Below, in pieces: positions 1 to 64,000 of a DNA stretch of 64,000 nucleotides. The translations under genes were made by a program, and so were the position numbers. The notes under the pieces were generated by a model. It worked only from the letters and a program-made list of their open reading frames with translations, made no database searches and was not told where the DNA came from. Positions within the stretch are counted from its first letter, which is position 1, and each line of letters starts with the position of its first letter. Source of the DNA: Lepidodermella squamata (taxonomy: Eukaryota; Animalia; Gastrotricha); contig JBLDXI010000015.1 of NCBI GenBank assembly GCA_047495785.1, forward strand, positions 3,224,001 through 3,288,000. The letters are read 5' to 3'.

Positions 1-27
1 CCGCGAGATGGATATCTTGTCATTTCT

Positions 28-1149
28 TTGAAAGACGACGTTCCTAACGAAATATCTCTCGCTGTAGTTATTCTCGCAGTTATGATTTCATCTTTTCAAG
101 TATCGGCAATAATTCTAACAGTGAAAGATGCTTGCAAAATACATATTGTCAATTCTCCTGTTGCCAAAATTCTCGGCTATATCGGATGCTTAGGTCTTAA
201 CGGAGCTGCAATCGCGTTCTCGGTAGAAAGTTGGGCTAGTAGCTTTGTTATTGTTGTGGTAAGATTGGTTCTGCTAATTATTTCCATGTCAGTTTTGAAT
301 GGAGCTATTTCATTTCGGGCGTTTTTTCTGGCTCGAAAGCTACCAAAAATGCCAAAGATTCTCAAACCCAACCGGAGCAGCAAGTTACTCAGCATCTTTG
401 TGACTCCAAAGAATCCTTCTAAGGCTCAAATCGTTATCGCGAAAGCTGATGTCGATACATCACCAGGTGGGAGCCCGTCTATGACTCCCGATCTTCAACG
501 CCGAATCGAAAATGTATCACCGGTTCCTCGGCAAAATTTAGTTGATGCGAAACCCCAGCCGCCGAATCTCAGAGGTGCTGTTCGAACAGTCTCAAATCGG
601 AGGAGAAATCGAGGTCGCCAACCTAGTACCGTGGCATCGGAATTTGAAAACGGCATCGATCGAAAAACTGTCGGCTTCACTACGATTTTTATGGTTATTA
701 ACCTTCTCATTTTGGCTAGCTGGCTGCTTTCCGACTCTCTATCCTGCCGTACAGTCGTAGCGCGGGAGGCCAACAACTATGACCTTGTATCAGACACATA
801 TTACGATATCTCCACGGAAATCTGCACCTCAGCAAATGCCATGTCGTGGATGACTTGTCTGGCTTTTCTTCACGTCGTTTTGCAGGCCTATTGCACTTAT
901 CAAGGGTACCGTGTAAAACAGCGGTTGAAGACACTGGCAAATAATAGCTGTTCCGAGATCACAGGCGTTATTCTTGGCCCGCTGAATGGTTTCTCGTTAC
1001 TGCTTTGCTTCATCCTAGTTGTTTTCACGTTAGCCGATGAAAAACGACAGCATATTTCAGTCGCATTTATGGCGCTATTCTATTCGATGAGTACAAGCAT
1101 CACCATGAGTTATAATCTCGTTCAACGCTTTATTAAAGTAATCCGCTAA
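28..1149 (+). CDS. Multi-pass membrane protein, probably the C-terminal part of a divergent family C GPCR-like 7TM protein (likely starts upstream of the window)
   Basis: About 7 hydrophobic segments. CTYQGYRVK...NNSCSEI resembles TM5-ICL3-TM6 of GABA-B-like receptors. Long Pro/Arg-rich loop after TM3. Confidence 0.45.
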   Translation: MKDDVPNEISLAVVILAVMISSFQVSAIILTVKDACKIHIVNSPVAKILGYIGCLGLNGAAIAFSVESWASSFVIVVVRLVLLIISMSVLNGAISFRAFFLARKLPKMPKILKPNRSSKLLSIFVTPKNPSKAQIVIAKADVDTSPGGSPSMTPDLQRRIENVSPVPRQNLVDAKPQPPNLRGAVRTVSNRRRNRGRQPSTVASEFENGIDRKTVGFTTIFMVINLLILASWLLSDSLSCRTVVAREANNYDLVSDTYYDISTEICTSANAMSWMTCLAFLHVVLQAYCTYQGYRVKQRLKTLANNSCSEITGVILGPLNGFSLLLCFILVVFTLADEKRQHISVAFMALFYSMSTSITMSYNLVQRFIKVIR

Positions 1150-1305
1150 AAGCTGGCGAACATGATAGTCTTAATGTTATGTCTGTCACATCTAAACTCT
1201 AAACTGCACAATCGTGTAATGTCGACAATGAATAGCAAATAAAATGGCGATTTGATGTGTACAAAAAGTAACTCTCGTCAAACGCCATGTTGACCAATAT
1301 GTGTA

Positions 1306-1469
1306 ATTCGTGGCGAGGAATCCGAATTTGATGTCGTAGAACTTACAGCAATCACTTAAAGTTCGAAAAATCGATTTCCGATAATCGATATCGATTGATT
1401 ATCGATTTTTAGGAAATCGATTCGCCTGGTCAGAAAAGTGAATCCAGATTTGGATTCCTTGCCACGAAT
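1306..1469. mobile_element. TA-flanked MITE
   Basis: TIRs ATTCGTGGCGAGGAATCC / GGATTCCTTGCCACGAAT, with TA at 1304-05 and 1470-71. Confidence 0.7.
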
Positions 1470-1471
1470 TA

Positions 1472-1651
1472 CCGTATTTGTTCCTATACGGGCTGCTAAA
1501 ATTTCAACCTCGAAATTTTGAAAATTTTGAAAAACAATTATGGCGAATCGTTCGTGATGTTTTCGAACCGACTTGACCCCTCAACTTGACCTGGGCTACT
1601 GTTAGGGATGGGCGATTATTAGTGGATGGGCTACTATTGGAACAAATACGG
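1472..1651. mobile_element. Tc1/mariner-pogo-type MITE
   Basis: TA-CCGTATTTGTTCC...GGAACAAATACGG-TA. Confidence 0.8.
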
Positions 1652-1976
1652 TACACGTATTGGTCAACATGGCGTTTGACGAGACTTACTTTTTGTACAC
1701 ATTAATTGGCCATCTTTTATTCATTGAAATCTGACCCCTTCATAGCGTCAGATAAAATGATGAAGACTAAACGTTCTTCGACTAAATAGAATTGTCGACT
1801 TTTTATTTTACCTAGAATTCATACATTTCCTCAATTTCGTAGAAATATTCGAAATGTGACCTTTGGCTTGTCTAATATTAGGTTCCGCATCATTCAGATT
1901 AGGTTCCGCTACAGCCAAATTTGGTTCCGTAAAAGAATACAGTTTCTTTTAATTACACCCTATTTCTTTCTTTCAG

Positions 1977-4900
1977 CTATCAACTATTGCGGAATTTTTG
2001 TCGATGATCGGTCGGAAATGGTTTTTCGTGATGTTGAAAGCTTATTTTTGCTGCTCCCCGAATTTCAATCGGTTAACGTTACTTTTCGATGCGATATTGC
2101 CTCGTTGAAGAAAGCAGACGCATATTGCGAAAATTCTGACGCCAAAAATAAAATGTTACCATGTGAAGCGAAAGTCGACATAATTCTAGATCACCCAGAT
2201 CTTGGCCGTAATATTTCTGCTTGGACTTGGAGTTACATTGATGGCGTGCTGAAAACTTCGATAGAGCGCCAGTTCAATTTTTCGCCGATTTTCGATGCGG
2301 ATTTGAGCTTTGGCCCCGGTGAAATGAACGTTTCGCTTCGACTTTTGGCGAATAGTAGCAAATTTAATGACGCGTTCTTGATGTCAAGCGAAGATTGGCG
2401 ATTTGTGTTGTCTGGTAATTTTTCGCTGAGATTCGTGAATCACGGCTTGGAAGAAAAAATGGTCTCCCCAAAAGTTGTTTTCGAGTACTCGCCAGCCGGA
2501 GAAAAACGGAGTAGTAAAAATAAAATTGAAGTTTCAAAATAAATTTTCTACAATTTTTTTTTAATTTTTAAGGTTATGATGCGGTTTGCCGATTCCGAAC
2601 TGCTGATACCTTTGATTATATTGGCTCGTTGGATCGAACAGTTTGTGGAGAGCCTTGTTTACCATGGCTTGAATACCAGAATCAAGCTGTCAAATAGTTT
2701 GTCCACATTTTTATTTGATTTCCCAATTTTTTCACCTTCTCATGTATTAGCGATTTGCCGGTAAACATCAATTTTTCTAAAACCAACAATTTCTGTCGGG
2801 ACCCTTGGCACCTCAACCAATTGTACTGTTATTTGGGCGACGGGAAATTCGGCCAGTGTTACGCCCCATTCTGCGATGATCGTATGCTTTTGAAAAAATT
2901 GAGAAAAATATTTTAATAAGGTATTTTTCTACAGCTGAGGATAAATTGATTCTACATTATTTCCCGATCAAAAAATTCGGCCGAACATGCAATTGCGAGT
3001 CTGATGAAAAATTAAACTTGGCTGATGCTATCAAACTCGCGAGTCGGTTTCCTTACGCGGAAGAAGCAGGTTATTCTGGAGATCGAATTCTCATCAATCA
3101 AGTCTCGATCAACGAATGCGCGTTACTGTGCCTCGATCTTGGCGGCCAATGCAAGTCGTTTTACTACGATTTCCGCCTCAAAAACAGTGGGCTTTGCTCC
3201 ATACTACCTTGCACTTGTGATTTCTCGGATGGATTTTGTAATAGCCAGGTTAAGGGGGTTTATTACGAAAAGGCGAACGTCGATCCTGGGATCCAGGAAT
3301 CCGTCCGAGATCAAGGAAATTCCATGATTTACCAATTAAAAACCTACGAATCCGGCGTGAGTAGAATTCCTTTGTTTTGCTCCGTTGCTGAGAATGCTGA
3401 GAATGCTGAGAGCTACGGCAAAGAAAATTGGTCTCGCTATTCCGCAGAAAGTAAAAACTTCACAGATCTAAGCCCGATGAACCTGAGGCAAGGATATTAT
3501 GAAGTTCAGAACGCGGTTGAATCGAGTATTTATCGATGTGAGTTCGAGAAGAAAATCGAATTCCACGACATCCGGATCTCAAACCCGATGAAGTGCCGGG
3601 TCTTGATCAATGAAACCAGACACGCCCCATACTCGGGTGTTTATGGACTTGAAATTTCGATCACGCTCGATTATGAATATTCAGTATTTGTCGACTTCAT
3701 TTGCGATGGCAAATTCGATCGGATTAAAGTTGTACCAATATTTCAATTCAATGGAAAAATCGAGGAGCTGAGCAAAAATCAGCGGGAATTTTTTATTACC
3801 GATAATTTCATCCGGCTTCGCTATCAAATCGACCTGAGTCGCGTTGGTAATTATTCGATGCAATTCGTATTTATTCCGAGAACAGTCACGAATTCGATCG
3901 AGCCAATCGCTGAAATTAGCCTGGATAATTTACCTCACTTCCCTCCGGTTTTGCCTGACAGAAAACCCATTGCCGGTTATCGTCTTTTGATGCAAGCGTG
4001 GCCTAGAAATTCGGAAATACGCGATTTTATCGAATTAAATGGAGGCAAAGGTTAATTTATTTATTTTTCATTCAAAAATAATTTAAATTTTTTTTTAGCT
4101 TTTGATTTTATGTTCTTCCATTCTCGAAAATTGATTTTCCTCATCGAGCCGGGTACAACTATTAAATTTCGAATCGAATTCGACTTGGAGGAAGACCTAC
4201 GAGAATTCGGAAAATTCTGCCTCTGCGCGGATTGTTTCAGAAATTGCTATCCATTGGTTTTAGAAATCACTGGACAAGACCAAAAGCTTGTAACAATCAA
4301 TATGAAACGGTATAGGAAGGGTATCCTGATTGATTTAACAATACCTGGCCCGGATCCGATGCCCGGTTGGTCGATAGACCTATTTCGAAGGATTTATTCC
4401 AGAGTTTTCGAGCTATCCGTCAAATTCGGAGATGTTGCGTTACAGCGGTCTTTCCACAAAATTGAATTTCTGATAGACGTGAGAATTTTGCCGACCTTTT
4501 ACCCTAGTAAAATGGCTACCACTGACTGCCACCATTACAATGTAGCTGGGGCTAAGTATCAAGGGGTTAAATCGAATTCGGCTTGTTACAACCTACCCTG
4601 CTATGACTGGCAGGAGGCTTTGTCAATTTTTGAAACGAAAATCGACCAAAATTTGATTAAAGAAAATTACTGCCGAGCTGTTAAAGGTCAGAAATACAAC
4701 GCACCCTGGTGCTACGTTTACCTGAGCTCTCAAGAATTGGTCCCAGATTTCTGCGATATTCCTATCTGTTTAGATTCTGCCCATCCGAAGGGCGGGAATT
4801 ACGATCGATTCCCGCAATTTTGCGCGAAATGTAACAATTCCATCGAACCTAGCACGGCAGCTAACATTAACACGCTGAGACTTTGCGAAAAACAGTGCGA

Positions 4901-5957
4901 CATGCTCGAATCGTTTTGTTCCGGGTTTTATTTCGACCTGATCAAATCGAAATGTTTGATTTACCGCGATACTTGCTCGTGTTCTAGGGAAGAATTGCTG
5001 AAAGACCGTCGAATGTCCTGCGGAACTGGGCATTATGGCTACTATTACAAAAAACAGGTGTTGAATAGGGCCTACAGGTCACGTGACCGTTTTCTAGCGA
5101 ATCAAACCACGGTTATTCAGGTTCATCATTTCCCTGAAAATGCGACCCAGTTTGACATTCCGCTCGCGGAAGAGGTCGAGCCGGAGGATGACGATTATTT
5201 GCCTCAATTAGACTGGAAATTATTCATCGCCAACGGGACAGTTCGTTACAGCCAGGCTAATTTATCCGGAAAAATTACTCGATTTGGCTCGAAATTGTTT
5301 CTGACCCTACCGCTAAGCAAACCGGCTAGAAAGGCCCTTTTCGACGGGTATTTTATTATAGGCGACCATGCGAATCGGCCGATTCAGTACAGCTTCGTCA
5401 AATTACAACGAGCCCCTCGCCTCAGTTTTGCATCCCGCCATATCGCAAATTCATCCGAAGGTTTAATCGAAAAATTTGCGTACGAGTCGAAATTTCAGCC
5501 AATGGAATATGTCGAAAATGAGTTCAAAACGCAATATGTCCTGGTTGATCTCGACGATCAAGCCGTGTTTACTTGTTTCAACTCGGAATTTATTTGCAGC
5601 CCGAGAATTTTCGGTTTTTCTCCTGGAATGGAATTTATCTTCGATAGCTGGAATCGATCGAAATATTTTCAGAAATTTCCTGTCCGCTTTGAGATAAAAC
5701 GGCACGCGATTTCACCGAATTGCTTTTACGTTATCGCCTCGGAAAGTTGGAAAGGTAGCTCGGTGAACTTGGAAGACTACGGTTTTGCGATTCGAATGCA
5801 TCCTACGACGCAATTTGTCGACTTTAATGCATTTCCGAGGCAGCTTGATGACGACGCAGTTCAAGCTCTACGCGCTTATTCACTATCTTCGGCGATGTCA
5901 GTCAAATTTGACTTGAATTTTGTTATTTTACTTGTGATTTTTCAAAAATTGTATTGA
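1977..5957 (+). CDS. Multi-exon secreted or membrane-anchored protein with two kringle + PAN/apple modules (start exon not resolved)
   Basis: Kringle 1 is split over exons at about 2573-2880 (DYIGSLDRTVCGEPCLPW...NNFCRDP...YCY...CYAPFC). PAN: ECALLCLDLGGQCKSFYYD. Kringle 2: YQG...PCYDW...ENYCR...PWCY...CDIPIC. PAN: CEKQCDMLESFCSGFYFD. Hydrophobic C-terminus. Confidence 0.75.
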
Positions 5958-6121
5958 CTAATTTGCTGTTTATTGAGTTGAATAAAAACATGCGCCATTC
6001 GGTTTTCATTCAGTCTATTTCAATAGCTCAGTGATATGCGTGGGTTTTTACGGGTAGTAGCCTCAATAGCCTATTCTGCACCTTCCATCATTTTATTAAG
6101 GTTGTGTGCACCCTAGTAAAA

Positions 6122-8377
6122 ATGGCTGCCACCGGCTACAGGAAAATGCGGAATTTCGTGTCGAATTTGCAGAACGAATCTTCCAAGCCGCTCGCCATTA
6201 TTTTAGGATGTCTTCTAGTTTTTTGCTACTTCGTCATTTTTCGCAGGGCACTGCTGTATTCCACCGAGGAGAAAGTTCTAGCTGAGACGGCTAAGATACA
6301 AATTCTTCAAAAGCATCGAAATTCTAGTCGAGTTGGCGTGTTTTTGATTGCTCAAAACGAGGAGGATAACAAGGCTGTAATCGAGTTTCTCGAGGCCGGC
6401 TGTCAATCGGGCCGTTATCTCTTCCCAGGCGACCGGGTCGAAATTGTCATTTTCACGCCTGACATCAAAAAATTCAAGTCTAAATACGAATGTAATGTAA
6501 CTTTTATCGAGCGACGATTTGCCGACCCAAAATTGAGCGATGATCCTTGTTCGCTGTTTTACTACAAACCAGACCATGACGCGGATTTATATCCGGAAAA
6601 ATACGATCACATCTTTTATTTCGGCTCAAAATTACGTTTCATCGAGCCGTTTTACTTCATTGATGATCTAGTGGCTCTTGCGAAAAATGGTTCGAGTCTG
6701 ATTGAGGAGGAGTATTTTTCGAGCCCACAAGGCGGTATTAAAAAGAAAGCGACGCAGCTATTCCAGACTACCTTGTTCGGCGGATCGTCTCGCGAGGTCA
6801 ATTATCTGTGCTTGAATGTCACTAAAATGCCTCAAACCGTGCCGTTCCATCATCGATTTAATCAATACCTAGCCCACGCCACCGCCAGCCGAGTTCTTAC
6901 AGCGGAAAAGTACGGAATCCGGGTAGAAAATGATGAAAAGCTGGACCGAAAATTGGACAAAGATTTTCGCGAATATTTCAAGGTGGCTGAACTCAAGCGG
7001 ATAGTCGAACAGCACGAAAAGCGAGTGGCAAACTTGGTCGAAGCGATTCAAAAAAATTATATCAAGTCGAATTCCGAATTTTTGAAAAATTTCCTCGCGG
7101 CGCCGAACCCGGATAACGAAGTTGGAAAGAAGGTAATAGTTCTACAACCTCTGAAAAAGCGTCAATTTTTCAATTTTCCAATAGTTCGTGACTTATAGCT
7201 ATAATCTTCCCAATGTTTCTGGGGCGTCTGCTACAGATTTCGATACTGGAAACAAGGTAGGTTGCCGAATTAAGTCGGCCAAATTATAAAATCTTGCTAA
7301 AAAATTATCAAAAAAAATATCGAACAATTTTATTAGGGAACCCTGATGGAACCTCGCCAACTGCGTGGCCTTGTCGTAGCTTTCTATCTGGCTCTGGCCA
7401 ACAACCGTGTTTTTCATTCTGATTTCTGTGAACTCGACCAATATTACACCTCAAATGCCGGATTTTACGGCGTTAATTGCACTGCCTATACTCAACAACA
7501 CGATTTAGCCGTAAATACCTCCTCAATCTGGCTTTTAGACGACAGCCGAGATGCGAATGAATTCATAACCCAGCTTAAAAACACCTCTATTATCAACAAA
7601 CTCGAGGTATACAACAACATTTTCCTAGCTTCGGATCGCTATTCAGGTCTTCAGGGGCTTTTGACCAACGAAATTTTCGGCCCAGTTGTAGGATTCATTT
7701 TGGACGGCTATCACGATAGCGAATACCGGAATGACTATTCCTTGATGATTTCAGCGGCTTTTCGAGTCATTTTCTCGTCGCCGAATGAGAAATTCCGGCG
7801 TATTCTCGACAATGCTGAAGCCAGAATCGATTCCTGGAATGAAGCAACTCGAATCGGAGTTGATCTAACGTTCTCTTCCGCAGCAAATCATAGGAAAATC
7901 ACTCAAAAAGAAATCGACATTTTCGTCGCAGAAATCGATAATTTGGTTACGAATTCGATTCGAAAATCTTGGCTGGAAAAATCGAAACATCGAGTGGTCG
8001 TTTTTATTGCCACTCCGCCGAAATCTAGTTTCTACATAAATTCCATGGAGAGTGCTTTGAAGCAGAAAATCAGCTCGGATTTGAAGGTTTCATTCTTCGA
8101 TAAGTCTATATTGGGCGGGAATGACGAAGATCCGTGGGCACTTGGCGCTCGATCTTACGCGCAATGGGTTCTTCTCAGCCGATGTGACTATTTATTCATC
8201 CCTCAGGACGGGCAGTATGGCGAAACAGCGGCTATGATGTCGGGAAAACCGACTCGGCGATTGATTTTTCCCGAAAAATTGGACAAGAAAATCGAGCCGT
8301 ACTTCACAGATTATTACAACATTTACATGCAAGGTGTCACAAAAAGCGAGAAAATTACGCAATCAGATTTGACTTGA
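6122..8377 (+). CDS. Type II membrane protein fusing a GT6 (ABO-like) domain and a fucosyltransferase-like (GT37/GT23/GT11 fold) domain; exons 6122-7132, 7185-7256, 7337-8377
   Basis: N-terminal TM. GT6-like motifs VGVFLIA, FPGDRVEIVIFT, LFGGSSREV, RFNQYL..SRVLTAE. Two phase-0 GT-AG introns join the ORFs in frame. FucT-like motifs AFYLALANNRVF, RIGVDL, VFIAT, WVLLSRCDYL..YGETAA. Confidence 0.65.
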
Positions 8378-8510
8378 TAATTCTCAGGTTTTTATTCGGA
8401 GCGAGAAAAAATGAATACTTTTTTGAGGTGGAAAATAAAATTGAGGAGGACCTTATTTTCGGAAAGACCGGTTGTTGATTATATAAGGGTGTTAATTTTT
8501 TGACGATTTT

Positions 8511-9029
8511 TCAGCCTGAGGTCAGCTGCTCCTTGAGAGTTTTAACGTATCCCGTGTACAGAATAGCCAGAGCGATGAAAATGGCGATAGATAGAACAAT
8601 GCCAGCGCAACTGATCCAAATCGACCGTTTGTAGAATTTGCGCCCTTCGTTGATTCGGGTCGCGAGAATGAGCGCCGGAATTGAAAAACAAAAACAGCCG
8701 AAAAATACGCTAATAATTGCAAGCGGAAAGGCAACATCTCGCAGGTCTGACCCGGCCGGTTCTGCCTCTTCGGATTTAATCTCGTTTTTCACTGTTATTT
8801 CGACGTCGTTTGCAGCTACAGCTTGCTGATAGCTCGGTCGCTTGCTGCTGCTGACTACGGCAGCGGGTTCAGGTGTCACGATAACTTCGTTCATTTTAGC
8901 GAATTCCAGCACTACATTTTCGTGAGTGGTAACAGTAGGGCCTTCATGTTTAGGCGGTTCGACAGGTGCCGGGGGTTCGGCCGGAACTGGGGATTTCGGT
9001 TCCGCGCTAACAGCAGGCTCGTCCGACAT
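8511..9029 (-). CDS. CD225/dispanin (PRRT/IFITM-like) membrane protein
   Basis: Pro/Glu-rich N-terminus, then LAIISVFFGCFCFSIPALILA and a second TM (ISCAGIVLSIAIFIAL). Confidence 0.75.
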   Translation of the reverse strand: MSDEPAVSAEPKSPVPAEPPAPVEPPKHEGPTVTTHENVVLEFAKMNEVIVTPEPAAVVSSSKRPSYQQAVAANDVEITVKNEIKSEEAEPAGSDLRDVAFPLAIISVFFGCFCFSIPALILATRINEGRKFYKRSIWISCAGIVLSIAIFIALAILYTGYVKTLKEQLTSG

Positions 9030-9819
9030 CAGTTCGACCTCGAAAAACGCGTTAACGGTACCTATTTTCGCGAATTTATTAATTCGAAGTAAAATAAATA
9101 AAATAATAATGCACCAATTTTTTACACAGTAATTTTCTTCTTTCTCTGTTTAATTTTCCCAATTTACGCGTCATTAATTTCGCCGGCGACGTGTATGGGT
9201 GCAAAGTGGCCGGTAATTGTATCGAATTTCACACATATGTCTCGATCAATTAAGCGTTGCGAATAAAAACACCGGCGCGGTTGATTCGCAGTTTATTGGT
9301 AAAAGAGGTATACGTACACCTGGGCAGCAGTAGAGTCGCCCTTAACTGCTGAGATGTTATTGCGCAAAATGGCAGTGGCTTAAGTAAACATCGGCGAGAC
9401 AACAATAAAAAACGCTTTATAATATCATCGAATCTGCCCCCAGCTGCGACAGGTCGCCATTGGTGATTGTCACCTATGAACGCTCTATCACCTGTCAATC
9501 ACCCTAGCTATCGTGTCGCTGATATCGATTACACTGCTGGGTGTTTTGTTCGCAGTTTGCACTATCATGTTTACTCACCGCTCGTTTTTTTTTCTCGCCG
9601 CAACGCGCCCGCAAAAAAGGCGGCGGCTACTTGCGCACTGAGGCGCTATAAATAATTAACGCATATTGAGCATGAAAAATGAAAGCTATATATCCTGGGA
9701 ATATTGTAGTATTTGTTACCTACGCGCGAGAACAAAAAAATCAGCTAAAAAAATTGGTTACGCCTACTCGTGTATATACGTGTTTTCCGCTTAGATTTTT
9801 ACTTTGCATAATAAACGCG

Positions 9820-11239
9820 ATGAGTTCGACCAAAAGCTCGACAGGACTAACCTCAAATCCTAACATTGACAAGGTGCCGCAGGATAAACGAAGGTCGTCT
9901 GTTGTCGCCAATTTGTTGAATAGCAATCAGTTATCGAGGCGATCGAGTCGCATTGCTTCAGCCACAAATTGCCTCGACCCGAAAGTTAGCGCGCAGCAAA
10001 CGGAGATGAAAAGCGTTGAAACAATGCTGAAGGTGACGTCCTGCGACCAGTGCACGCTGCCATTTGAGCAGGGCCAGAATCGGCACCCACACCTGGGCGG
10101 GAATTTGTGCGATGTTTGCTTTGACACGCAGACTGCAAAAATGTGCGCCTCATGCAAAGGACCTATTAATTGCTTCAGCCAAAACCACAAGGTAAATTTT
10201 AGAAAATTATTTTATGGCTTGATGGACCTTTGTTTCACGCAGTACTATTCATCGAAAGATGGCTCGAAAAATTGGCACGATTATTGCTTGATGTGTGGTG
10301 GCTGTCATACCTTGCTCTTGGTCGAGTCGAAACGCTTCAAATTAGGCGATTCGACTCTGTGCGCGACTTGTTACGACCGAAAAGCTGGTTTTGTTTGCGC
10401 AACTTGTAATCTTCCAATTTACCGGCGCAGCAAGGGGCAACGGGTAATTAATTCGCAAAAAATTGCCACGCTATTTATTAACGGGTGAAATTTCAGCAAA
10501 TTTCTTCGAAAGATGGCAAAACCCATTATCATGAATACTGCCTTATTTGCCGTGGCTGTGGGAAATCTCTGGCCCATCTACCTTATTACTGCCATGACTC
10601 AGGCGGTACCTATTGCGCTGAGTGCTACGACCAAAAAGTTGGCGATATTTGCAGCCGATGCAATGAACTGATCAAGTCTACCAGCCGGCAACAACAGGTA
10701 TGACAAATAATACTCAAAATTCACTGGAAATCTCTTCTTTTTCTTGAAGAAATGTGTCATGTCAGATGGTACGACTTGGCATGCAACGTGTCTCGAATGT
10801 GAGCAATGTCACGCTCCACTGGCTTCGCAAAAAATCTTCGCTCATGAAGGCGCCATGGTATGCGGTACTTGCTTCGACATAAAAACCGGCTTTCTATGCG
10901 TTCACTGCAAGAAACTGATAAAATGCGGCAGCGAAGGGCAACAGGTATAGGCTCAAAAATTCGCCGATATTTTTTTCACTTTCATTGTCAAATTTATAGA
11001 AATACACGTCGGATGACGGTACCCAACACTGGCATGAGCACTGCCTTTTGTGCTGGCAATGTAACCGGCTGCTGGCCGGCAAGACGATTCACTGGCGGGA
11101 TGGGCGCATGTTTTGCGGGGTGTGTCGCAACAACTCGGCCAACTTTCGAACAAGTGCAATGGAACTCGTACTCAATAACAGCAATTTGCAGAATACTAAC
11201 AACGTTGCCGTCATTAACAGTAGAATGAAAATGAACTGA
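9820..11239 (+). CDS. Multi-LIM-domain protein (FHL/paxillin-like, about 4-5 LIMs, multi-exon)
   Basis: Repeated CxxC...WH/YHxxCxxCxxC...CxxC(Y/F)D across exons, with short GT-AG introns. Confidence 0.85.
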
Positions 11240-11820
11240 GATATTTATTTTTATTTGCGAAGAACTCTTTCATTTCTTCGTTTTTTATTTTTGATGCTTC
11301 TTAATTTTATCTTGTTGTAAATTTAGAGTCTAAATAAAAAAACAGCGTTCGATCGGCCCTTTTTTCGTGTGTTTGTGGAAAAAACTTGACAAATCGCGTG
11401 CCTCGCCTCGTGCAATGATCGTTTTAGCTTTTATAAAATGTGAAAAGCTATCGCCAGTTTTTTTTATTTTCAAATGCTAGCATTGACAATCTTGAAGCTT
11501 GCTTTTCTCATACAGTCTTTCATTGTAGGCATAAAATAGGAAATGCAAGGCGCGATGAGGTGATGCAAGGCTAATGTTGTTGAATCGTGATTTGGACTTT
11601 GTACAATTTACAATTTTTCTCAGATTTTTTATTCTATCGGTGTTTATCTGCTCAAGGCGCGAAACGGAATAAATTGTACATAAACCTCGCCAGTTTTCCG
11701 ATTCTCCTTAGATATCTAAGCGCTCGCGCTCGTGTTGCGTCAGTATTAGAGCGTGATTCATTAGCACCGTGGGGTGGAGCTTAACAGCGCGTGCCAAACA
11801 GGGTCGGCCTGGTATAGTGC

Positions 11821-11836
11821 ATAGGCAAATTAGCGA
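11821..11836 (+). promoter_or_regulatory. Putative snRNA proximal element at -73 of U2
   Basis: ATAGGCAAATTAGCGA, matching ATATGCAAATGAGCGA at exactly -73 of the U2 at 43944. ATATGCA.AT also sits at about -74 in other copies. Confidence 0.5.
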
Positions 11837-11893
11837 CCCGGCTGGTTGTGCGCGCAGTCCAGAACGGCGCCAAAAATTTTTTTCAAAAAAAGT

Positions 11894-11968
11894 ATCGCTT
11901 CTCGGCCTTTTTGGCTATGATCAAAGTGTAGTATCGCTTCTCGGCCTTTTTGGCTATGATCAAAGTGT
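11894..11968 (+). ncRNA. U2: 5' part of interrupted U2 snRNA gene: U2 nt 1-39 followed by a second copy of U2 nt 1-36
   Basis: ATCGCTTCTCGGCCTTTTTGGCTATGATCAAAGTGT occurs twice, as a perfect 39-bp tandem at 11891-11929 and 11930-11968. Confidence 0.95.
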
Positions 11969-12193
11969 TTTAACGCAAAGTTCGGATTATTCTGATATTG
12001 CTTCATTTGATTTGATAAAAGTAGCACTGCTAGCACTCCTCTTACTATTCGCTGCCTTATCAAGCCCTCTCTCCTGAGATCGCGAGATAGGCTTCTTATA
12101 GTATAGGCGTAGGCTATTAGTGTTTTCTCACCGAGGTTTAGCGTACTACGCTTCGTCCGAGTAACTCAGGGTTTGGGCATTCCCTTTCCCTGC

Positions 12194-14320
12194 ATGAAAA
12201 GCGAAGCCAGTATGTCTGGACTTCATAGGGGCATAGTAGTTTGTTCCACCGAGATGAGCTCCGACTCTGATCGGTCTGCCCGCTCAGCGGGCAAGGTCAA
12301 GCCTTGCGATTGCAAGCAAGTCCATCGGACGGCCACTGCTTCGCGAGGAGTCCCCGAAGCCCTTGGTTGGATCCTTGAAGGACCCCAAGTTGGCAGAGCG
12401 ATGCTCCCCTGTCCGGCTCCGGCTGGAGATCCTCGTTGTTCGACGGCCTATGGCCCGAATAACGAGCACCAGCCTTTAGCAAGGATAGAGGCTATGGGAG
12501 TAGTTCCAGCTGTCGGAGATCCTCGCAATCTTGAGCTAAAAGCTCAGAGGGCTGAGAACCGACAAGGCGACCCACCGGAGGCGCTTGGCGTGTTGCATCA
12601 GGTTCTTCGCCTACGAGGTGGAGGCAATCCTACTTCTGGTAAAACCCAGAGGGGGAATGCTACGGCCACGGGTGGCGCCAAAAGGCAGGCGAAAACTAAC
12701 TCGCAGCCTGGCGGTATCACCCAGACCGTACCGATGTCACAACTGAGCGATGACGAAGGTGAGGAGGAACTGCCCCACAAGTCGGCCCGTAACAAAGCTG
12801 GCCCGTCGCCTCGTATTCCTCTGAAGGAGCTTGAGGCAGATCTCAACCTGTCTGAGGATGACGACGATGACGATGCCGACATGGATGTGGACAAGGAGGA
12901 TGCAGCAGGTCAGGATCAAGGTTTCACGAAGGTGGAGTCGAAGAAGAAGAAACAACGACGGAACAAGAAGTCTGGTGAGAGGAAGAAGGAAGATGCTGCT
13001 AAGATTGTTATGATCGATCGGATCCCGTTGTCTTTTGGCAAGCCGACCGAAAAAGCCGTGTTGAAGGAGGTTGATCGCATCGCACCGGGAGCTGTGATCA
13101 AGAGCTTTAGCACGCTTCAGCGCGGCGGGCTGATGCTGGTCTGCGGTTCTGCTTTCTCGGCGGAGTCGATCAAGCGCTCGACTTACTGGGGGCTCAACTC
13201 GAAGCCTGCCTTTGGAGGCGCTGTCTGCCATGCTCCGTCAGGAAAGGTTTTCGACGAGAAGGGAAGGGCCGTCGACAATGTGATAATTGTTGAGAAGCAT
13301 AAGCTGATTACCGACTCTCTGTCGAGCGATTGGACCGCAGAAGAAATCCTCGAGTACATGAAGGACTACGGCGTCAAGCGAGTTGTCAAGTTGAGCAGTA
13401 AGCGACCCAGGCACTTTCCAGTGCTGATGGAATTCGAGTCGGAGGAACGAGCAACCTTCGTCAAGGAGTTTGAGGGCGGTTTCACGTTCTGCGGCAAGCT
13501 TCTGAACTTTAGGCATCCGAAAACCCACAAGGGCCCGGTCATTTGCAATCGCTGCCAGTGTATCGGCCACCCAGCCACCCGGTGCGACAATGAGTTACGC
13601 TGTGCTGACTGTGCTCAAGCTGGCCATTCGCGTGGGGCGCCGGAGTGCCCGAAGAAGGAGGATCCAGTCAAGGTTTGCTCGCTGTGCGACAATACAGTCA
13701 GGCCGCACCCCTCTGGCCATCGTTCATGCCCGGTCTTCAAGAAGAAGAGGCAGGAGATGTACGAGACGAGGAAAGCCGAACTTCAGCAGCAGCAGCAGAA
13801 GCAGAAGCAGTCGAAGTTGAGCGAGTCCACAAAGAAGCGAGTCGAGGATAATTCTTCGAAGCAGCAGGTGTCGTCGTCATCGTCATCGAAGACAGGACCT
13901 GAGCTGCAGGCTCGTGGACAGGAGGGCTCGCAGGCCTCTGGCCAAAACCGTCCACTTGGTGCCGATTTTGTCAAGTCGCCGTCGAAATCGCAGAAGAAGA
14001 ACATGAAGCGTCGTCAGAAGAAGCTCGAAGCAGCCAAGCAGGATCAAGCCGCAGCTGAAGGTCAAGGTCAAGGTTCGCGACCGGTGACAACAGCCGATTT
14101 GTACGCGTTTCTCGGCAAGATGGCGGCCTGCATGACAACCATGCTGGAACAAGCCCGGCAAGCTGGGAAGAATGCGAATATGGCTGTGCTAGTTAACGCC
14201 ACTATTACGAACCTTTTCGTGTCGAGCTTTCCCGGCATAGCAGAGTCCTTGGAAGCAGCCAACCCGGCTCGCCCTGCTCCGAAGTTCACCCGAAATAAGA
14301 ATTCGAATGATCTTAGGTGA
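12194..14320 (+). CDS. Retrotransposon ORF1 (gag-like nucleic-acid chaperone)
   Basis: Three knuckles: CNRCQCIGHPATRC, CADCAQAGHSRGAPEC, CSLCDNTVRPHPSGHRSCP. Also an RRM-like segment and a GFTKVESKKKK basic patch. First in-frame ATG at 12194 (frame open from 12173). Confidence 0.92.
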   Translation: MKSEASMSGLHRGIVVCSTEMSSDSDRSARSAGKVKPCDCKQVHRTATASRGVPEALGWILEGPQVGRAMLPCPAPAGDPRCSTAYGPNNEHQPLARIEAMGVVPAVGDPRNLELKAQRAENRQGDPPEALGVLHQVLRLRGGGNPTSGKTQRGNATATGGAKRQAKTNSQPGGITQTVPMSQLSDDEGEEELPHKSARNKAGPSPRIPLKELEADLNLSEDDDDDDADMDVDKEDAAGQDQGFTKVESKKKKQRRNKKSGERKKEDAAKIVMIDRIPLSFGKPTEKAVLKEVDRIAPGAVIKSFSTLQRGGLMLVCGSAFSAESIKRSTYWGLNSKPAFGGAVCHAPSGKVFDEKGRAVDNVIIVEKHKLITDSLSSDWTAEEILEYMKDYGVKRVVKLSSKRPRHFPVLMEFESEERATFVKEFEGGFTFCGKLLNFRHPKTHKGPVICNRCQCIGHPATRCDNELRCADCAQAGHSRGAPECPKKEDPVKVCSLCDNTVRPHPSGHRSCPVFKKKRQEMYETRKAELQQQQQKQKQSKLSESTKKRVEDNSSKQQVSSSSSSKTGPELQARGQEGSQASGQNRPLGADFVKSPSKSQKKNMKRRQKKLEAAKQDQAAAEGQGQGSRPVTTADLYAFLGKMAACMTTMLEQARQAGKNANMAVLVNATITNLFVSSFPGIAESLEAANPARPAPKFTRNKNSNDLR

Positions 14321-17084
14321 ATGGAATATCAGGAGCCTGTCAGGTAAGCCGCATGAGTTCAACACAGTAGTCTCTGACTTCAGATTTGACTGTTTATTTT
14401 TGTGCGAAACTTTGCGAAAATCAAATTCGAAAATCGCTGTTCCGGCTGGCTACGAGCTTGTTCCGCACGACAGGATCGACGAGGACGGGAGAGAAGCTGA
14501 AGGTGGTGGGATCGCGTGGCTGGTGAAGAAGAATCTGCGGGTGTGCGACATCCGGCGGTCTCGGCCTGGTGCATTCGTCGAGTATCTGGCAATCAAGCTG
14601 GAGAAGCAGGACGGATCTGGCTTCTGGCTAGTAGGTGTCTACATCCCTGATGGAAAGCGTCTGTGGGACCCGGACTTCTTGCTTACGTTTGCCGCTGAGT
14701 GCCCTACCGTGGTCTGTGGCGATTTCAATTCGCGTCATGGCGAGTTTGGCGTACGGCAAGGAGCTTCGGTAAACGCGTCTGGTCGGCTCATGGTCGAATT
14801 CTTAGCGCGTAGTCCGTACTCACTTCTTGGCGATAAGCGGGCCACTCATTTGCGTGGTAGCAGACTGGATCTCTGGTTTTGCTCGGCTGACCTGGCAGGA
14901 TATTTTAGCTCGTACCGTGTCGGAGGCTTGTATAATAGTGACCACAATGTCACGTCGATTAATTTCGACATACAGGCCTCGTGGCGCGCGTACCCTCCGG
15001 TTCGGCCTTGCTATAATAGAACCAATTTTTGCTTGTTCCAATCTATTCTAGAGGAAGGCCTTGGGGAAATCAAGATCCCCGAGGTCTCGACTCCAGACGA
15101 AGTCAAGCGGTATGGCGGCGAGATTTCTACGGCGATCTGCAAAGCTAGGGATGAGGCGGTTGTTCTTGTACCGGCTGGCAAGGTCCCCGGCTATCGTGCG
15201 ACGCCTGCCATGCGGCTGGCCATTTCCAATCGTCACCGGTACCTGCGTTTGTACAAGAAGACTGGTCGGCCGATTTATCAGCACTTGGCGAATCAAGCAT
15301 ACAACCGTTTCAAGCGGCTAGGCAAGGAAGCAGATGAGTTGGCGAAGACGAGGAAGATGAAGAGATTGGAGCAAAATCGGCGGGTCAACCTTCGACAGTT
15401 CTTTGCTCTTCTGAAACAAGTGTCGAGTGGCGAAGGTGCGTCGCAAGCCCCTGCAGTTCAACCGCTCAAGAACGCGCAGTCTGGTCAAGTGATCGTTTCG
15501 GACGTCGAGAAAGCTGAGCTGCTTGGCGAGCATATGGCAAAGGCAGTTCGGGCTCCTGAGTCTGAAGAAGTGTGTGAAGAATATCGGCATCACCATCGGG
15601 CAGTTTCCCTGTTCGTAGCCGAGCATCCTGAGGTTTTTCGGCCCCTTCCGACGGCCCCAATGGAAACGAGGATCAAGGTCTCTCGTGGCGAGTTTAGGGC
15701 GGCGATTCGACGGCTGAAGCTGAAGGCTCCGGGTCACGACGAGATCAGCAACTTGTTACTGAAGCGCGGTGGCTCAGTCCTCTGGAATCATCTTCGACGC
15801 TTGTTCAACATGAGTTTGGCGTGCGGCTTTGTACCAGAAGATTGGAAGTTAGCTATCATCGTACCCTTGCCAAGGCAGGGTAAGGATTTGGCGTCTCCGG
15901 GCGGTTACCGGCCGGTCTCTCTACTACCGACGATGGCGAAGCTGTTGGAGCTGATCCTTGCAAGACGGCTGCGGGATCTCTTCGAGCAGCATGGTCTTCT
16001 GCCTCTCCACCAAAGCGGCTTTAGGCAGTTTCACTCGACGACCGACCAGACTTTCCGCTTGTCCCAGCTCGCGGCGATGTCTCGTTTGCGCAGGGAGGTC
16101 TTTATAGCGGCTCTTCTTGACTTCGAGGGCGCTTTCAACGCGGTGTGGCATGACGGGCTACGCAAGAAGCTCTACGATTGTCCGGTCATCGATCGAGGAT
16201 TGGTTCGCTGGCTTTCGTCGTACCTCGAAGGGCGATCCTTTGTCGTCCGGGTGGGTGACTCTTTCAGTCCTACAAAGTTCAGCATCGGCTCGGGCGTGCC
16301 GCAAGGCTCTGCCCTGAGTCCAATACTCTTTGCTTTCTTCACAGCAGATCTGTATCCGGATGACGCTGGCCTTGGTACCGCCTCTGCTGCTACTTACGCT
16401 GACGACGTTTTGGTCTGCGAAGCGGCGTGTTGGGCTGGTCTGGCGACGGCGAGAGTGCAAGCTGCACTACGGCAGATCGAGCGCTGGAGTCGGCTGTGGC
16501 GTCTTCCTCTCAACCCGTTGAAATGTCAGGTGATGGCGTTCAACACGAATGAAGTCCCTGATCTCCGTATTGGCGGTCAACAGTTGCCTGTTGTGAAATC
16601 AGCTACGTACCTCGGCATCTTATTCGACAGTAATCAGACCTTCAAACTGCATTTCGACAAAATCGTCAAAGACGCTCGGTCTCGAATTGCTGGATTGGCC
16701 TCGATCTGTTATCCGGGATCGCCCGTGTCCTTCGAGACGCGGAAGTTGGTTTACGTAACGACGGTCAGACCGATCCTTGAGTACGCCTGTGCGACTTTTC
16801 TGCACGTCTCGGCCAAGCAGTTTCGTCGGCTTGAGGTTCTTCAGAACTGGGCACTACGCCTCATTCTCGGAATCGACCCGCGTGAACACCTGAATGGTGC
16901 TGAGCTCTGTCGCCGTGCTGGTTTACCGCTGCTCCGTGAACGGATGGTCCAACTCGCTGGTAACTTCGGCAACCGTGCGCTAATACATGTCCGACCTGTC
17001 GCTGATGTTATCCGAAAGGATATATCGTGCGAAGCGGTGGCTGGTACGCCTTTGGGCGCGTTTAAGCATCTGTTGTTTATTTAA
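14307..17084 (+). CDS. Retrotransposon ORF2: apurinic-like endonuclease + reverse transcriptase, 925 aa
   Basis: APE motifs EWNIRSL, LCET, GGGIA, GDFNSRH, SRLDL, SDHN. RT motifs KAPGHD, YRPVSLL, QSGFR, AFNAVWHDGL, GVPQGSALSP, YADD, YLG. No RNase H, no C-terminal CCHC, no RLE. Confidence 0.97.
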   Translation: MILGEWNIRSLSGKPHEFNTVVSDFRFDCLFLCETLRKSNSKIAVPAGYELVPHDRIDEDGREAEGGGIAWLVKKNLRVCDIRRSRPGAFVEYLAIKLEKQDGSGFWLVGVYIPDGKRLWDPDFLLTFAAECPTVVCGDFNSRHGEFGVRQGASVNASGRLMVEFLARSPYSLLGDKRATHLRGSRLDLWFCSADLAGYFSSYRVGGLYNSDHNVTSINFDIQASWRAYPPVRPCYNRTNFCLFQSILEEGLGEIKIPEVSTPDEVKRYGGEISTAICKARDEAVVLVPAGKVPGYRATPAMRLAISNRHRYLRLYKKTGRPIYQHLANQAYNRFKRLGKEADELAKTRKMKRLEQNRRVNLRQFFALLKQVSSGEGASQAPAVQPLKNAQSGQVIVSDVEKAELLGEHMAKAVRAPESEEVCEEYRHHHRAVSLFVAEHPEVFRPLPTAPMETRIKVSRGEFRAAIRRLKLKAPGHDEISNLLLKRGGSVLWNHLRRLFNMSLACGFVPEDWKLAIIVPLPRQGKDLASPGGYRPVSLLPTMAKLLELILARRLRDLFEQHGLLPLHQSGFRQFHSTTDQTFRLSQLAAMSRLRREVFIAALLDFEGAFNAVWHDGLRKKLYDCPVIDRGLVRWLSSYLEGRSFVVRVGDSFSPTKFSIGSGVPQGSALSPILFAFFTADLYPDDAGLGTASAATYADDVLVCEAACWAGLATARVQAALRQIERWSRLWRLPLNPLKCQVMAFNTNEVPDLRIGGQQLPVVKSATYLGILFDSNQTFKLHFDKIVKDARSRIAGLASICYPGSPVSFETRKLVYVTTVRPILEYACATFLHVSAKQFRRLEVLQNWALRLILGIDPREHLNGAELCRRAGLPLLRERMVQLAGNFGNRALIHVRPVADVIRKDISCEAVAGTPLGAFKHLLFI

Positions 17085-17411
17085 TCTTTGTAAATATTTC
17101 CGTCTCGATCTCGGTGGTATAGTGTAAATATAGTGTAAATACTTTTTAACTAGCTTCGGCTACGCAGCTCCTTGCTATTGTTGTCCAGAATCTTGCGCGT
17201 GTCTTTATTTTTATAACAGAATAAGATTAAGAGGAGAACGACTTATGACCAGCGATATGCGCAATGCATTTTGTTGACTTCTACAGTCTTGTTAATTGCC
17301 TCAGCTTTGATACATTTATGTCTCATTTCTGTTTTGTTGTTGAAAGCAGACAGAGGGCTATAAGATTTGATATCATGAAGTCCTTCGCCAAATAAAATAA
17401 CCCGCGTTGGC

Positions 17412-17576
17412 AAGTGTAGTATCTGTTCTTTGTAGTTTAATATCTACAACGGCCTCCATGTGGGGCCTACGATATTAGCCCTATTTTTGGCTTGCCGGGC
17501 GGGAGCAGCCAGCTTGCTGGACCCCGTCCACGAGTCGGCCCGGTATTGCAGTACCTCCGGGATTCGGCTCACCCCC
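17412..17576 (+). ncRNA. U2: 3' part (nt 31-195) of the interrupted U2 snRNA gene
   Basis: AAGTGTAGTATCTGTTCTT, Sm site ATTTTTG, loop IV TATTGCAGTAC. One substitution (17493) versus the intact copies. Confidence 0.95.
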
Positions 17577-17723
17577 TGAAACACGGGGGAATGAAACCTA
17601 AAAACAAATATCTAGGATCTAGTCTGAAGGCTCTAGTGATAGTCTCCTGTGTCTTGAAACATTTTATCTCATCGCCTGAATTGGAAGGAAAAATCAATAA
17701 AATATTGATAAAATCAGGAAAAA

Positions 17724-17796
17724 TGGAGGATACGGGCGTCGATCCCGTTACCTCTCGCATGCTAAGCGAGCGCTCTACCATTTGAGCTAATCCCCC
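17724..17796 (-). tRNA. tRNA-Ala(AGC)
   Basis: GGGGGATTAGCTCAAATGGTAGAGCGCTCGCTTAGCATGCGAGAGGTAACGGGATCGACGCCCGTATCCTCCA followed by a T5 terminator. Confidence 0.97.
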
Positions 17797-19549
17797 GGCT
17801 TAAATAAAATTGCATTTAAGCCGTATTAAGCTGGTAGGTGATACTCATCATTAACCGGCATCATTAAGCTAATAGAAGCCGACAGCCTAACACTCACGAA
17901 AGTAACTCATCTACTTGCCAGTTGCCAGTGTAAAAAAACATATGGAGACGAAATACTGGCAAAATTTGCAAAATGATGATCTTGGATTTGATAAATAATG
18001 GATTCTTCGTTTCCATACTGAGACGATCAACATTTGGATTAACATTTTCGGCTGCTTCTTCTTCATAGTCATGCTGCGTCCGACAACATCTGATGGTGAA
18101 ATATCGGTAGCTACCCTCATCAAGAAAATCTACTGCTTAGGCGCAGTGGTATGATTTGGATTTTCAGCCGCCTAACACGCATCCGATTGCCACTCCCAGC
18201 GCGTCTCAGCTTTGTTCGCAAAATTCGACTACTGCGGCGTCTCTTTCCTCCTCGGCCGCGGCAATTGATAGCCGCCAATGGATTGATGTTCAATATATAA
18301 CGTTCTATATTTTCACACTGCAGTATTGTTTTTTACATTATTTTATCATTTTATGAGGCTCGAGTCAACGCGCCGAGAGCGTCTCAGACGGAAGGTAGTA
18401 AAATAAAATCCTCTACATGCCTAGTTGACGTTAAATCCTAATAATGAAGGCAACAAAGTTGCTACCAACGCCCACGCCTTCCACGCTATAAGTCAAGCAG
18501 CTTGCGTCCGACTGACGCGCACTTCCCTGCATTTGTTCGACCACGCGAGGAAATACGCGCAGTCATGGCCGATTGCCAGCAGTCGAATGGCTGAATATGG
18601 CGGCCAGTCCGGTTGCGATTGACGAACTTGCTAGTATGATGACGTCAAAGGTTCCATCCGCCGCGTTGTTCATCAGCTACAACAAACGCAGTCCAAAGAG
18701 TAAACAACCGAAAAGTCGGAATAATTCCCGAGGAAGCCAAAGTATCGGCTCAACATCTAGGGATGCGCTGAATCCTGGTACTAAACTAAACTGATGAACT
18801 GATTTTTTACTGCCCTTATTTTTATCATCTTGCGATGTGATCTTGCCAAATTTTACTGCTCACTTCTGGGTTTCTGGATGATTACTGACTACAATGCTAA
18901 AAAGTTACTTTGCTGTGGCTACTTTATTGTATAATAAAAGCGATGCACTTTGTATAAGAATAAGAGTCATTTCCGGTTCTTAATGAATGCAGGCCTTGCA
19001 AGTGGCCATTTCCGGTGTTTAATGCGTAAGACAAGCAGCATTCATGCGATGAAGGCGTGTCAATATCAAGAGGGTGGAGTGATCTCTTTGTTCCGGCGCT
19101 TTGAGACAACGTTTTTTGAGACACACCTACACGATTTTCTAACCCATTTCTAGCCGTTGTTTACATAGCCTATATGAAGGTATTAGCGCGACCAAGAGGC
19201 ATGTATCATGTATCATTCTCGCCGGAGAAGATACGTCCGACACGGCAAACTTATATTCCAAATTAGAGGTATAATAGACATCATCGCCTCGTCAAATTCA
19301 TTTCATGCAATATTCCAAGAATATTATTGTTTCCCTTATACAAAATGAAAATTATGGAAACAGCCAAGATTCTCAGCTTTCCAGCCTTCTTTTTTATTTC
19401 CCATAGAGTCAACCATGCGCAGTTTTTTGACAATTTAACTTTTTTGCATGAGGAAAAAGTTGTAAGACAAAATTTTCGATATTTTCAATATTTCACTAAT
19501 ATTATAAAAATTCGATTACGATTATCCAAACTATTTATTGTAACTACGT

Positions 19550-20314
19550 CACTCTATTTCAAACCCGCTCTTCCGGCCGCATGCGGCTGGCGAGGCCCAA
19601 TTTTGCGGCCGGCGGAGGTCTGTCTGGAGGTCTCTGGCATTGCGTGCGGCCGGACGGCACTTTCGAAGGCAATAATCTAGGATTTTAAAAAAATTTTGAA
19701 TTTTTTTCCCGCAAAAATGGCCTTGTCTGAATAATAAATAGCCAAAAATTCTCTAGCAAATTTCTCGCTTCGCTGGTTTCCATTTTTTATCTTTCACTAC
19801 TTTTCGATTGGAGGTCGACAATTGTTTATTCGAAAATTATCATAATCGACTTTTTAGCAATGGTAGCCTGTTCTGTAATTTTAGTTTCAACCTATACCTA
19901 TTGAAATTAGAAATTTGACATAAGCCTGAGCTATTTCATAGTTCATATCCTTCATTCTAAAGCTGTTTTTTGACTTCAAGGTCCGAGGTCATTTGCGACT
20001 TTCGAGTTTTTTAGGCGCTTTTTTATTAGTTATTAGGCCGAATATTATTTTCTCATTTCGATTGCATAATTACATGAAATTCCGGCCAATGCCAGCAGGC
20101 ATTGCATTTTCACTTCAAAGCAAGGTACACCCAATTTAACCCTAAAAACCAATCTTCCGCACTCAAAAACTTCAACTTTCGATTTTAGAGGCGTGCGGCC
20201 GGGAAGGTCCTATATTTTATCATTGCAAACGGCCGGTTGAGGGTTCAAGTGACCGGAAAGGTCACCAGCCAGCCGCAATTTTGACCGGGAGCGAAAATAG
20301 TTTGAGAACCGCTG
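19550..20314. mobile_element. Degenerate non-autonomous hAT-like element
   Basis: Right end TTTGAGAACCGCTG; left end CACTCTATTTCAAAC followed by GCGGCC subterminal repeats. TSD not recoverable. Confidence 0.5.
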
Positions 20315-20944
20315 CTTAATTTTACTATTTATTTTCTATGGTTCCACGTCGATAGAATCCGAAAGGGAAATCAGGGTGAGAATCTGAGACATTTTTACGC
20401 CATCTGCCCATATTATTACTCATCTCTGTGGGTTCAAGTAACTATTAATTGAAATTATGAAACTGAGCGTGACTTTGATTAGCCTAAAATGGCTAACCAC
20501 ATTTTCAAAAACTCAAGTCGTGATCTGGATAGTATCACGAACTAAACCCTGGGCTAAACTGAGAAATGTTTGTTTCTCAATAGTTTAACACACCTTCCGA
20601 CTGCAGTTATTCTCTGTTCACTTTTTTGAATGGCCACAACATCAGCATTACGACGGGAAAAGTGTAATAATGTAAAATGGTTGAACTTGTCGCTCACTCC
20701 TCAACACGTATATCGACGCCTACGCGTGCGTGCGCTACATTGACGTGTGTGGGCACTCTATACGTACTTGTAGCTACATTGAAGAAAAACTCCTGTTGAA
20801 ACAAATGAGTATTAGGAAAATTAGCGATTCGTCATCACCACTCACCTCTTCATTTTCCGCTTGTTTTATCATAGGATGTTGAATTAAGTTTTGTGAATTT
20901 GAATTATTTTTTAATCGAAAAAAGGCTTCATTAATGTCTAGACA

Positions 20945-23297
20945 ATGACTACGCCATGTATCATTAAGGCGGCCTTCTTTTACATTATGGCAACCTACTT
21001 GGCAACATTTGAGGCGAAAAGCGTGACTGGGGACGATGCGAATAATTCTAGTAAAATGTATTCAATACTCACCTATGATGAGCCATTTGTTACCACAACT
21101 TACGGTGGTACCAATGTAACCTTTCTCATCTTCGGAGATAGTTACCGTGCAGCGACAGCGAATCTTACTATCAATCGATTTGAAGGTGGTAATTCGAAAC
21201 TGCTCAAAACCTACACACGATCGGTTAGTTTTTTCAATTTTTCAAAAAATTTACGTTCGATTTGAATCTATAACAGGCAATTTGCTCGAATTTAGTGAAT
21301 GAGATTAGATGCATTCTTCCGGATTTGTCTCAAGTTCTACCCTCGAAAAATGGAAATTTTCTGAAACTTAGCCAAGCTATAATTATGAAACCTTGCCAAA
21401 ACGCAACCAGTAAAGCGCAGCTCACCGATGAAGTCTGGTGTCATGAGCTTTTTATCGACGGAGTACTAGCTAAGCCATCCATCCCTCCAGGCCAGGACAT
21501 GTACATAAAATATATCCCGAGTCCTTTATTCACCAATGCGACCTTGGTCGGTCGGCGGTTGGTGCGGCTATCCGGTCGAGGTTTCAGTCAAGTTTTTGGC
21601 ACATCGTCGACATTTGGAGATTATCGCGAATTCCCGTACCGACGCGATGGTAACCAAGTTCCACCCCACGAATTAAAATATGGCTCTTGCAAATGTGTAA
21701 TCGACTTGGATCGATCGAATGAATCTGATATCTTTTGCACCTGGGACACGGAAATCGAACCCCAAGAATCTGTTCAAGTAAGTTTATTTTATAGGGTCGT
21801 TATATTCATACTTAAATAAGTACGCGTTATTTGATATTCCTACTTAAGCGGCTTTCCGCTTTAGGAATATTCGACATTTTTCGACCATACTATTCAGCTT
21901 TTAAAACTGAGTAAGAATCATATCTCACTCAGAAAGCTGAGGTAACTTGGACTTGTCAAATTTGCTGGCAAAATCAGGAGTTTCTCCCTATTTTCATTAA
22001 TTTGGATCTACGGTTCAGGTTTCCTGAGCTTTCCAACCGTAATTTCATGTTTTTGGATGCAAATTTGACCGTGGTCAGACTTTTCAGCAGTGACACTTCA
22101 GCAAATGAGGGTCAAATCAGCAGTGACTATCCATCAGTGACACCTTGTCAGTGAAAAATCCATAAAAATCTAATTTTTGTATTAATTTAAATGATTCATG
22201 TAGACAAGTGAGCAGTGACATTTCAGCAGCGACAAAATATCAGTGACTATTGAGCAGTGACTTTTCATCAGTGACAAATGAGCAAGTGACATTTCGTCAA
22301 TTTTTATTTATTAATCTTGGGCATTGACCTTGCACTTTTTGAGCTCGACTTCAATGTAGCGCATAGTCCCCCTGCTTAGGGTGGCTAAAATTCTCCTGAT
22401 GAAATGTCTCCGCTGAAATGTCACTGCGCAAATGTCATTGAGATAAAAATAATAAATTTGAAAAAATATAGGAAAAATTAACAAAAATCGCTGCTGACTT
22501 GTCACTGATGATTTGTCACTGCGCAAATGTCGCAGCTCAAATGTCACTGCTCATTTGTCACTGATGAAAAGTCACTGCTCATTTGACCCTCATTTGCTGA
22601 AATGTCACTGCTGAAAAGTCGTACAACCAAATTTGACAAGTCCAAGTTACCTCAGCTTTCTGAGTGAGATATGATTCTTACTCAGTTTTAAAAGCTGAAT
22701 ATTATACTCGAAAAATTTCGAATATTACGAAACCGGAAAGCCGCTCAAGTAGGAATATCAAATAACGCGTAATTATTTAAGTACGAATATCCACTCCGTA
22801 TTTTATAATCGGTAAAATTTTGATTTAATTCAATTTATTAATTTAGTTAATATACCTAAATTAATCAATTAATTATATGTAGTTAATTTGAATTTAACTA
22901 TAAATTATAAATTATTTTTGTTTTATAGGTTGTGATAGGAAATTTTCGAGTCGAAGTACCAATCACAAACAGCTATCAGGCGGCTGAAAACAACAGCTCT
23001 TTACTGCTGTCTAACAATAGGTCCCATATGAATAGATTTTTACCGCTCATCATTATACTGCCCGTTGTTGCCGTCTGCGCTATTGTCGCTACAACAGTGG
23101 CTATTGTGTTAAGGCGGCGTTATTACAAAAATCAGCAACGGGCGGCTATAAGCAACGCGCCAGGAATTATTACATTACCGCCACCTCCTGGAATCAGCAT
23201 GGAACCACCGGTGAGGCCACGGCACGATCATTTTGAACAAATGCCAAACGACAGAATAGCCCGAGCGAAAAAGAACGATTATAAAATTATTTTGTAA
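20945..23297 (+). CDS. Type I single-pass membrane protein of unknown family (3 exons: about 20945-21223, 21277-21777, 22930-23297)
   Basis: Signal peptide, many NxS/T sites, TM (LPLIIILPVVAVCAIVATTVAIVL-RRR) and a Pro-rich tail. Confidence 0.7.
21802..22790. mobile_element. Intronic long-TIR non-autonomous DNA element (about 160 bp arms)
   Basis: 21802-21963 is the reverse complement of about 22629-22790. Confidence 0.85.
22070..22628. mobile_element. Nested foldback/Mutator-like element with AGCAGTGAC repeats
   Basis: Inverted arms GACTTTTCAGCAGTGAC.../...GTCACTGCTGAAAAGTC, and a 9-bp TSD AAATTTGAC at 22061-69 and 22629-37. Confidence 0.75.
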
Positions 23298-23435
23298 TCT
23301 TCTTGTATTAAGTATACACAATTTCAAATCATGTGCTGTGAAATTATTTTTACAAAAATTTTATAAAATTATGAAGACAAGACAAAATAAATTCGAACAA
23401 CTTTATTAAGACTGAAAAACTAAAATATCAATTTT

Positions 23436-25539
23436 CTAGCGATGGCAATAACAAAACGGTTTGAGAGAATGAACTTCGAGACATTCCGACTGCTTCCCAT
23501 AGGCGTTAAGGCGGCTGATACCTTCAACTCGTAAATCACTTCGCCGCCCGTCCATGCCGATCCGAACGTGGATAGTCGCCTCGAAAATAGCTCCACTCGT
23601 CGCATCAACTGTAGCTAAAAACGGCGGTTTCGCAAGAATTGTGACCAGGTAAAACGCAAGCCGCGTCTTACTCCGCTCCATTACGTAATCACGGTCAAAT
23701 AACACGGTTCGATCATTGACATCATTTATGCTGTTTTTAAATAGCAGAAATTTATCGTTCGGCTTCAGCAGTCTCACCTCCAGGACAGAAGACAGCGACC
23801 AATTGGCGCAAAATTGAGAGTGAGGCTGAATTACTGCGGCGTTAAGGTGGCTGGTAACGCTAACAGCCATTTCGAGACTCGATTGGGAATTCGTGTCGAT
23901 TTCTGTTGATCTATGGCAAGCGCACCAATGTTGCTCCACACCGGCTTGTTCACAACTTCGCGACCATGAGATTTTCGAGAATAGACTCGAGCCGAATTTA
24001 GTAACTCCAGGCTCTTTTTGCGAGACTGACTTTCCTAGCAAATCTTTCAGCGTGTGATAGATATCAAATGGGGTGATGAGTTTTTGAGAATTCGCAACAA
24101 AATTATCAAATTCATTCGGAAATCGGTCGCGGAACAATTTTGGCAATGCGACGGACAATGCTGGAAGGCGCTCTTCATATTTGCCGTAAATTGTCGTTCG
24201 ATAATTGCCCCACCGAGTTCCATGGTCGCTGAATAGTATGACAACAGTACGATCGGGGTCGTAGATATTCGATTTTTGCATTGATTCGAAAAATTGAGAG
24301 TAAACTTGATCAGCAACTAAAGCCAGCGACTGGTCTTCATGGGTAATTCTTGTGAGGTAGACGAAGGCGAAAAAAGGATCAGATGCGATTTTTGCTAAAA
24401 GAAAAAATTAATTTAATTAAACCTGAAATAGAAAAGAATATCATACCTTGAAGCATTGCAGATTTAACAAAATCAAAAGCGTACTCGACTTCAAATCGAT
24501 TTCTGTAGCACAATTTAGCGTCGCCATGCCAGGCATCGCGATCGGCCTCCATCGCCAAATTCATAGGCCTGAAGTAGAAATCAGCCGGCTCCTCGCGAAA
24601 TCCCATTTTCAGATAGTTGAAAATAGAAATTTCCGGAAAATCCTCGGCATAAATTGTTCGGTAACCCTGCCGAGCAAAGTCTTTCCAAATGAAACCGAAA
24701 TCGTCGAAAGGCTTTCGAGCGGCTATCGATTCATTCCACGGCAAATCGTCGACAAAATGGCCGGTGGTCATCGGCACGACATTCACGAAAGTATTATCCC
24801 GCACTTTATTATAGATTTTAAAATCGACAAAATCACTGGATCGCTCGAAAAAATCGCGAGTTCGATTCATCAACCGCAGAAAATTCTGCCGAGAAACACC
24901 GTCCATTCCAAACATCAAAACGTTAAACGGCGCGTTATCGGCCGATTTTTCGGCAATTTTTGATGATTTTTCTGCTTGAAGAACAATTTTGCTGTGGAGA
25001 TCAGAGTAAATTGGGGTCGAAGAATTTTTCCGATAGCAATTAATCCGGAAGAAGTTGCATTTATCTGAAATTTTCGCTGGTAGAACCTGCTCGTCTGAAA
25101 ACGTGATTTCATTGTCAGTTTCTCGCACCACGCATCGAAGAACGCATCGATCAACAACCGAATCAGCGCTTGCAATTTTAATTGTTGAATCCGGCGATAA
25201 ATCTAACGAAATTTTAGTTTGAGGTAGGGCTGATTTGCATGAGTAGCCAGTTTTCATCAAGTACTCCAGATCGCGGCCGTAAACTCGATTGAAATCTTCG
25301 TTGAATAAAGGGAAATCAGGGACGACACAGGCGAGACGCCGCGTGGCCGGGGCGAGGTGGAAAAATTGGCGAAGGGCAGCGTCGGCCCGTTCATGGTGAT
25401 TAGCAATATGGCGGGCCAAGTGATGGCTGGACGGCAGTTGCTGCACAACGAAAAATAAATTCAAGGAAACGACGCAAATCGTCGCTAGAATCAGCCGGCG
25501 GAGTGATGGCAAGAACGACCGGCAGAGCGATGAAGGCAT
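23436..25539 (-). CDS. DUF229 / alkaline-phosphatase-superfamily type II membrane protein (2 exons, intron about 24397-24446)
   Basis: NVLMFGMDGVSRQNFLR, YNKVRDNTFVN, GYRTIYAED, FSDHGTRWG, EERLP, TPFDIYHTL, RSCEQAGVEQHWCAC, SRLNAYGKQSEC...FCYC. Confidence 0.9.
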
Positions 25540-26926
25540 TGCTGAACAAAACGATACAAAACCGCTACAGTAATAATATCATCTTAAACACGTAAATTGA
25601 GCTGATGATAATAGGCTAACGACGCTGTAGATGATACGGGCTGTGAAGAGGCCAGTGATTTGCGCCCTTGTTTCAGCTATTATATAAGTGGATCTGATTA
25701 TTGCTGATTTAAGAGGGGCTATTAAACAAAACCACATGTTCCGTGTTATGATAGGGGCGAAATGAATGGCGCTCTCACAATAAATCTTTACGATAACGTC
25801 AATGATAATATTATTAGTAGGTATGTGCGTAGGCGCGCACTGTTATAGGCCTTCAACGCGCGCTCATCCTCACAATATCGACGCATGATGGCCTTACTTT
25901 GATGGTATCTTCCTATCTTAACGTACCTTCTCATAGAATGAGATGCGTTAGCCTTTGGCTCTAATAAAAGCAAAACACATTCGTGCATACACCTCTAGGC
26001 TTCATTTGGGTCATGCTATAGGGTAATTAAGGATTTGATTTCGCAATTCAAAACCGTTGATTCTCCAAATGACCGATTAATGTCTTCGAGGCTACTTGAA
26101 CCTGGGTATTTTGTTTTATCGGTTAATAAATGATGAAAAGCGAAAAATGGCTGTGACCAGAATGGGACAGGTAATGAGCGAAAAAACTTATTGTAGTCAA
26201 ATGCCGTAATTCAGGGGCAACCTGTTAGGTATTCTCGAAGGTTTTCCATTTGCTGGAAAGACGGAGCGTGGTTTTTTTTAGATTTCAGTTGTCAAGTATT
26301 TTTTTATTGGCGTTTTTTCATCAAGGTCGCTCATAAACTGTGGAGGGAGCGGCAGACATGTCTCTTTCTTGTCCTACTAGTTACTAAATTTTGATGATCA
26401 GTTTTTACGACAGCGACACATGGCACCCACTTGAATATACATACAGAATCGTTGTGTCATAACTCAGCACTTTGACCAGTGTAGCCGCCATGACGTGCTT
26501 TCCCCTCGATGGGACTGACGGGGGCGGAAATTTAGCGGCCGGGTGCGATATTTTTTTACCACCTCTCCTACTCACAGCCCTCAGCGAATCGTGTTGTTCA
26601 GGCATCTGTTCCTAACTATTGCGCAATTATTTGAATTGTAGTCACAGTGGCCGTTGATCTCTGTGAGACAGCGCATCGTGATTGCTCAGTTGGACATGAA
26701 TTGAGCGCGCACGGCCGTCGGCGACGGTCTAATAAAATGCGCACTGACCTACTTTCGCGAGAGGTCAATTACTTTGGCGTAGTCGACGCACCGAGAGATG
26801 ACTGCGATTTATTGCTTTACTAGACGTTTCTTTCATGTTAAACAGCCCACTGAGTTTACTCTGACAAATCCAAGTTTTTCGCCCGTTTCTCACAATTAGA
26901 TTATCGTTTGTGCTGCTGATAGTGTA

Positions 26927-28385
26927 ATGGCCGCCGAGTTTAATTTGTCCCTCGATGCCATCTCACCAAACATTTACTCGAATGACGAAGAACTCGCCAG
27001 GTAATTATCTCTTTCTGTAGTCGTAAGTACCTATTGATTTTATGTGAATCCAGAACGGAGGCGGTTATTCGTTATTCTTGCAACGATTGCTCTTTCAATG
27101 ACGATTCCCTGTCCGGCGCGTCAGGCATAATTCAATCTTTCAATTCGACGAGTGTAATCGAAGTAGAGCCGATCGGCTGGTCTATTCGTGATTTTAGGTA
27201 CCAAGATCATTTCTCAATTTGTTAGTATTTTATTGTTCTTTCTATAGCGCCGCCGAAACGATTTATCGGTATAAATGTGCAAAATGTCTCGGCCAGGTGA
27301 ATTTTATGCTCGAACTCAATTGCGGCCGATCTACAAACTGCGGCAACAAAGTGCCCGCGAAATCGTTCGAATACATCACTGCTACTTTCCTCACAACGCA
27401 GTCTGTTACGCAGATTCAAAAATTATCATCGATTATTAGCATTGGTGTTACTTTTTAGGGGCGCCGAGTTGTTGCTGTTCTATAAATGCAGAAAATGCAG
27501 CGGTAGTACGCAAATTTCGCTGAGTTTTCGCGACTTGCCATCCGGCTGCGGCCAGCAACTCGCCAATTTTTGTGCCTTTAAGCCATACGAGGCAATCGAA
27601 GGGTAATAAATTTTGTCCAATTTATCCCGAATTAATTAATTTTGGCCCTTTTGATTTTAATTATTTCGCCAAATTAGCCCACTTTTATCACGTTAATTTT
27701 AAGTTGGCTTTTTTACTTTCCTTTTTTTGCGGAAATCCGCATTAAATTCAGTGCTTATTTGCGATTTTCAAAGAAGTTATTTTTCAGGAAAAGTGTTGTG
27801 GAGGGACTGATCGGTCATCGATGCGGAAACTGTCGTCGATTTTCCAACCTCAGCGTTAAATTTTACGAGCAATCAGCAACTACCGCGCCGCTCTGCGTTC
27901 AAACTCTCGTTGACTCGCAATCTCTAACGATAACTGTCTCTGATAATCGTCTGGGTGAAAATTTCGACGAATGTAAGAGTGGAGTGAACTTGTCGCTGAA
28001 ATCGCCCGAAAGTGAGCCGAATATCCCAGTAACCGTTGAGTCCCAGTTCCCGGAAAAGAAGACCAAAGAAAGCTCAAAGTCACCTGGCAAAAAATCGCCG
28101 AAAAAACGTGTTCTCGGTCGTTTGGTCAAGTCGGAATCGGTAAAAGCACTTCGGGGCCCTAAAACACCTGTCAAGGCGGCTGCGGTTACTCCAGGCAGGG
28201 TGAACATGTGTATGTTCTGCTCAGCCCCCTTTGCGTACCCTGGTGACAAGTTTTTCCACGAACGAACGGTTCACGCCAACTTATTGGCCAAGTTGCCCGA
28301 TTCGAAGATTTGCCCGATTTGCAAGGCTCCTTTTCACAGCGCATTCGCTCTGAAGCTGCACCAAGCGAAAACCCACAACAAATGA
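26927..28385 (+). CDS. 4xCxxC-module zinc-finger protein, paralog 1 (5 exons)
   Basis: Exons YSCNDC / YKCAKC / YKCRKC / GHRCGNC, then a C2H2 pair with LAKLPDS linker. Confidence 0.75.
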
Positions 28386-29401
28386 AATTTTCCAGTGATC
28401 AAAACGTGAGACATGATGATTCAAATGAGTGCAACAATATTTTCCACCGAAGTTGTTTCTGTGAAAAATTGCTCAATTTAACCGTCTTACATTCTAATTT
28501 TCGGTGAAATTCTTATATTTTTCTATTATTTATAGACTGATTTACTTATTATTGACACTAAAGCAGTTTGAAATGACGAGATGGCTCCTCGCTATGTGAA
28601 ATGCTTTATCTGAGGTCATCGGGTTGGAGTCCCAAAGCGTTGCCCCTTTTACGAGTTGATAACTGAACCGGGCCAACCAAGTCTCGTGTGCATCGCTGAG
28701 CGTTTCTTTTATGCAAATGAAAAACAACACTATTATTACGCTGCGGCCGCAATAAATCGTGTGCTTCTTTTTCCATTCATAATTATCTCAATTGTGAGCC
28801 AAATGCCTACTGACCACGTGTTTTCACTACGAGTCTCAGCCTTTATTCTGCCATCTTTAGTTATTATAATACCATGCGTTATATTTATAAATTTGTAGGA
28901 CTATGGCGCTCGTATTGCCTGTTCATAAGGCTTGCTGGGCAAGTTTTCATTGCTTTTTGATAAATAACGTAAATTTAGTTGATCAAACGATAATTTCCTG
29001 GTATTAGCGGGCGCATAATGCGTGCGTACTACACATGCGCCTTGCGGGACATGCGCGTGTTAAGACTTGATTGCTCCAGAAGGCAATAAACTCGCGTTTC
29101 CACATTGTGTTCTATAATTATTTTACTTCTCATTGCTGTCTGCGCCTGTAATGAGATGGCGCGTGGGTCTCGCTTTTCATAACTTGCGCAGATCTAGGAT
29201 AACATGCGTAGCTTTTACACATTTGCCAACCGAATAAATTTGCTTTGCGTACGGCTAAGTTTCACACTTTATGTGCACTCTTATTCACCTTGTTTGAGAG
29301 CCGTTTTTATGATAATTGTGTTAATTCCTCGCAAGTTTTCTCCATGTCCATGTCTATTTTAAACCGAAATCCTCATATTTCAATCTTATTTTAGGTTTTA
29401 A

Positions 29402-32400
29402 ATGTCATCTTCCCTTATCGCCCATGCGGTGGAAAAAGTTTTGGATGAAGACGCAGAAGGGTATGTAACAATCGTAGTCTCCCTTAAATAAAATTATTTC
29501 CTAATTTTTTTAGTTCGACTACTATCGTGTCATACGGATGCAGTAATTGTGATCAGAAAATTGGCTCTACTCCAGCTTCAGCGAAATTTATTCAGACGGT
29601 GAACTCTGTATCGAATTCAGTGAAACCAATTGCATGGAAATTGCGAGACACTAGGTATTTTTTATTTGACTGCGATTTTTTCGATTTTAATTTTCGAATT
29701 TTCTAGATTGATTCAAACGATATTTACGAACCAGTGTGGCAGTTGCTCATCGCGGGTGGTTTTCCGCATTGAGCTGGCTTTTCTCAACAACTCGACGAAC
29801 CATTCGCCAGTATCTGGCCACCGCGATGAGAAAACTTCTTTTCGAGACGTCGCGATTAGTTTTGTACCAGACGAGTGAGTTGATTATCCCGCGTCTGAAA
29901 AATTGAGCCGAATTTATTGTTTGTTAGATGTTCGGAGATTTCGACGGACTATTCTTGTTGGAAATGCAGTCGCGTGACCAAGCTTCTTCTGAATTTTCGA
30001 GACGTCGCAGATGATGGCTGCAAATTTGCTACATTTTTCAGCGTTCGAACCTTCCCACCCTTTCAAACTAGTAATGGGTAAGAAAACTCTAACATGAATT
30101 AATTAATTATACTCGCAAAATATTAAAAAAATTGTAAAAATGAACAAGAATTTATCTAAAAAGTTGAATTATTATACTCGTAGTCCGTTTAAATGAGTAT
30201 TGAAAATTCAGAAAACGGTAACTCGGCCTTATTCTCGCTATTTAGGAAAAATTTAAATTAATTCAATTTTTGCGATACCGATATGAAAATTTACCGACTA
30301 ATATTATCGAATGTGTTGTGTATTGCCAAAATGCTGAGCGGCGTAGAAACAGAAAAATATTGAAAATCGAGATCGGAGGTATTTTCGGACAATGATAACG
30401 GCGAACACCTCTTCATCCACGGCTACCGCGGCCTCGACCGCCATTGTTCTCCTGCTTGTCCTCTTCAACAAGAGCCGTAGAGCAATGACGCCGTAATCTT
30501 CATCCGACGACGCGCCTCGATAGTTTGACCTACAATTAAAATAACGATTTCGGCAGCTTCGTTTGGGTTGAAACGAGGCTTAGCCGCAGGATGAGAACGC
30601 TGCAGGTGTTGATGTAAGGAATGATTGCTCGAAGCAGGAGTAACAGACGTGTTCTGACTGTAACTTCCGGAATCGGAAGAGAGGCCCGACGATTTCTGGC
30701 ATCGGAGATAGCGAACTGATTTTTTTAAGCATTTTCGAACAGCCGAACTGGATTTTGCTACAAGCTTCGAAGCCGGCTGCAGCTAGATTGATGTCGATTT
30801 TCATTTTTATGGAACTCACCGTTGTGTATTCGAGCCCGTTTGATCATTCGTTTGAAGGCTTTCCTATTGGGTTTCTTAGTGAGATTTCAATGTTTCCGCC
30901 TTGAGGATAAAAGAAGTTGGTTCGACGTAAGATTTATCCCATTGAACCACGATGGCCTTTTTGCAAGAGCCATCTCTTCTGAGCAGTTCACACGAGGTTC
31001 GTAAATAAAAGCTGTCGGATAAAAAAATTCTTCAACCTTTTGAAATTTACTCGGCATATTGTTAGAAATTGAGGGAATTTTTTTAGTGAGTAGCGAACCG
31101 AGGGAGTTGGCATCGATTCGTTGGGCATTTTTGACTCGGTGTAATTAAATTCGATACTTTCGAATTTTTTGATTGCTAGAGTGATGAACCGCCGCTTATA
31201 ATTATTTTAATTTTGATTTTACGGCTCTTACACAGCCGCCGAATAGCATGGCAGCTTTTTAGTAGAACTTGTTGTTTTTCAATGACCAATGTGACGTGTA
31301 TTTCCGGTTCTTGAAATAAACAGCTATGCCGTTGTTGGCGGTCCTGAACAGGTGAACAGTCTCTGTGAAATCTGGCGAAATTGATTGAGGATTCCCGCGA
31401 TTCTGTGATCGAATAGCTTAGTTTAGTCGAAGGAGGGTCAACTTTTAAAATTTATCTCCAGAGAAATTCTCATGGTTTTCAGCTGAGACGCTATAGCGAC
31501 TGAACGTCTGTACCCTCTCGGGGTTTGAGGAAATTAGCTTTAATTTTATGTGGTTTTCAAAATACAAAAATGATTAAGCTGGATTTTTCATTTTTAAACT
31601 AATTTTCTTTTTAATTTTTCCTTAGAATGAGCGCCTACGAAGCTCTTATCGGTCATCGATGCCGAAAGTGCTACAACGTGTCAAAGGTCTCCGTGCGGTT
31701 TATAGAGCAGCAACATCCCTCTGACTCAACGCCCATTGTGATTAAAGCCCCGCCAAGCCAGAGCACCAGGCCAATATCGACCGACTCTAACGCCATTCCA
31801 ATAGTGGATTCGCCTCCGACTAGTAATTCGTCCTGTCAGCCGCCGTCAAATGATGCCGACGACGTGTATGAAGTCGCGTCTGATGACGATAATATAAACC
31901 GCTCAAAAGCCGGCATTGTCATCCGAATCAAGAAACCTCTTCGAAAATTACTTACTGCGAAGAATCATCGCCAACCAAAATCAATCGGCGGTTTGAAATG
32001 CCCGTTTTGCGAGCGGAAATTCACCAAATTGAGCTTATTACGGTCTCATGAAAGGTCGTATCATTCAATCGAGCTGGCGAAGCTACCGAATTCTACGCAA
32101 TGCCTGCGTTGTCTAAGCTTTTTCCGAACAAAGGCCGAACTGGCGAGGCATCACAGGCAAAACAATGGCATGTGTTTAGACCGGTCGAGCAGCAATTTCC
32201 CGTGCCAGTTCTGCGGGAAGCTGTTCAACGACAATAAGACGAAAACTCATCATGAGCAATATTTCCACACCGAAGAGTTGGCCGGCGTTGAAGGGTCCAA
32301 AAAGTGTGACCGATGTTCGAAAATCTTTCATTCCGAAAAAGAGCTTACTAACCACGTTTCTAAAACCAAAGGCAACTGCAATTCGTCCTGGAATAAAAAT

Positions 32401-32763
32401 GCGTTGAAAAATCCGCTGGCAAGTCCGTCTTCTTCGTATGCAGTCCTAACGCCTGAAACAGCCTCGAAGTCGAAGGAAAATTTCGAGTTTTCGTCGTCGT
32501 CGTCGTCATCATCATCTTCGATGACCGAGATGGAAATTTCGCTTAAATGCGAATTTTGTGATATGAAATTTAAGAGGCGGGACTTGCGATCCCGACATGA
32601 GCGGCTCACTCACAATGCTGAGTTGGCGAAGCTACCTGGCGCGACCGTTTGTGAGGGTTGCAACCTGTATTTCCGGGATGAACATGCGAGATTGTGTCAC
32701 TACGGCGCTGTTAAATCTTGTAATTATTTGGCTCCTACACCGACGAGGCGAAAGTCGAAATGA
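29402..32763 (+). CDS. 4xCxxC-module zinc-finger protein, paralog 2 (last intron about 1.5 kb)
   Basis: YGCSNC / NQCGSC / YSCWKC / GHRCRKC, then three finger pairs with ELAKLP linkers. Confidence 0.75.
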
Positions 32764-32875
32764 GTATTATTCATTTGTTTTTTCTTGCCGAACTTATTGC
32801 TGATAAAAGGCTTTCTCGTGTTTTTTGATCAAAATAAAATGAAAAAATTGTTATTCCATTCAGGAGAAATTTTAA

Positions 32876-34892
32876 ATGAAATCTGTTGACCAGAAGAATT
32901 GTTTATTCATTGAAGAAGTTTCGAAGAGTTTAGAGGAAAAGTAAGTTTTTAGCTGTCTGGTGAAATGCTATAAACCCAAAATTTTTGCAGCTCTGATACA
33001 ATTATCACATACAGTTGTTCATCATGTGCCACGAAAAAGAATGCCGAAACAAGTCAGCTGATTCAGTCAGTGAATTCTTTATCAGACGCTGTTCGGCCAA
33101 TCGGGTGGAAAGTTGGCAATACCCGGTTCGGAAAATTAATCTGAACGCTGATTTGTTATGAAAATCCTTATTTTTTTTGCGACAGCTCGATGACGACTGT
33201 CTCAGCGTACCAATGTGGCAATTGCTTAGCCGGAATTACACTAGAGCTTGAGACGACATTTCTGTCTCTCAAAGATCCGCATGTGCTGAAATTGATCCCG
33301 CTGGAAAATCAAAATTCTTTGTTCTCTGAAATTTCAATCTCATTTACACCAGATCGGTAAATAATTGAAGTTGACAAGAATTTCCCTCAAATGAATTTTA
33401 GGGGAGCTGAAATTTTGACGTGGTACAGCTGTCGAAAATGCGGAATCCCTGCGCTGATTTCAATCGGTTTTCGAAGTGATTTCGACGAGAAATTTGACGG
33501 GGCTTTTACAGGCGTGAAAATCTCAAGGCCATTCGTAAACCCAAACGGGTTTGTATTTAATCGATCTTAAATCAATTTTCACCTGTTTTTTCTTTCGAAT
33601 TTTCAAGAACTAGTGCTTTTGAAGCATCGGTGTGTCATTGCTGCCGGCATTGCCGAGGAGACTCTAAACTTGCCGTGAAATTTTCCGAACGGCAGATTCC
33701 TGAACCGCCTCGATCGATTAATCTCGTTCAGAATTGCCAGCCCGTTGAAATAATTGATGATGACGAGGAAAGCTCAACTATCCCAGATCAGATTCTAGCA
33801 CCTAAAGATGAAAAAATTGACGAGGAACCGATTTTGTCAGAAACAGCTGAAAAGAAGGACGAAACAGCTATTCCTGATTTGATTGAAAATGAAGATCAAA
33901 CGAATGAAGACGCCCTATCAGAACTATCTGTTGAGGTTCCGCATGGTTACGTCCCGGTTGACGCTTTTGAAATGATCTCAAGTGAATCAAGTGATGTATC
34001 GAAATCCTCGTCAGAAATATCATTGGAATTTAACTCTGCCAAGATTTCAAATAATTTGCCTTCGATCGAATTACCTGTCCCAAATTTGGATTCAAATGAG
34101 AAATTTACGGTTGAAAACGAAGAATTTTTCAGCGATGATGAAGCATCGTCTGTGCTATCTGTTGAAATGCCATATAGGGCTATGCCATCTCCTAGTAATG
34201 AAGAGCCTGGCCAAGTCGAATCAACTCATTACTGTCGATCATGTGACAAAACTTTTGCGAAATTCACCACCTTTTTGCTGCACAACTATGTTCGACACCC
34301 CGCCAAAGCGGATCGTTTCAAAATTGGAAAGCGCTGTAGTCGCTGTAAACAGGTGTTTTCTAGTAGTGTCGCAGTCAAGAATCACAAACATCGTACGAAA
34401 GGGCGATGTACCTTCAACGCTAAGCGGAATATTTGTAAATTTTGCGGCTTGGTTTTGCGTGGATATCAACTTCTTACGAATCATCTGATGAGGTGCCCTA
34501 AAAAGCCCAAAAAACTCGAAACCGACAAGAACAAAACGATTGACTTGATGGAGGATAACGACGATTTTCAGGCCGAGATGACGGACACTGTTGACCATTT
34601 TCCTCTGGTTATGAGCGACTTTGAGGTGGAACGAATGGTTTCTAAGATTTTCCGGGATTCGCCCTCAGGAAGTGCTGCATTTCCGTGCACGTTCTGTTGT
34701 AGCGTGTTCAACGAATCGATGAGCCTCGAGCGTCACGAGCAGAGCCTTCACATGGCTGAGCTAATGGCTGTTCCTGGGTCTGTCAGCTGCAAGTCATGCC
34801 GGCTGGTTTTTCGTAACGAAGAATCGTTGGCTGGTCACGTTGTTCGTTGCGCAGTTCGAATCAGAGCCGCCGTAATAATCAATAATAATTGA
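32876..34892 (+). CDS. 4xCxxC-module zinc-finger protein, paralog 3
   Basis: YSCSSC / YQCGNC / YSCRKC / HCCRHC, an acidic linker, then C2H2/C2HC fingers. Confidence 0.75.
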
Positions 34893-35032
34893 TTGATGTT
34901 CTCATTTTTTTTTATTTTTTTCAAAAATTTTATCTCAATTTATTTTGTTACATTTTCTATAATTTCTCATAATAAATGACGAAGTAATAATTTTCCCATA
35001 ATTTTTTAGTTTTTGACAGAATTTAATTGAGA

Positions 35033-36954
35033 ATGAATATTTCCCATGAGCATTATTCACTTTTGATTCAAGATATTACGCGATGTGTCGAGTCGGATTG
35101 GCCGAAGCAAGTTTTCGCCATGAGTCAAATTGCTGAATTCAACTCACATTTTTATGCAGATCTAGTTTTAAAATCACCTGTGGCTGTTTATCCTGCGATG
35201 CTAGAAACATTCCATCATCGGTCACCCTGATTCAAACAGTTCACGCAGCTGCGAATTCGATTGAATCGAAAAACTGCGAAAAAATAAACCCGAAGTTTGT
35301 TTCTTGATTTGCCAAGAAATCGAGGGATTAGTTTCCAATTCAAATCCAGATCAATGCTGACTCAGCTGACCTACACGTGTAAGTCTTGTTCAGCTGCTGT
35401 CAATTTCGACCTCGCGTTGAGGTTTCGCTCGAAATATGACCCTAGCCCGTTTCCTGACCAAGCCTCTGCCCCACTCCCGTCTTCCTCGTAGGCCCAAATT
35501 TTTAAAAGTGTGCTCAATTTTCAAGTTTTGGCTTTCATTTCAGACTCGGTGAAATGTCTCTATGGTATAAATGTGGCCGATGTAGTGTTCATGCGTTGAT
35601 ATCAATCGATTATCATGAAGTGCCGGCTAATCCGAGCTATTTTACCAGCGTTGTGGTATCAAAACCACGCTCGAATTTTGATGGGTAGAAAATGGTAGAA
35701 AATATCTAGAAAATTGATCGAATTATTTCTAATTCTAGGCTGAACGAAGTGAACGCTTTGATTGGGTTTCAATGTCGATTTTGTGCCAACTTTTCCAAGC
35801 TCGAGGTGAAATTTACCGAAATCGGCTCAACGGGTATTCAAGCAAGATCTGACGGGTTCAGTTCCTGGGCACAAAATGTTCAAGTTGTCAGAATTTCGGA
35901 CAATGAACTGCTGTTACCCACATCTCGTGCGACGATTTCAAATTTATTGTTAGAAATTGAAAAATCGAAAATTCGTCCGGTTGATCTTGATGAAGTCATC
36001 GCGGTCCGAGCTGTGTGTGATGAACAAACTGCCGATGATTTTAGCGTTGAACAAATTTCCGATGACGACGAAGACTCTAATAGCTTCTTGTCTGAAGTTT
36101 CAGAAGAAATTCCTGACAAAAATTTGTTGGCGAAATTTATTAGTGAAGAAATGGAATCCGTTAATTCGGCCATAATGTCCGAAATTTCAGACTCAATATC
36201 AGAAATTTCCGAGGAAAATCCGAAATCTAGTTATTCAGTGAATTTGTGTTCCCAAGCTCCTCTTGAAATTTCGCCAAGTTGTGCTGAGGAAACCGGCAGA
36301 AATGCTGCTCTTGTTCTTGGGGCTGAATCTTGGAAGTATCGCATCGACCATAATTACGCGTTACCTCACGATGAGGACAATTCGTCCCCAGTTTTCGATT
36401 TTCAAAATCTGACCAGGCGATCTGATCATCATGTGATCTCTGATGATGATATCAGCGAAGATGGGAGGAAATCTCGTGAAAAACCCGTCGACACTGCTAG
36501 TTCACAGCAGCCAAAAGCTCAAAGGGAATCAATTTCAGTGGAAAAGGCCAGTGCCGAGGTGGAAACTGACCCCGTAAATGGAAAGCCGATTACACCTCGT
36601 TCTTTGCCTGGTAAAAGGAAGTCGCGAGCTAAGGCAGGAAAATATGTGTTTTGCGAGAATTGTCAGAGATATTTTGATAACATCGGCTTGCATAACGCAG
36701 TCATGCATAGCGATGACCCGGCCAGGTTCTTCTCACCTAAACGATGCAAGCGGTGTTTGACGCTGTTTAGAAGTGAGGTCGGGAATGAAGGTCATTGGTT
36801 GCATTTTAAAGGATCTTGCGATGACCGAAGTCATTATGACAAGGATGGGCTGTGCGCTTTTTGTGGCCTGGTACTACAGAATAAACGCAGGCTTGAGCTT
36901 CACGTGGATAGGTGCCATCCTCGACGAATAGCGGATTCGGTCAAATCGCCGTAA
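35033..36954 (+). CDS. CxxC-module zinc-finger protein, paralog 4
   Basis: YTCKSC / YKCGRC / FQCRFC exons, an acidic linker and three fingers. First module unclear. Confidence 0.65.
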
Positions 36955-37594
36955 TTGGTCGAAATTTCATTCACCCATCTATTGAATCGTCCACCGCAAT
37001 ATTCCTTTGGGGTTCTGGTTGTTAAAAGACACTAATTTTTACACAGCAAAATTATTTTACGCCGAATTTTTCAATTTCTTGTCGAATTTAAGTTGAATTT
37101 TTCCTCTGTGCCAAGTCATCACAATTCTCGTGTTGTAACAACTTTTTTACAAAATTCTGCTCGGCTGCTATCGTTCTGAAAATTTCAGTTCCTCGTTGAA
37201 TTTATTCGATCGATTTAGCCTGGGATTATAGATGAAATTTAATTTTCTCGACGGATATTTTTGTCTTTTAATATAACAGCAACTCTCTGAAATCTTGCAT
37301 GAGAAAGATAATGTAATTTTGGAAATTATTTCTTCACTCCGTCAACCGGTGTTTTGAATTTTCGTGTGGAATTATTTTTCTAATCCATTTATTGGAGATC
37401 ATTTAATATTTTGTTTCACGAGGCCGTTTGAATACACTTGGCTCGATCATGAGATGAAAATGTTAACAACATGAAATTTATAATTTATTTAGAAATTAAC
37501 GTTCACTAACTAGTTATGGAGTAACATGAACGCCAATTCAAAAGAGTTATTGTGAAAATTTAATTTATCGACTATTTTTGACTATTTTTCTCAG

Positions 37595-38691
37595 GTCGAA
37601 AGCTGTCATTGTTTACAATTGCTTACCTGGCGTTGCGAAGAAGCGTATCGTTCAGAAGCGTAGACGAAGGCTCCCGGGGCAGTGGCAAATATTCTTTCGC
37701 GAAACCACAAGTTTTATGGCCTATTTCTTTGTCGAACGGGTGAGCTGATGCTGGCTAAGCCGTGGTCTTTGTGAATCTTCATTATTTTAGGCTGGGCTTT
37801 TTCGAAGTTTCAGCTCAGCACTCGTGTCATACCTGCGAAGATCAATCCACTCTAGTGATGAAGCTGACTGAAAAACGAGCAGTGGAGCCTATGTCGTTTC
37901 TGGGGCCCATGGACGCTGATGATTTCGAAGATAATGAAAGTGCTATTTCCGAAATTTCGGACGAGTGCCCTGATAGAGATTTCATCGCGAAGTTGGTCGC
38001 GAAATCTGACAGTGTTGAAAGTTATGCAGATGAATCCACTTCGAATGTGTCCGATGGTCCTGCCGTTGACCCGGATTTTTCAGTCGGCAGTGAATCCTGT
38101 CCCAAAAACGAAGATTTGGAGCCTCATTCCATTCAATTTACGTGTGAAGTTTGCGGCAATAGTTTCACCACTCGTCGAGAATTGTCGAAACACAACAGAG
38201 AGCGGCATCGTCACGAAGAACCTGTCCCCTTCAACAGTCCCAGGCGGTGCCAGCGATGCCTGAAAATTTTCAAAACCGAAATTGCTAATAAAAAGCACTG
38301 GATGATAAAGCAAGGAAAATGCGTTGATAGATCGCACTACTTCGAAGATTTTCTATGTAAATTCTGCGGAATTGCCTTGCGGAATGAGACTAAGCTTCTC
38401 GCCCACATTGACCGGTTCCATGCCGGGACCGGGAGGAAGAAGCCGAACGCGAAAAGGAACGAGGTAAAGGCGAGAACTTGCTTGTTTTGCGGGCTGGTTC
38501 TGGCGAAGGGCGAAAATCGAAGGCAACATGAATTGACTGTTCATAGAGCTGAAATGATGAGCAGACCTGATACAATCGCTTGTAGATTTTGTGAAAAAAT
38601 ATTCCGAGATGGTTGCGCTCTGGGTTTTCATCTAATTCATTGTTCTGCGTACAAATTATCCTTAGCGTTGAAACGTTGTTCGGATAATTGA
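37595..38691 (+). CDS. Zinc-finger paralog 5 with incomplete or degenerate N-terminal module
   Basis: Last exon QHSCHTC...VMKLTE plus five fingers. The upstream exon has only YNC; the start is not resolved. Confidence 0.6.
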
Positions 38692-38982
38692 TAAAATTTC
38701 ATGGCTAGGGTTTGAAATTGCGGTACTTTTATTTTCAGGAATTAATCATTAAATCAATAAGCGTTGTTTTAAATTCCTATTCTTTTGTCGAAATTTTTGA
38801 ATATTTCTTTGCTGACATTGTCTGATGAAATTCTCAGTTAGTAATAAAACAGACTCCAATCTCAAACTTTCTGAATAATAGTTCCCACTTCCCACTATTT
38901 TTAATTTTTATTCGAAAATTTAACCTCGTTCGCATGATTTATTGCGAATTTAACTATTCTTAGAGGTTTTTATTATTGGAAT

Positions 38983-39807
38983 ATGTCGAAACCTTTCTTG
39001 ATCCAAGCAATTTTCAGCGATCCTGCAAGTAAATCTGATCCGTAGGTTTCCGATTCGTGTAATTAATTTTTATTAAGGCTGTTTTTTTCTAGTCCCGATA
39101 CGTTGTTGCATTTGGAATGTGGAGCCTGTTGCAGCGAGCTGAAATCCCCGCCTGAGACTTTCGTGGCTATTTCAGCCGAGCCGTCGCATTTAATTGAAGA
39201 TATTTCAGCGAATAGTGAACAAATCCGGTGAGATCAAATCTTGGTTTCCCATATTTATAACTGTTTAACCTAATTTACAGTGATTATGGTTTCGCGAAAA
39301 TTGCATACGAATTTGCTTGTGTTGAGTGCTGCTGCAAATTTACTTTCGCCCTTGAGATAAAACCTGAGTGCTGTCATGAAACGTCTCGGAACGGTCAAAG
39401 CAGTCATGTCTCATTCAACGCTAATTTTGCGATGAGCAGCACAGGGTTAGTTTTTACTTCCTACGCACTGGTGAAAAATTTCTGTTTGATGATTATTCTA
39501 TAGTGGCGCCAAAGTTGGCTTCTCTCATAAATGTCCCCAATGTGATCAAGCTTTTCAATTAGCTTTCAAATTTTCGATCTTCTTCATGGAATGTCCTATT
39601 CCCTTTGTCAGCCTGGAAACCGAACGTGGCGCGGATGAGGAAAAGTTTGCTATCAAAATTTGTTGAATTGTTAATTGTGCTGAAATTATAGCGGTGAGGA
39701 ATTGACGTTCGACCTTGGAATTCGCTGCGGTCTTTGCTCCGATGACTCGCTTTTGATAATCGAAGTTTCCGAGAAAAAGTCATGTGCTGATCTGTTGTTT
39801 GATTCAG
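38983..39807 (+). CDS. 4xCxxC module, paralog 6 (N-terminal exons; finger exon possibly at 44553-44866)
   Basis: LECGAC / FACVEC / HKCPQC / GIRCGLC exons ending at a phase-1 donor, TCAG|GTTTGA. Confidence 0.65.
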
Positions 39808-40182
39808 GTTTGAATTATTTGAAAATATTTTCTATTGCGGTGAAGTTTACACAGCCATGCTGGGCATTTCTTGGGTCAGCAACGGAACCACTCTTAAGAG
39901 GTTTTTACCTCACCATATTCGATTTTCCATATGTCCAAGTTTCCATATTTTGGCATGTCCAGGCGATCCGGTGGCTATTTCCTAATCTTACCTAATAGTT
40001 GAGAATTACGCCATTTTTACTGATTGACCCTTGCATCTCGCATCTCTGGTTCGTTCCCTGGTCAAGCCACTTTCGTTTTTTCATGAACCAAGTCTGAGGA
40101 ACTGATAGATATGCACATACTATTGCTGATTCAGTTGGCGATCAATTAAGGATGCGGCCAATTCAAAGTTCGTCATCATTTT

Positions 40183-40377
40183 ATCGCTTCTCGGCCTTTT
40201 TGGCTATGATCAAAGTGTAGTATCTGTTCTTTGTAGTTTAATATCTACAACGGCCTCCATGTGGGGCCTACGATATTAGCCCTATTTTTGGCTAGCCGGG
40301 CGGGAGCAGCCAGCTTGCTGGACCCCGTCCACGAGTCGGCCCGGTATTGCAGTACCTCCGGGATTCGGCTCACCCCC
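40183..40377 (+). ncRNA. U2: U2 snRNA
   Basis: Full-length, with branch-point recognition GTAGTA, Sm site and loop IV. The 3' end is approximate. Confidence 0.97.
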
Positions 40378-40524
40378 TGAAACACGGGGGCATGAAACAA
40401 AAAACAAATATCTAGTCAACAGGCTTCTACCGCCTCTGAGTTCGCTTGTTGGTCGTAAAAATTGATTTGATCTGTTGAATTGAAGTGAATAAGGCAAGAA
40501 AATAGCGAACAAATCTGGAAAAAA

Positions 40525-40597
40525 TGGAGGATACGGGCGTCGATCCCGTTACCTCTCGCATGCTAAGCGAGCGCTCTACCATTTGAGCTAATCCCCC
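40525..40597 (-). tRNA. tRNA-Ala(AGC)
   Basis: Identical to 17724-17796. Confidence 0.97.
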
Positions 40598-41711
40598 GGC
40601 TTGAGTTTCTAAGAGTAGCTTTAATTTGACGACTTGCATCAGTTTAGCCGGTCACCGTGCATTGTCGCGTGTGACTTTGGTAGCACTTGTTGATGCGGTA
40701 CCGTGTTTTACGCTTCAAATGCATGTGTGGATTGACGTTTAAGCTGCAGACCGGGAACGGTCAACGTGTAAATATTGGCGAGGGAAAGTGAATTTTTGAA
40801 TTAAGCTATTGAATTGCTGTAAGGGTGGTGGCGGAGATACGAACGCTTTCCGCGTCTCACGCAGAGGCAGAACATGTCTAACGGCATTGTCATCTGACCG
40901 ACTTGAAAAGACGGCCAGGAAGAAGGGGATACTGGGAAAGCGACAGGGTAGAAATCCGGACGCGGTCGGACTTGTAGAATAGCTCAAAGTTCGTTGTTTG
41001 GAGCACTTCCGACGGCTAAGCTGAGCCTTCGCGGCAGAACAGTCCCGAAGGTGATGAAGGCTGCGCGGCTATCTTTGATTTCCGTTGGCTTGTGGTTTCC
41101 GTCGCCCGTTTGACGGCAAGCAAGTTTAAATACATGCTAATTCGGAAACGACGCCAGCAATCACTGCGATGCAACGCTGCCACCTCAGATTCAGTTGGTA
41201 CGGACTTGAGCTTTTTACATGTGTTCTCATGTGTTTGCCTGGTTGCTGTGCCGAGGCGCGCTGTAAAATTTGGCAGATTCAGCCTACTCGATGACATCCA
41301 TGTCGATGAAGCATTAATGAGCAGTCTCGACCGCGATTAAGAAGGGTTATTAAGGCTTTGCTGGGAACTTCCGGAAGCGCAGATGTTTCTCTTGGTTTTT
41401 CCTACCTTTTCTTCAATTTAACGACTTCGTCCGAGCCATCCTGGCTGGAATTTTCAGATTGAACGGAGGCCTCGGCCTTGACCCATGGCTTGACCCTACC
41501 TTAGACCTGTCCGTTATTGTGGATCAGCGTTGATTATTGTCACATTTAGCAAGATTAGCCGGACCCGTGCATCGCAGGATCGCCCCCCGATGATGCCATT
41601 TTCATTTTTTTATTAATCAGAACTAAATAGAAAATAGCTATGCAAATACTGTTGCTAATTTTGTTGACGATCGGCTGAGAACGCGGTCAATTCAAAGTTC
41701 GTCATCATTTT

Positions 41712-41906
41712 ATCGCTTCTCGGCCTTTTTGGCTATGATCAAAGTGTAGTATCTGTTCTTTGTAGTTTAATATCTACAACGGCCTCCATGTGGGGCCTAC
41801 GATATTAGCCCTATTTTTGGCTAGCCGGGCGGGAGCAGCCAGCTTGCTGGACCCCGTCCACGAGTCGGCCCGGTATTGCAGTACCTCCGGGATTCGGCTC
41901 ACCCCC
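41712..41906 (+). ncRNA. U2: U2 snRNA
   Basis: Identical full-length copy. Confidence 0.97.
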
Positions 41907-42103
41907 TGAAACATGGGGGCATGAAACTAAAAACAAAAATCGTAAAAAATGTATTCGATCTAGAATTTCTCAGACTTCATAATGACGGGATACGGAGGCC
42001 TCTTATATACAATCTGACGGATAGAATTAACGATTTAGTAATCCAATTTCTAATGCCAGATTTTATTAATCAAGAAAATCACATCGCAAGCGTTTCAGCG
42101 GCC

Positions 42104-43255
42104 TCATTGAAGCAAGCTGACAGCCACAACGGTACTATGTTTATCAACACTGAACAGCGTTTTGTTGTAATAGGCCCACTGAGCTCCAGTGCCATCAGCC
42201 AACACTGATAACCTGAACAGCTCATATAGCCCTTTGGTGTAAACTACTATGCCACTCGTTGTGCCCGAAATTATAACATCATTCGTGACAATTGTGTTGG
42301 CGACATACTTATCACCGCCTGTCAACTTAACGCTATAACCGACGGAACCATCTTTCAAGTTGTAGGCGTATATGCTCGTTTCACAGGTTCTGTAAGCATA
42401 AGTCGCACCTGCCGCAGATTTGTCGGCATATTTGCAATTGTCCTCCACCGCGTTGGTCGTGGTCCACATTGCAAGTTGAGAATCCATATTGACTGCTGTT
42501 GTTGTTGTGCTGTTGTTCATGACAATCAAGTTGTCGACAATAAGCAGCTGGGATGGCAAAAAGGAGTCTGTGATCCTTAGCGGGTAACGCCAAAGCGAAT
42601 GCCCGCTTCCCTTAGTGTCATACTCCCGGAGTGCTCCATCGTTCATGAAAGCGATCAGCCGCTGTTTGTTGGCCAGCCCGAGGATCACAGGGATAGCTTG
42701 GTTATCAGAATCGAAATGGCCCACTTTATTGCCCGTCATAAGGTCGAAAGCTAGAAGTCTTCCATCTTCTGACATATATGGCGCTGCCAATACCAGGTTG
42801 AGGGTAGAGCTGACCACTGGCTCGTAGAAGTAACCATCAACAGACCACATTACTTTACCCTCGGCCAGATTGACCGCGTAGAGTTTACCGGTACTGAAAG
42901 CTGAAATAAGGATTCCAGATTCGATCACGGTAAATCGCACCGGGACATTGGGAACTGCTGAGTCAATCACAAGCTCGAAAGCTATATATCCAGTTTCAGC
43001 TTGCATACCGAACAAAATACCGGCTGGGTTGACGTAATAAACGACGCCATTGTATACCAAGGGACGCTCATTAAGGCCTTGGATATCAGTGCCAGTAGGG
43101 AATCTCCACACTAGTTTAGCGCTGCGTACATTTCCTGTAGTTTCTGGTTGGAAATTCGCATGGGTGAAGTTGCCTCCAGTTGCGATCCAATCATTCGGTG
43201 CTGCTTGGATAGCAAGAGCAGCTTGAATTGCCAAGAGGGAAAGTGGAAGGATCAT
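42104..43255 (-). CDS. Secreted PQQ-binding-like (BamB-like) beta-propeller protein, intronless
   Basis: Signal peptide; WRFPTG..PLVYNGVVY, LYAVNLAEGKVMWS, LLAFDLMTG and IYAYNLKDGSV propeller repeats. TATAAATA at 43294-43301. Confidence 0.85.
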   Translation of the reverse strand: MILPLSLLAIQAALAIQAAPNDWIATGGNFTHANFQPETTGNVRSAKLVWRFPTGTDIQGLNERPLVYNGVVYYVNPAGILFGMQAETGYIAFELVIDSAVPNVPVRFTVIESGILISAFSTGKLYAVNLAEGKVMWSVDGYFYEPVVSSTLNLVLAAPYMSEDGRLLAFDLMTGNKVGHFDSDNQAIPVILGLANKQRLIAFMNDGALREYDTKGSGHSLWRYPLRITDSFLPSQLLIVDNLIVMNNSTTTTAVNMDSQLAMWTTTNAVEDNCKYADKSAAGATYAYRTCETSIYAYNLKDGSVGYSVKLTGGDKYVANTIVTNDVIISGTTSGIVVYTKGLYELFRLSVLADGTGAQWAYYNKTLFSVDKHSTVVAVSLLQ

Positions 43256-43943
43256 TTTCAAGATTTACTGTCAGAGTTCTGCTACCATTGAGCTATTTAT
43301 ATTAGGAACAAATGCGATTATTGTCGGTCAGGAATGCTTATCAGGACTTACATGTATAATGTCTGCACGCCCCTGTACTTTCCTCTCTAAGAATTTACAT
43401 TTATATCTGTTATATCTTTATACGTTGAACATCTATTTATAAACAAACTAGGTGAACAATTTTGTCACTTATATCGGTTAAAAATTATGTCGGTATGCCG
43501 GGTACGCTTTTTTAACCACGGACCACAAGGAATGGTATTAAATGTAAACATACTCAGCCCATCGTAATGTCCAGAGTGGATAAGCACTTCCCACCCATTC
43601 CCCACGCGGGGCGCTGCGACTGCAATAGCACAGGCCTAATCAACCAAGGCTGATAGACGTAGTAGCAAAATTGGCCCGACGGAACTATTATGGGCCAGGA
43701 ATTGAGTCGCAACAACAGTTTGTCGCGCGCGACAGAATTTTCTGTGCGTGCGCGCCGTTGGCGTCGACACACCCGCGACAGTCGCGCAGTCCCGGAGTCG
43801 ACTCTGCACGCACTCCAATAAGATTATTAATCGATCACGTGCGCACGAAAAGGCTCTACGCGCAATGCGCATATGCAAATGAGCGATGCGTGCGCCAAAT
43901 CGCTCATCGGAAGACCCCGGCACAAATTTTTAGTCTAGTAAGT

Positions 43944-44138
43944 ATCGCTTCTCGGCCTTTTTGGCTATGATCAAAGTGTAGTATCTGTTCTTTGTAGTTT
44001 AATATCTACAACGGCCTCCATGTGGGGCCTACGATATTAGCCCTATTTTTGGCTAGCCGGGCGGGAGCAGCCAGCTTGCTGGACCCCGTCCACGAGTCGG
44101 CCCGGTCTTGCAGTACCTCCGGGATTCGGCTCACCCCC
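43944..44138 (+). ncRNA. U2: U2 snRNA (loop IV variant, alternative upstream region)
   Basis: Full-length, with A>C at 44107. Confidence 0.95.
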
Positions 44139-44290
44139 TGAAACACGGGGGAATGAAACTAATAAAAACAAATATCTAGTAGAATGTTTCTAACGCCTCA
44201 GAGTTCGCTTGTTGGTCGTAAAAATTTATTTGATCGGATCCTTTGAAAGCCGAGGAAAAATCAAGAAAATATTGATGAAATCGGGAAAAA

Positions 44291-44363
44291 TGGAGGATAC
44301 GGGCGTCGATCCCGTTACCTCTCGCATGCTAAGCGAGCGCTCTACCATTTGAGCTAATCCCCC
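44291..44363 (-). tRNA. tRNA-Ala(AGC)
   Basis: Identical copy. Confidence 0.97.
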
Positions 44364-44552
44364 GGCTTAAGTTGAATTAACCTCAGGGTTGCTTTAAATT
44401 GACAGCTTAAACTCATTTTGCCAGCCGTTTAACCGTTCACATCGCCGTTTGTAGCTTTTGATATTACCCTGGTTCCTGACGGTTGAGATTTTAATAGGAA
44501 TCATGCGTTTATAAATGAGAGTCGCATTCTAATTGTAGTGTTTCTTATGCAG

Positions 44553-44866
44553 ACTTGGTTGAAAACGCCTGCCACGATGATTCATGGGAAGAGTTCAAAG
44601 CTAAGAGGTCTCTGTTGCCGAAACCATTCAACCAAGCTGTCATCCTGAAAAATCACCGCAAATTTCCTAAACAAGCCTGTCGATTCTGCGGGAAGGAAAT
44701 CAGCGTTAACGGTATTCACAAACACGAAATCAAGGCCCACGGCAACGAAATCGCCCAACTGCCAGGATCAGTTCGATGTGCCGAGTGCAGAAAAGCCTTC
44801 AAATCCGAACACGGCCTGGCTATGCACTCCAAAAAACTCCACTCAACGGCTCTATGCATGGAATGA
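44553..44866 (+). CDS. Orphan zinc-finger exon (two fingers, EIAQLPGS linker)
   Basis: Acceptor TTCTTATGCAG with an upstream CTAAT; no in-frame ATG before the fingers. Confidence 0.65.
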
Positions 44867-45092
44867 AAACGCAGTAACTTCGGGAAAAGGCGGGTCAATT
44901 TTGGAAAACCTGACGAGTCCAACGAGATCTATTCTAAATTTGCTGCACGATGATTGATTTTTACCCAAATTTGATGTTTTGCTTGAAGAATTTCTGTTGC
45001 ATGTTACTTTCATGTGAAGTACTAATAAACTCTCTGAATAACAATATTATTTCAGTTTCAACCCAATAATCGTAGGATTTTTATTGATTAAT

Positions 45093-45527
45093 ATGCTACT
45101 ATTTGTCAGATCTGATAAGGCTGCTTCAAAAAACAATCAGCCTTTCAAGTGCCAGTTTTGCGATTTCACCCATGTGACTAAGAAAGGAGTGTCGAAGCAC
45201 AGTCGAAGTTCTCATCCCAATGAAATTGCCAAGCTGCCGACTGCCGTGAAATGTCCATTTTGCGAAGTGGCTTTCCCGAACGCCTTGAGCTTGCGAAGTC
45301 ACTGCGCGGGAGCAGAGAAATGCCGTGGCCCTGAGAAACTGTGGAAATGTCGATTCTGCGATATGAGTTACAATGAATTTGGAAAAAGGAATAGCCATGA
45401 GCGCCTGAACCACCAAGAATTGTTCGGATCGCAACCTGGTGCGCTGCAATGTCCGAAATGCAAGGATTTCGCTTTGACTAAGCGAGGTCTGACCTGGCAC
45501 ATGAAAACTTGCGGGTTAGAATTGTAG
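45093..45527 (+). CDS. Small 4-finger protein (M-x-LFVR family), 144 aa
   Basis: Two C2H2-C2HC pairs; the ATG is conserved in 5 paralogs. Confidence 0.75.
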   Translation: MLLFVRSDKAASKNNQPFKCQFCDFTHVTKKGVSKHSRSSHPNEIAKLPTAVKCPFCEVAFPNALSLRSHCAGAEKCRGPEKLWKCRFCDMSYNEFGKRNSHERLNHQELFGSQPGALQCPKCKDFALTKRGLTWHMKTCGLEL

Positions 45528-45904
45528 TCTATAGCCCTGTAATCTGGCGGATGCGGTGGGTGTTTTAGCAATATGTATTATGCAATTATGCAATAAGCTT
45601 CGGTTCTGGATTCCTCTTTCGTCTTTTGTTTTCTTTCTTTTTCTATTGTCTGGGCACGACTAACGTTTGAAATTGCCAACGCTTGATTATATTGTCTACA
45701 ATAGGTTGTCTATTCCACCGCTATTTTTCACCCGGCGGCAATATTTTGCTAGACCTATGCATCTCAGGATCGACCCCTGATGAAGTCTCACTTTCGTTTT
45801 TTCATGAACCAAGTCCGAGGAACTGATTGATATGCAGATAGGGCTGCTGATTGTGTTGGCAATCGATTGAGGATGCGGTCAGCTCGAAATTCGTCATCCA
45901 TTTT

Positions 45905-46099
45905 ATCGCTTCTCGGCCTTTTTGGCTATGATCAAAGTGTAGTATCTGTTCTTTGTAGTTTAATATCTACAACGGCCTCCATGTGGGGCCTACGATATTA
46001 GCCCTATTTTTGGCTAGCTGGGCGGGAGCAGCCAGCTTGCTGGACCCCGTCCACGAGTCGGCCCGGTATTGCAGTACCTCCGGGATTCGGCTCACCCCC
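45905..46099 (+). ncRNA. U2: U2 snRNA
   Basis: Full-length, with C>T at 46019. Confidence 0.95.
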
Positions 46100-46399
46100 T
46101 GAAACACGGGGGCATGAAACTAAAAACGAAGGAACCCAGATTGTTTCTAGATCTTACATAAATGAGGGGTCACAATTTTGAATATTTCGTTTATTACCTG
46201 ACATTTTCAGATAAAATCCTGTCTTTCCGGCTTCGTTTTTGGAGGTAAGCGATTTGCGCCAAAAGATGCGCCTTGAAAAACTGCGTTATTCTAGTGTTGA
46301 TCGCGGTAAAAATATACCTAAACTTACACAGATATTCATATGTAACTGACTCTAATTTCGGACACAACTGGGGTAATTTCGGACTGCTTAATATGAATA

Positions 46400-47500
46400 C
46401 AGTAAAAGTTGTGTAAACCGGAGTCGTCTAAACCGGACTCTGTAAACCGGACTTTTCCTAATTCGGAGCGATTTTAGACGTGGGAAGGTTAAAAAGTCCG
46501 GTTTAGACCATTTTTTCCGTGGTTTTCGCCATTTTCAAAGCATTTGGAACCTGGGTTTTCCGAGGCGTTAACTTTGGTGTTGTTTATGAATGACAGCCAA
46601 AGCTTGGATGATCCACTGCGCCACCTCCGCTTATGAAATACGATGACGATTAACTCCTACCCAACTGCTTTTTTATAAACAATTTTGAGAACCACATTTG
46701 CATTGGATAGTTACTGGGTGCTATACGATATCACTTGTTACCCGATCTAATTGATCAGTGACTACCTAAATCAAGGTAATAGTTTGGGATTTTTGGGATA
46801 AAGCGCCCCATCCCAAATGAAAAAGTGCCGGTTAAAAAGTTGGCTGAATCTAGCCGAAACATATTGTTCGACATAGTTCGTTATGAAACGAATCCTAAAA
46901 AATGCAGACTCAGGTTCCCATACAGGGTGGCCAAAAAATTCCGCAGAAGGCGAATTCGATGCGCATCGATTTAATGAGGGGTTTCAAAAAATTGAGGAGT
47001 TCCATTGGCAAAAGAATGCTTGAAATTCCTCAACTTCTTAAAACTCCTCATTAAATCGATGCGCATCGAATTCGCCTTCTGCGGAATTTTTTGGCCACCC
47101 TGTAGATAAAAGTTATCTATGCAGGTTACGATATGAGGTATTAGTTCGACCAAGCACAATTATGTCAAAAATTGTTAGGCCACGTTCGTCCACGCCCGAA
47201 ATCGTTTGATCACATCTCAATACGTTCGCCCACGTTCGACCATGCAACCGTGCTTCGACTAGGTTCGGCTAAACAAAATTTATTCGACCAGGTTCGAACT
47301 GGTGCCGATGGGGCAGGAAATATAATTTGATTTTCATTTCTTAAATCTGCTATTAACCGTAATTAATCGTTATCTAAGCGCAAATTTAGACTTTGATTTC
47401 CTAAGCCGGACCAAGTCCGGTGGTCGTTTAGACCGGATTTGCTATAAACCGGACGATTTTGCCTGGCGCGCTGCCAGTCCGGTTTACACGACTTTTACTG
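46400..47500. mobile_element. Nested Tc1/mariner-type element
   Basis: TA-CAGTAAAAGTTGTGTAAACCGGA...TCCGGTTTACACGACTTTTACTG-TA. Confidence 0.85.
46923..47102. mobile_element. Innermost mariner-type MITE, 180 bp
   Basis: TA-CAGGGTGGCC... with essentially perfect TIRs of about 55 bp ...GGCCACCCTG-TA. Confidence 0.92.
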
Positions 47501-48012
47501 TATTTAGATTAGGGCCAAATTTCACATTATAGCGAGATGAAATTTGTGATCATATTTTTTAATTGTCCGTAGTTTGCAGCTGTCCGAAATTACCCGCGAC
47601 AAAATTTGTTTTCTAAGCATTTCCTGATCAACATTTAAGTTTAAATTTGGTTCAACATACCAGCATTACTACATCGATGGTGCTCTATCGTTTCCACTTC
47701 TCTCTAACAAAAAATACCTACTTGGTGAAAAGTTAGTAATATTGGGTCGCGGGACATGACTGCGAAGGAGTTGGACTATTATTCTTTTTAATGTTTCCGG
47801 TGTCATTTGAAAGGCAAGACTCGGGCTATCTTCTGTATTTTGAACGGTCTCTATATTCGCCCCGGTTGATGAGAAACTTAATTTCGATGTCAAAAGTGTC
47901 CGAAATTACCCTGTCCGAAATAAGATCAGCTTACGGTACAAATAAACTTGCTATTAACAATAATATTTCAATTTTTATCGCATTGATCGTAGAAATATTA
48001 CTCATCAATATC

Positions 48013-48276
48013 ATGGTACTATTTGTCAGACATGCGAAGGCGGCCTCTAAAAGCGATGAGCCTTTCAAGTGTCAATTTTGTGATTTCACTCATGCAAGTA
48101 AGAAAGCGGTGTCGATACACATTCGAAGTTCTCATCCTGATGAAGTTGCCAAGCTGCCGAATGCTGTCAAATGTCGATTTTGTGATGCCGGTTTCCGTGA
48201 CCTTGTAAGTTTGCAAGGTCACTGCGCAGTGGCTTGCCGCGGTCCTGAAGCAAGCAGTGTCGATTCTACGATCTGA
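48013..48276 (+). pseudogene. Truncated/frameshifted small 4-finger paralog
   Basis: First finger pair is intact; deletions after CRGPE shift the frame, with remnants to about 48410. Confidence 0.7.
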
Positions 48277-60968: not shown

Positions 60969-61704
60969 AGATTCCAGGTTGATTGATTGAGCAATTAGTG
61001 ATCAAAGTTATTAAAGCTCTTGCATTTGATTGACCAACTCAATTTACGTTTTCAATTTTTTGAATGCTGGGTTGAAAAGATAATTATCTCAATTTTCTGT
61101 TATGCTTTTTCGAAGTCCCTTCCAAAGCCGGTATTATGTGCCAATGCAAATGAATGTGCTGTGCATATTGGGCAGAGAAGCCATTGAAACATTATCCGAA
61201 TTTCGAATTAAACTGTTCTGCTAATAAAACTTGTAATCCGCGAATCGAATTTCGGTTCACTTGATTGATATGTCTGAAATCAAATGTTTATTTATTTCTA
61301 GATTTTAAGGACGGTTTGACCATCTTAATCTTGCTGCTCCCCTGAACCTTGAACAGACGCAAGGGATCGTTTGGAAGTTGGCTTTTTTACTTGGTATACC
61401 AATTCATTTGGTGAAAACTACTATCGATCTGATTTATAGCACCTGTATGTAAATTGAATTTTACATTGAAACGCGTGGAATTTCTAATAAGAAGTTCGTC
61501 AGTTCGTTGATTTATTGGATCAAAGTTGGAACCTTTTGAACCAACTTTGGTTCTGGTATCGCTTCTTCGTACATATTGCCCTGTTTTTTTCAAGTTGTTG
61601 CTCGCGTGGATATTACGACGCACTGCCATATATGCAAATATTTTTGCTGATTCTGTTGGCAATCAATTTAGAACGCGGTCAGCTCGAAGGTCGTCATCCA
61701 CTTT

Positions 61705-61899
61705 ATCGCTTCTCGGCCTTTTTGGCTATGATCAAAGTGTAGTATCTGTTCTTTGTAGTTTAATATCTACAACGGCCTCCATGTGGGGCCTACGATATTA
61801 GCCCTATTTTTGGCTAGCCGGGCGGGAGCAGCCAGCTTGCTGGACCCCGTCCACGAGTCGGCCCGGTATTGCAGTACCTCCGGGATTCGGCTCACCCCC
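61705..61899 (+). ncRNA. U2: U2 snRNA
   Basis: Identical full-length copy. Confidence 0.97.
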
Positions 61900-62325
61900 T
61901 GAAACATGGGGGCATGAAACAAAAACAAATATTTAGTCAGAAGAACCTGCATTTTTACTAGTTCTTTCTACAATGCAAGGTTTGTGTAAGGATGTGCCAA
62001 TGGTATCGGCGCAATGACTTTGCAGTATTGTGCAGTATTGTGATTTTCATGTGACAACTAATTAGGAAGTGGTCCCTAGTTCGACTTAGTTTTTTATCGC
62101 TAGTATTTAAGCCCTTGTATTCATCGATGAACAATGATCGGTTCAAGTCTTCCTAAAGGAGTATGGACTAATGCCTGGCCAAGTCTTGACATTGCCATGG
62201 CAGTTTGAGAACGCTTATCGGAGGAAAGGCTAAAGTTGATAAAGATTTGATGCATTCTGGAAAGAAGGATGATTCGGGCGTTTATTCCGTTAACTGATAT
62301 TACAAGCAACAAATTAAATTAATTA

Positions 62326-62876
62326 GCATAGCATAGCATAGCATAGCATAGCATTTTCTTTATTTTATCTTTTCCTTCATTAATTGATCAACAATAACAT
62401 AACAAAAACAATTGAGTTCAAGTACAGAAACGAAGAAACAAAAATGAGAAGGAAAAATGATAAAATAAAATTCACTCCGGTGTACCAGTGTAGAAGATGG
62501 ACATCTTGCCGAAAGGGGGATATAGGTAAGGGTCCCCCCTTATATCGTTTAAGTTTCCGCAGGGGTCAGGGAAAAAATCATAAGGGTCCCCCCTGTGGTT
62601 AGGCTTCGAGCCCGAGGGCTCGAAGCAGGGACAATCCCCCCCGTCCCCCCCGCCATCTTCGACACTGCGGTGTACCCAATATCGCCGGGCGTGATGTAAA
62701 TTTTGTTCACGCCAAGCGAACCGAGTGTCGGAGGAGGACCGGTAGCAAGCTACCTATCCTGATCGTCAACCTCAAAAACTCATCCTTACTCTGATATTTC
62801 AATTTCACCAAAATAACTATGAATTTTTTGTCTCCAAGTAGTTCTATCCTGGGCCAGGGCGTCGGCCTCCTTCAAC
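62326..62876 (-). mobile_element. 5'-truncated RTE-like LINE with (ATGCT)n tail
   Basis: 14-bp TSD AATTAAATTAATTA (62312-25 and 62877-90), absent from the paralogous site near 55800. The minus strand encodes EADALAQDRTTWRQKI. Confidence 0.85.
62486..62667. mobile_element. hAT-type MITE nested in the RTE fragment
   Basis: CAGTGTAGAAGATGG...CCATCTTCGACACTG with 8-bp TSD CGGTGTAC. Confidence 0.88.
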
Positions 62877-62923
62877 AATTAAATTAATTATAATCATCAA
62901 TCGTAGAGTTATTGCTGATAAAT

Positions 62924-63358
62924 ATGGTACTGTTTGTCCGATCTGCTAAGGCGGCCGCGAAGAACGATGAACGTTATAAATGTCATTTTTGTGACTTCAC
63001 CCATATGACTAAGAAAGGGGTTTCGAAACACAGTCGAAGTTCGCATCCCGATGAAATTGCCAAGCTGCCGAATGCCGTGAAATGTCCATTTTGCGATGTG
63101 GCTTTCCCGAACGCCTTAAGCTTGCGAAGTCACTGCGCGGGAGCAGAGAAATGCCGTGGCCCTGAGAAACTGTGGAAATGTCGATTCTGCGATATGAGTT
63201 ACAATGAATTTGGAAAAAGGAATAGCCATGAGCGCCTGAACCACCAAGAATTGTTCGGATCGCAACCTGGTGCGCTGCAATGTTCGAAATGCAAGGATTT
63301 CGCATTGTCTAGACGAAGTCTGACCTGGCATATGAAAACTTGCGGCCTAGAACTTTGA
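62924..63358 (+). CDS. Small 4-finger protein paralog, 144 aa
   Basis: MVLFVR start, intact; nearly identical to 45093-45527 in its 3' part. Confidence 0.75.
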   Translation: MVLFVRSAKAAAKNDERYKCHFCDFTHMTKKGVSKHSRSSHPDEIAKLPNAVKCPFCDVAFPNALSLRSHCAGAEKCRGPEKLWKCRFCDMSYNEFGKRNSHERLNHQELFGSQPGALQCSKCKDFALSRRSLTWHMKTCGLEL

Positions 63359-63911
63359 CCTAGAATCTAGAGCTCTGTTAGTCTGCTCTTCTCGAACCTC
63401 TTTCGCGATATATTTAATATATTTTATCACTGAATTCGCCTTTTTTATTCTTAGATGATAGCTGGATTAAACATTTATTAGGCTGATTCAAGATGGATTC
63501 TCTCGATTGTGAAAATTGTTGCAGAAATAGCACCCACATTTCGCAAATTGAAAACTCAAAGCTGAGTTCTGATGGTTGGAAATAAATTCTGTCGTTAAAC
63601 TGTTGCAATCTGCATAGCTTTTTCATTCGGAGGCCTTTTCTGTTGGGTACGATGAGTTTCGATGCAATTTATATTAGCTTTGATTCTTTTTTGCGTAGTC
63701 TCTCTCGACTTCCATAGATGAAAATTTGGTTACTGAAATTTCTAACACAAATGATTGGATTTATCCTATGATCTCAGGATCAACCCTTGATGATGCTAAT
63801 TCCGTTTTTCATTAACCAAGGCTGAGCAGCTATTATATATGTGAATACTGTTGCTAATTCTGCTGGCGATTGATTTAGAACGCGGTCAGCTCGAAGTTCG
63901 TCATCCCTTTT

Positions 63912-64000
63912 ATCGCTTCTCGGCCTTTTTGGCTATGATCAAAGTGTAGTATCTGTTCTTTGTAGTTTAATATCTACAACGGCCTCCATGTGGGGCCTAC
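63912..64000 (+). ncRNA. U2: U2 snRNA (cut by window end)
   Basis: U2 nt 1-89, identical to the other copies. Confidence 0.95.

Follow-up and report, generated by a model that had tools for sequence, protein, structure and literature searches.

The window, by which we mean the whole 64,000-nucleotide stretch of Lepidodermella squamata DNA that was analysed, contains a loose array of U2 snRNA genes, with 10 intact genes within 40183-61900 and one cut by the window end. A further U2 gene, located ~22 kb upstream of this array, is interrupted by a non-LTR retrotransposon (LINE) that is preceded by a second copy of the U2 5′ sequence. Spacing across the array (40183-64000) is irregular, at 1.5-4.8 kb, and a minus-strand tRNA-Ala(AGC) gene lies ~147 nt downstream of 6 of the 13 U2 units, counting intact, interrupted and window-cut ones. 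A 412-aa ORF with C2H2 zinc fingers (53422-54660, plus strand), which is either a host gene or a piece of another mobile element, is found in the widest spacer of the array, flanked by the U2 genes at 50410 and 55188. The features of the interrupted locus are as follows.

11814..11893, plus strand: promoter-proximal part of the interrupted U2 gene (minority type), with ...AAAAAGT at its end
11819-11836, plus strand: PSE/octamer-like GCATAGGCAAATTAGCGA, with an equal motif at equal distance in all U2 units
11894..11932, plus strand: outer U2 copy, nt 1-39 (direct reading, probe, TRF)
11930..11935, plus strand: AGTATC at the joint, either U2 nt 37-42 or nt 37-39 plus nt 1-3 (direct reading)
11933..11968, plus strand: inner U2 copy, nt 1-36, starting exactly at U2 +1 (direct reading, probe, TRF; parallels in metagenome contigs L010-L014)
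11969..17411 (maybe to 17414), plus strand: 5.4-kb non-LTR retrotransposon in U2-sense orientation, sole copy in the window
12194..14320 (first ATG; open frame from 12173), plus strand: ORF1, intact, with three CCHC-type zinc knuckles
14307..17084, plus strand: ORF2, intact, 925 aa, with apurinic-like endonuclease (aa 6-215) and reverse transcriptase (aa 531-771)
17391..17396, plus strand: AATAAA, 15 nt from the element 3′ end
17412..17577, plus strand: U2 nt 31-end, then the usual downstream box, 98% identical to array units from nt 31
17724..17796, minus strand: tRNA-Ala(AGC), placed as in intact U2 units

The U2 promoters of the window fall into two types, one ending ...CATTTT before +1 and a minority type ending ...AAGT. 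Only two of the 13 U2 starts, at 11894 and 43944, have AGT at positions -3 to -1, and by contig depth AGT-type promoters belong to roughly 5% of U2 genes, which is a rough figure. We also asked whether the AGT-type upstream region could be an old, decayed U2 leader; this was rejected, its alignment to U2 being no better than those of shuffled sequences (p ~0.7).

The LINE and its insertion site

The two intact ORFs of the LINE overlap. ORF1 gave no match in Pfam. ORF2 ends ~150 aa past the reverse transcriptase (RT) domain, contains neither an RNase H nor a restriction-like endonuclease (RLE), and showed a weak match to L1 ORF2p in the PDB (E 1e-10). A search of the window for further copies of the LINE found none, and its DNA copy has no poly(A) run. 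U2 sequence is present on both flanks of the LINE and on one strand, which places the insertion in a multicopy RNA gene and in the orientation of that gene. This is best explained by a site-specific element of the apurinic-like endonuclease (APE) type that resides in U2 snRNA genes, where it sits at nt 31-36 in the sense direction.

On the 3′ side, U2 sequence resumes at 17412 with AAGTGTAGTATCTG..., i.e. from nt 31 onward, and not at 17415. The 3′ end of the LINE is ambiguous between 17411 and 17414, because a short-read contig of another copy also has AAG at this point and diverges after 17414; the minimal target site duplication (TSD) is therefore AAGTGT or TGT. The tRNA-Ala(AGC) gene sits at its usual place, so that the 3′ flank of the interrupted gene represents an ordinary U2 unit.

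One public sequencing run, X1, covers the locus in the form of k=31 contigs, which we compared with 11650-17640. Contig depth in this run was ~187-208 over the LINE versus 88-118 over the promoter flank, which suggests that the LINE is present in a few copies. The contig path forks immediately past 17414, with one of the branches entering non-U2 sequence: here the LINE 3′ end, ...GTTGGCAAG, continues into GGCTTCTATTTCGAGCC.... Either at least one copy or 3′ fragment of the LINE lies in a non-U2 context, or the flank has been rearranged. Compared with the window, the X1 contigs also have one additional A after 11971 (TTTAA(A)CGC) and four substitutions in the promoter flank (11715-11806), which reflect either variation between strains or alleles or minor errors of assembly. 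One contig shows an E to D difference at 16940.

Relatives of ORF2 with 40-68% identity were found in metagenome and Logan contigs (L001-L009). None of them has U2 at its ends, and they are therefore uninformative on the U2 junction; no tRNA was found in their flanks either. In two of these contigs (L007 and L009), AATAAA is followed by a poly(A) tail, and the flanks past the poly(A) have GGTTAGAGTGC...GCGCTCT in common, a motif that corresponds to neither a tRNA nor an Rfam family. The closest relative (L001/L002, 68% ORF2 identity) has a 3′ terminus similar to that of the U2-inserted LINE, followed by TATATATA, which is possibly a (TA)n target. As judged from these flanking sequences, there are hints that other members of the LINE group may have other specific targets.

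The duplicated U2 leader

Positions 11891-11968 constitute a perfect tandem repeat with a period of 39 bp (2.0 copies, 100% matches in TRF). Read directly, the interrupted locus runs from AGT (11891-11893) through U2 nt 1-39, U2 nt 1-36 and the LINE to U2 nt 31-end, which is the order given in the initial annotation and is borne out by probe and TRF; the sequence right after nt 36 of the inner copy, TTTAACGC..., is non-U2. A 24-nt probe for the U2 5′ end matched at 11894 and 11933 without mismatches, with 0 matches expected by chance. Because U2 +1 was set by Rfam U2 alignments of the 10 intact genes in the same window, the match at 11933 also confirms the earlier statement that the second copy starts exactly at U2 +1.

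Regarding the U2 sequence itself, the L. squamata RNA has ATG at nt 24-26 versus AAG in most U2. A U2-led transcript would open with a 5-codon upstream ORF, ATG ATC AAA GTG TTT TAA, that crosses the U2/element junction (11956-11976).

In the standard geometry of target-primed reverse transcription, staggered nicks duplicate only sequence downstream of the bottom-strand nick. U2 nt 1-30 lie upstream of a nick at nt 30/31, and the inner copy therefore needs a second template. Candidates for this template are a donor RNA starting at U2 +1, free U2 snRNA, another U2 gene (as DNA), and a duplication that was present before the insertion.

We favour the donor RNA, with a probability of roughly 55%. 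In this model, the inner U2 1-36 would be the copied leader of an RNA begun at U2 +1 of a donor that resided in a U2 gene, and the cDNA would have been end-joined at ATC. The outer copy is then read as the 5′ part of the target gene itself, up to a top-strand break at nt 39-42, and the inner copy as the leader of the retrotransposed RNA. We infer the transcript, the order of nicks and the mode of end-joining as follows. A donor copy would be transcribed from the start site of its host U2 gene, yielding an RNA composed of U2(1-36) and the element. In a new U2 gene, the bottom-strand nick would fall at nt 30/31, or as far along as 33/34, and target-primed reverse transcription would run to the extreme 5′ end of the leader-bearing RNA. 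Usually, the cDNA would anneal to the target via its U2 leader and leave one clean junction; in the present case, ATC (U2 +1 to +3, which equals U2 40-42) would have served to join the cDNA end to the top strand, itself broken at nt 39-42. The product would be target U2 1-39, RNA-derived U2 1-36, element and U2 31-end, and it would follow logically that the true TSD is 9-12 bp.

Two observations speak for a copied RNA leader. No ribozyme family matched the 5′ end of the LINE at E values up to 5, so that nothing known would trim such a leader; and one X1 contig joins U2 nt 16-36 to the same LINE start, reading TTTAAACGC with the one extra A. Conversely, the AATAAA near the LINE 3′ end, together with the poly(A) tails of relatives, points to mRNA-type 3′ end formation, which counts against transcription from the U2 promoter, since snRNA-type promoters support 3′ end formation of this type poorly. 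A single read-through event from U2 would be enough to generate the window copy, and a promoter internal to the element would be compatible with it as well.

The initial annotation had offered local slippage as its alternative. For the window copy this is viable; we favour it less than a copied RNA leader and regard it as unlikely. A 39-bp duplication would have arisen between the AGTATC hexamers of a minority-type gene, and the LINE would later have entered the second, complete copy with an AAGTGT duplication. AGTATC recurs at 11891-11896 (-3 to +3 of the interrupted gene), 39 bp from the hexamer at the joint, and the microhomology usable at the joint is 6 nt (AGTATC) for slippage and 3 nt (ATC) for a cDNA copied from RNA. 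The repeat of exactly 2.0 units bounded by AGTATC agrees with slippage, and its strongest point is that AGT precedes +1 in just 2 of the 13 U2 starts, as slippage explains why the duplication occurred in such a gene. The AGT at -3 to -1 of the host gene, which makes the repeat exactly 2.0 units long, is a prerequisite for slippage and a coincidence under the RNA model. On the other side, slippage demands two independent rare events that abut in one gene, and the U2 5′ probe detected no 39-bp duplication in the other U2 genes of the window, including the AGT-type gene at 43944. Slippage after the insertion was rejected on the sequence, which offers no microhomology and would force one edge exactly onto the junction.

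There is a very small chance that the second 39-bp unit is an assembler or polishing error. The X1 contigs differ from the window beside the repeat, by the extra A and the four mismatches described above, and among the k=31 contigs listed for this run none bridges the 11932/11933 joint. It would be atypical, however, for an error to yield a flawless 39-bp unit whose first base is precisely one with biological meaning, and the same joint was assembled independently in five metagenome contigs.

Recurrence of the joint in metagenome contigs

Metagenome contigs were scanned with one pattern, a 21-mer across the joint that consists of GTGTAGT followed by ATCGCTTCTCGGCC. The five matching contigs represent three lineages with downstream sequences that are related neither to one another nor to the window LINE; viral contigs gave 0 matches to the pattern. 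In L010, three identical U2(1-38) units are followed by non-U2 sequence, and the first unit has GGC at -3 to -1. L011/L013 (93% identical over 3 kb) carry a diverged U2(4-39), U2(1-35) and then non-U2 sequence, and L012/L014 carry U2(21-37), U2(1-31) and an element with a C2H2 zinc-finger ORF. This ORF, which lacks an RT, is the only one found downstream of the joint, the other lineages having none; the three metagenome insertions therefore count as candidate retrotransposons. Extension of L012 in search of an RT recovered only the L012 contig itself.

One of these contigs contains nested U2 fragments (L014:600-2560, minus strand). Their order is an L007-like element 3′ tail (AATAAAATGTGG plus an A-run), a diverged U2 1-37, U2 nt 16-28 in inverted orientation, 1.6 kb containing a CCHC ORF1-like frame, U2 21-37, U2 1-31 and the zinc-finger element.

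The +1 start of the inner copy in these matches was fixed by the pattern and is not independent evidence. What the pattern left free is the other end of the inner copy, and in every metagenome lineage this copy ends abruptly within nt 31-40, where U2-targeting elements have their insertion hot spot; it never continues as intact U2. This break-off ties the duplication to insertion and argues against a one-off slippage. Slippage is further disfavoured by the recurrence of the joint beside insertions in three lineages in which AGT is absent at -3 to -1 or the outer copy is truncated; in L010, the GGC at -3 to -1 makes slippage between AGTATC hexamers impossible.

The ends of the inner copies bear equally on a template switch, in which RT, on reaching the 5′ end of a leaderless element RNA, would jump to mature U2 snRNA and copy it to the cap. 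LINE/snRNA chimeras made by template switching are known, as in the U6-L1 chimeras. The inner copy indeed begins at the snRNA 5′ end, it has been proposed that Tx1-type machinery adds U1/U2 pieces repeatedly at the 5′ end (PMC4494074), and two X1 contigs join U2 ...GTAGTATC (nt 42, a U2 ...AGTATC end) to unrelated AAGACTTCGTAGTTTTTTTGATAC.... We nevertheless consider a switch improbable. It would have had to land at nt 36, the exact insertion-site junction, where microhomology is at most 1 nt; and a jump onto free U2 snRNA would give full-length or scattered ends, whereas the inner copies of the three metagenome lineages all end at nt 31-40 and not at the U2 3′ end.

Copying at the DNA level is quite improbable in our view. 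In this scheme, a broken U2 gene would be repaired from an element-bearing U2 gene, with ...AGTATC priming on positions -3 to +3 of the donor (microhomology-primed gene conversion). An AGT-type donor would provide a 6-nt terminal match; U2 arrays undergo conversion, and the possibility has been raised for Utopia (PMC4640811). Yet U2 +1 is not special on DNA unless the donor is of the AGT type, and L010 with its GGC at -3 to -1 still shows the joint three times. Moreover, ATC is also found at U2 27-29, yet there is no matching shorter duplication at the window locus. The earlier proposal, an RNA template with its 5′ end at a donor's U2 cap site, is supported in part, and to its original basis the recurrence in three metagenome lineages and a likeness to R2 can now be added.

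Likeness to R2 and implications for U2-inserted elements

R2 RNA cleaves itself up to 36 nt upstream, within 28S, so that target sequence stays attached to the template (PMC3774820). R2 junctions are mostly uniform, with a minority that has tandem duplications of upstream 28S, sometimes repeated (PMC3774820; Eickbush, Burke and Eickbush 2013), and the duplicated stretch is as long as the interval between the RNA 5′ end and the junction (PMC3774820). The U2 LINE resembles R2 in being site-specific and inserted in sense orientation in a multicopy RNA gene, and R2 RNA carries upstream target sequence (PMC3774820). The 36-nt inner copy of the window spans U2 +1 to the junction, in agreement with the duplication-length rule of R2, and recurs in L010-L014. 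The two differ in the origin of the RNA 5′ end. That of R2 is made by an HDV-like ribozyme, which cuts a Pol I co-transcript 9-36 nt upstream (PMC3774820), whereas the U2 LINE has no detected ribozyme and its RNA end would coincide with the U2 transcription start. The U2 LINE also lacks the family features of R2, as it has two ORFs and an N-terminal APE instead of a single ORF with a C-terminal RLE. By analogy, the U2 junction appears to follow the logic of R2, with the U2 transcription start replacing the ribozyme cut.

Two groups of U2-targeting LINEs have been described, Keno of the Tx1 clade and Utopia, which encodes an RLE (PMC4640811). The window LINE shares with both its insertion region, a conserved 5′ stretch of U2 genes, and with Keno the APE endonuclease (PMC4640811). 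The 3′ flank of Keno and Utopia starts from U2 nt 39 in human numbering, corresponding to nt 41 here (PMC4640811), whereas that of the window LINE starts from nt 31-34 (AAGTGTAG), 7-10 nt upstream, so that the insertion site is not that of Keno. In Utopia the RLE lies downstream of the RT; the window LINE is without an RLE and has the N-terminal APE instead. Neither a duplicated U2 leader nor transcription from the U2 promoter was described in the report on these groups (PMC4640811).

For the U1 and U2 heads of crocodilian SINEU elements, template switching has been proposed (PMC4494074). Like the window copy, SINEU (PMC4494074) and the U6-L1 chimeras have an snRNA 5′ piece before retrotransposed sequence, possibly with repeated 5′ addition. 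These chimeras occur at sites other than snRNA genes and contain snRNA pieces of varying extent, whereas the inner copy of the window sits within a U2 gene and stops at the insertion site.

The literature on U2-inserted elements that we searched contained no account of this type of junction or of transcription from the U2 promoter, and did not address the expression of the rare U2-targeting retrotransposons. By the analogy drawn above, a duplicated target leader is a signature already known from R2, and its U2 snRNA-gene version would be what is new. From such a junction, the start of the template RNA may be read from DNA alone, and the joint U2 ...GTAGT followed by ATCGCTTC provides a search key for U2-inserted elements in unannotated data.

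We propose only tentatively, at somewhat less than even odds, that the snRNA-type Pol II promoter routinely drives transcription, from the U2 cap site onward, of U2-gene retrotransposons belonging to several unrelated lineages, among them the APE-type LINE and at least one zinc-finger element, which may be of the RLE type. If so, the stacked U2 leaders (three in L010) would be a genomic tally of successive rounds of retrotransposition, and the short U2 heads of some SINEs may derive from co-transcripts and not from template switching. An snRNA promoter could then also yield a translatable transcript of ~5.5 kb. The snRNA-type promoter is normally coupled to 3′-box processing of short RNAs, and the U2 LINE poses the question of whether it can make a long coding RNA with an AATAAA signal. 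The principle known from R2 would thereby be extended from rRNA genes, with a Pol I co-transcript and a ribozyme cut, to snRNA genes, in which the Pol II start of the host gene would set the end of the RNA.

Follow-up and report, generated by a model that had tools for sequence, protein, structure and literature searches.

Keno, a U2-specific APE LINE of vertebrates, lancelet and hydra, belongs to the Tx1 clade, in which a long ORF2 carries a C-terminal CCHC motif. Jockey-clade elements have APE and RT domains without RNase H or a C-terminal CCHC, together with an ORF1 with three knuckles, and in the R1 clade (R1, TRAS, SART, Waldo) ORF2 carries a C-terminal Cys/His motif. Utopia, from the NeSL group, also has U2 genes as targets and encodes a PD-(D/E)xK restriction-like endonuclease. 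Keno and Utopia are the sole retrotransposons named as targeting U2, a low-copy target, and both are regarded as U2-dedicated, with some Utopia families weakly specific (PMC4640811). Retroposons with U1- or U2-derived heads have been described as SINEU (PMC4494074).

Here, we describe a LINE that splits a U2 gene of the gastrotrich Lepidodermella squamata, within a window (the whole stretch of DNA analysed) of 64,000 nucleotides. Like Keno, it is an APE-type LINE in the 5' third of U2, adjoining the branch-point recognition sequence. However, the 3' flank of Keno begins at U2 nt 39 (numbering of PMC4640811) and that of our element at AGTGTAGTATCTG, so that the site shared with Keno and Utopia in the initial annotation is the same region of U2, but with the bottom-strand nick about 8 nt upstream of their junction (PMC4640811). 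The element also differs from Keno in its 925-aa ORF2 without a C-terminal CCHC, in its three-knuckle ORF1, in not being exclusive to U2, and in carrying a U2-derived head. With Utopia it shares U2 genes as targets, but its endonuclease is an N-terminal AP endonuclease rather than a restriction-like one. The type of target would be shared with NeSL-1, SLACS, CZAR and CRE if the rDNA-spacer genes described below are spliced leader (SL) genes; those elements, however, have restriction-like endonucleases, whereas the clade of our element is APE-type, and a literature search of partial coverage found no APE-type SL-targeting LINE described. The R1 clade resembles it in having APE and RT domains and an ORF1 with three knuckles, in inserting into repeated genes with nucleotide precision, and in that related families differ in target (a history of target switching), but the C-terminal motif of that clade is absent here. 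The likeness to R2 would lie in co-transcription and reliance on the promoter of the target gene; a ribozyme removes the upstream target RNA in R2, whereas our element keeps its U2 piece. A 5' piece of U2 at the 5' end is shared with SINEU, which is short and non-coding with a head of unsettled origin, whereas ours is an autonomous LINE with a head whose end matches an insertion junction.

Structure of the element

An intact two-ORF LINE with APE and RT domains does split the U2 gene, as first reported: direct reading, open frames and Pfam all agree (Table 1). The span originally given, 11894-17576, covers the element and includes the flanking U2 halves. Three Cys/His knuckles can be read in the translation of ORF1, which has an LRLRGG motif close to its N-terminus and no significant Pfam match; a ubiquitin domain behind this motif was considered and is unsupported by Pfam in the window element and eight relatives. 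In ORF2, Pfam identifies an AP-type endonuclease (Exo_endo_phos, PF03372/PF14529) at aa 6-213 and a reverse transcriptase (RVT_1, PF00078) at aa 531-771; it finds neither RNase H nor any domain downstream of the RT, and the last 155 aa show no C-terminal Cys/His motif. Translation and Pfam thus bear out the gag-like ORF1 and the lack of a restriction-like endonuclease, C-terminal CCHC and RNase H in the first description, and because of these absences the element does not belong to Utopia and differs architecturally from Tx1/Keno. Its Jockey-like pattern likewise stands as an architecture (APE and RT, three-knuckle ORF1), which alone does not define a clade.

The body of the element after the head opens with TTTAACGC. 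In the 3' UTR, a hairpin at about 17354-17386 is followed by AATAAA at 17391-17396 and by the terminus GTTGGCA at 17412, without a poly(A) tail. The hairpin is found family-wide, with compensatory changes across nine family members.

Table 1. Features of the window copy and of the U2 gene that it interrupts
Feature	Position	Strand	Basis or remark
Box resembling ATGCAAAT, upstream of the interrupted U2 gene at about -77 to -59	11817-11835	+	Putative snRNA-type promoter element
5' half of target U2 gene, nt 1-39	11894-11932	+	Read against intact U2 at 40183-40378
Target site duplication (TSD) copy 1, AGTGTAGT, 8 bp = U2 nt 32-39	11925-11932	+	Direct reading
LINE proper, including U2-derived head	11933-17412	+	Direct reading
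U2-derived head, U2 nt 1-36, part of element, not of target	11933-11968	+	Also in non-U2 copies
5' UTR	11969-12193	+	Between head and first ORF1 ATG
ORF1, gag-like, 708 aa counted from first ATG	12194-14320	+	Open frame
ORF2, 925 aa, APE and RT, 14-nt overlap with ORF1	14307-17084	+	Pfam
3' UTR	17085-17412	+	Same end in five copies
TSD copy 2, AGTGTAGT	17413-17420	+	Direct reading
3' part of target U2 gene, nt 32 to end	17413-17577	+	Reading, Rfam; BLAST alignment from U2 nt 31

Within the window, Rfam detects 10 complete U2 genes, another that runs off the window end, and the 3' portion of a U2 at 17397-17577; by reading, U2 resumes at nt 32, directly after the terminus of the element. A box similar to that upstream of the interrupted gene lies at an equal distance upstream in 12/12 U2 genes of the window and is a putative snRNA-type promoter element. 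The box at the interrupted gene is counted in favour of launch from the U2 promoter.

Phylogenetic relationships and the sister family

In the ORF2 tree, the element forms a pair with P0001 (support 100) inside a clade of 24 rows, which holds relatives from other organisms at SL-like donor sites. ORF2 homologues from metagenomes and other runs have poly(A) ends adjoining small-RNA-like flanks of the form ..AG/GT(N)GTATC, and the insertion of one ORF2 relative adjoins a 5S gene. By tree and flanks together, the element groups with elements adjoining ..AG/GT..GTATC donor sites of small-RNA-like genes. The family stands well apart from others, with an RT identity of 47-80% within the group and at most 37% to anything outside it. 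The element is matched at 1e-38 to 1e-52 by APE LINEs that carry RNase H or PHD domains, and only at an E of 1e-10 by human L1 ORF2p, from the same superclade as Tx1. Pfam on the near outgroups returned RNase H or PHD domains and no clade names; two large protein searches gave almost no named relatives, and the ESM Atlas only generic names. Searches of the PDB matched only the L1 and R2 reverse transcriptases, with no useful match for the endonuclease (TRAS1 EN, E 1.4).

The same genome houses a sister family at the donor site of a putative SL gene (SL-A), where its 3' ends adjoin TTAGTATCATC; this family has an intact ORF2 in at least 45 copies and shares 46-47% ORF2 identity with the window element. 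The putative SL genes lie in the rDNA spacer, adjoining 5S; that they encode spliced leaders is suggested by their exon/GT layout and a weakly supported conserved stem, and a literature search for the leader sequence returned nothing relevant. Homology between the two families extends to their 3' ends, which have a common hairpin, AATAAA and ..GTTGG. The window family is never poly(A)-tailed, and its nick lies 2 nt upstream of that of the sister family at both U2 and SL-A. U2 nt 28-42 (TCAAAGTGTAGTATC) and the SL-A donor site (TCTGAGGTTAGTATC) match at 11/15 positions, including TAGTATC.

Copies of the family and their insertion sites

Three near-identical full-length copies are present in the genome, and contigs from the sequencing run likewise suggest about three, with no new 3' flank. 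Over their 5.48 kb these copies differ by only 1-3 nt, and all three have both ORFs open; the element is therefore very young, and its sequence suggests that it is probably active. With about seven copies or fragments of the family in total, site preferences rest on small numbers. When the claim of U2 targeting is carried to the flanks of the other copies, it holds for one of five 3' junctions; two lie at one nucleotide of the SL-like gene and two at unrelated sites, a result that counts in part against the claim.

The two full-length copies outside U2, on C116 and C51, are at the SL-A donor site in the rDNA spacer. They have a common 3' junction (GGCA followed by GGTTAGTATC) and unrelated 5' junctions. 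On C51, the 5' junction has the TSD together with 229 nt from a different resident element. A 5' transduction from a U2 flank had been considered for the 234 nt that precede the head of this copy; it was rejected, since the initial 229 nt represent the 5' end of that other element, which is resident at SL-A. On C116, a snippet of the SL-B exon and antisense 28S are joined via microhomologies, and about 4.4 kb of rDNA is missing. The two insertions look like separate events, although a single insertion, rearranged later, could in principle account for both rDNA copies. Insertion at the same nucleotide twice, with different 5' junctions, is the behaviour of a site-specific LINE. Not every copy lies in the target, however: two truncated copies on C11 sit in unrelated sequence, one with an 11-12 bp TSD, at sites with no likeness to the target beyond an A before the nick and A(A/G) after it. 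The full-length copies are confined to multicopy RNA gene arrays.

The genome contains about 47 U2 genes, which make up <0.01% of its 121 Mb. Three separate U2 genes are interrupted, all within nt 28-34: that of the window; one on C2, entered by a 5'-truncated copy of the sister family (TSD TGTAGTATCT) 2 nt from the insertion point of the window element; and one on C19, of which only U2 nt 28-196 are present, with a break at about nt 28. When we searched for U2 genes that adjoin poly(A) or a family-type 3' end, no locus beyond those of the window and C2 came up. Given three breaks within so few nucleotides of so small a fraction of the genome, the insertions into U2 are not due to chance. The non-random U2 targeting of the initial annotation is upheld by the window copy, by its U2-derived head, by the insertion of the sister family into another U2 gene and by the third broken U2.

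Origin of the U2-derived head and of U2 targeting

In all three full-length copies, the head directly precedes TTTAACGC and comprises U2 nt 1-36 (35 nt, 2-36, in one copy). Since two of these copies are outside U2, the U2 piece belongs to the RNA of the element. An older fragment on C2 (96%) carries the head from nt 5. The end of the head, nt 36, lies exactly 5 nt past the nick, in agreement with the duplication of 5-6 bp, (A)GGTTA, seen at SL-A. A search with the head pattern gave 47 sites, all explained; a single-headed copy within a U2 gene, the expected master, was not found in the assembly or in the sequencing-run contigs.

To account for these patterns, we propose as the probable explanation that the element branched off from a clade of SL-gene-targeting APE LINEs, cross-targets U2 and is launched from a U2 promoter. 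The usual home of the clade is best explained as the splice-donor region of small SL-like RNA genes. The endonuclease would nick the bottom strand directly upstream of a GT..TAGTATC-type motif, and U2 genes would be a second, look-alike target because of the 11/15 match with the SL-A donor site. An ancestor of the sublineage would have inserted into a U2 gene with the usual 5-bp stagger, leaving its 5' junction at U2 nt 36, and would have been transcribed from the external U2 promoter, so that its RNA and every full-length daughter would start with U2 nt 1-36. The window copy would be a daughter that re-entered a U2 gene via ordinary target-primed reverse transcription, with a nick between nt 31 and 32 and an 8-bp duplication producing the doubled U2 5' end, and two sister copies would have inserted into the SL-A site. 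Beyond what we observe, namely the anatomy and junctions of the element, its set of copies, the similarity of the targets and its placement in the family tree, this explanation includes three points that we infer: transcription from the U2 promoter, the endonuclease's own specificity, and the encoding of spliced leaders by the rDNA-spacer genes.

The specificity could instead belong to the sister family, if its proteins mobilised the RNA of the window element in trans and its endonuclease picked SL-A and U2 for an element without a target preference of its own. The homologous 3' ends of the two families and the abundance of the sister family, which enters both sites, are consistent with such mobilisation; nevertheless, we consider it unlikely, as both ORFs are kept intact in all full-length copies, and the distinct nick at both sites and the absence of poly(A) point to the element's own enzyme and priming mode. 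The initial annotation had proposed that U2 specificity arose independently, and a strictly U2-specific lineage whose non-U2 copies are accidental would fit the clean TSD of the window copy, the earlier residence in U2 that the head proves, and the restriction of full-length copies to multicopy RNA gene arrays. We find this improbable and do not retain the claim of independent invention: the element nests among SL-site elements whose donor site U2 resembles, two full-length copies out of three begin at one and the same SL-A nucleotide, in the home of the sister family, and two truncated copies lie elsewhere. Moreover, the sister family also enters U2, so insertions into U2 need no new specificity. 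Most improbable, in our judgement, is that a non-specific LINE landed in U2 by chance and gained its head by a template switch of the RT onto mature U2 snRNA. L1 is known to undergo RT template switches onto snRNAs, and the 5' junction on C116 has switch-like additions, but copying would be expected to start from the 3' end of the snRNA and not from nt 36, which is the expected insertion junction, and chance would have to account for three U2 genes entered within about 6 nt, and SL-A twice at one nucleotide, in a 121-Mb genome.

Cross-targeting from an SL-gene-targeting clade may also have a broader form, which we put forward tentatively and with some doubt: that this APE LINE clade depends on Sm-class small RNA genes for its promoters, inserting 35-45 nt downstream of the SL RNA gene start and being launched as an exon-LINE chimera that keeps the captured exon as its head. 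The window element would then catch a shift of target from SL to U2 in progress, enabled by the 11/15 match. If so, each new passage through U2 could add a U2 head, as in the doubled head here, and such stacking of heads would be a route to snRNA-headed retroposons such as SINEU.

Implications for target specificity

The route to U2 suggested here is a different one, in which an endonuclease specific for a site in one small RNA gene extends its reach to a second gene with a look-alike sequence, and the lineage that results may then use the promoter of the new gene, with the captured U2 head as the physical record of that step. This bears on how the target specificity of LINEs changes and on the origin of snRNA-derived heads in retroposons. 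For targeted integration, endonucleases that recognise short targets with nucleotide precision have practical interest too. With at least three of about 47 U2 genes broken, the locus bears as well on the tolerance of parasites in low-copy essential gene families. A low-scoring match to U2 is also present on C3, around 1133965-1134166.

Layout of the element within the U2 gene

The initial annotation described an intact two-ORF LINE that splits a U2 snRNA gene, with an APE+RT ORF2 and a triple-knuckle ORF1. We compared the interrupted gene with the intact U2 at 40183-40378, and the resulting layout, the 8-bp target-site duplication (a mark of target-primed reverse transcription) and the two open ORFs confirm this description (see table). 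Pfam places an APE domain (aa 6-213) and an RT domain (aa 531-771) in ORF2, and no others; the three Cys/His knuckles of ORF1, which has no match in Pfam, were read by eye in the translation. A box resembling ATGCAAAT lies ~60-75 nt upstream of the interrupted gene, as at other U2 genes. Rfam matches in the window comprise 10 complete U2 genes, an eleventh truncated by the edge of the window, a U2 3' portion at 17397-17577 and six minus-strand tRNA genes. Six of the U2 genes, among them the interrupted one, are each followed after ~150 nt by a tRNA-Ala(AGC) gene in the opposite orientation, and U2 with tRNA-Ala(AGC) is a recurring unit. The ORF1 motif LHQVLRLRGG (12593-12622) is similar to the ubiquitin C-terminus; Pfam detects no ubiquitin domain in ORF1 of the element or of eight relatives.

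Features of the element and its U2 gene, the two target sites, and flanks of related elements (slashes mark boundaries)
Feature	Position in window	Details
Target U2, nt 1-39	11894-11932	comparison with intact U2
Second U2, nt 1-36 (head)	11933-11968	comparison with intact U2
Element body	end at 17412	starts TTTAACGC, ends GTTGGCA
U2 resumes at nt 32	17413
8-bp target-site duplication	11925-11932, 17413-17420	AGTGTAGT
ORF1	12194-14320	counted from first ATG; open
ORF2	14307-17084	open
tRNA-Ala(AGC) genes	17724-17796, 40525-40597, 44291-44363, 49218-49290, 50756-50828, 57222-57294	minus strand
U2 nt 28-42		TCAAAGTGTAGTATC
Spacer (SL-A) site		TCTGAGGTTAGTATC
P0030		poly(A) tail adjoins GGTACGTATC..; upstream ..TGTGTCTAAG/GTACGTAT
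P0022		~250 nt from 5S gene; ..AAATTTCAG/GTTTGTATCT
P0023, P0003, P0006, P0004		small-RNA-like flanks with common stem-loop; stem weakly supported
P0021		GGTTCGTTAGC.. after element; flank outside that common build
P0031, P0032		flanks variable
P0001 (L061, L062)		closest relative, 68% ORF2 identity; 3' end ..CCACGATT or ..AAATAAACCACGATT, then TATATA at contig end

Copies in the genome and a shared site in the rDNA spacer

Both ends and a middle portion of the element served as queries against the assembly (121 Mb, 151 contigs). Only three full-length copies were found, in the window, at C116:20066-25529 and at C51:180163-185626, with 1-3 nt differences over 5.48 kb and ORF2 intact in all three. 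Contig C11 holds a 5'-truncated copy of 1.19 kb, with the target-site duplication A(A)GGGCTTCTAT, and a 3' fragment of 0.3 kb; C2 holds an older 5' fragment (96%) and C7 a small internal one. The contigs of a single public run that contain the element are consistent with ~3 copies, and among their loose ends listed the only 3' one at the element end is the known C11 flank. Position 16940 is A in the window and C in the public-run contigs and both other full-length copies, an additional A follows 11971 in a public-run contig, and ORF2 search scores differ slightly among copies. The 0.3-kb fragment (L043, G000:C11:1180000-1186000, at 2954-3260) is flanked on both sides by ~65-nt inverted repeats, as it would be inside a different mobile element or a palindrome.

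Both the C51 and C116 copies lie within rDNA units (18S, 5.8S and 28S, and an oppositely oriented 5S) and share the 3' junction GGCA/GGTTAGTATCATC, where the empty spacer reads ..AAATTTTCTGA/GGTTA/GTATCATC... The C51 copy has a duplication of 5-6 bp, (A)GGTTA; the 229 nt that separate its U2 head from the spacer constitute the 5' end of a different element, which occupies this position in many rDNA units. In C116, what precedes the head, across an ATC microhomology, is a piece made up of the 3' portion of a second leader-like exon and GTATGT; a CTGCGAA microhomology connects this piece in turn with antisense 28S (near nt 879), and ~4.4 kb of rDNA is missing. One insertion followed by rearrangement could account for the shared junction, but because such different 5' ends stand on it, the simplest reading is that each copy integrated independently at that nucleotide.

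This spacer position (the SL-A site) has an exon/GT layout, and the same build recurs in a second gene on C11 (..TTTGATTTGTGTCTAAG/GTATGTATC, also given as ..ATCTGCGAATTTGATTTGTGTCTAAG/GTATGTATC..) and in the flanks of related elements in other organisms. By sequence, the spacer genes are putative spliced-leader (SL) genes, and the SL-A site would be the end of the leader. The second leader-like gene (L042, G000:C11:1404000-1412000, at ~1514-1640, plus strand) is uninterrupted and lies outside rDNA; the 5'-truncated copy on C11 is ~2.2 kb away. At L049, L050 and other rDNA-type loci, a further element family starts with CTGTCGACACGC immediately after ..TTTTCTGAGGTTA at the SL-A site; its first ORF (>416 aa) has no similarity to the ORFs of the element.

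Resemblance of the U2 and SL-A sites

The SL-A site also houses an abundant sister family. On rDNA-type contigs, at least 45 of its copies have ORF2 intact, and identity to the element is 46-47% in ORF2 and ~65% at the DNA level in the RT. The 3' end of the sister family, ..CCAATAAAACAAGACCGTTGG(A)n, adjoins TTAGTATCATC of that site. A 5'-truncated copy of 2.2 kb, which falls within the sister family in the tree, splits a U2 gene on C2 (L044, G000:C2:1152000-1161999, at 855-3332) in the order U2 nt 1-43, sister element, (A)8 and U2 from nt 34, with the target-site duplication TGTAGTATCT. The U2 and SL-A sites align without gaps, with 11 of 15 positions identical, TAGTATC included. The chance of such a match anywhere in the 196-nt gene is ~0.02 by our own binomial estimate, and the matching stretch coincides exactly with the insertion positions. 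In both targets, the element nick is 2 nt upstream of that of the sister family.

A third broken U2 (C19:1881923-1882091, minus strand) is reduced to nt 28-196 (identity 100%); its 5' part was not found on contig C19, and a search for poly(A) or GTTGG-type joins upstream gave none. A low-scoring U2 match lies at C3:1133965-1134166, and an older head-bearing 5' fragment of the element (L044, 5053-5554) lies 1.7 kb downstream of the sister copy on C2.

Origin of the U2 head

The C116 copy begins with U2 nt 1-36 and the C51 copy with nt 2-36, directly before TTTAACGC and in neither case in a U2 gene, and in the old C2 fragment the head is present from U2 nt 5. Because copies outside U2 genes carry it too, the head belongs to the element RNA, and the doubled U2 5' end in the window is explained by a head-bearing RNA having entered another U2 gene. 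U2 promoters are external (PMC4494074), and therefore an element inserted in U2 would be read from U2 +1. The element makes a 5-6 bp duplication at the SL-A site; if its cuts in U2 are likewise staggered by 5 bp, a nick at nt 31/32 would leave the 5' junction after nt 36, precisely the last nucleotide of the head. A switch of template to mature U2 was considered but judged unlikely, as copying would then be expected to begin at the U2 3' end and not at nt 36. For these two reasons, we interpret the head as a remnant of read-through, in which a master copy resident in a U2 gene would have been transcribed from the U2 promoter. No single-headed master in a U2 gene was found in the assembly; such a copy may have been lost, may be missing from the contigs or may be carried by a different individual. 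As a source, the window copy would give a double-headed RNA.

A clade that probably targets leader-like genes

The only U2-targeting retrotransposons named in PMC4640811 are Keno (Tx1 clade, APE) and Utopia (restriction-like endonuclease), both with a 3' flank that, as numbered there, begins at U2 nt 39. The element is not Utopia because it has an AP endonuclease, its architecture is unlike Tx1, and its nick is ~8 nt upstream of theirs. Outside the family, its ORF2 comes closest to APE LINEs that carry RNase H or PHD domains, with human L1 ORF2p at a much greater distance. A limited literature search found no paper on APE-type LINEs targeting leader genes.

Two large protein searches returned ~25 ORF2 proteins with RT identities of 47-80%, all else being at most 37%; they come from metagenomes and other sequencing runs, and contigs were read for 11. 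Maximum-likelihood analysis groups the window ORF2 with P0001 (support 100), and this pair is nested in a clade of 24 rows (support 99) to which every member with leader-like flanks belongs. The TATATA at the P0001 end could represent either a (TA)n target or a tail. The simplest history suggested by tree and flanks is that the ancestor targeted leader genes, with later departures.

The element had been put forward as an independent, third U2-specific lineage. Across copies, the 3' flank is U2 in the window, the SL-A site in C51 and C116, and other sites in the C11 copies, and the interpretation is decided by these locations being mostly outside U2: judged by flanks and phylogeny, the element is a member of a clade that targets putative leader genes and repeatedly hits U2. 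Hence the proposal is only partly borne out: U2 stands as a real and recurrent target, and we read the head as a sign that this sublineage has depended on a U2 promoter, but independence and U2 specificity are not upheld, since the SL-A site is still used and other sites are too.

A 3' UTR hairpin (GGCT-ATAAG...AGCC), ~20 nt before AATAAA, is common to the family, with compensatory changes in three of five predicted pairs, which suggests that the RT recognises its own 3' end.
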